A DNA stretch of 32,000 bases from Candidatus Borrarchaeum yapensis (GTDB lineage Archaea; Asgardarchaeota; Sifarchaeia; Borrarchaeales; Borrarchaeaceae), in contig JAEOSF010000013.1 in assembly GCA_016840515.1 (NCBI GenBank), positions 33,587 through 65,586 of the forward strand, in the 5' to 3' direction. Positions 1 to 32,000 of the stretch are shown here, piece by piece. The notes under the pieces are model-generated. The model saw only the letters and a program-made list of their open reading frames with translations. It was not told where the DNA came from and did not search any database. Both the position numbers and the translations under genes were made by a program. Each line of letters opens with the position of its first letter. Positions within the stretch are counted from its first letter, which is position 1.

Positions 1-3000
1 AATGATTCTTCAAGCAATAACATTAATGGCAACAGCATCACCAATAACTACAGGAATGGCCTCGATATCGTTTCTTCTTCATACAACAATATCACCAGCA
101 ACACCATCAACGATAACAACAGGAATGGCATCAGTCTCATTGGTTCTTCATACAACAGCATAGCTTCTTACAATATCATCACCAACAACTATGCGGGCAT
201 CTTTCTCGATGGTTCTTCAAATAACAGTATAACTTTCAATGCCATATCAAACAATGGGGATGGCATTTATCTCTATAATAGTACAAACAACGGTATAACT
301 GGCAAAAACATCATAACCCATAACGATTATGGCCTCTATCTTGTGGGTGCTTCAACAAACACTATAGCTGGCAACGTCATCACAACGAGCACCATTAATG
401 GAGTCTTTTTAGATTCTTCTTCAAACAACACCATCACTGGCAACACCATCACAACAAATGTCGTACATGGCATCAGGCTCGAAGAAGATTCAAGCAATAA
501 CAGCATTATTGACAACATCATATCCAATAACGATGCGGGCGTCGTTCTCGATGGTTCTTCATACAACAGTATAACTTTCAACGTCATATCAGACAATGAT
601 GATGGCATCCATCTCTATAGTAGTGCAAACAATGCCATAGCTGGCAACAACGTCACCAATAACACTTTTAATGGCATCAGGCTCGAAGAAGATTCAAGCA
701 ATAACAGCATTATTGACAACATCATATCCAATAACGATGCGGGCGTCGTTCTCGTTGCGTCTTCAATTAACAGTATAACTAGCAACCGCATCACACTAAA
801 TAATGTTGGCATCTGGATCTCTTCCCTCCCAAATGTCTCATACAATAACAGCATAACTAGCAACACCATCACCGACAACACTATTGGCATCTGGCTCGAT
901 TCTTCTTCCATCAACACCAACATAACTAGCAACACCATCACCAACAATGTTTTGAGCCTCCATCTACAGGAAACTTCAACTAACAGTATAGCTGGCAACA
1001 CCATATCCAACAACGATTACGGCCTCAATCTCTATGCTTCTTCAAACAACACCATCACTGGTAACACCATCACAGTAAACAGCGGTTTTGGCATCAGGCT
1101 CTGGTATTCTTCAACTAACAGTATAACTAGCAACAACATAACAGCCAACAACGATGATGGTATCCGTCTCGATGGTAGTGCAAACAACACTATAGCTGGC
1201 AACACCATATCAGCCAACAGCTTTTCTGGCATCCTCCTCAATTCTTCTTTATTCAACAACATCACGGGTAACAGCATCACCAACAACGATTTAGGCATCT
1301 GGTTTGATTCTTCTTCAAACAACATCGTCGCTGACAACATCATAACCAACAACGATTTAGGCGTCTATCTTCTTTCTTCCTCAAACAACACCATCACTGG
1401 CAACACCATCGCAGACAACTTGTATGGCCTTATCATTGTTTCGCCTTCTGGTGGTTGTCCTCCAATAGTAATTTGTCCCGTCGTAAGAGTTTCGGTACAA
1501 AATCTCATTTACCACAACAACTTCATAGACAACGGCGTTCAAGCAAACGACTCAAATCCTGCATACAACGACTGGCATCATCCAGTTCTGTTAGAGGGCA
1601 ATTACTGGTCTGATTATCCTGGTGTTGATGACGGAAGCGGCACTGGCAAGCATGCAATTGCTGGCGACGGTATAGGAGACACCTATATACCCTGGCCTGG
1701 ACTTGACTTCGACTTTTATCCTTTGATGCTTTCATACATTAAGACACCTCTCGGCACTGGAGTGGAGGTTACAGACCCAGTTACAAAAGCCAAAATAACA
1801 TTTGATGAGGTCACAAACAGCGGGACAACAACAGTAACCACCAGTTCAACAGGACCCAGTCCACCAGCAGGATTCGAAGTCAATGGACAATATTACGAGA
1901 TAAACACTATCGCCAACTTCACAGGTACTATTACCATTTGCTTACCTTATAATGAAACCCTAGTAGTAGGAAATGAAGCGGACCTGAAACTCATGCATTG
2001 GAACTCAGTATCCATGCAATGGGAAGATATCACTACTTGGGTAGACACAGTGAACAATATCATCTGCGGCGAGGTCTCCAGCTTATCACCATTCGTAGTC
2101 GTGGAAAATCTAGATTTTACACCACCAACTACCGAATTAACTATTGGAACACACTATGTTGACGAAACAAGCAACATCTTCGTTACTTCCGACACAGAGT
2201 TCACGCTTACAGCTACTGACGATTTTGCAGGGGTTGCTCACATCTACTATCGTATTAATAATGGCGACTGGATGGAATATATCGAGGCTATCACGCTTGT
2301 GGGTCCAGATGGAACCTATACCATAGAATATTATAGCGTTGATGCTACAGGCAAGGATGAAACGCCGAAATCTGTAACTGTCATCCTAGTAAGCCTCGAT
2401 GTCAATTCATACATATCCGATGGCGACAATAATCCGATAACATACTTCGATGTAGTCTTTTCAAAGAAGAAAACTGGCTATCAACTTGTTGCAACGAATC
2501 CAGGTCAGATCTTTTATAACATCGAGATCATAAATGATTGGCCAATCGCTGTTGACTCACTAACAATTGATGCAAATATACCTACAGACTTTGTGTTGAA
2601 AGGCGCAAGACCGATACATGTGTACTTAGACGGCATTGACATAACTGACATTTGCACGATCGATGGAACCCTGATTATCGTAACGGACATGCCCGCAGGC
2701 AGCATGATTTATGTGAATATTCATATGGATTATGCACTAAAGGGAACCACCTATGAATCACTAGACGACTTCGGGATGAAAAGTTACTTCTTTGAAGTGA
2801 GCGTGTCAGGGTCTGGTGGCTCACCTTCACAACCTGGTCAAGGTCTCATCGGCACTTACAATTCTCCAGCAAACCTGATTGCTCATCAAAAGAAGACGAC
2901 AGCTATAGCAGGCTACGTTAAGGATTTCTATGGAAACCCAATAGCAAACGCCATTGTAGAGTTATTTGACTCTGATGGCAACCTAGTTGGAGCAGCAATT

Positions 3001-3144
3001 ACAGACGAAAACGGGTTTTACTATTTCCTCGACATCGCAGTCGGATATTACACCGTCAAAGTAACTTACAATGTTCAGACGTATATCCAAGCAATAACTG
3101 TAGCAAAAAACGAACTAGCTCAAGTAGACTTTACTATTGGATAA
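1..3144 (+). CDS. NosD-like right-handed parallel beta-helix repeat protein, followed by Ig-like/DUF11-like and carboxypeptidase-regulatory-like (SdrD B-like) domains; 5' truncated by the window edge
   Basis: Frame 1 is open from base 1 into the 343..3144 ORF. Many ~23-24 aa repeats of the type NNTITGNTIxxNxxGIxLxxSSxN (PbH1/NosD type). C-terminal segment GYVKDFYGNPIANAIVELFDSDGNLVGAAITDENGFYYFLDIAVGYYTVKV is typical of a CarboxypepD_reg/SdrD B-like domain. Confidence 0.85.
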   Translation, partial: NDSSSNNINGNSITNNYRNGLDIVSSSYNNITSNTINDNNRNGISLIGSSYNSIASYNIITNNYAGIFLDGSSNNSITFNAISNNGDGIYLYNSTNNGITGKNIITHNDYGLYLVGASTNTIAGNVITTSTINGVFLDSSSNNTITGNTITTNVVHGIRLEEDSSNNSIIDNIISNNDAGVVLDGSSYNSITFNVISDNDDGIHLYSSANNAIAGNNVTNNTFNGIRLEEDSSNNSIIDNIISNNDAGVVLVASSINSITSNRITLNNVGIWISSLPNVSYNNSITSNTITDNTIGIWLDSSSINTNITSNTITNNVLSLHLQETSTNSIAGNTISNNDYGLNLYASSNNTITGNTITVNSGFGIRLWYSSTNSITSNNITANNDDGIRLDGSANNTIAGNTISANSFSGILLNSSLFNNITGNSITNNDLGIWFDSSSNNIVADNIITNNDLGVYLLSSSNNTITGNTIADNLYGLIIVSPSGGCPPIVICPVVRVSVQNLIYHNNFIDNGVQANDSNPAYNDWHHPVLLEGNYWSDYPGVDDGSGTGKHAIAGDGIGDTYIPWPGLDFDFYPLMLSYIKTPLGTGVEVTDPVTKAKITFDEVTNSGTTTVTTSSTGPSPPAGFEVNGQYYEINTIANFTGTITICLPYNETLVVGNEADLKLMHWNSVSMQWEDITTWVDTVNNIICGEVSSLSPFVVVENLDFTPPTTELTIGTHYVDETSNIFVTSDTEFTLTATDDFAGVAHIYYRINNGDWMEYIEAITLVGPDGTYTIEYYSVDATGKDETPKSVTVILVSLDVNSYISDGDNNPITYFDVVFSKKKTGYQLVATNPGQIFYNIEIINDWPIAVDSLTIDANIPTDFVLKGARPIHVYLDGIDITDICTIDGTLIIVTDMPAGSMIYVNIHMDYALKGTTYESLDDFGMKSYFFEVSVSGSGGSPSQPGQGLIGTYNSPANLIAHQKKTTAIAGYVKDFYGNPIANAIVELFDSDGNLVGAAITDENGFYYFLDIAVGYYTVKVTYNVQTYIQAITVAKNELAQVDFTIG

Positions 3145-3164
3145 AAAATTAGATCAACGATACT

Positions 3165-3192
3165 ATAGTTTCCTTCTTTTTTCCTTTTTTTT
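3165..3192 (+). terminator. Probable archaeal T-rich terminator downstream of the beta-helix ORF
   Basis: tttccttcttttttcctttttttt pyrimidine/T tract about 20-45 nt after the stop codon. Confidence 0.4.
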
Positions 3193-3316
3193 ATGTCAGT
3201 ACAATTCTGCTTTAACTTCAAGAAATCTATTAGATTTTGTTTAAGATATTTTATCATAAAGCTTGGAATGCAGTCAATAATTTCATGGCTTAATAAATTA
3301 TTCTAAGGTTAGATGT

Positions 3317-6235
3317 TCAGAACGTGATTCCTTTGCTTCTTTTGCTCCATTTATACAATTCAATTCCAACAACTGACGGAAGGCATGCAATAATGATTAG
3401 TACCCAATCAAGCCAAGTGAGCCACATGAATTCAAAGACAAACCCGAAGGGTATTACTGCTAGTTGAACTAAAGGAGCATAAATAAGACCAATTGTCCCA
3501 AAAAAAACCATTCCTATGAAGATATACGTACGCGCCGATCTATCTTCGGCTTTGTTAGATTGAATTATGGACATGTTAATTCGGCGAATAGAGAGTACCA
3601 TAAACGATTCCACAAACACGATTGTAACAATCGCCATAGTTCTTGCCTTCTGCTGAGCCAAAGGCCAATCTGTTGACACCAATCCTGCTTCATTGCCAGG
3701 AAACACGGGATATAACCCAGTAAACGTTACAACATAAATAAATGCGACTCCGATAGCCATCAAAGCTGCTTGGAGAGCCATAACCTTAAATAACTTACGA
3801 TCTATGATTTCTTGTGTATCACGTGGTTTTTCTTTCATTATAGCGCTTGTAGATCGATCAAATACTAGTGCAAAACCTGGGAACGTGTGAGCCGACACAT
3901 ATAGCCATTGAAGTTGGTACGGTAAGAAGCCAAAGAAATTCGGTATGAATGACATTCCAAATAGGATAGCCGCTTCCATTAAATTTATACAAACATAGAA
4001 ATAACACATCATTCTGATCTTTTGAAAGAGATTTCTTCCCTCTTGTATACCGGTCTTGATTGATACGAACGAGTCATCCGTAATGATAATATCTGATGCC
4101 TGTTTTGCCACATCAGTCCCTGCAATGCCCATAGCAATTCCAGCATCTGACAAGCTTAGAGCTAATGCATCATTAACACCGTCACCAGTCATTGCGACGA
4201 CTTTGTCACGCTTTTGATATCTTGCAACGATGACTTGTTTATCTTCTGGGCTTACTCGGGCAAATACTCTTGTCTTAAAGAAGCCTTCATCAGTAAGTGA
4301 TTTAATCTGGTAGCCTTCCACACCAATCTGATCTGAACCTTCTTCGATGATATTTAATTCACGTGCAATTGAGGACGCCGTAACTGGGCTGTCGCCTGTA
4401 ATCATTGTGACTTGTATCCCAGCCGACTGGGTTTCCTTTATGGCTTCATATACGCCAGGACGAGGAGGATCAACAATACATACATATCCATCAAATGTCA
4501 TGTTGCTTTCTATTTCATGACGAGCTTCTTTCATATCGTTAGGAAGTTCGTTTATGTTCTTGTGTGCTAGTGAAAGTACTCTAAAACCCAATTTTGCAAA
4601 TTCATTAATATGTGAAAGAATTTTTTCTTTTTCTTGTTCTACAAATTTTTCCTCCCCGATCTGCGAACAGCGAGGAAGAACTACTTCACTGGCACCTTTA
4701 CAAAATGCAATATTAGTATGTGTTCCATTAAACACTTTTGACATTCTTTTTACGTTTGAATCAAACGGAAATTCGGCAATCAGTTTATAATTCTTCAATA
4801 TCTCGCTTTCCTGCAATCCTGACTTTTTAAAAAGAATCTTTATCGCACCTTCAGTTGGTGTACCAATTAGTTTTCCATCGCTAATTTTGGCGTCATTATT
4901 CAATAGACTATTTATCAACAGAAACTCTAGAGATTTTGGGAAAGAGTTTATAGATTTTTGGAGCGCTGCATCGCGAGGTAAATCAACAGTAACTTTATCT
5001 TCAATTTTGAAAATGACTCCATTGGGATTCAATCCCGATCCAGTAATACCATATAGATTTCCATCACTGTCCCAAATACGCTTAACGGTCATTTTGTTCT
5101 CAGTCATCGTCCCTGTTTTGTCAGAACAAACCACGCTAACCCTACCTAAAGTTTCTACTGCGCTAAGATCTCTAATGATTACTTTTTCCTTAGCCATTGC
5201 AAGGACGCCAGTTATTAAGACAATCGTAACAAGTAGCACAATATTAATTGGCATTATAGCTAAGGCAACAATTAGACCATTTATTAGAACTGGGGCCAAA
5301 TCCACCCATTCAATCATCCCTCCTTTTGCTTGAACACCAGGAGGTGGAAAAACGAATAAACTCAATATTCTGAAAGATACCGAAATTGCCAGAAGGATTC
5401 CCACTCCCATACCCAAATATTTTGCTAAAACATTCACCTTTTTCCTTATTGGAATTTCCCCAGTGGTTATTTCCTCGAGCTCTCGGCTCAGTTCTCCAAT
5501 AACAGTCCTAATACCTGTGAAAGCAACAATTACTTTGGCTGTACCTTGTGCAACATATGAACCCAGAAAAACCATATTTGTTGTTTCTTGAATTGACAAT
5601 TCGCCATCCAATCCCTCTGGAGCCACATTTTTTTCTACCGGTACACTTTCTCCAGTAAGACTAGACTCATCTAAAGCAAGATCTACAGAATCAATAATCA
5701 AACAATCAGCAGGCACCCTTTCACCTTGCCGTAACAAAATCACATCGCCTGGGACTAAATCGCTAGTCATAACAGTGATTTGTTTACCGTCTCGTAATGC
5801 TGGAATGTCGTCAGCCATCAACTGTTGAAGCGCTTCAAGTTTTTTCTGTCCTCTAAATTGCTGAACGACTGCTACTACAACATTAGCACCTATTACTATA
5901 AACCAGGGAACAACAAGTGGGAGAACTGCACCGACATCTTCTGGCCCAAGAGATAATGCGATCAGAAAAATTGCAAGTGCTGCAATCAAATAAATATTGA
6001 TGAGCCAATTGGAAATGGGAGCAATGTAGATTTTCCAAAATGATGTCTTAACCTTTGGAAGTTCATTTTCACCATATTTCTCTAAGCGATTAACTGCCTC
6101 TTCTGAAGAAAGTCCGTTGTCTTTATCAGTGTTGAATACGTCAATTAATTCATCGGGAGAGAAATTATAGGCAAATTTTCCTTCGAATAATTCATCTTCG
6201 ACTGAAACTTCGACTGAAGGTGCTTTTCTGCTCAA
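3317..6235 (-). CDS. Cation-transporting P-type ATPase (P2/P3-like, specificity unknown)
   Basis: SDKTGTMTENKMT phosphorylation motif, LTGES actuator motif, MITGDSPVTA, MTGDGVNDALALSLSDAGIAMG; hydrophobic N- and C-terminal segments. Confidence 0.9.
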   Translation of the reverse strand: MSRKAPSVEVSVEDELFEGKFAYNFSPDELIDVFNTDKDNGLSSEEAVNRLEKYGENELPKVKTSFWKIYIAPISNWLINIYLIAALAIFLIALSLGPEDVGAVLPLVVPWFIVIGANVVVAVVQQFRGQKKLEALQQLMADDIPALRDGKQITVMTSDLVPGDVILLRQGERVPADCLIIDSVDLALDESSLTGESVPVEKNVAPEGLDGELSIQETTNMVFLGSYVAQGTAKVIVAFTGIRTVIGELSRELEEITTGEIPIRKKVNVLAKYLGMGVGILLAISVSFRILSLFVFPPPGVQAKGGMIEWVDLAPVLINGLIVALAIMPINIVLLVTIVLITGVLAMAKEKVIIRDLSAVETLGRVSVVCSDKTGTMTENKMTVKRIWDSDGNLYGITGSGLNPNGVIFKIEDKVTVDLPRDAALQKSINSFPKSLEFLLINSLLNNDAKISDGKLIGTPTEGAIKILFKKSGLQESEILKNYKLIAEFPFDSNVKRMSKVFNGTHTNIAFCKGASEVVLPRCSQIGEEKFVEQEKEKILSHINEFAKLGFRVLSLAHKNINELPNDMKEARHEIESNMTFDGYVCIVDPPRPGVYEAIKETQSAGIQVTMITGDSPVTASSIARELNIIEEGSDQIGVEGYQIKSLTDEGFFKTRVFARVSPEDKQVIVARYQKRDKVVAMTGDGVNDALALSLSDAGIAMGIAGTDVAKQASDIIITDDSFVSIKTGIQEGRNLFQKIRMMCYFYVCINLMEAAILFGMSFIPNFFGFLPYQLQWLYVSAHTFPGFALVFDRSTSAIMKEKPRDTQEIIDRKLFKVMALQAALMAIGVAFIYVVTFTGLYPVFPGNEAGLVSTDWPLAQQKARTMAIVTIVFVESFMVLSIRRINMSIIQSNKAEDRSARTYIFIGMVFFGTIGLIYAPLVQLAVIPFGFVFEFMWLTWLDWVLIIIACLPSVVGIELYKWSKRSKGITF

Positions 6236-6561
6236 TTATTTTTCACCGAAATCAACTTGAATTGAAATTAGCTTTTCCTAGCACTATAAAAAGTCTAAAT
6301 TATTTCATTGAATCGCAATTTAAATTATTTTTCATTGAAAAACTGACGTTTAGTTAACTAAATTAAAATTAGCAAGTTATTTCAATGTTTCTTTTAAATC
6401 CGCGAATAAGGAAACTAATATGGTTATTAATTAACGGTTAAAGACAAAAGTGTGAAACTGATGTTCTTGCGATTTTTCTTAAAGCATGTATTTTTTAAGC
6501 AATAGGCGCAAATATAAACCACGAGTCTATGAATTTCGAAATACTTAGGTGAAGGATTCTG

Positions 6562-8067
6562 ATGGTATTATGGACGGAAAAGTACAGACCAATTACACTA
6601 GATCAAATCGCAGGCAATAAAAAAGCTGCAACTGATTTATTGAAGTGGTATGAGGAATGGACAGAAAAGCAAAAAATTGAAGAAAAGAAAAAGAAATCAG
6701 CAATCAAGTTTCCACTTCTTGTTGGACCTCCTGGTTCAGGAAAGACTTCAGCAGTTTATGCTTTAGCGAATACCTATGGGCTTGATGTAATTGAAGTGAA
6801 TGCAAGTGATAAAAGAGGGCAATCTCAAATTCAAGACATTGTAGGATTAGCAGCAACAGAAGGCTCACTTTACTCCGGAACTCGTCCTAAGAAAGTAATT
6901 TTGATCGATGAAGTAGATGGTGTCTCTGGTCGAGAAGATCGCGGAGGAATAGCTACTCTAATAAAGATATTCAAAGAAGCAAGAGTCCCTATTATTGCAA
7001 CGGCTAATGATCCATACAACCAAAGATTATCATCTTTTAGAAGATATTGTACAATTATTAAATTTCAACGTCTACGTGCAGCCAGTATAAAAAATGTTCT
7101 TAAGAAGATCTGCAAGAACGAAGCTGTTGTTGTTGACGATAGTATTTTACTAAAAATAGCAGAAAACTCCGGTGGTGATCTACGGTCGGCAATTAATGAT
7201 TTGCAGGCAATAGCTATGGATAAAAACGAACTTACTGAGAATGATTTGTCTACATTGACATCGAGGGATCACGAAACTGATATTTTTAACGCGTTGAAAG
7301 GTCTATTTTCTGCCAAAACTGTAAAGGATGCACGTATGTCAGTTAGAGATCTAGATATACGACCGGATATGCTTCTACTTTGGATCAATGAAAATGCAGC
7401 AAAACACGCCATAGAGCCTGAAATACTTGCACAGGTGTATGATGCAATTTCAAGGGCTGATCTTTTTAGGGCTAGAATACGCAAACGACAGCAATGGACT
7501 TTGCTGAAATACGTTTATAGCAATATGATAGAAGGCGTAGCAAATCCATTAAAGGGGCAGAGATATACCTATCAAAGATATGGATTTCCTACTTGGGTAT
7601 CGCAAATGAGCCGTACAAAAGAAGTTCGAGGAGCAACCGGAGAACTTGCTGCAACTATTGGAAAAAAATGCCATACTTCCAAAATGAGAGCAATAAAAGA
7701 TTACTTGCCTTTTATTAAATGGATGTTTACTGATCGAGAGATGTCAGCAAAACTTACTAAGTGGTTCAATTTTTCAGATGACGATCTTTCTTTGCTGACA
7801 GAAAAAAAGAACATAAAAGAAATAAAAAAAGAAATGGAAAAACTCAAACCTCCTCCAAAACCTGAAAAGCAAGTGAAGAAAGAAAAGAAAACAGAAAAAA
7901 CAAAAAAGGTAGAGAAAAAGAAAACTACCAAAGAGTCAAAGGAAAAGGTTGAAAAGGAATCCAAAAAAGTAACAAAAAAGGTTGTCAAAAAGGTAAAAAA
8001 GAAACTAGAGGAACCAAAAGAGAAAGAGGAGAAATCAGACCACACACGGTTAGATAAATGGTTTTGA
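6562..8067 (+). CDS. rfcL: Replication factor C large subunit (clamp loader), with Lys-rich tail and C-terminal PIP-like motif TRLDKWF
   Basis: N-terminal MVLWTEKYRPITLDQIAGNKKA, Walker A GPPGSGKTSAVYALA, Walker B LIDEVDGV, and domain order of archaeal RfcL. Confidence 0.93.
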   Translation: MVLWTEKYRPITLDQIAGNKKAATDLLKWYEEWTEKQKIEEKKKKSAIKFPLLVGPPGSGKTSAVYALANTYGLDVIEVNASDKRGQSQIQDIVGLAATEGSLYSGTRPKKVILIDEVDGVSGREDRGGIATLIKIFKEARVPIIATANDPYNQRLSSFRRYCTIIKFQRLRAASIKNVLKKICKNEAVVVDDSILLKIAENSGGDLRSAINDLQAIAMDKNELTENDLSTLTSRDHETDIFNALKGLFSAKTVKDARMSVRDLDIRPDMLLLWINENAAKHAIEPEILAQVYDAISRADLFRARIRKRQQWTLLKYVYSNMIEGVANPLKGQRYTYQRYGFPTWVSQMSRTKEVRGATGELAATIGKKCHTSKMRAIKDYLPFIKWMFTDREMSAKLTKWFNFSDDDLSLLTEKKNIKEIKKEMEKLKPPPKPEKQVKKEKKTEKTKKVEKKKTTKESKEKVEKESKKVTKKVVKKVKKKLEEPKEKEEKSDHTRLDKWF

Positions 8068-8093
8068 GCGAAATAGAACAGGTGATAAAAAAG

Positions 8094-8219
8094 ATGTCTC
8101 GCAGAAAATGTGTTTACTGTGGAAAAGTCATTTCTGATTCAAAATCAGTTGCAAAGTTAGTAGAGATTACTACAAAAAAGAGGAAGGTCATTACGGCGTG
8201 GGCATGCAAGAGTTGTTGA
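8094..8219 (+). CDS. Small (41 aa) four-Cys putative zinc-binding protein, missing from the ORF track
   Basis: atg..tga encodes MSRRKCVYCGKVISDSKSVAKLVEITTKKRKVITAWACKSC with CxxC at both ends. A GGTGAT Shine-Dalgarno-like sequence lies upstream and the ORF follows rfcL by 26 nt. Confidence 0.6.
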   Translation: MSRRKCVYCGKVISDSKSVAKLVEITTKKRKVITAWACKSC

Positions 8220-8433
8220 TTTTCTTTGTCTTTGGATCTGTCATCTAAAGTGGCTCTTATAACTTAAATAGCTCCTAAATCATTTATAAAAAGGTTTATC
8301 ATAAGGAGTAAGTGATTGTTAAGAGAGGAAAATCCATAACTAAGAGACTCGTTGATTTTTTGTAATATTAAGAATTAAAATGTAAGAATAAAGGGAATAT
8401 ATATTAGACAAGTAAGATAAATACTGAACTTCC

Positions 8434-10008
8434 CTATTGAAGTTTTAATTTATATTTTGTAAAGGTAGATAAGTAAAAGAATGCTATAATAGAAGGAAAA
8501 TTGAAGAGAAACTGAAATATCAATAATCTCGATGTTGAATATTCATAGTGTACTTTAGTAACCAATTCTTTCATTGTAACAAATTCTACATCTTGATATC
8601 GATTTTTAATCCAATCAATAGCGTTTAATAGGTTTTCTATCACTGTCCATTTCACTTTCTTGTTTATAATATCATACATGAGCGAAGGATGTCCACTAAA
8701 CACAATTATATTTTTATTTTCATTATATGCCCTTTCAAAGGCTTCAATTATCTCATATTCGGTTTGAGTATTCAGTATATCAAACCAACCACTATCAATT
8801 TGAAATAAACCATTAGGCAAACGAAAATTTCGTTTGTGGTTACTAATAATAGAAAAACCAGATTCTGAAACTGCTTTCTCTAGACTTGGGGAGCATGCAA
8901 GATACCCTGATCGGTAAGATTCCACTGGATACCCCAGTACATTTTCTATTTGGAGTTTGGCAGATCTCAAAAAATATAATTGGGTTTTATAGTCATAATT
9001 TGTGATATAATCGTCTTCGGATAAAGCTCGATAAGGATAGGTAACATTAAGTAATGTGTGAACATGAATATGCACCCCCACTTCATTACCATAGTTCTCA
9101 ATGTCTAATAAATAATTAGGTTCATTTCTTGCCATGTTTGGAGTAATAAAGAATGTAGATTCAACATTCCGATTATTTAATTCTTTTAATAAGACATCCA
9201 TTGCTCCCGAAGTAAAATACTTATATGAGTCAAAATAGCAGTTATAGCAACCCTTGTAATGTACGAATCCATACCAATCTTCTTCTGTATCAAAAGTTAA
9301 GAGAACGTACCTAGAATCCGTGCTGAGATAATTAGCCTCAGGTAAATTTGTTATAAACAAAAAATATGTAGATATGGGTAACAATAATAATAGAAAAATG
9401 ATACAACCTGCAATCAGACTCCTAGTCTTATATTTTTTTACCTTTTGGGCATTTGATTGGTCTTTCAAAACTAAGATCGCTGTTACTTGACTTTTAAGAA
9501 CCCATAATAGCATGACACAAAGAAACGTAAGGTGAAGAATGCCGGAATTAGCGTAAGTTATTAGAGGACTATAGACCATGACTAGAATGTAAAAAAGCAT
9601 AATAATTAGCGGAAAAAAACCAAAGCCAGTAAAAAAGAGGATTTGCTCAAGATCTATTTCGTAAAAAAGCAATTTTATGAAAATTCCCATTATAAGCCAA
9701 ATTAGAATAAAGAAAGAAAAACCAACAAAGAATGTCCCTATAATAAAAAAAAGACCATAAGTACCTAGACAATAGTCTATTGCATTGTAGGTAAAAAATC
9801 GATAGAATATTGAAAAGGAAAAAGTAAGGGATACACAAACGCCTACTAAGAAGATAGGAATTACTATTTTTCTATAGTTGAAGTTTTTAAGTTTTTCATA
9901 TGCTGTCGGTCTTGTTAAAAGGATATCTTTGAAAAATATGAGATTCGAATATAGTTTAACGATTTTTCTTTCCTCCTGAATTCGGAAATAATAGTCAATA
10001 AATACCAA
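8434..10008 (-). CDS. Membrane protein with C-terminal polysaccharide deacetylase-like (NodB/CE4-like) domain
   Basis: Multiple hydrophobic segments in the N-terminal ~200 aa; then YVLLTFDTEEDW, STFFITPNMARNEPN, NEVGVHIHVHT, IIVFSGHPSLMYDI, typical of the deacetylase superfamily. Confidence 0.75.
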   Translation of the reverse strand: MVFIDYYFRIQEERKIVKLYSNLIFFKDILLTRPTAYEKLKNFNYRKIVIPIFLVGVCVSLTFSFSIFYRFFTYNAIDYCLGTYGLFFIIGTFFVGFSFFILIWLIMGIFIKLLFYEIDLEQILFFTGFGFFPLIIMLFYILVMVYSPLITYANSGILHLTFLCVMLLWVLKSQVTAILVLKDQSNAQKVKKYKTRSLIAGCIIFLLLLLPISTYFLFITNLPEANYLSTDSRYVLLTFDTEEDWYGFVHYKGCYNCYFDSYKYFTSGAMDVLLKELNNRNVESTFFITPNMARNEPNYLLDIENYGNEVGVHIHVHTLLNVTYPYRALSEDDYITNYDYKTQLYFLRSAKLQIENVLGYPVESYRSGYLACSPSLEKAVSESGFSIISNHKRNFRLPNGLFQIDSGWFDILNTQTEYEIIEAFERAYNENKNIIVFSGHPSLMYDIINKKVKWTVIENLLNAIDWIKNRYQDVEFVTMKELVTKVHYEYSTSRLLIFQFLFNFPSIIAFFYLSTFTKYKLKLQ

Positions 10009-10157
10009 GAACTGTGCTAGTCCAATTCAGAAGTCGGTTTTTGTTCAACTGAAGATCACTATGCTCTGATACTTTAAACATCATTTGTGCGACTTATAAA
10101 TTCTTTCGACCGTCTTCTCCGTCTGTAATTGGAGTTTTTCCCCTTTAAGAGAGAGGA

Positions 10158-11327
10158 TTATCTAATCTGAATGAGTTCAGGAGGAGTGTATGAGAGCCGT
10201 TTGCACCCTGTTTTTGTTATTACGATGTCATCTTCCAGTCGAACTCCACCAAGATCTTTAATATAAAGTCCTGGCTCAACAGTGAGTACCATATTAGTTT
10301 CTAGTAGCTGTTCAGAATTTGGTGATTTTTTGGAGATAATCGGTCCAACATCATGCACTTCTATGCCGAGAGGATGTCCCGTTGCATGAATAAAAAGTTT
10401 TTTTTCATCAAAGCCAAATTCCTCAATAGTCGCTCGGGTTATTTCATCAAGAGTATATGCTGGAATTCCTGGTTTTGCTGCTTTTATTGCGCGTTCTTTT
10501 GCCTCATAGACAGCCTCGTACATTCTAAGCGCTTGTTCAGTAGGTTTACCTGTATAGAAGGTCCATGTTTGGTCTGAGGAAGCTGGTGAAGGATCTGTAA
10601 TAGAAATACCCATGTCAATCAAAAGTAATTCATCATTTCCTAGTTTTTCAAAGGAAGATGGAACGTGGTGAGGACTAGCTGCATCTGGACCTATGCCTAC
10701 AATCGTGTCAAACGCAGGTTCTCCAACTTTTTTTGATCGACAATCTATTTCGGAAAGTATATCTCGTTCTGACATACCAACATGAACAAAATTTGGTATA
10801 TCTTCCAAAATTTCCAGTGTATACTTGCATGCTATTTCGTGAGCCTTTATTTCAGCTTCAGTTTTTTTTGTGCGTAATTTTTTTAGAAATGGCGCTGCAG
10901 ATTCAAAACTAATTTCAGGAAACATCGTTTTTAATTTAGTTACTTCTCCATAAGTCATAAGATCAAATGTATCATCACGTCCCAGTGGATCATCCACATA
11001 GTCAAGAATGATCTTAGAAGTATCTGAAAACTGAGAAAATTCATTTTTTATCTGTTCAACTAATTGCTTTGTATCACTGTAAGAAGAAACTTCAATGCCT
11101 ACTATATCCTCGAAAATTGGCGCTTCCATCTGCGATACTATGATATGAGGATTTTCGTTAGGTGTAACAATGATAGATAGCCTTCCCGGATTTTTTTTCC
11201 CGAGCAAAAGAAGAGCATGTAGATCCTGTCCGTGATTTGTTAAAATTACCCATCCATCATAATTCAGTTCCTTAAGTAATTCTTGAGCATGTTTTATTCT
11301 TTCTGCAGTCATAGCTAGACCCACCAA
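10158..11327 (-). CDS. M24B-family Xaa-Pro aminopeptidase/dipeptidase
   Basis: Metal-ligand regions LLIDMGISITDPSPASSDQTWTFYTGKP, FIHATGHPLGIEVHDVG, VLTVEPGLYI, GGVRLEDDIVIT. Confidence 0.88.
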   Translation of the reverse strand: MVGLAMTAERIKHAQELLKELNYDGWVILTNHGQDLHALLLLGKKNPGRLSIIVTPNENPHIIVSQMEAPIFEDIVGIEVSSYSDTKQLVEQIKNEFSQFSDTSKIILDYVDDPLGRDDTFDLMTYGEVTKLKTMFPEISFESAAPFLKKLRTKKTEAEIKAHEIACKYTLEILEDIPNFVHVGMSERDILSEIDCRSKKVGEPAFDTIVGIGPDAASPHHVPSSFEKLGNDELLLIDMGISITDPSPASSDQTWTFYTGKPTEQALRMYEAVYEAKERAIKAAKPGIPAYTLDEITRATIEEFGFDEKKLFIHATGHPLGIEVHDVGPIISKKSPNSEQLLETNMVLTVEPGLYIKDLGGVRLEDDIVITKTGCKRLSYTPPELIQIR

Positions 11328-11351
11328 GATATCTTTTAAAAAATTGAAGTT

Positions 11352-12020
11352 CTATAAAAGCTTAAGTTGATTTAGTAGTTGAAATGTATGCGTCTTTTTT
11401 TCGATTTCATATTTTTTGATAAGGGCAAGATCTTGAGAAGTATCAATATCAAGCATTAATTTTGGTGAATTAAATATAGTATATGAAACATGAAAATAGC
11501 GAGCGATTCTAGTATGAATTATGCTACTATTTGATCCATAATAAACATGTGGAATTACTTCTGGAGGTTTTCTTAACAAAATATTGGTACCGTTGTCTTT
11601 TGAAGGAGCGATTACGACCCATGGACGACTTATTGCCTTTTTAATAATAAGATCAAGAAGACGTGGTGTAATTAGAGGTATATCTCCAAGAATAACAATC
11701 ACACCCTCAGCACCCTGTTTTTCTAACTTGTGTGTCCCCTCAGAAACAGCAATATTTAATCCTTGCTCTTTTGCCTCAAGGATTGTGTTAGCACCTAATT
11801 TCTTCGCAAGTGTAACTATCTCCTGATCTGGTGACATTACAAAAGTTTCGGTAATATTCTCTGATTCTAAAGTTGATTGAACTACATCGGAGAGCATAGC
11901 TTTGGTGAGCATTTTTCGAGATTCAAGAGATAAATTGCTAATACGAGTTTTTGAATTCTCCAATTTCTTCAATGGAATAAGCGCATATATGTTCAAAACA
12001 TCACCGTTTACAGACGTCAA
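11352..12020 (-). CDS. cofC: 2-phospho-L-lactate guanylyltransferase (coenzyme F420 biosynthesis)
   Basis: ALIPLKKLENSKTRI, VILGDIPLITPRLLD, VIAPSKDNGTNILLRKPPEVIPHVYYGSNS, matching the CofC pattern. Confidence 0.8.
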   Translation of the reverse strand: MTSVNGDVLNIYALIPLKKLENSKTRISNLSLESRKMLTKAMLSDVVQSTLESENITETFVMSPDQEIVTLAKKLGANTILEAKEQGLNIAVSEGTHKLEKQGAEGVIVILGDIPLITPRLLDLIIKKAISRPWVVIAPSKDNGTNILLRKPPEVIPHVYYGSNSSIIHTRIARYFHVSYTIFNSPKLMLDIDTSQDLALIKKYEIEKKTHTFQLLNQLKLL

Positions 12021-12069
12021 AAGCTATTGTGATTTTTAGTCTTATTTAAATGACGAGGAAAGACATACG

Positions 12070-12077
12070 TTTATAAA
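12070..12077 (+). promoter_or_regulatory. TATA box for the IPMDH/IDH-like gene
   Basis: TTTATAAA about 40-50 nt upstream of the candidate starts 12114/12117/12123. Confidence 0.4.
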
Positions 12078-12113
12078 ACTTGCACTACCACTTTTAAGCT
12101 ATCATCAGTCGAT

Positions 12114-13139
12114 GTGATGATTATGACAAAGACATTTGAAATCGCCGTAATTTCAGGGGATGGAATTGGACCTGAGATAACTACTGCAACAAGCAAAGTG
12201 CTTGAAATATTATCAGATAAATATAATTTTTCCTTTCGGTTTAAGGAGATACTTGCAGGAGACAGAGCTCTAAAGGAAACTGGTCAAGCATTGCCCAGTA
12301 ATGCCATAGATGAAATTAAAAAGTGTTCATGTTGCTTAAAAGCGCCAATTGGTGAGTCAGCAAAATACGTAGTTTTACCCCTTAGACAAGAACTCAACCT
12401 CTTCGCAAACATCAGACCCGCAAAAACAATTCCTGGCATTCCAAGTATCCATTCAGGAGTTGACTTGGTAATTGTTAGGGAAAACACTGAGGGGCTCTAT
12501 AAGAAAATAGATGATATAACAAAAGAATGTGCGATTAATGTTCGAATGATCACAAAGGAAGCAACTGAGCGGATCATGACCGTTGCCTGCAAAATGGCAA
12601 GAGAACGGCAGAAAAAACTTACTATTGTCCATAAGGCTAATGTGATGATGAGTTGTGTATTCTTTCGAAATGTCTGTCTAGAAATTGCAAAGAATTTCAA
12701 TGATATTGACATAAATGAAATGTATGTAGACAACGCAGCATACCAACTGGTGATCAATCCTCAACAATTTGATACTCTAGTTACTACTAACATGTTTGGA
12801 GATATTCTAAGCGATGAAGCCGCAGGAGTCACTGGAAGTTTGGGGATTCTTCCTTCTTCAAACCTTGGACAGGATATTGCTATGTTTGAACCAGTCCATG
12901 GTGCGGCTTTCGATATTGAAGGAAAGGGTATAGCGAATCCTACTGCAATATTGTTAAGTTGCTCGATGATGCTAGATTGGCTAGGTGAAAAATATTCGAT
13001 AAGTGATGCAAAACAGGCAGCAAAAGACCTAGAAAACTCTATTTTAAAAATATATGAAGAAACCAACATTAGAACTCCAGATCTTGGCGGTAAAAATACT
13101 ACTAACGACTTCATAAGAGAGTTACTCTCCATATTTTAA
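12114..13139 (+). CDS. Isopropylmalate/isocitrate dehydrogenase family protein (start may be 12117 or 12123)
   Basis: VISGDGIGPEIT, NLFANIRPAKTIPGI, DLVIVRENTEGLY, NMFGDILSDEAAGVTGSLGILPSSNLG, FEPVHGAAFDIEGKGIANPTA. Confidence 0.9.
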   Translation: MMIMTKTFEIAVISGDGIGPEITTATSKVLEILSDKYNFSFRFKEILAGDRALKETGQALPSNAIDEIKKCSCCLKAPIGESAKYVVLPLRQELNLFANIRPAKTIPGIPSIHSGVDLVIVRENTEGLYKKIDDITKECAINVRMITKEATERIMTVACKMARERQKKLTIVHKANVMMSCVFFRNVCLEIAKNFNDIDINEMYVDNAAYQLVINPQQFDTLVTTNMFGDILSDEAAGVTGSLGILPSSNLGQDIAMFEPVHGAAFDIEGKGIANPTAILLSCSMMLDWLGEKYSISDAKQAAKDLENSILKIYEETNIRTPDLGGKNTTNDFIRELLSIF

Positions 13140-13206
13140 TTTCTTCCAAAAGATTTTTCTAGGTCTAAAGGTGAGATGACATAAGGACTAATGGTTATCT
13201 CACTTT

Positions 13207-13707
13207 TTGGAGTTGGGTATATTGGAAAAGGTTAGAATGCCAGAACTTGATAGGGTTGACCGGCCTAATTTAGGCGCAACAATAGACATTCGACTATTCA
13301 GAGCATTAAGTTTATTCAGCCTACGTGATGTCGTTGGAGAGGATGCATCAAAAACACTGGCTTATGCAGGTGGTAAGGCGTTGGGTAGGAGAACAAAATT
13401 TAAGGAATTCGAAGAATTTTTGCAGTGGATGGAAAAGAAAAGTATTGCAAGAACAAAATCATTTACATTTGATTCAGATAAAGGGATCGGAAATCTGATA
13501 TTGCTGGAGACCCTATCATCTGCAGGTCTTCCAAACCTAGGAAAGCCGGCATGCAGCTTTGAAACAGGACTTATTTCAGGTGTCATTGAACGATTAAAAG
13601 ACAGACGATGTCTTGTACGCGAGATCAGGTGCTATGGAAAAGGGGACCCTGAATGTGAATTCTACATAGAAGTACTTGATGTACCAGCATATTTGAAGAG
13701 AATGTAA
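13207..13707 (+). CDS. V4R (4-vinyl reductase) domain protein; probable true start at ATG 13237
   Basis: C-terminal pattern LVREIRCYGKGDPECEFYIEVL is typical of V4R domains. Internal start MPELDR. Confidence 0.7.
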   Translation: MELGILEKVRMPELDRVDRPNLGATIDIRLFRALSLFSLRDVVGEDASKTLAYAGGKALGRRTKFKEFEEFLQWMEKKSIARTKSFTFDSDKGIGNLILLETLSSAGLPNLGKPACSFETGLISGVIERLKDRRCLVREIRCYGKGDPECEFYIEVLDVPAYLKRM

Positions 13708-13884
13708 CGTTTTTTTATCTTTTTCCCTCTCAAAAACTGACATTATATTCAGAAAAAATGATTTTTGATCTGTAGTAGTTCGTTCACAACAATTGATTAC
13801 TCTAAGATGACGCAAATGAGTCTAAAAATTTTAGAAAAAGTCTTCAGCAATAAAACGTGGAATTACATCAACCATTCCACTGTT

Positions 13885-14658
13885 TTATAAATAATTGTAA
13901 GGTTTCATTGTAGCCTTCCCAATTTTCCCAACTATTTCAGGATTTTTTATAGCAGCCCTAGCAATTGAAAATGCATCGGCACCGGCGTTCAGCATTTGTA
14001 GTGCTGAATTAATGTCTTTTACAGAATTATTACCTATCAAAAATGTATCGACAGAGTTGGATATCCTTTTTATAACGTCTAAGTCAGCATAAGGAGATCC
14101 AGGTTTCATTGCATCGACATGAATAGCATCTGCACCTGCTGTAACCATATTTTTCACTAAAGTCACTTCATCAACGATGTTGGCCCGAATTTTAACAATT
14201 AGGGGAATATTCACATTATTTTTGAGGATTGTAATCCACTGACACAATTTTTTGGAGTTTTTTAGGAGTGCCTGTCCAGTTCCTAGATCCATAATTTCTG
14301 GTTGTCTACAATGTGCATTTAGTTCAATAGCATCCGCACCTGCATCCTGTGATATTTTTGCTGCCAGAAGTAACCCATCTCTTGAGGTAACACGTATATT
14401 TATATTTACGAGAGTTTTTCCTTCACGGGCAATAGAAACTTGACGTTCAGTATATTCTGGCAGTTCCTCAAGATCTATAATAAATTCTGGCCTTTCTCTA
14501 GTTGTGATAAGTTTTGCTGCGCTAAGCGTTGCCTTATCAAAATTAAATCCGCCAAGAGTAATCATGCCAGCTCCACCTTTCGCAACTCGTGCACAAAAAT
14601 CACCATTAGTAACGCCCGCTATTGCGGATAGTATTGCTGGATTTTGCAACTTTAACAT
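13885..14658 (-). CDS. TIM-barrel flavoprotein-like protein (dihydrouridine synthase / dihydroorotate dehydrogenase-like), coupled to cofD
   Basis: ITLGGFNFD, ADAIELNAHCRQPEI, VKIRANIVDE, AGADAIHVDAMKPG, FLIGNNSV, AGADAFSIARA; overlaps the 3' end of cofD. Confidence 0.65.
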   Translation of the reverse strand: MLKLQNPAILSAIAGVTNGDFCARVAKGGAGMITLGGFNFDKATLSAAKLITTRERPEFIIDLEELPEYTERQVSIAREGKTLVNINIRVTSRDGLLLAAKISQDAGADAIELNAHCRQPEIMDLGTGQALLKNSKKLCQWITILKNNVNIPLIVKIRANIVDEVTLVKNMVTAGADAIHVDAMKPGSPYADLDVIKRISNSVDTFLIGNNSVKDINSALQMLNAGADAFSIARAAIKNPEIVGKIGKATMKPYNYL

Positions 14659-15509
14659 GTTTTTTCCTCAATTAAACGAAGGATTTCTTGAGCAAGATTG
14701 ATTTTATCATCAAGACTCTTCATTATGATATTAGTAGAAAACACAGATATTCCTAGTTCTTCAATTTGAGGAACCAATCCCGTATCAGTACTATGTATAA
14801 TTAGAACGTCTAAGAAGTTAGAATAGATCTTTGCAATAGCGTACGGAGAAACACTAAGGTTTTGGGTTTCCATGAGTTGACCAGCAGGGCCGCTCAATGG
14901 TTGTTCTCCGATTATGGGGGAAATCGCGATTTTCATGCCTTGTGTCCTTTCTAAGGCAGTTTTGATACCTTTTACTTCCAGGATAGGTCCTATTGAGGTC
15001 ACAGGATTACTTGGTCCGATAATTATGGCATCACTTTCCATAATTGAATCAATTACATCTGGGGTTGGTTCTGCTTTCTTAATTCCTTCAAATTCAACCG
15101 AAAATACCTTTACATTTGCATGTTCCCTTACCCAAAACTCCTGAAAATTCAATTTACCCTTGTCAGTAAAAACCATTGTTGTGACTTTTTGGTCAGTCAT
15201 GGGAATTATTTGAGGCTTTATATTCAAGCGCATGCAGACATCATTGATAATTTCAGATAAAGAAAGACCTTCTTTTAATAAACGCGTCCTATGGATATGA
15301 AGTGCGAGATCACGATCCCCTAATTGAAACCATGGATCATAACCATACAGTTTTAACATATCAAGGCAATTATAAGTGTCGCCTTTTATTCCCCACCATT
15401 TTTCTTCATCTAAAAAACTTTTTAGGCAGTAGAGGACAGAATCAATGTCTGGGCAGACATAAAGACCATAAAAATAGTAATCATCTGCAGTATTACAAAT
15501 TATAGTCAA
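14652..15509 (-). CDS. cofD: 2-phospho-L-lactate transferase (coenzyme F420 biosynthesis)
   Basis: GDRDLALHIHRTRLLKEGLSLSEI, IIGPSNPVTSIGPILEVKGIK, IAISPIIGEQPLSGPAGQLM are CofD hallmarks. Confidence 0.9.
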   Translation of the reverse strand: MTIICNTADDYYFYGLYVCPDIDSVLYCLKSFLDEEKWWGIKGDTYNCLDMLKLYGYDPWFQLGDRDLALHIHRTRLLKEGLSLSEIINDVCMRLNIKPQIIPMTDQKVTTMVFTDKGKLNFQEFWVREHANVKVFSVEFEGIKKAEPTPDVIDSIMESDAIIIGPSNPVTSIGPILEVKGIKTALERTQGMKIAISPIIGEQPLSGPAGQLMETQNLSVSPYAIAKIYSNFLDVLIIHSTDTGLVPQIEELGISVFSTNIIMKSLDDKINLAQEILRLIEEKTC

Positions 15510-15645
15510 ATTTTCCTCAGAAACAAGCCTTACAAGACCTTGCAGTAATTTTGGAGTACCAGTCCCTCCACTTAACAGCGTAATGCGAATTACTGCGCAC
15601 CTCCTAATAATAACAAAACAATAATCCGCGGAAATGTAAAAAAGA

Positions 15646-16215
15646 CTATTCTACAACGACTCGATAGACGATATGTAAACCTGCAGTAGGGCTTTCTCGA
15701 TATATTTTTACTATTCGTCCAGGTTTTGCCCCTATAGCTTTTGCTGCGGGATCCGCGGCTTGAATTGCAGGAAGTTGAAATTTGTTAATGTTATAGTGTT
15801 TTAAAACTTCATTCGCTTCCTTTTCAGATAATAATTCATGTTTTGGAACAAGAACATGCTCAAAAATATTAAAAATAGGATACTTTGTTGGAAGCAATTC
15901 AATATTCTTCTTTTTTGATTCAGCCTTTGCGGCTGGCGTATATCTTTCTAAAGTTGCAAGTAGCGCCTGATCTACACCATGTTTTTTCATTGCTTTATCT
16001 AATGCTCGTACTAATGCAACACCGACAACATTTTTGCTAGGAATGCGAACTAAAAACTTTAGTTCTTCTTTATCCTCTTTCTTTTTTGCGAGGATATCGA
16101 TTTCTGACTCTTGCTCTTCAATCGATTCGACTTTATATTTTCTATTTTCAAGCAGTTGTAATACTCCTTCTTTCACACGTTTCATCGTTTGACTCAAGGC
16201 CAGCGCCTCCCTCAA
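15646..16215 (-). CDS. rpoH: DNA-directed RNA polymerase subunit H / Rpb5 with additional N-terminal domain
   Basis: C-terminal EHVLVPKHELLSEKEANEVLKHYNINKFQLPAIQAADPAAKAIGAKPGRIVKIYRESPTAGLHIVYRVVVE is classical RpoH/Rpb5. The ~110 aa N-terminal extension resembles the eukaryotic Rpb5 jaw domain. Confidence 0.92.
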   Translation of the reverse strand: MREALALSQTMKRVKEGVLQLLENRKYKVESIEEQESEIDILAKKKEDKEELKFLVRIPSKNVVGVALVRALDKAMKKHGVDQALLATLERYTPAAKAESKKKNIELLPTKYPIFNIFEHVLVPKHELLSEKEANEVLKHYNINKFQLPAIQAADPAAKAIGAKPGRIVKIYRESPTAGLHIVYRVVVE

Positions 16216-16231
16216 AACTCAAATGTATTTA

Positions 16232-16243
16232 TTTTTTATAAAT
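16232..16243 (-). promoter_or_regulatory. Putative TATA box for rpoH (nearly leaderless arrangement)
   Basis: Reverse-strand ATTTATAAAAAA about 20-25 nt upstream of the 16215 start. Confidence 0.4.
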
Positions 16244-16344
16244 GAAGCAAATACACTTCACATGATAAGTTTAAAAAGACTTAGCAGATTTTATAAGTCT
16301 TATTAGCAAAAATTTATTCGTCTTTAAAAAACGGGGGCTTATAT

Positions 16345-16878
16345 GTGTACCGAAACAGGAAGTTGATGATTTTAATTTCAATCTTGTTTGTGCTTACGAT
16401 CTCATTAAGTATATATCCTAAAGAAACTCACGCAGACGTTGTAGTCAACGTCATCCCCTATGAAAATCAAGTTGTCAAAGGCGATTTGCTTGAGGTCAAT
16501 GTAACTGTATTTGATAATGGAGATCCCGTCGGAAACGCTAGAATCAAATTAACTTTGAGTCAACTCTCAACAGAGTTTGAAGTAACATCTTCGATGTTTG
16601 CAAAACTTCAAACTGGTATTTACAAAACGAGCTTCAACACATCTTCACTAGCAATAGGAACGTGGAGTTTGACAGCGGAAGTCCAAGCCAGAGGAGATAC
16701 ACATCACGGACAATCTAGTGTTACCATTATTGAGTCTCCAGAGAGGGAAACATCTGAAAACATTGTATTTCTGATTATTGCGGCAGCAGGAATATGTATT
16801 GGAGCAGTAGGACTTGCATATGTTTCTGCAATAGAATTATTTGGCACAAGGAAGAAGAAAAAGAGCAAAGGAAAATAA
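16345..16878 (+). CDS. Secreted/membrane-anchored protein with Ig-like (bacterial/archaeal) domain
   Basis: GTG start after a G-rich SD. N-terminal hydrophobic signal (LMILISILFVLTISLSIYP), beta-sandwich-like middle (VTVFDNGDPVGNARIKLTLSQ), C-terminal TM (IVFLIIAAAGICIGAVGLAYVSA) plus basic tail. Confidence 0.6.
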   Translation: MYRNRKLMILISILFVLTISLSIYPKETHADVVVNVIPYENQVVKGDLLEVNVTVFDNGDPVGNARIKLTLSQLSTEFEVTSSMFAKLQTGIYKTSFNTSSLAIGTWSLTAEVQARGDTHHGQSSVTIIESPERETSENIVFLIIAAAGICIGAVGLAYVSAIELFGTRKKKKSKGK

Positions 16879-16922
16879 TTGTCTCAAAATAATGGACCAT
16901 ATATACTTTTTTTAACCAGGAA

Positions 16923-17714
16923 TTGACCAACATGACAGATATTATTGTATGTTTGACTTTTGACTATGATGCGGAAAGTGTCCAAATCCGAGCACTTGAA
17001 GAAGCAGTAAGAGTCTCAAAAGGACAATTTGCCGTTAATCGAGGCTTGTCTAGAATACTTGACCTCCTTAAAAAACACAAAATTCAAGGAACTTTTTTTA
17101 CATGTGGATGGGTCGCAGATAAATATCCAGAAACTGTGAGCGAAATCGTTTCGCACGACCACGAAATTGCCGCACATGGCTATCTACATGAGAATTTCGA
17201 TACCCTCTCAGTCTATGAGCAAAAAGATGCACTTCAAAAGACTCACAAGGCTCTGGAAAAAATTGGAGGTTCAGGTTCAGTAAAAGGATTTAGAGCTCCA
17301 TACTGGAGACTGGCTCATAATACACTTCAGTTGATCACGGAAATGGGCTATATTTATGATTCGAGTCTGATGGCAGATGATAGACCTTATGTTTTACAGT
17401 TTTCAGACATTGCCGGAAAGTTAGTTGAATTCCCTGTAGAATGGTTTCTCGATGATTGGCCTTTATTCGAAATGAAACAAGAATCGCCATCATCAGTTTT
17501 TGAAACATGGAAAGCTCAGTTTGATGCCCTAATAGAAATGGAAGACATCCCAGAGGGTTACCGAGTTTTTAACCTTACACTCCACCCCTCATGTAGTGGT
17601 CACGCTTATAGAATTCGATTGTTGGAGCGTCTTATCGAGTATATGAAAGCTGCTGGTGCCAAGTTCTCTAAGATGGACGATGTTGCAGAATCTATCTTGG
17701 CAAAAGAAGGATAA
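16923..17714 (+). CDS. Polysaccharide deacetylase family protein (likely start 16932)
   Basis: CLTFDYDAE, GTFFTCGWVADKYPE, EIAAHGYLHENFDTLS, GFRAPYWRL, LTLHPSCSGH. Confidence 0.85.
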   Translation: MTNMTDIIVCLTFDYDAESVQIRALEEAVRVSKGQFAVNRGLSRILDLLKKHKIQGTFFTCGWVADKYPETVSEIVSHDHEIAAHGYLHENFDTLSVYEQKDALQKTHKALEKIGGSGSVKGFRAPYWRLAHNTLQLITEMGYIYDSSLMADDRPYVLQFSDIAGKLVEFPVEWFLDDWPLFEMKQESPSSVFETWKAQFDALIEMEDIPEGYRVFNLTLHPSCSGHAYRIRLLERLIEYMKAAGAKFSKMDDVAESILAKEG

Positions 17715-17719
17715 TATTT

Positions 17720-19045
17720 TCAAATTTTTTGGGCAATCTTAGATACGTTTGACGCTAGACAAGGTACAACTAGTTCATCAAGCGTTAGAGATCCGTGTGA
17801 GCCGAACTTGACTGTGGGACTCATTAATCTATCAATCCAATCCATTTTTTTCTTTTTAGTTGGTTTTGGAAGCTCTAGGTGATAGCCAGTTTTTAAGAAG
17901 ATTATTAGATCGCCAAATCGTTCTTGTAATCTTTTTATGTTGTGATTATTAGACGCGGGACATCCAAGAAAGTCTATCACATCTGAAAAATTATATACAA
18001 CGCCTTTATCTCCAATGAAGTTAGAAAGGAAGTTTTTAGCCTCGTCTAAAAACTCTGATTTTATGTAAAAATGGATTGCACGTCCACTCCTTCCAGGTCT
18101 AAAAGAAAGATATTTGCTTAACTGTTCGATGTCATTCTTCGTAAAAGCAAGTATCCTTTCTATTGGAACTTGACCATGATCAGAAAAGAGAAAAAGAGTA
18201 GTTTTTTCGCTCAAGCCATTTTTCTCTAAAGTTTTAACAAATTCACGAAGTCTGATTTCGAAATAATGAAAACCTGCAAGATATTCTTGACTATTCGGTC
18301 CGTAGAGATGAGAGAGTTCATCCAAATATCCAATATAAATGTTAAGGAGCATTTTAGGCTGCTGAATCTTCTTATTAGTCTTATTCTTTATTATCTTCTT
18401 TGCTTTTGCGAATAAGTCGATCATGTTTGCATAGCCAATGTCATTCCGTATTTTGGGATCTACAAGCAAGTTAGATAGTCCTGTGCCGAGAATCCTGTGG
18501 TGGATTAAACCTACATGTGCAACTAAATCACGATTCATTAAATCATAAAGAGAAGGGTTCCAAGAGAGTTTTCGAAAATTAATTCCGCTTCTCATTAAGC
18601 TGTCTCGCGTTTCAAAGTCAATTGGACTCATCTTTAGGAAATCTATTATGTTGTCATACTCAGGAATGTATATTTTGTGCCCAACGATTCCATGTTCGCA
18701 GGGAGTTAGCCCAGTATGAGCACTCATTAAGCATGTGGATGTTATCGTAGGACACGTTGAAGATAATTGAAATCCATGACTTTTAACTATAGGAAAAAGC
18801 CATTTTGAAACTTCTTGTAGTTTTGTAAAGCCTAAAGTGTCCACTAAAATGACGACAGCAGTTTCAGCACCCTTACATTCATTAGCTTCCAAAACCCGTT
18901 TTGCTTGTGGTAGATCAAAAAGTGATCGCCTTCCAAGATCTTGATCTAAACATTTAAAAGCTGAAGGGACTACCATAGAAATATTCCGATGGTAGTCAGG
19001 GATAGAAAAAGGTGTATTTGATATTGCTTTAAGATCTAAAGACAT
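17720..19045 (-). CDS. Type I phosphodiesterase/nucleotide pyrophosphatase-like (alkaline phosphatase superfamily) protein
   Basis: VVILVDTLGF, PTITSTCLMSAHTGLTPCEHGIVGHKIYIPE, YLDELSHLYGPNSQEY, LFLFSDHGQVP, FGSHGSLTLDEL. Confidence 0.85.
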   Translation of the reverse strand: MSLDLKAISNTPFSIPDYHRNISMVVPSAFKCLDQDLGRRSLFDLPQAKRVLEANECKGAETAVVILVDTLGFTKLQEVSKWLFPIVKSHGFQLSSTCPTITSTCLMSAHTGLTPCEHGIVGHKIYIPEYDNIIDFLKMSPIDFETRDSLMRSGINFRKLSWNPSLYDLMNRDLVAHVGLIHHRILGTGLSNLLVDPKIRNDIGYANMIDLFAKAKKIIKNKTNKKIQQPKMLLNIYIGYLDELSHLYGPNSQEYLAGFHYFEIRLREFVKTLEKNGLSEKTTLFLFSDHGQVPIERILAFTKNDIEQLSKYLSFRPGRSGRAIHFYIKSEFLDEAKNFLSNFIGDKGVVYNFSDVIDFLGCPASNNHNIKRLQERFGDLIIFLKTGYHLELPKPTKKKKMDWIDRLMSPTVKFGSHGSLTLDELVVPCLASNVSKIAQKI

Positions 19046-19214
19046 GTTTGGTGTTTCCCAAAGTTAATTAAGGTTGTTTAAGCGCTCATTTAACTCAAAT
19101 TCTGAATAGAATCTCAGATTTTGCGTTTTCAAGTTAATTGAGAAGACTAAATAAGCTTAAGTGATCTATTTATGAAATAATGTGCTTTAGATATGCATCA
19201 TGTTTTTAACATTA

Positions 19215-19585
19215 TCGGCGGAAAGTTCCCTTCTGTCAGGTGGGGGATGAAAGCCGCTAACTTTATATAGTGTTTTGCCCAGAAGGGTGGTGATGAACAT
19301 CGGGAGGAAGGCAGGGATACAAAACTCCCGGTAGGATGATTGAAGAGGCAACCCTGTGAGCGAGGATTCGTACAGTTGCTAACCATCGCGGTTAACTGCG
19401 AAGGTAAAAGGACAATAGCATTTGACGAACCCATTTGATGTGATGCTGGAATTGAAATCTCCTATCACAGAATGCCAGGTGGACGGGCCATCCTCACAAG
19501 AGGATGATCTGCGACACACAGCCGAACGTAAAACGAGAGTTTCCCGCAAGGGTTGGGAGGACTCGCAGGAAACTTCATCCGTCAG
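19215..19585. ncRNA. Putative structured non-coding RNA of unknown family (strand unresolved; + coordinates analysed)
   Basis: Elevated GC in an AT-rich intergenic gap and many complementary segments: CCCTTCTG/CAGAAGGG, CGGGAG/CTCCCG interleaved with GCAGGG/CCCTGT, CATCCTC-ACAA-GAGGATG, AGTTTCC/GGAAACT, GACGG/CCGTC. No convincing protein reading. Confidence 0.5.
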
Positions 19586-19642
19586 GGTGGAGTAGTTCAC
19601 GGTTTTACGATAATACTGCCTCTCAAATCATCAAAAACTGGA

Positions 19643-19792
19643 ATGCTAATAGAAGAATGGTATCGTATTGAGTTTTTACTAAACTCTGCGATATCTCTCA
19701 TTTGTATAGCAGTTCCTCTGCTTATGAATTATTCTTTAACTTCGAAAAAATCATTAAAAGGACGCGACTTTAATGCACCCTTGGCTTATTAG
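19643..19792 (+). CDS. Small (49 aa) predicted single-TM protein overlapping the downstream NapH-like gene
   Basis: In-frame ATG inside the listed 19553..19792 ORF: MLIEEWYRIEFLLNSAISLICIAVPLLMNYSLTSKKSLKGRDFNAPLAY, with a 20-nt overlap into the 19773 start. Confidence 0.35.
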   Translation: MLIEEWYRIEFLLNSAISLICIAVPLLMNYSLTSKKSLKGRDFNAPLAY

Positions 19793-20702
19793 AAATAAAA
19801 TGAGATTATTTCGATCAATAATTCAACTTTGTATCTTCCTTATAGTCTTTGGAGTTATTTTTGATTTGGCTTTTGCAGCAATAATCGTTCCTTTTGTACA
19901 ACCAACAGGAGCGCCTTATACAACGGTTGCCGGGGCCTATGACATCCTCTTGACTTCACTTGCATTTGGTATTTTTCCTTTACTCGCGCTAGGAATTATT
20001 TTACTTACGGCTGTATTCTTAGGTCGTACACCCTGTGCGTGGGCGTGTCCTTTTGGATTTGTTGAAGACCTTCTTTCATATATTCGACCTAAAAAGCATG
20101 TCAAACTAATAACTCGGCAAAATGATAACTCCTTGAGACAAATAAGGCTTTATATTATAATTGCTACAATTTTGATATCAACTATTGTTGGAATCAGACG
20201 ACTACAAAGAAGTAGCGTAGGGATAGTAGAGGCTTTTGGTCCTTTTGCGAATAATTCTTTTGCGCCAATTGATCCTGCAGCAACGTTATTTAGTTTTTTG
20301 CCTCACTTTTTTGCCAATATCTTAATTTTCCTTCCTCCTTCTTATGAAAAACTTTATCAATTAGGTGGTTGGCCAGTTCTTCTCTGGATTCGTGTCGCAG
20401 TCCTCGCAATCATTGTTTTGGTTTCAATATATGTGCCAAGGGCATGGTGCAGATATTTCTGTCCGCTAGGTGGAATATTAGGATACTGTGGAAAATATGG
20501 TTTCTTAACACTAAAAAGAAATCCAATTCGATGCCCGAAAGGGGCATGTGATGACTGCATGAAGGTATGTCCAATGGGTGTTCGTTTATTGGATACAGGT
20601 ACAGGTGAAGAATTAGAAAAGGTTCGCGATGATAACTGTATTTTGTGTCTTGAGTGTGTCAACGCTTGTAAACATGATGCTCTGTCTTTAGCATTTATCT
20701 AA
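19773..20702 (+). CDS. NapH/NosR-C-like membrane polyferredoxin (4Fe-4S binding)
   Basis: CAWACPFGFVEDLLSY, CRYFCPLGGILG, CPKGACDDCMKVCPMGV, CILCLECVNACKHDAL, plus several TM segments. Confidence 0.85.
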   Translation: MHPWLIRNKMRLFRSIIQLCIFLIVFGVIFDLAFAAIIVPFVQPTGAPYTTVAGAYDILLTSLAFGIFPLLALGIILLTAVFLGRTPCAWACPFGFVEDLLSYIRPKKHVKLITRQNDNSLRQIRLYIIIATILISTIVGIRRLQRSSVGIVEAFGPFANNSFAPIDPAATLFSFLPHFFANILIFLPPSYEKLYQLGGWPVLLWIRVAVLAIIVLVSIYVPRAWCRYFCPLGGILGYCGKYGFLTLKRNPIRCPKGACDDCMKVCPMGVRLLDTGTGEELEKVRDDNCILCLECVNACKHDALSLAFI

Positions 20703-20923
20703 TACCACTGAAGGCGCTATCATCAACCTTCTTTTTGTATTTGAACTAGTCCATCTATCTGAAGGGGGCTTTCCTCCGTATAAGTTAAATTTTTTAAAAG
20801 AACACTGTATTTATTAATGAACAAAGTAGGGTAGATAGTCTATTATTATTCTAAATATGAGCAAGAGAAAAGACTATTTCAAATACTTAATTGATCTGTT
20901 AAACAAAGGGGAGATTAAAGTAT

Positions 20924-21277
20924 ATGTCATCGGTATCTATTAAAATAGATCATCCAAAGGGAAATATTCGATATCCAGATAATTTTCCAAACAAAGAGGA
21001 GGCAGATCAGTATCGCTATGGATTCACTTTATACAAAGACGTTATTGTTCAGTGGAATAGAGACAGAGACGAAAGGTTATTCAAATGGTACGATTCACTT
21101 CCAGAAAAATTACGAGAACACATTATAATCGTTCAGAAGCATGAGGATAAGATATACCTTGTGTTAGATAAAGAAATTAAAATAAAGGATATTGGGACAT
21201 CTTGGGATGTCGAGGGTGAGGTATGGAAACTTGCTGAAGAGGAATTGAGAGTTAAAGGCAGGGGCGCTGCGTATTGA
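20924..21277 (+). CDS. Hypothetical protein (117 aa)
   Basis: Complete ORF with GGGGAG SD-like sequence upstream; no recognised motif. Confidence 0.45.
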   Translation: MSSVSIKIDHPKGNIRYPDNFPNKEEADQYRYGFTLYKDVIVQWNRDRDERLFKWYDSLPEKLREHIIIVQKHEDKIYLVLDKEIKIKDIGTSWDVEGEVWKLAEEELRVKGRGAAY

Positions 21278-21304
21278 ACTTAAATATGGAATCCGGAGGG
21301 TTAG

Positions 21305-22201
21305 ATTGTAGTTATATCTCAAGGCACTGTTGTTCGTCCTCCATGCGAAGCTCATAGTGCATCAATTGAGATTATTGAAGGATGTCCTTGGAATTTTTGT
21401 ACGTTTTGTTGGCTGTATAAAGAGCAAAGAGCACAATTTTTTAGAAAACGCTCTCGAACAGATATTTTTAACGATTTAAAACGAATGAAGTCATCATTAA
21501 GTTTTGCTACTAACTTCTTTTTAGGTGGTAGTAGTGCTATCTGCTCCGAAACAACATTATTGTGTGAAGTGCTTCAATTCATTAATCAAAACTTCCCTCA
21601 TCCTCAATACATAAGTAGTTACGCTAGAGCCTCAGATATATTAGGGAAAAAGAATGATGAACTGAAAAAATTGCATGATAATGGATTAAAAACAATCTAT
21701 ATGGGAATAGAGACAGGTAGCGCTTCACTTCTCAAAAAGTGTAGGAAAGGAATAACTCCCGAGGAAATAATAAGAGCAAGCAAGAAAGTTATGCATGTGG
21801 GATTCACACTCTCTGTTAATGTGATTCTAGGTCTTGGAGGCAAGAAATTCTCTGAAGAGCACGTTATTGAAACCACGCGTATTTTAAACTTGATCAACCC
21901 CCAAATGATCCGCTTCAGGACGTTACATATTTTGCCTAATTCACCACTCTATCTCGATATGCTATCAGGCATCTTTGAAGAGTTAGAACCTCATGAGTTT
22001 CTGAAAGAACAATTTTTGATATTAAAAAACTTGACAGTAACTAGCGAAATATTTAATGATCATATTTCAAATTATAGCCAATTTAGCGGAAATTTACAAG
22101 AAGAAAAGAAGAAGATTCTCTCTTTCTTAGATTTTATCATTAGTAGTCCTGATACAATGTTATCCCGACAAAGCTTAACCCTTGAATTACTTGAAAAATA
22201 G
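21305..22201 (+). CDS. Radical SAM protein (COG1032-like); the listed ORF at 21485 lacks the cluster motif, which lies in the open frame upstream
   Basis: Frame open from 21305: IVVISQGTVVRPPCEAHSASIEIIEGCPWNFCTFCWLYKEQRAQFFRKR, continuing into MKSSLSF... Cluster motif CX4CX2C; downstream MGIETGSASLLKKCRKG and LIFG-like VNVILGLGG segments. Confidence 0.75.
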   Translation: MVVISQGTVVRPPCEAHSASIEIIEGCPWNFCTFCWLYKEQRAQFFRKRSRTDIFNDLKRMKSSLSFATNFFLGGSSAICSETTLLCEVLQFINQNFPHPQYISSYARASDILGKKNDELKKLHDNGLKTIYMGIETGSASLLKKCRKGITPEEIIRASKKVMHVGFTLSVNVILGLGGKKFSEEHVIETTRILNLINPQMIRFRTLHILPNSPLYLDMLSGIFEELEPHEFLKEQFLILKNLTVTSEIFNDHISNYSQFSGNLQEEKKKILSFLDFIISSPDTMLSRQSLTLELLEK

Positions 22202-22383
22202 GCACCAATAACTCCTTGTTTTTGGGAAAGGCAGGTCCTGAGACTGTTATTAGTCTGTCCTTAAGAGAGGAAAGTTCATTCTCTAAAACCAAAATAGACA
22301 TTAATCATTAAAAACAAAGTAGAACACATTTCAATTTTCCAAGTATATAAAATTAGCTATAGCCGATTTATGACCATTTTAGA

Positions 22384-22650
22384 TCACTTAAATACATCGA
22401 CTATTTTTTTAATTCTACCTACCCCATTTTTTAGACCACTTTGCGAAAGTGGAGACATATAGGATTCATAACAATGTTCATGAATCGTTGTAAGAATAAA
22501 CCGTACTTGAGTAGATTCATCACGCTTTACAAGAATTGGGATTCGTTTCACAGCAAGAAGATTGTTTTCACGTTCATTTTCATTTTCAATTAATTTGTGA
22601 TGTCTATCTTCTTCCATCAGACAAATTGGACATATATATCTTGGTGACAT
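22384..22650 (-). CDS. Small Cys/His-containing hypothetical protein
   Basis: MSPRYICPICLMEEDRHH...TTIHEHCYESY suggests a possible metal site; otherwise unsupported. Confidence 0.35.
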   Translation of the reverse strand: MSPRYICPICLMEEDRHHKLIENENERENNLLAVKRIPILVKRDESTQVRFILTTIHEHCYESYMSPLSQSGLKNGVGRIKKIVDVFK

Positions 22651-22852
22651 TTGAGCAAATCCTGTACTGTTCTTTTTTGATTGAAATCTCTCATTATTTT
22701 ATTTATAGAATGTGGAAAATCCTTCCGCTTATGTAGAAAATTCTTCCGCACAATGATTTAGAAAAAAAGGGCTTTAAACGAGTCAAAAAAAGGTTCCCAT
22801 TAAAATAAAAGTTCAAAAAAGAATTTTGAAAGAGCAGCTTTGCTTTGCTTTG

Positions 22853-23116
22853 CTACTCTATTTGACGACCAATAAGATAATGTGCGATTCCGTGGATGAT
22901 AAAGAAAATCCATGGAAGGATCAAAAGTGCTGCTATAGCATAAAAATATTCTGTAGGCACAGTAAAACCAGTAAAGGCCGCTATAACAGGTAAAAGATTC
23001 TGTATTAGCTGGACGAGAATTACGCCTATTACCATTAAGATTATACCCACCAAAATGTAAAGTATGCCTGTAATTTTGTTTAAGGTTCCAACAGCCATAT
23101 TCATCACCCGTTTCAT
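22853..23116 (-). CDS. Small multi-TM hypothetical membrane protein
   Basis: GILYILVGIILMVIGVILVQLI and FYAIAALLILPWIFFIIHGIAHYLIG hydrophobic segments. Confidence 0.5.
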   Translation of the reverse strand: MKRVMNMAVGTLNKITGILYILVGIILMVIGVILVQLIQNLLPVIAAFTGFTVPTEYFYAIAALLILPWIFFIIHGIAHYLIGRQIE

Positions 23117-23277
23117 ATACTAGCTATTACATGTATTAACTGCAAAACAGCTTTTTCTGTGTTTCTATTTTTGTTTTTGTCACATTTTAGAGAAAATTAT
23201 TGCTTCGTATGTGTTATTATTTAGTTCACATCTGCAAAGGGAAAGCACTACTTTATTATTTGGGTTTTTTCATAATG

Positions 23278-25701
23278 CTAAAACTGTTTTTTTGAACGTC
23301 TGTAGAAATAAATGCTTACAAGTATTATTGGGACAACGATAAGAACTATATAAACAATTAATAGCAGAGAGGGAAATGTTAACCATGTAACGGTGTTTTT
23401 CGCTAGTCGAGTATGAGAGAATCCCTCGATATCAATCAGAAGATCCCAGAAATCTAACTTCGATCCAAAAACCAACACTTTGCTAAGTCCACTCTCCCAA
23501 GCTGCAAGAACGTAATATGAACCCGCTGTTCCGATTGATTTGGCTGGACTGTTAACACTTAATGCGCAACCTAAATAATAAACTGATTCAACATTCCTTG
23601 TAACAGTGTGATCTGAAAGTGTTAATTCGTCCGCCTCCACAACTGTTGGCATACAAGTTATTCCATAAACCTCAGTTAGTTCATTTATACTAGAGAAATC
23701 AAGTATTACATCATTTATATCTGTGGAACCCACAACAATACTGCCTGGAGGGTTAGCCAAGACAAGTAAATCTCCTCCTGAAGAAACAAACTTGTGAATT
23801 GAAGAGATTTCACTACTTTGAAGCATTGTTTCCGGGTCAGGAAGTATTAATGCATCATATCCACTTAATAAAGTACCAGTTAGTGATCCAGTCGTTATAT
23901 CCAGATCAATTCCTTGCTTTGTGAGTATTTCATAGTATTTGTAAAACATACTATAAGGACTGTCGCCATAATAGTATCCAAAATATCCATCTGCATCATG
24001 TGATTGATCCCACAGAACTCTAGCAATAGGAGCTCTTACTTCCAAGTCAATTTGACTTGACGCAACTGTCGTTCCTGCCTCTTTAATTACCAAACGTCCT
24101 GAGTAAGTAAATGGAAGTGCTACTGGCGGAATTATGACTGATACTGTCACGATAGCATATCTGTCTAAACTACTAAAGGAAGAAGGCGTTGCCGTGACAA
24201 AAGACCACGCGAGACCTTCAATGCCCACAGTTACATCGGAAAGTGGTTCATTTGATATTATCTCCACATCAAATGCAAATGCATCCCCAGGAAAAACAAT
24301 TCCATCGGGTGCATAAGGTGCACTTGGAAAAACATTGGGCGTAATGGTAACCAAATTTTCATTATTTTGTATTAACTGATAAGCAGCCTCTACATTAACA
24401 AGACCAGCTCCCTGTGCATTAGGATCAGTATCCAAATCCGTTGCAGATTCAAGTAATGCTGCTTTTACACCCTCAGGAGTCAAATTATCCTTAGCATCAA
24501 GAAGTAATGCTGCCGCCCCAGCTATCATAGGTGTAGAAAAACTTGTTCCACTCCAGGTAATATAGTCTGAAGAAGTGATTTTACTAGATGCTGTAGAAGT
24601 AATTTGATACCCTGGTGCAACGATATCTGGATCACTCCTTCCATCAGGTGCAATGCCTTTGCTACTAAAAGATGCTACACCTAAATCCCCAACTGTAGCA
24701 CCAACAGAAATCGCTTTTGAGGCAATTGCAGGAGTCATAGCGGTCATATACCCCAAGTCACCATCATTTCCAACAGCAGCACAAACAATAACTCCGTTTT
24801 CTACAGCTGTATTTACTGCTTGTGCAAGTGGATCGTTTGGAGACCCTGGTGCGCCTAGGCTTAAACAAATTATGTCTGATTTATCTGAAGCCCATTCAAT
24901 CGCTTCAATCACATCAGACACTGTTCCTGCACCCGTTTTATCCAAAGCCTTTGAATTGACCAGTGAAGCTCCGGGAGCAATTCCTTTATAATTTCCAGAA
25001 GATGCTGCACCCGTTCCTGCTACAATTCCTGCTACATGGGTACCATGACCATCATAATCTTGTGTATCTTCTCCTTGAACAAAGGATTTTGCCGCTTTTA
25101 CCTTTCCAGATAAATCTGGGTGTGTAGAATCAATTCCGGTGTCAACTATAGCAATTGTAACACCATTACCATCGAATCCTTGTGCCCAAACTTCATCCGC
25201 ACCTATTAAACCTGTGCTTTCATCAAGATATGAGTCGATTTGAGAATCAAGTATTCTATCAGCACTTTTTAGAGCATTCACTTTCTTATCTTCCCAAATA
25301 CCACTCACAAGATTGTTTTCTGCAAGACGGGGGACAATATTTACTGGAGCGTTGACAAGCACAGCATCAATTATTTCAAAGTCATACTTGACATCTAGTT
25401 TGGCAAAATCATCACCAAGTATCTGTTTCAGAATTTGATTTGGTTTTGTATTAGTAACTTCGCCACCAAAGGTGATGATTAAATCAATCGATTTATCTGC
25501 ATCATTTTCTAGCATTCTTAAGAGAGAGTCATCAATTATTGGCATAGAAGAGTGGTCATATATACTTTGACTATTTTCTATACTTTTAGAAGGAAGTGTT
25601 GAAAATTGATGTTCAGATTGAAAAGGAAATATGATAATAAAGCTTAAAAGAATGAGCATCATAAGAGAAGAACCTAGAAAATCTTTTTTTAAGCACCTCA
25701 T
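23278..25701 (-). CDS. Subtilisin-like serine protease (S8), secreted and C-terminally membrane-anchored
   Basis: Catalytic TIAIVDTGIDSTHPDL, GHGTHVAGIVAG, WSGTSFSTPMIAGAAA; N-terminal signal; C-terminal LLIVYIVLIVVPIILVSIYFYRRSKKQF. Confidence 0.93.
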   Translation of the reverse strand: MRCLKKDFLGSSLMMLILLSFIIIFPFQSEHQFSTLPSKSIENSQSIYDHSSMPIIDDSLLRMLENDADKSIDLIITFGGEVTNTKPNQILKQILGDDFAKLDVKYDFEIIDAVLVNAPVNIVPRLAENNLVSGIWEDKKVNALKSADRILDSQIDSYLDESTGLIGADEVWAQGFDGNGVTIAIVDTGIDSTHPDLSGKVKAAKSFVQGEDTQDYDGHGTHVAGIVAGTGAASSGNYKGIAPGASLVNSKALDKTGAGTVSDVIEAIEWASDKSDIICLSLGAPGSPNDPLAQAVNTAVENGVIVCAAVGNDGDLGYMTAMTPAIASKAISVGATVGDLGVASFSSKGIAPDGRSDPDIVAPGYQITSTASSKITSSDYITWSGTSFSTPMIAGAAALLLDAKDNLTPEGVKAALLESATDLDTDPNAQGAGLVNVEAAYQLIQNNENLVTITPNVFPSAPYAPDGIVFPGDAFAFDVEIISNEPLSDVTVGIEGLAWSFVTATPSSFSSLDRYAIVTVSVIIPPVALPFTYSGRLVIKEAGTTVASSQIDLEVRAPIARVLWDQSHDADGYFGYYYGDSPYSMFYKYYEILTKQGIDLDITTGSLTGTLLSGYDALILPDPETMLQSSEISSIHKFVSSGGDLLVLANPPGSIVVGSTDINDVILDFSSINELTEVYGITCMPTVVEADELTLSDHTVTRNVESVYYLGCALSVNSPAKSIGTAGSYYVLAAWESGLSKVLVFGSKLDFWDLLIDIEGFSHTRLAKNTVTWLTFPSLLLIVYIVLIVVPIILVSIYFYRRSKKQF

Positions 25702-25910
25702 ATGAATACCTCTTTTACCTTCTTTATAGATACTCTAAACACTGAATTATATATTGTATGTTTTTTTCTAACAACACTTAAAAAACAGAAATGACTAAGG
25801 TTTTAGAAGTTTACCTAAGCTTAAATAATGCAATAATGTAAGTTGATGGTATCAAATAATGCGCGATCAGAATACATCTAAATCAACGCAAAACACGGAG
25901 GGATGACCAT

Positions 25911-26192
25911 ATGTCCGGAAGAGACAACAGCATATACATAGGCAGAAAGCCATTAATGAATTATGTCTTGGCAGTCGTAACTCAACTCAATCAAGGCTCT
26001 GACTCATGCATCCTCAAAGCAAGAGGACGAAGCATATCTAAAGTAGTTGATGTCGCTGAGATCGTTCGACAACGCTTTATGAAGGATATTGTCGATGTAG
26101 AAAAAATCGAGATTGATAGTGAGGAGTTAACCGAAGAAGGAGGAAGAACACGCAGCGTAAGTACTATGGAAATTACGTTGAAAAAGAAATAA
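25911..26192 (+). CDS. Alba DNA/RNA-binding chromatin protein, copy 1
   Basis: [48 protein letters not shown], classical Alba. Confidence 0.93.
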   Translation: MSGRDNSIYIGRKPLMNYVLAVVTQLNQGSDSCILKARGRSISKVVDVAEIVRQRFMKDIVDVEKIEIDSEELTEEGGRTRSVSTMEITLKKK

Positions 26193-26279
26193 GAAGACGC
26201 CAATAAGCATGGTCTTCTTAAATACATCAAAAATGCATACTAAAAAAACAAACCTGTTTGAGAACGGAGGAATGTCCAT

Positions 26280-26564
26280 ATGTCCGAAAAAGACAGCAAT
26301 ATATACATAGGCAGGAAGCCAGTAATGAACTACGTCCTTGCGGTCGTCACTCAGCTGAATCAAGGCGGTTTTGAATCTTGCACGCTTAAAGCGAGAGGAA
26401 GGAGTATCTCCACGGCTGTTGATGTCGCTGAGATCGTTCGACAACGCTTTATGAAGGATATTGTCGATGTAGAAAAAATCGAAATAGGTAGTGAGGAGTT
26501 AGCCGAAGAAGGGGGAAGAACACGCAGCGTAAGTACTATAGAAATTACGTTGAAAAAGAAATAA
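26280..26564 (+). CDS. Alba DNA/RNA-binding chromatin protein, copy 2
   Basis: Nearly identical to copies 1 and 3; [45 protein letters not shown]. Confidence 0.93.
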
Positions 26565-26651
26565 GAAAACGCCAATAAGCATGGCCTTCTTAAATACAGC
26601 AAAAATGCATACTAAAAAAACAAACCTGTTTGAGAACGGAGGAATGTCCAT

Positions 26652-26933
26652 ATGTCCGCAAGAGACAGCAATATATACATAGGCAGGAAGCCAGTAATGA
26701 ACTACGTCCTTGCAGTCGTCACTCAGCTGAATCAAGGCTCTGACTCATGCATCCTCAAAGCGAGAGGAAGGAGTATCTCCACGGCTGTTGATGTCGCTGA
26801 GATCGTTCGACAACGCTTTATGAAGGATATAATCGATGTAGAAAAAATCGAGATTGGATCAGAAGAACTTGATGAAAGTGATGGTAGAACTCGCAGTGTA
26901 AGTACAATCGAGATCACGTTGAAAAAGAAATAA
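26652..26933 (+). CDS. Alba DNA/RNA-binding chromatin protein, copy 3
   Basis: As above; C-terminal variation [23 protein letters not shown]. Confidence 0.93.
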
Positions 26934-26936
26934 AGA

Positions 26937-26964
26937 CGCCAGTAAGCATGGCGCCCCATTTTTT
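26937..26964 (+). terminator. Hairpin plus T-tract terminator after Alba copy 3
   Basis: CGCCA gtaagca TGGCG cccca TTTTTT. Confidence 0.45.
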
Positions 26965-27059
26965 CCACGTTAAGTGAAGTGCGTCGAACCTATTGGCAGT
27001 AAGTTAACTTAACTATCCATCGTATACAACAAAAGCTAATTCATTTTCTTTTTTCTAAC

Positions 27060-27345
27060 AAAATGAACTACCACCCTACAAGTAGGCTGGCTTATTGAAT
27101 CATCCATTCCCCAGCGGGAATGTCAAACAGGCTCTACGGGCAGTTCCTGCCCTGAAGATGATGTGAATGTGAGAACTGGCGAGTGTTACCTCAGCTCAAT
27201 TCTACGTACAAGCTCTGCGAAACAGTGCTTAAAGATTACGGAGTATCGTGAAACTGAAAAAAGTAAAAGACACATTTTATCCCCCCAACAAGTTGAGTGG
27301 TCTTCTTGCGGAGGAGTGATAAAATGTGTAGAATTTTCTCACAAG
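27060..27345. mobile_element. Degenerate or minimal IS200/IS605-type element end (TnpB omegaRNA-like), no ORF
   Basis: aatgaactaccaccct...gtaggctggctt, ccattccccagcgggaatg, gttacctcagctcaattctacgtac..agtgcttaaagattacgg resemble, from memory, the non-coding segment downstream of archaeal/bacterial tnpB genes. Not verified by search. Confidence 0.4.
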
Positions 27346-27510
27346 ATTTAAAAATAACTTTTTGACTCCATGGATATTGTAAAGCGCATATTAAATGCTT
27401 TAGTTCTTATGTCGCTATTTTCTAGAGACAAAAATCTAAATTCTCATTTCTTAGCAGAGTTATATGTGTAATTAAAGAAAAAATGATAAGACTGCTTGGA
27501 TGGAGAGTAA

Positions 27511-28443
27511 GTGTCACAAAGCAACGTAAAAAAGGTTCTCCCTTTAGAAGTTAGAAGATCACTCTCGACAGATAAAATCCTTCCAGGCAATACTATCAAT
27601 GTACAAATCTTGGTTACAAACACAACACAGTATCCCATAGAATCGCTTTATATCATTGAGGGAGATATCCAACCCGCTAATGAGGTTGAAATTTTCCCAG
27701 TTACAGAAATTGACTCGATGCAATTCATTCATCAAGGTATTACTCCCCCTACGAAACAACATTCTTTTCAGTATTCAATTACTCTTCATCCATACTCGAC
27801 TAGTGAACATGTTTCAATAGGTGATATGCAGGTAAGTTTTTCTGTAAATAGATTGCCAACTCAAATGACAGTTCCTGGGGCAACTATAACTGTAGAAAGC
27901 ATCCCAATCGAAGAACTTGAAATATCTGGGGGATACTATTCGTGTCCAAATTGTGGGGAACACCATGAGCTTGATACTGTACTATGTACGAACTGTGGTT
28001 TTGAAATCAATCAAGAGACGTTACAAAAAATTTGGTCAAATACCGGTCATATGAACCTTATTGAAGAAGAGCTTATCCAAAGAGATAAACAAGAAATCCA
28101 AATCGATGAAATGGTCAAATCAGAAGAAATACCTGACCAAGTGGAAGAGACGCCGGTTCAAGCTGAATTACCTGACCAAATGGAAATAATGTACTTAAAA
28201 CAGGCCGCACAGTCTTTTCAAGAAGATAATTGTGAAGAATGTCTCTTAAATCTCAAAATAGCTGTTCAGATCATAAAAAAAATTCATCCAACTGCGCTTC
28301 AGAGCTCGAATGGCGTTGTAGAAAAACTATTGACGAATATTGTGAAATATGATGGAACACCAGTTAGCAAAAGAACTGCTGCAACAAGCTTGAAGTTCGT
28401 AATTAATTTTATAAAGTCATTGAAAACTGCAGCTAGTAAATAA
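27511..28443 (+). CDS. Beta-sandwich-like N-terminal domain + zinc ribbon + helical C-terminus; hypothetical
   Basis: VNIQILVTNTTQYPIESLYI...; YYSCPNCGEHHELDTVLCTNCGFEI four-Cys zinc ribbon. Confidence 0.6.
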   Translation: MSQSNVKKVLPLEVRRSLSTDKILPGNTINVQILVTNTTQYPIESLYIIEGDIQPANEVEIFPVTEIDSMQFIHQGITPPTKQHSFQYSITLHPYSTSEHVSIGDMQVSFSVNRLPTQMTVPGATITVESIPIEELEISGGYYSCPNCGEHHELDTVLCTNCGFEINQETLQKIWSNTGHMNLIEEELIQRDKQEIQIDEMVKSEEIPDQVEETPVQAELPDQMEIMYLKQAAQSFQEDNCEECLLNLKIAVQIIKKIHPTALQSSNGVVEKLLTNIVKYDGTPVSKRTAATSLKFVINFIKSLKTAASK

Positions 28444-28556
28444 ACTCATTAAGACTTCAACCTGAAGAAAACCTCCCTTCAGAGGAGTTTAAATGATTTA
28501 GTTTTTATGTTCTTGAAACAATTAATATTCAAAACTAAAAATATGAGCTGCTACTT

Positions 28557-29912
28557 TTGGAGTCCTATGATGTTTCTCTTAAGTTAATAAACTATGATCT
28601 TATTCTTCAACCTCATGTTTTTCTCGATGTAACCCCTATACAACATCTGTTAGAATATGATGCAAAATTCAAAAATTTTAAAGCACTACCTATGTTTTTT
28701 CCAGAGATTGTGCAATTTCTTACTTCAAGATATGTCGTGAAAATCGATTTTACTTATGGAGAAAAACTTAGTTTTGAAACGGTGCCAAGTTACTCTCTAC
28801 GTCCTTATCAAGAAGATGCACTAAGTGAATGGATCAAAAATGATTATAGAGGTATAATTTGCCTTCCTACAGGTACTGGAAAGACATTCTTGGGTCTGAC
28901 AGCAATTCATCAAACGAAAAACAGAACATTAATCATCGTTCCGACTATTAATCTTTTGCACCAGTGGCGTTGTAACGTTATTGAAGGATTAGACATATCT
29001 AAGGAAAAAATAGGCATTTGGGGAGGAGGAAAGCAAGAATTAAATGAAATTACAATTACAACATATGATTCAGCTCACATTTACATAAAACGATTTCAAA
29101 ACGCTTTTAACCTTCTTATTTTCGATGAAGTACATCATCTCCCTGCTCCAACTTATCGCGTAATTGCAGAAGGGACAATTGCTTCAAAAAGGTTAGGATT
29201 GAGTGCAACCCCGGAAAGAAGCGATGAATTACATCGAGATCTTGATATTCTTGTTGGAAAAGTCGTTTATCGACTTGAGCATGAAAAATTAGTGGATGAT
29301 GGGTACGTTGCGCCTTTTGAGTTAAAAACAATAACAATAGAACTAGCAGAAGATGAAAAAAGAAGATATGATGCTTTAGACAAAGTTTATCAAGATTATG
29401 TTAAAAAATACCATGTTTTTGATTTTGAGAAATTAGTTTTGCGATCTGGGCGTGACAAAAAGGCAAGGAATGCTTTACTAGCACGCCAAGAGGCCAGAAA
29501 GATTTCATTTGGCAGTGGAAGAAAATTGGATGTACTTGAAGAACTCTTGATACAGCATCAGCAGGATAGAGTAATTATCTTTTGTGAATTCAACGAGATA
29601 GTGCACGAGATAGCAAAGAGGTTTCTTATCCCCGAAATCACACACAAAACCAAGTATGAAGAACGAAAAACATATTTGGAGAGTTTTAAAAACGGTCAGT
29701 ACTCTAAACTTGTTACAGGACGCGTGTTGGATGAAGGGTGGGATGTTGATGCCAACATAGGCATAATCATTAGCGGTTCAGGTTCAAAAAGACAGTTTAT
29801 TCAGAGGCTAGGTAGAATTTTACGACCTTCTGACACACATTTGAAGGCAATCCTATATGAACTTGTTACAAAGGAAACACTTGAAGTTTCAACCGCATCC
29901 CGAAGGAAATAA
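28557..29912 (+). CDS. XPB-like SF2 DNA helicase
   Basis: LRPYQEDALSEW, ICLPTGTGKTFLG, LLIFDEVHHLPAPTY, LGLSATPERSD, VTGRVLDEGWDVDANIGIIISGSGSKRQFIQRLGRILRP. Confidence 0.88.
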   Translation: MESYDVSLKLINYDLILQPHVFLDVTPIQHLLEYDAKFKNFKALPMFFPEIVQFLTSRYVVKIDFTYGEKLSFETVPSYSLRPYQEDALSEWIKNDYRGIICLPTGTGKTFLGLTAIHQTKNRTLIIVPTINLLHQWRCNVIEGLDISKEKIGIWGGGKQELNEITITTYDSAHIYIKRFQNAFNLLIFDEVHHLPAPTYRVIAEGTIASKRLGLSATPERSDELHRDLDILVGKVVYRLEHEKLVDDGYVAPFELKTITIELAEDEKRRYDALDKVYQDYVKKYHVFDFEKLVLRSGRDKKARNALLARQEARKISFGSGRKLDVLEELLIQHQQDRVIIFCEFNEIVHEIAKRFLIPEITHKTKYEERKTYLESFKNGQYSKLVTGRVLDEGWDVDANIGIIISGSGSKRQFIQRLGRILRPSDTHLKAILYELVTKETLEVSTASRRK

Positions 29913-30040
29913 AGAGACTATAAGATCATCTCATTAAAGGTTTTTTTGGTTATATCATAACTAAAATAAGAAGTAAGATAATATATGATAATACAATCTC
30001 AAAACAAATTGTCTTTAAATTGATTTGGGGGCTAATTTAA

Positions 30041-31231
30041 ATGTCAGCGGATGACACACGTGTTTATATGGATTATACTGCTTCATCACCAGTTGATCCT
30101 AGAGTTATTGAGGCTATGATGCCCTTTTTTACTAGAAAATTTGGAAATCCCTCTTCTTTTCACTCATTTGGTGCTGAAGTGAGAGAACCGATGGAAGAGG
30201 CCCGAAACAAGATAGGCCAATTAATCGGTGCTGAAGACCCGAAACGCGAGATTATCTTTACATCAGGTGCGACAGAAAGTAGCAATATCGCAATAAAGGG
30301 TACTGCATATCGCGCTAGAGGTAAGAACCACATCATCACCACTGCTGTAGAACATATGTCTGTAATAAACATCACTAAAGCGCTTATGAAAGAGGGTTTT
30401 GAAGTAACTGTAATACCTGTGGATGAATATGCAATGGTAGATCCTGGTGCTATTAGTGACGCAATAACTGAAAAAACATTTCTAGTCTCTGTGATGTACG
30501 CAAATGGTGAAGTGGGTTCTATACAACCTTTTAAGGAAATTGGGAAGATAACACGGGAAAATAAGATATATCTTCATACAGATGGCGTAGCCGCAATTGG
30601 AAAGGTTCCAATAAATGTTATTGATGAAAATATCGATCTTCTTTCTATTTCATCAAATGATATTTATGGCCCAAAAGGTACTGGTGCATTATACGTCCGA
30701 AAAGGTGTGAGCATTCAAGGAGTTTTACAAGGTGGAGGGCAAGAAAGAGGAATTAGAAGCGGTACTGAAGATATTCCGAGTATAGTTGGATTTGGCAAAG
30801 CAGCTGAAATTATCCAAGCTGAAATGACACAAGAAAACAAACGCATAGAACGAATTAGGGATAAAATTATTTCTGGAATTTTGGACAATATCCCCGAATC
30901 ATATTTAAATGGTCACCCCACTAAAAGACTTCCAAATAATGTGCATGTAAGGTTTAGTTATATTGAAGGTGAGTCTCTTATCCTTGACTTAGACGAAAAG
31001 GGTATTGCGTGCAGTTCGGGCTCAGCATGTGCTGCTAAAACATTGGAACCTTCTCATGTGCTTAGAGCTTGTGGCTTACCTCATGAATTGGTGCATGGAT
31101 CAATTCTATTTACAATGGGAAGATGGACTAAAGAAGATGATACAGATCGTGTAATCGAAGCTTTGCCCCCTATTGTTAAAAGACTTAGGTTATTATCTCC
31201 GTTGACTCCAAAGGAATTAAAGGAGGCTTAA
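30041..31231 (+). CDS. iscS: IscS/NifS-family cysteine desulfurase-like protein with non-canonical PLP site (His-Lys replaced by Asn-Asp)
   Basis: VYMDYTASSPVDPRVIEAMMPFF, GNPSSFHSFG, FTSGATESSNIAIKG, TTAVEHMSVIN, YGPKGTGALYVRKG, CSSGSACAAKTLEPSHVLRACG; followed 3 nt after the stop codon by iscU. Confidence 0.9.
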   Translation: MSADDTRVYMDYTASSPVDPRVIEAMMPFFTRKFGNPSSFHSFGAEVREPMEEARNKIGQLIGAEDPKREIIFTSGATESSNIAIKGTAYRARGKNHIITTAVEHMSVINITKALMKEGFEVTVIPVDEYAMVDPGAISDAITEKTFLVSVMYANGEVGSIQPFKEIGKITRENKIYLHTDGVAAIGKVPINVIDENIDLLSISSNDIYGPKGTGALYVRKGVSIQGVLQGGGQERGIRSGTEDIPSIVGFGKAAEIIQAEMTQENKRIERIRDKIISGILDNIPESYLNGHPTKRLPNNVHVRFSYIEGESLILDLDEKGIACSSGSACAAKTLEPSHVLRACGLPHELVHGSILFTMGRWTKEDDTDRVIEALPPIVKRLRLLSPLTPKELKEA

Positions 31232-31234
31232 AAA

Positions 31235-32000
31235 GTGGCGGGAATTTATTCAGAAAAAGTTTTAGATCATTTCAGGAATCCTCGTAATGTTGGCGAGTTG
31301 GAAGACACTGAAGACGTTGGGATTGGAAAGGTGGGCAATCCTGTGTGTTTAATACCTGAAACATTAATTCATATGAATAGTCATCTCAACCGTATTGAAA
31401 TTGCGTCTTCCAAAGACCGAGTACTTACTCACAATGGTATGTATCACAAGGTAATTCACAGGACAGAAAGAGAGTATGATGGCGACATTCTGATTCTAAA
31501 GAACAAGTTTGGAGAAGTTACAGTAACGCCTGATCATATGGTTCTAGCTATCAAAGTGCCTAAAGGAGACAAGTTCTTGCGAACCAAACACAGAAAAGAA
31601 CTTTTATCTGCTTGGTATCACGCTGAAGATCTTAGGAAAGGCGATATAGTCCTTTACCCCATTCTGAAAGAAACTAAAGATATGGAATTCATTGACATCG
31701 AAATCAGGAAATCAAAATGGGATTTTTGTAGTAAACCGATTCCAAAAAAGATACCTGTTAGTGATAACTTTCTTAGGTTATGTGGTTATTTCATTTCCGA
31801 AGGCCATCCAAGAGAAGAGCCTTCCAAGACATATATCGAGTTCAGTCTAAACATCAAAGAAAGAGATATCGAAGAAGATATTAGGAGAATAACTAAGAAC
31901 TTGTTCAATATCGATATTAAAATTAGTGAAAAACCAAAGAAAAAGACGCGACAAGTGTTTATCTATAATGCAGTTCTAACAAGATTCTTCAAGAAGCTAT
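31235..32000 (+). CDS. iscU: IscU iron-sulfur scaffold precursor interrupted by an intein; truncated at right edge; absent from the ORF track
   Basis: GTG 31235 after AGGAGG. N-extein MAGIYSEKVLDHFRNPRNVGELEDTEDVGIGKVGNPV is the IscU N-terminus. It breaks off after GNPV where IscU continues CGDxMxL. Confidence 0.88.
   Translation, partial: MAGIYSEKVLDHFRNPRNVGELEDTEDVGIGKVGNPVCLIPETLIHMNSHLNRIEIASSKDRVLTHNGMYHKVIHRTEREYDGDILILKNKFGEVTVTPDHMVLAIKVPKGDKFLRTKHRKELLSAWYHAEDLRKGDIVLYPILKETKDMEFIDIEIRKSKWDFCSKPIPKKIPVSDNFLRLCGYFISEGHPREEPSKTYIEFSLNIKERDIEEDIRRITKNLFNIDIKISEKPKKKTRQVFIYNAVLTRFFKKL
31346..32000 (+). mobile_element. Intein within IscU, with DOD (LAGLIDADG) homing endonuclease block (3' part beyond window)
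   Basis: Starts CLIPETLIHMN (block A); block B GEVTVTPDHMVLAI; endonuclease-like LCGYFISEGHPREEPSKTYIEFSLN. Confidence 0.88.

Follow-up and report, generated by a model that had tools for sequence, protein, structure and literature searches.

The long rpoH gene of the window, as the whole stretch of 32,000 nucleotides analyzed here is called, can be considered, with a probability of about 0.8, to encode a two-domain Rpo5 of an Asgard archaeon, the RNA polymerase subunit having gained a dead Mrr domain by fusion in archaea and eukaryotes having inherited the arrangement. Its two-domain architecture, the homology of its N-terminal part to Rpb5_N in sequence and predicted fold, the loss of the catalytic motif, the conservation of the gene, its synteny and its Asgard origin are all observed. 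According to textbooks the jaw domain of Rpb5 is specific to eukaryotes, and the searchable literature of 2007-2024 still treats it in this way. Neither the freely accessible full-text papers searched nor the supplementary files of Eme et al. (2023) describe a long Rpo5 in archaea. The sequence-only reading had put forward two possibilities, a two-domain Rpb5 that predates eukaryotes in this lineage or an independent fusion of an Mrr-like domain; the fold, profile, contig-origin, and survey tests favor the former.

The Gene and Its Probable Start Site

The 189-aa open reading frame (ORF) listed at 15646-16215 was confirmed on the minus strand, with a TTG start. The frame and the sequence elements at its 5' end are as follows:

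15646..16215, minus strand, maximal ORF of the long-form rpoH/rpo5, with a TTG start, 189 codons and a stop (ORF listing)
16195..16197, minus strand, probable true start codon TTG (183-aa product), with GGAGG 8 nt upstream
16183..16185, minus strand, possible alternative start codon ATG, giving a 179-aa product
16206..16210, minus strand, putative Shine-Dalgarno-like GGAGG, read from the sequence
16231..16242, minus strand, TATA-box-like element TTTATAAAAAAT, preceding the start region by about 25-30 nt

The N-terminus of the mechanically delimited ORF is unconserved; conservation among the homologues sets in only at about residue 9-11, and one of them, P0008, starts with MKRVKEG. The true product is likely to have 179-183 aa, i.e., to be shorter than the mechanical ORF of 189 aa, and the TTTATAAAAAAT element may serve as an archaeal promoter element. 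When the genome collection was scanned with peptide words of the window protein, three close relatives were returned; the identity is 96% to the ORF of a Borrarchaeum locus (L001) and 94% to that of a Promethearchaeota locus (L002). An RNA gene in the window was also considered and rejected, there being no tRNA and no Rfam match along the window.

The C-Terminal Assembly Domain

15649..15879, minus strand, C-terminal RpoH/Rpo5 assembly domain, residues 113-189 (PF01191, NF007129, Foldseek)

The C-terminal domain is the universal archaeal and eukaryotic assembly domain, by which Rpo5 is attached to the largest polymerase subunit. Residues 115-189 match the Pfam family RNA_pol_Rpb5_C (PF01191) at 1.7e-30 (105 bits, cut-off 23.5), and the window protein reaches 106.5 bits with the NCBIfam RpoH equivalog NF007129, the cut-off of which is 83. 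Its C-domain aligns with the Thermococcus kodakarensis RpoH chain 4qiw_H at 88.7 bits over 75 aa, and in Foldseek the predicted C-domain matches 8cro_H and 4qiw_H over 75 columns with a target TM of 0.84-0.85; in the fold alignment it is 59-60% identical to the RpoH proteins of Pyrococcus furiosus and T. kodakarensis. Judged by these matches, the gene product is the archaeal RNA polymerase subunit H (RpoH/Rpo5), canonical in its C-terminal part, the last 77 residues of the window protein being an above-threshold member of NF007129. The solved archaeal RpoH chains (Thermococcus, Pyrococcus, Sulfolobus, and Methanocaldococcus) have only 74-84 aa, in agreement with the canonical length of about 80 aa cited in the sequence-only reading, so the N-terminal extension of about 110 aa in the window protein is a real one. 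Whereas the canonical subunit lacks an N-domain, the window protein carries one of about 100 aa.

The N-Terminal Domain and Its Lost Catalytic Motif

15880..16185, minus strand, N-terminal domain, residues 11-112, predicted inactivated Mrr-type PD-(D/E)XK fold and homologue of the Rpb5 jaw (profile and fold searches)
16096..16098, minus strand, Asp40 codon, for the acidic residue that opened the former nuclease motif and has been retained (column comparison)

Searched with Pfam, the whole protein matches Mrr_cat (PF04471) over residues 12-108 with 50.3 bits (cut-off 21) and NA-iREase1 (PF22722) with 37.8 bits (cut-off 27); with the N-domain alone the two families are found at 1.7e-13 and 5.9e-10, respectively. 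Mrr_cat matches all 21 archaeal N-domains, and in hhalign the N-domain aligns with free Mrr domains at E 7e-21. When the N-domain profile was run against 1.84 billion proteins, eukaryotic Rpb5 was matched at E = 1.1e-5 and free Mrr proteins scored better (e.g., 1.5e-14), so that the link of the N-domain to Rpb5 is more distant than its link to Mrr.

The catalytic columns of free Mrr domains hold D in 18, Q in 14, and K in 14 of the 21 sequences. In the window N-domain the (Q/E)xK of Mrr_cat is replaced by V56-R57-I58 and the helix-1 Glu is also lost; the lysine of QxK is missing in 18/18 Asgard and 20/20 Bathyarchaeia copies. The column of Asp40, with its D in 18/21 free Mrr domains, has the same residue in 15 of the 18 Asgard long RpoH proteins and has lost it in most Bathyarchaeia copies, and on our reading of the hhalign alignment TD-L in the human and ED-L in the Arabidopsis protein stand at the corresponding place. 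Since QxK is lost and its lysine is missing in all copies compared, the domain was filed as an inactive derivative and not as a nuclease; as far as can be read from its residues, it is a catalytically dead Mrr-type PD-(D/E)XK domain. Unlike the Mrr_cat and NA-iREase1 domains, which are joined to DNA-recognition, helicase, or NACHT modules, it has an RNA polymerase subunit as its fusion partner. An active nuclease or a NACHT-type conflict system was rejected, because the catalytic Lys is absent and Pfam finds no NACHT in the window protein or in the neighboring genes, Rpb5_C being the sole partner domain. Compared with L002, the N-domain has 12 synonymous and 8 nonsynonymous codon changes, and its pI is 9.5. 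It is also worth mentioning that archaeal variants with 2-3 tandem copies of the N-domain exist.

Relationship to the Rpb5 Jaw

The N-terminal residues, about 110 in number, had been matched by eye with the jaw domain of human Rpb5, and both phmmer and hhalign reproduced this match. In phmmer residues 35-188 are colinear with human RPABC1 as well as with NRPB5 of Arabidopsis. The hhalign alignment places KRVKEGVLQLLENRKYKVE opposite WKIRKTIMQLCHDRGYLVT and VGVALVRALDKAMKKHGVDQALLATLERYTPAAK opposite a 34-letter eukaryotic segment. A profile of the N-domain only, compared with 177,635 PDB sequences, has Rpb5 chains as its top seven matches (E 1.2e-6 to 3.8e-5), and none of the nuclease matches in the same set reaches E = 1, XPBII chains standing at 1.4-2.5. 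For the hhalign comparisons, eukaryotic Rpb5_N sequences verified as 100% identical to PDB chains were used. They align with the Asgard RpoH N-domains at 98% and E 1.5e-13 over 100 columns, with the Bathyarchaeia N-domains at E 1.1e-7, and with free Mrr domains at E 1.8e-7 over 71 columns. By the profile matches among the PDB sequences and the 1.84 billion proteins, the similarity between the N-domain and Rpb5 is beyond chance. The Pfam model Rpb5_N (PF03871) gives the window N-domain 14.7 bits (E 0.049), below its gathering threshold of 27, and matches only one of the 21 archaeal N-domains.

An AlphaFold (AF2) model of the window protein, built with no templates and from an archaeal alignment only, has a pLDDT of 81.5, with values below 50 in the inter-domain linker; the N-domain is modelled at 89. 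The first Foldseek match of the full-length model is full-length eukaryotic Rpb5 (E 2e-14), colinear over 205-220 columns. With the N-domain alone, Rpb5 again comes first (6exv_E, rmsd 1.9 Å over 75 columns), followed by the Mrr-type nucleases MspJI, AF1548, and AspBHI, and because of this ranking the N-domain can be regarded as a nuclease fold related to Rpb5; a non-nuclease fold, or one unrelated to Rpb5, which the sequence-only reading had named as the opposite outcome, was not obtained. The modelled orientation of the two domains is unlike that of Rpb5, with an overall rmsd of about 13 Å.

Eukaryotic Rpb5 (RPABC1), which is common to Pol I, II, and III, has the same order of domains as the window protein, the jaw (PF03871) preceding the assembly domain (PF01191), and an N-domain fold derived from PD-(D/E)XK, as predicted for the window protein. 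Common to both N-domains are also the VG(V/I) and T-P/x-x-A-K motifs and a long N-terminal helix in which the Arg of (D)RGY is conserved. The window protein differs in being about 25 residues shorter and in lacking the helical insertion that follows helix 1 and precedes the sheet in eukaryotes, and its N-domain is only about 20% identical to that of eukaryotic Rpb5. Two shared derived features set the archaeal and eukaryotic domains apart from free Mrr: the loss of QxK is common to the archaeal long RpoH N-domains and eukaryotic Rpb5_N, and a Pro follows strand 3 (P59 in the window protein, P77 in human) where free Mrr has Arg. R25 of the window protein is invariant and corresponds to R26 of the DRGY motif in yeast Rpb5, the R26E mutation of which is lethal (PMC1802627).

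A convergent fusion, in which an Mrr-like domain joined RpoH once in archaea and a second time on the stem lineage of eukaryotes, would make the archaeal N-domain an analogue of the jaw and not its ancestor. The mobility of Mrr domains and their frequent fusion with other domains speak for this course of events, as do the good Mrr_cat match beside the sub-threshold one to Rpb5_N, the higher rank of free Mrr proteins than of eukaryotic Rpb5 in the representative search, and the tandem archaeal variants, evidence that duplication or addition of the domain does occur. We nevertheless consider convergence unlikely, since the order of the domains and their colinear junction are identical in archaeal long RpoH and Rpb5, Rpb5_N aligns better and over more columns with the Asgard N-domains than with free Mrr, the QxK loss and the Pro after strand 3 are common to both, and Rpb5 is the top PDB match of the N-domain by sequence as well as by fold. 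Moreover, the long form is present in the archaeal group thought to be ancestral to eukaryotes, including Hodarchaeales.

Distribution and Gene Neighborhood

Long RpoH proteins were found in Heimdallarchaeota (188 aa and 180 aa), Hodarchaeales (189 aa and 197 aa), Wukongarchaeota (191 aa), Helarchaeota (190 aa), Sif/Borr, and Bathyarchaeia, the taxon labels being the submitters' names for metagenome-assembled genomes. The sequence-only reading had asked for such a survey, allowing that the extension might occur universally in archaeal RpoH. It does not, because the chains of the solved euryarchaeal and crenarchaeal enzymes are short, and so is the rpoH of the DPANN control, which is truly short and adjoins rpoB. 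Among Bathyarchaeia, 663 clusters were matched at E<=1e-3, and the best 120 of the 663 are all two-domain; at 50% identity there are at least 30 two-domain clusters across Asgard and Bathyarchaeia. Going by these sequences, two-domain RpoH is widespread in the genomes of both groups. Among the long forms recovered there was no label of Lokiarchaeota (apart from Helarchaeota) or Odinarchaeota, and the label Thorarchaeota occurred only once, on a member of a Hodarchaeales cluster.

The contig belongs to an Asgard archaeon of the Sifarchaeia/Borrarchaeum type, with 96% identity to Ca. Borrarchaeum weybense and a conserved gene order. The gene had also been described as detached from rpoB, and indeed no RNA polymerase gene was found in the 32-kb window. 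Canonical rpoH usually lies directly upstream of rpoB (PMC10833476), whereas the window gene adjoins cofD. The order rpoH-cofD(-dus-cofC) is conserved in the window and in the Borrarchaeum, Heimdall, Wukong, and Hod loci.

The long-form rpoH of the Bathyarchaeia and Heimdall loci likewise does not adjoin rpoB, and such a location might be expected of a specialized paralogue, i.e., an extra RpoH-like factor or a polymerase-tethered active nuclease that exists beside a short RpoH encoded next to rpoB. The retention of Asp40 would fit such a protein, and in one published Bathyarchaeota genome the accession of Rpo5 is two numbers from that of Rpo1, which suggests an operon copy (PMC13257274). This explanation is improbable, however, as the annotated RpoH looked up in five of five genomes, including a complete 4.9-Mb Heimdall genome, is the truncated long gene, the conserved Asgard core published as rpoA1-rpoA2-L30e-nusA-S12 contains neither rpoH nor rpoB (PMC10833476), and the QxK lysine is missing in every Asgard and Bathyarchaeia copy compared.

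Still less probable is the acquisition of a eukaryotic or giant-virus Rpb5 gene by some archaea, with replacement of the short rpoH. The distribution among archaea is patchy, and the name RPABC1 has been assigned by JGI to two long forms, P0009 and P0058, both of which would agree with transfer. Against it stand a C-domain that passes the archaeal RpoH equivalog model and resembles the RpoH of Thermococcus no less closely than it does Rpb5 of plants or humans, and an N-domain that stands closer to prokaryotic Mrr than does the eukaryotic jaw and that lacks the eukaryotic helical insertion. The number of clusters across Asgard and Bathyarchaeia and the rpoH-cofD synteny kept across Asgard classes also argue against transfer.

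Truncated Public Annotation

The RpoH calls of about 80 aa at NCBI in Asgard and Bathyarchaeia-like records proved in all five cases checked to be truncated ORFs. The deposited products have 76-86 aa in the Borrarchaeum, Heimdall, Hod, Wukong, and Bathyarchaeia records, and each of the five loci holds an uninterrupted ORF of 180-197 aa whose start codon, a canonical GTG or TTG, lies upstream. The annotated short forms start with ATA or ATT in all four cases in which the codon was read; by eye, no Shine-Dalgarno-like motif was seen within 30 nt upstream of three of the four, and the annotated short start of P0387 has AAGGAGG about 20 nt upstream. The 76-aa Borrarchaeum product P0384 equals the C-terminus of the L001 ORF, beginning where the window has ATT (codon 114), and appears to be a truncation of the long ORF. 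The gene calls of JGI, ENA, and Logan give the long product. That the deposited annotation is right, only the C-terminal part of about 80 aa being translated from an internal ATT or ATA, agrees with the short products listed by NCBI but is hardly credible in view of the uninterrupted ORFs, the rare start codons, most of them without a Shine-Dalgarno-like motif, the long gene calls elsewhere, and an upstream part that is conserved from Asgard to Bathyarchaeia, is modelled at a pLDDT of 89, and shows synonymous changes in excess.

The long form may have been overlooked partly because annotation guided by family models trims the gene to 80 aa at ATA or ATT. This error, frequent in public records of Asgard and Bathyarchaeia, is systematic and would bias surveys of eukaryotic signature proteins that rely on deposited proteomes.

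Proposed Origin and Role of the Jaw

With the N-domain read as a homologue of the jaw, the latter was probably an archaeal invention, made when, ahead of the split between Asgard archaea and eukaryotes, an archaeal RpoH acquired a dead Mrr domain, and the first eukaryote would have inherited a ready-made Rpb5. The fusion is possibly older than the Asgard-TACK split, in which case the ancestor shared by these two groups would already have had it. Eukaryotes would have received the two-domain subunit by vertical descent, with further divergence of the N-domain afterwards, and the N-domain of the window protein would represent the compact archaeal counterpart of the Rpb5 jaw. If this is true, the jaw can be traced to archaea, as Rpb8 reportedly was in 2007, and to lineages relevant to the origin of eukaryotes (Hodarchaeales, Heimdall, and Sif/Borr). 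It would also have a concrete source, an inactivated Mrr-type restriction endonuclease, and its function could become open to study in a simpler, single-polymerase archaeal system.

The long RpoH is presumably incorporated into the polymerase with its N-domain at the jaw, a location proposed by analogy with Pol II (PMC1802627, PMC2675907), where the domain may face downstream DNA or offer a docking surface for factors. The partners of the eukaryotic jaw include TFIIB, RAP30 of TFIIF, and HBx (PMC13257274); as the archaeal host has a single polymerase, these partners should not be assumed for the window protein. In Sulfolobales and Desulfurococcales, Rpo13 fills a locus beside Rpo5 that in eukaryotes is partly taken by the Rpb5 jaw, and because of this shared locus it may be a functional analogue of the N-domain, i.e., a lower-jaw module facing downstream DNA (PMC2675907). 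Rpo13 itself is a subunit in its own right, of the helix-turn-helix kind, and neither its sequence nor its fold is related to that of the N-domain of the window protein.

The window gene and its C-domain

The best-supported reading of the gene at window 15646..16215 (minus strand), a single ORF of 189 codons in the ORF listing, is that it encodes the cell's Rpo5, which already has the two-domain architecture of Rpb5. The C-terminal 77 residues are textbook RpoH/Rpo5, matching RNA_pol_Rpb5_C in Pfam (1.7e-30), the NCBIfam RpoH equivalog (106.5 bits, cut-off 83) and RpoH of Thermococcus kodakarensis (88.7 bits). As solved archaeal RpoH chains comprise 74-84 aa, the window protein has ~110 residues extra, which bears out the two-domain length claimed in the sequence-only reading. 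In the full-protein Pfam scan this N-terminal part was assigned to Mrr_cat (3.1e-13) and NA-iREase1 (2e-9), and Rpb5_N was not called on it. Residues 1-10 of the mechanical ORF are unconserved among homologues, and the following signals were read from the sequence.

Candidate start signals of the window rpoH
16197 (-): TTG, with GGAGG 8 nt upstream
16185 (-): ATG
16231-16242 (-): TATA-like element TTTATAAAAAAT

The true product is probably of 179-183 aa, given the unconserved first ten residues and these two candidate codons; the choice between 179-183 and 189 aa leaves the domain content unchanged.

Papers from 2007 to 2024 describe the jaw as specific to eukaryotes or state that archaeal RpoH has none (PMC1802627, 2007; PMC2675907, 2009; PMC3906176, 2014; PMC10881513, 2024), and Rpb5_N was given as Eukaryota only (PMC3424549, 2012). 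According to a 2018 review, Rpo8 is alone among archaeo-eukaryotic subunits in being patchily distributed (PMC7289017), and long forms of Rpo6, but not of Rpo5, are treated in a 2026 survey of how the small subunits evolved (PMC13257274). There is no mention of Rpb5 or RpoH in the supplements of Eme et al. 2023 or in the preprint of Liu et al., and no earlier description of a long archaeal Rpo5 was found in the searchable literature, mostly without subscription papers.

Similarity of the N-domain to the Rpb5 jaw

The N-domain was tested by itself, without the C-domain and its strong scores. When all PDB sequences were searched with a profile built from 21 archaeal N-domains, the top seven matches were eukaryotic Rpb5 (E 1.2e-6 to 3.8e-5, Rpb5 residues ~53-117), no restriction enzymes came at E <= 1, and two XPBII helicase chains came at E 1.4 and 2.5. 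Against 1.84 billion representative proteins the same profile matched metazoan Rpb5 over the same residues at E 1.1e-5. AlphaFold2 models, built from archaeal sequences only and without templates, were confident (pLDDT 81.5 for the full protein, 89 for the N-domain). In Foldseek the full model was led by 34 eukaryotic Rpb5 chains (205-220 columns, E 2e-14), with short archaeal RpoH chains ranking below them, and the N-domain model alone had Rpb5 as its best match (rmsd 1.9 A, 75 columns), followed by the Mrr-type nucleases MspJI, AF1548 and AspBHI; by structure prediction the domain thus has a nuclease fold and is related to Rpb5.

A eukaryotic Rpb5_N profile was built from human, yeast and Arabidopsis sequences, each verified identical to PDB chains. 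In profile-profile comparison it aligned with Asgard RpoH_N at 98% probability (E 1.5e-13, 100 columns), with Bathyarchaeia N-domains at E 1.1e-7 (53 columns) and with free Mrr domains at E 1.8e-7 (71 columns). Both jaw alignments of the sequence-only reading were recovered in the Asgard comparison. That reading had offered two alternatives, a two-domain Rpb5 older than eukaryotes or an independent Mrr fusion; the stronger match of Rpb5_N to Asgard RpoH_N than to free Mrr favours the former, and the latter is less favoured.

Nuclease motif in a joint alignment of free Mrr domains (n=21), Asgard RpoH_N (n=18) and Bathyarchaeia RpoH_N (n=20)
Motif Asp: free Mrr, D 18/21; Asgard, D 15/18 (window D40); Bathyarchaeia, mostly lost
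Gln of QxK: free Mrr, Q 14/21; Asgard, hydrophobic or Arg (window V56-R57-I58); Bathyarchaeia, replaced, mostly by Trp
Lys of QxK: free Mrr, K 14/21; Asgard, without Lys 18/18; Bathyarchaeia, without Lys 20/20

The position after strand 3, Arg in free Mrr domains, is Pro in human Rpb5 (P77) as well as in 13 of 18 Asgard and 15 of 20 Bathyarchaeia copies. Judged by the missing QxK Lys and this Pro, the RpoH N-domain is an inactivated nuclease fold sharing derived characters with the eukaryotic jaw. Arg25, invariant across all long forms aligned, corresponds to R26 of the yeast Rpb5 DRGY motif, which is itself invariant and in which the R26E mutation is lethal (PMC1802627). Since free Mrr domains often have DRGY too, the motif was inherited and not newly evolved.

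Distribution of the long form

An ORF of Ca. Borrarchaeum weybense is 96% identical to the window RpoH and lies in an identical gene order, and further matches come from Ca. Sifarchaeum and a Promethearchaeota metagenome-assembled genome; the contig is therefore Asgard. Both domains occur in all but two of the 61 close clusters matching the queries, in 120/120 of those listed among 663 more distant clusters, and in 38 of the best 150 matches among 50%-identity clusters.

Long RpoH forms (source names are the submitters' names for metagenome-assembled genomes)
Heimdallarchaeota: 188 aa, source name
Hodarchaeales: 189 aa, source name
Helarchaeota: 190 aa, source name
Bathyarchaeia: large numbers, source names
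Wukongarchaeota genome: 191 aa, DNA read directly
Hodarchaeota genome: 197 aa, DNA read directly
Complete 4.9-Mb Heimdall genome: 180 aa, DNA read directly

Among the recovered sequences no long form was labelled Lokiarchaeota (Helarchaeota aside) or Odinarchaeota, and the sole Thorarchaeota label belongs to one member of a Hodarchaeales cluster. The survey thus places the long form across Asgard and Bathyarchaeia; RpoH is genuinely short in the solved enzymes of Thermococcus, Pyrococcus, Sulfolobus and Methanocaldococcus and in one DPANN genome, where the 103-aa gene starts at ATG, cannot extend upstream for lack of room and is followed directly by rpoB.

Several database proteins have other arrangements. 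P0201 (481 aa), P0217 (436 aa) and P0245 (293 aa) carry two to three tandem dead Mrr-like domains before Rpb5_C, and P0201 and its cluster-mate P0495 are named 'RpoH/Rpb5 C-terminal domain-containing protein' by NCBI. P0238 (222 aa) has an N-terminal extension only, and clusters related to the tandem-domain variants exist. In the long RpoH P0313 (561 aa) the C-domain is split by ~400 residues including a Cpn60/TCP-1 (thermosome-like) segment; this could be a genuine insertion or else stem from chimerism or misassembly. P0220 (456 aa) and P0283 (235 aa), eukaryote-like Rpb5 gene models, have duplicated or triplicated jaws, probably through artefacts of assembly or gene modelling, or through tandem duplication.

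Truncated annotation

A C-domain profile search returned many NCBI products of 76-115 aa (Bathyarchaeia, Heimdall, Hod, Wukong, Borrarchaeum). All five short products checked on DNA are tails of uninterrupted 180-197-aa ORFs that start at a canonical GTG or TTG and include the extra domain.

Loci with rpoH annotated at 80-86 aa and an ORF extending further upstream
L006, 5001-5243 (CP070695.1)
L007, 4001-4249 (JAUQYU020000173.1)
L008, 4001-4258 (JAVZNC010000001.1)
L009, 4001-4252 (JBHLKG010000055.1)
L010, 3001-3261 (JAVQTO010000007.1)

The four annotated start codons read were ATA, ATA, ATT and ATT, and the Borrarchaeum NCBI product starts where the window carries ATT, at codon 114. The short calls therefore look like systematic trimming to match the RpoH family model in length, so that in the deposited annotation the jaw domain falls in DNA that seems non-coding. 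Compared with a relative of 94% identity, the window has 12 synonymous and 8 nonsynonymous codon changes in the N-domain, which fits a region that is translated and under purifying selection. Two archaeal long forms, P0009 and P0058, bear the eukaryotic name 'DNA-directed RNA polymerase I, II, and III subunit RPABC1' at JGI; automated annotation has thus already sensed the eukaryote-like architecture.

The rpoH locus

In the window and in the Borrarchaeum, Heimdall, Wukong and Hod loci rpoH is followed by cofD, and in all of these except the Wukong locus dus-like and cofC genes come next; cofD and cofC are F420-type cofactor genes.

Conserved gene order at rpoH
rpoH-cofD-dus-like-cofC: window 11352-16215 (Sif/Borr); L005 752-3676 (Heimdall); L009 3659-6725 (Hodarchaeota)
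rpoH-cofD: L007 3674-5189 (Wukong; contig ends after cofD)

This conserved order speaks for a single orthologous locus shared by the Asgard classes; no functional reason for the linkage of a polymerase subunit to cofD was found. At 15510-15600 (minus strand), upstream of the cofD ORF (14652..15509), the conserved N-terminus of CofD (IRITLLSGGTGTPKLLQGL) is encoded in frame ahead of the first ATG/GTG/TTG, and no canonical start precedes it. Here AGGAGG is followed ~9 nt later by ATT, which suggests a genuine rare ATT start or a sequencing error.

Two further information-processing genes of the window lie at 6562-8067 and 28557-29912; one encodes a clamp-loader large subunit (RFC1 C-terminal domain match), the other an XPB/ERCC3-type helicase. 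No tRNA genes or Rfam families at gathering threshold were detected in window 1-32000, and its G+C content is 31-42% per 2-kb window.

Origin and function of the jaw

An inactivated Mrr-type nuclease domain would have been fused to RpoH in archaea, and the eukaryotic jaw would descend from that fusion. Three points favour the direction from archaea to eukaryotes. The archaeal N-domain remains a good Mrr_cat, while its eukaryotic counterpart is further diverged and has acquired a helical insertion; the curated equivalog model identifies the C-domain as archaeal; and synteny of the Asgard locus extends across classes. In hhalign the N-domains of Asgard and Bathyarchaeia match each other at E 5.8e-25, and the Bathyarchaeia long forms possibly reflect an older fusion lost in Thermoprotei and others, or transfer between groups. 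In Pol II the jaw domain of Rpb5 makes up the lower jaw, and it cross-links to downstream DNA at ~15 nt in front of the bubble (PMC1802627); by analogy, the archaeal N-domain may function likewise. It is basic, with a pI of 9.5.

Follow-up and report, generated by a model that had tools for sequence, protein, structure and literature searches.

In Candidatus Borrarchaeum yapensis, the iscU gene was found to be interrupted after Val37, directly ahead of the first cluster-ligand cysteine of the encoded Fe-S scaffold protein. The interrupting element is very probably a canonical class-1 intein with a two-motif LAGLIDADG homing endonuclease, residing in a NifS-linked iscU, splicing to leave a normal IscU and spread by homing. 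The window, i.e., the whole stretch of 32,000 nt that was analysed, covers positions 33,587 to 65,586 of the forward strand of contig JAEOSF010000013.1 (assembly GCA_016840515.1).

The first-pass annotation of this DNA, made from the window alone, had read the frame opening at GTG 31235 as an IscU with an intein directly before its first ligand cysteine. The frame translates as described up to the window end, and this part alone matched the NifU_N (residues 5-38, E 3.5e-8) and LAGLIDADG_3 (residues 181-254, E 7.6e-6) profiles, both above the curated cutoffs. The N-extein was 89-97% identical to the N-termini of intein-less IscU proteins of 147-150 aa (P0015-P0019), which read GNPV↓CGDLMW (arrow, splice junction) and align across the junction without a gap. 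The features of the locus are listed in Table 1.

Table 1. Features of the nifS-iscU locus in window coordinates; entries beyond 32,000 are window-equivalent positions derived from longer contigs.
Feature	Position (nt)	Strand	Evidence or remark
nifS/iscS-type cysteine desulfurase gene	30041..31231	+	Pfam Aminotran_5, E 1.8e-74; TIGR03402, 521.6 bits
Shine-Dalgarno-like AAGGAGG	31220..31226	+	8 nt 5' of GTG, within the nifS 3' end; read from the sequence
IscU N-extein, 37 codons, MAGIYSEKVLDHFRNPRNVGELEDTEDVGIGKVGNPV	31235..31345	+	NifU_N profile positions 2-34, E 3.5e-8
Intein, N-terminal 218 of 380 residues in the window	31346..32000	+	Match to contigs L001 and L003; Pfam and NCBIfam on the full protein
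Cys1 codon (block A), nucleophile of the first splicing step	31346..31348	+	Cys in 47/47 intact homologues
Block B, T-P-D-H (intein T61...H64)	31526..31537	+	T 46/47, H 47/47
First LAGLIDADG motif, LRLCGYFISEGH (intein 143-154), presumed catalytic Glu152	31772..31807	+	G147 47/47, E152 45/47, G153 46/47
Intein remainder	to 32485 (whole intein, L001 8887-10026)	+	Contigs L001 and L003
C-extein, 110 codons and stop	stop at 32818 (L001 10027-10359)	+	Contigs L001 and L003

Sequence downstream of the window was obtained from contigs found by the exact NifS protein sequence. Six contigs from six different samples were recovered (two ENA assemblies, three JGI metagenomes, and one Logan run), and none of them showed a mismatch to the window across the shared IscU stretch (38-766 nt). 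Five contigs (L001, L003, L004, L005, and L006) differed from the window upstream by 0-2 nt, and L001 and L003 showed 0-1 mismatches across all shared bases. A high upstream mismatch count for the remaining contig, L002, is probably an alignment offset due to an indel.

The precursor ORF was complete in both L001 and L003 and comprised 527 codons (L001 8776-10359), with the N-extein at residues 1-37, the intein at residues 38-417 (380 aa, CLIPETL ... EAFCLHN), and the C-extein at residues 418-527. The structural predictions of the first-pass annotation all proved right, as the two contigs contained, past position 32000, a second LAGLIDADG motif, blocks F and G, the terminal His-Asn, and a C-extein beginning CGDLMWVFIKV. 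The intein end and the junction read ...VYNLEVNKDHSFTTEAFCLHN↓CGDLMW, and the C-extein further holds FGCGSAIATSS and KMHCSNLAADAL, and with them all the remaining IscU ligands.

Profile searches with the full protein agreed with this layout. In Pfam, NifU_N was split in two, Intein_splicing barely cleared its cutoff (35.9 against 35.8 bits), LAGLIDADG_3 matched in two stretches (E 1.6e-18), and Hom_end was also found. In NCBIfam, intein_Cterm scored 26.1 bits against a cutoff of 15.6; the NifU and IscU equivalogs had already matched the N-terminus in the part inside the window.

The first-pass annotation had named the absence of an HN↓C junction or of an IscU C-extein, an unrelated fusion, and an assembly chimera as findings that would speak against it; the junction and the C-extein are present in the contigs and in 51 genomes. 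For an assembly chimera or an unrelated gene fusion the remaining probability is vanishingly small. Nothing more can be put forward for it than the metagenome-like character of the window and an ORF cut at the window end, whereas the junction is identical in the contigs of all six samples, 51 genomes share this architecture, the reading frame is maintained exactly through the insertion, and alleles lacking the intein can be aligned over the site without a gap. The chimera was thus ruled out by the contigs of these samples and by the 51 genomes. Other readings that were rejected are a gene fusion not involving an intein and a Hint or toxin domain of bacterial type.

The product obtained by in-silico splicing was 147 aa long, identical at 139/147 positions to the closest intein-less allele by protein (P0016) and at 136/148 to P0015. 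It retains the three conserved cysteines, the Asp of CGD, and the His of HCS, and it matches the family over its full length (NifU_N, E 1.2e-51). On the NifU equivalog TIGR03419, with a cutoff of 187.9 bits, the spliced product passed with 193.6 bits and the precursor failed with 174.6. The predicted junction peptide of spliced IscU is VGNPVCGDLMWVFIK.

Against solved structures, the spliced product aligned end to end with IscU of Methanothrix thermoacetophila (7c8m, E 8e-54). The segment GNPVCGDLM aligned exactly, the +1 Cys corresponding to residue 38 of that chain, and GCG and HCS were also kept. The same ligand motifs occur in 7c8m and in other solved IscU proteins, which differ in having no insertion. 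From this exact alignment and the ligand data it follows that the +1 splice nucleophile is the first cluster-ligand cysteine, as the first-pass annotation had expected from position. We take this residue to be equivalent to Cys37 of E. coli IscU. Among deposited IscU variants of the cluster site, the Asp of CGD is mutated in 9wcv and the His of HCS in 7c8n. According to a 2026 review (PMC13423590), three cysteines ligate the cluster, and D39 and H105 are also located at this site. A splice nucleophile that doubles as such a functional residue is called rare in the main prokaryotic intein survey (PMC4760082).

Conservation was counted over 47 intact copies of the IscU intein. His379, Asn380, the +1 Cys, and the CGD following the junction were invariant (47/47). 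Cys1, block B (TVTPDH), and the endonuclease-type block (LCGYFISEG), all three recognized in the first-pass annotation, proved genuine by their conservation (Table 1). The endonuclease carries two LAGLIDADG motifs, each with an acidic end, LRLCGYFISEG (E152, 45/47) and LLYGLWKGDG (D251, 46/47), and it is under purifying selection in most copies. Position 4 of block F, an Asp in many well-studied inteins, is an invariant Asn in the IscU intein family, and the splicing kinetics may therefore be unusual.

We infer that splicing and homing take place and that splicing is constitutive. In the 527-aa precursor, the cluster-binding core would stand 380 residues away from the first 37 residues of IscU, leaving the protein inactive as a scaffold. 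Self-excision would be post-translational and would proceed by an N-S acyl shift at Cys1, transesterification to Cys+1, cyclisation of the terminal Asn, and an S-N shift. GNPV would thereby be ligated to CGDLMW, yielding a normal IscU of 147 aa in which the former +1 nucleophile would serve as a ligand cysteine. The first-pass annotation was right to propose a dependence of Fe-S assembly on splicing, but the same holds for any intein in an essential site.

All IscU ligands were kept in 44/47 C-exteins, the three exceptions being truncated, which indicates that the spliced protein remains under selection in the hosts. It is very unlikely that the insertion is dead, with a non-splicing intein, an iscU copy reduced to a pseudogene, and Fe-S assembly left to SUF or to a second IscU. 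Decay of that kind does exist at homologous loci, one with seven stops (L042), one with a frameshift (L055), and one with a single stop (L027), and the three truncated C-exteins may be counted with them. Here, however, the ORF is intact over 527 codons with all splicing residues present, the exteins share 95% identity with a homologue lacking the intein and have lost none of the ligands, and the same sequence recurs in the contigs of six different samples.

The gene upstream of iscU scored slightly below the cutoff of the NifS model TIGR03402 (530.75 bits, NCBIfam). Its stop codon is separated from the iscU GTG by a 3-nt spacer, so the two genes are probably co-translated, and the AAGGAGG motif, judged from its sequence and position, is a putative ribosome-binding site for the iscU start. 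In 45 of the 51 intein-bearing loci, iscU was preceded on the same strand by a NifS homologue, and the genomic pairing with a cysteine desulfurase that characterizes an IscU/NifU-type host protein is thus present. A promoter and terminator scan, of a type poorly suited to archaea, gave no signal above chance. The G+C content of the intein (36.4%) equals the contig average (36.6%), which argues against a very recent arrival from a donor of different composition.

The distribution of the element was determined by scanning an intein-only alignment against one genome per GTDB species (~185,000 species representatives). This gave 51 loci with the intein, a patchy occurrence, and all 51 copies occupied the same site, G(N/S)xx↓C ... 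HN↓CGD. At least 51 archaea and bacteria, most of them uncultured, thus have the element, and complete genomes are among the carriers, for example the Atabeyarchaeia chromosome CP147779.1. Archaeal hosts, according to record titles, were Asgard (Ca. Sifarchaeum marinoarchaea, Atabeyarchaeia, and LC30), Pace-, Woese-, and Nanoarchaeota, Methanomassiliicoccales, and Methanomethylicaceae, and bacterial hosts were several Patescibacteria/CPR lineages and one Omnitrophota MAG, part of these automated MAG taxonomic labels looking unreliable. A protein search returned about 14 intein-bearing relatives together with intein-less IscU proteins.

When 1.84 billion cluster representatives were scanned without a profile, 20 clusters were obtained at E <= 1e-30. 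The full-length clusters inspected, nine at this threshold and P0139 at 3e-28, were all IscU with the same junction, and the remaining clusters were short fragments or had the intein start at an IscU-like position. A scan of viral contigs turned up distant inteins alone (22-24% identity), with no IscU among their hosts, and a PHROGs search returned one unannotated family.

Occupied and empty alleles of the same locus were both observed. The locus L060, encoding P0015 and used as the empty-site DNA reference, has the same NifS-IscU-DUF790 order, with DNA identities to the window of 90% for the extein, 87% for nifS, and 92% for DUF790. It is uninterrupted at the site, reading ...AACCCAGTG↓TGTGGAGAC..., with the empty site around GGCAAGGTGGGCAACCCAGTG↓TGTGGAGACTTAATGTGGGTC. 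Further states of the element were found in mini-inteins that have no endonuclease (P0014 and P0140) and in copies with decayed endonucleases (P0009 and P0188).

The relatedness of the inteins was discordant with that of their hosts. Over all pairs, intein and extein identities were correlated with a Spearman rho of only 0.34. Relative to the window, Ca. Sifarchaeum marinoarchaea showed 83% identity in the intein, 85% in NifS, and 93% in the extein, and by the latter two values the window's Asgard host is probably related to Sifarchaeum. After this copy, the nearest inteins were those of Parcubacteria and Pacearchaeota (55-57%), whose exteins were just 52-54% identical, whereas the hosts with the most similar exteins (71-75%) bore inteins of only 40-52% identity. 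Part of this discordance could reflect differences in rate, not transfer.

The intact endonuclease, the empty sites, the mini-inteins, the decayed copies, and the discordance together point to a selfish homing element, not to a domesticated switch. The endonuclease would cut intein-less iscU across GGN AAY CCN GTN↓TGY GGN GAY, and repair of the cut allele would copy the intein in. Homing into this conserved site would account for the spread among distantly related anaerobes.

Redox- or metal-sensitive splicing, which the first-pass annotation had suggested, is plausible. The contrary reading built on it, that the intein has been domesticated and retained because redox or metal binding gates splicing, is however unlikely. 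The +1 Cys would be held in a Cys1-Cys+1 disulfide, or by Zn, Fe, or a nascent cluster on the C-extein ligands, and the output of active IscU would track oxidative stress or iron/zinc status. Both cysteines are present and invariant, and the C-extein alone holds every IscU ligand (Cys+1, Asp+3, the second Cys, and His-Cys), so that a metal could sequester the +1 nucleophile; yet the same redox potential exists in any Cys1/Cys+1 intein. An additional Cys four residues ahead of the intein end (FCLHN) occurs in 25/47 copies, but it is clade-specific and not universal. Mini-inteins free of the endonuclease persist in certain lineages, whereas most copies maintain the endonuclease under selection, close relatives (~90% DNA identity) live entirely without the intein, and the spread is patchy (51 of ~185,000). 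Precedents are described in two sources, namely the SufB intein of M. tuberculosis as a sensor of oxidative stress, a redox-trapped intein (MoaA), and the inhibition of splicing by zinc (PMC4760082, PMC8891592). No measurement made here requires such control.

A broader form of this idea is about equally improbable. Through the intein, Fe-S biogenesis would be gated by feedback: metal, a nascent cluster, or a Cys1-Cys+1 disulfide would stall splicing, and the amount of newly made scaffold would follow metal or redox status. The sister inteins described below would belong with it to a group, found in anaerobes, whose splice nucleophiles are cysteines that bind cofactors.

The reading as a canonical homing intein is the one carried forward here. 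The allele in IscU is apparently undescribed so far, although the type of element is thoroughly known and the intein is widespread in public genomes. A full-text literature search, whose partial coverage makes absence no proof, returned no description of an intein in IscU or NifU, and neither the Novikova survey, in its main text, nor the arCOG update mentions an IscU intein. NCBIfam contains no intein-containing IscU model. In the source annotations, the intein-bearing genes are labelled 'hypothetical', 'NifU-like', or partial NifU. Given these labels and a precursor that scores below the NifU cutoff, IscU may be overlooked when the Fe-S assembly systems of these lineages are inventoried from genomes. 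The intein also offers a marker of cross-domain gene flow, linking Asgard, DPANN, methanogen, and CPR lineages that live in the same anoxic habitats.

A structure was modelled for the homologue P0002 (56% identical) from a 15-row alignment. The mean pLDDT was 67.9, with 80-98 in the endonuclease core and 40-68 in the HINT halves. In a Foldseek search against the PDB, the top matches of the model were endonuclease-bearing inteins, TliVMA (E 1.7e-16), PI-SceI, PI-PkoII, PhoVMA, and PI-PfuI, followed by free-standing LAGLIDADG enzymes such as I-DmoI (TM, target-normalized, 0.64-0.76). The alpha-beta-beta-alpha-beta-beta-alpha fold of the endonuclease core is accordingly predicted with good local confidence in the P0002 model. 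For the HINT fold, the top fold matches are inteins, but the modelled halves reach only the lower pLDDT range and the Intein_splicing score is marginal. By sequence, the closest solved protein was PI-PkoII (E 8e-7).

The solved inteins TliVMA (7qsu/7qss), PI-SceI (1vde), PI-PkoII (2cw7), and PI-PfuI (1dq3) likewise consist of a HINT domain split by a two-motif LAGLIDADG endonuclease. The structural matches to them (E 1.7e-16 to 2.5e-9) are accompanied by merely 15-21% identity, and the sequence relationship is thus distant. Their hosts are V-ATPase, DNA polymerase, and ribonucleotide reductase, unlike IscU, and the invariant block F Asn is a feature of the IscU family that sets it apart from these inteins. 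PI-SceI similarly precedes a conserved cysteine, that of the P-loop of VMA1.

By sequence, the nearest relatives in proteins other than IscU shared 32-38% identity with the first 218 residues of the intein (E 4e-29 to 1e-20). Their hosts include the beta subunit of a 2-oxoacid:ferredoxin oxidoreductase (P0138, WCPG↓CGD), two thioredoxin-reductase-like proteins with the intein within a CxxC motif (P0153 and P0160, CA(V/T)↓CD), a third such protein represented by a fragment (P0146, YCYT↓CDG), and a 4Fe-4S ferredoxin domain (P0147, ↓CIADGIC...CP); a phage terminase (P0145) and ribosomal protein S19 (P0174) are also intein hosts. The inteins of the five redox proteins have the same block layout as the IscU intein, and, as far as their sequences indicate, most of them directly precede a Cys resembling a cluster ligand or a redox-active residue. 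The hosts and sites are not homologous to those of IscU, although P0138 shares the ↓CGD start of the C-extein. An intein that requires Cys+1 settles at the most conserved cysteines, hence at functional ones, and the sister inteins lying before functional cysteines indicate that the placement in IscU is not unique.

The closest functional parallel is the SufB (Pps1) intein of M. tuberculosis, which is likewise of class 1 with Cys1 and Cys+1, carries an endonuclease domain, and resides in a component of an Fe-S assembly scaffold. To our knowledge, its insertion does not lie directly before a cluster-ligand residue. SufB belongs to the SUF system, whereas the IscU/NifU protein described here is paired with NifS, and the hosts also differ: mycobacteria and Ferroplasma for the SufB intein, and Asgard, DPANN, CPR, and methanogens for the IscU intein. 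The function of the host protein is likewise splicing-dependent in SufB, which provides the precedent for stress-responsive splicing (PMC8891592; cited in PMC4760082). With the present allele, IscU, the central Fe-S scaffold, joins the intein hosts alongside the well-studied SufB, and, because one cysteine serves both as splice nucleophile and as cluster ligand, it offers a clean natural system for asking whether metal or redox state governs splicing.

Position 4 of block F is Asn (VYNLEV) in all 47 intact IscU inteins compared; many well-characterised class-1 inteins carry Asp at this position. The Asn may affect the coordination of the splicing steps.

Inteins related to that of IscU were also observed in other host proteins, inserted directly ahead of a functional-looking Cys of redox proteins (the vertical bar in the junctions marks the insertion point). 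These were an oxidoreductase beta subunit (P0138, WCPG|CGD), thioredoxin-reductase-like proteins with the intein either within the CxxC motif (P0153 and P0160, CA(V/T)|CD) or at YCYT|CDG (P0146), and a protein with a ferredoxin domain (P0147, |CxxDxxC...CP). Since the |CGD start is common to P0138 and IscU, ectopic homing between these similar target sequences is hinted at. Two further hosts of this intein group were a ribosomal protein S19 homologue (P0174), with junctions KTH|C...HN|CRDM, and the large subunit of a phage terminase (P0145).

Among the other loci with an intein at the same IscU site, the distance from the end of NifS to the intein was 0.9–2.5 kb in many DPANN-type loci (L008, L010, L015, L016, L024, L028–L030, L036, L051, and L057). 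Here NifS does not abut iscU, so the intervening stretch holds either a further gene or an extended N-terminal region. In two loci from Methanomassiliicoccaceae MAGs (L040 and L045), the inteins were intact, yet the C-exteins, the host parts following the intein, ended after 30–32 residues, which reflects either real gene decay following invasion or assembly indel errors.

The genes surrounding nifS-iscU, together with other features, are listed in the table. DUF790 is the Bax1 nuclease, the usual partner of XPB. With an XPB-type helicase gene upstream and DUF790 genes downstream, the nifS-iscU pair for Fe-S assembly appears to be wedged within an XPB-Bax1 neighbourhood.

Positions of features in the window and in L001, a contig extending past the window end
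Feature	Sequence	Position	Strand	Remark
CofC-like gene	window	11352-12020	-	
CofD-like gene	window	14652-15509	-	
RNA polymerase subunit H/Rpo5 homologue	window	15646-16215	-	189 aa
Alba chromatin-protein genes (three, tandem)	window	25911-26192, 26280-26564, 26652-26933	+	93-94 aa each
XPB-type helicase gene	window	28557-29912	+	just upstream of nifS-iscU
Block F position 4 Asn codon	L001	9961-9963		intein residue 362; beyond window end; 47 intact copies compared
DUF790 genes (two, tandem)	L001	10389-12202	+	just downstream of nifS-iscU

The CofC-like and CofD-like genes are of the F420 biosynthesis type, here in an Asgard-related genome. Further window genes code for an RFC large subunit, a P-type ATPase, and a NosD/beta-helix protein. 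tRNA genes were not detected in the window.

The Rpo5 homologue has RNA_pol_Rpb5_C fused behind an additional domain at its N-terminus (Pfam Mrr_cat, E 3e-13). The protein resembles the eukaryotic type of Rpb5 with two domains, here in an Asgard-related archaeon; excerpts from a 2026 review on small subunits in archaea (PMC13257274) make no mention of such a form. In a PDB search, residues 34–187 aligned to full-length eukaryotic RPB5, namely to residues 50–205 of Arabidopsis 7eu0_E (E 7.6e-24) and to residues 55–209 of human/bovine RPB5. In contrast, archaeal RpoH structures covered just residues 114–188 of the homologue.
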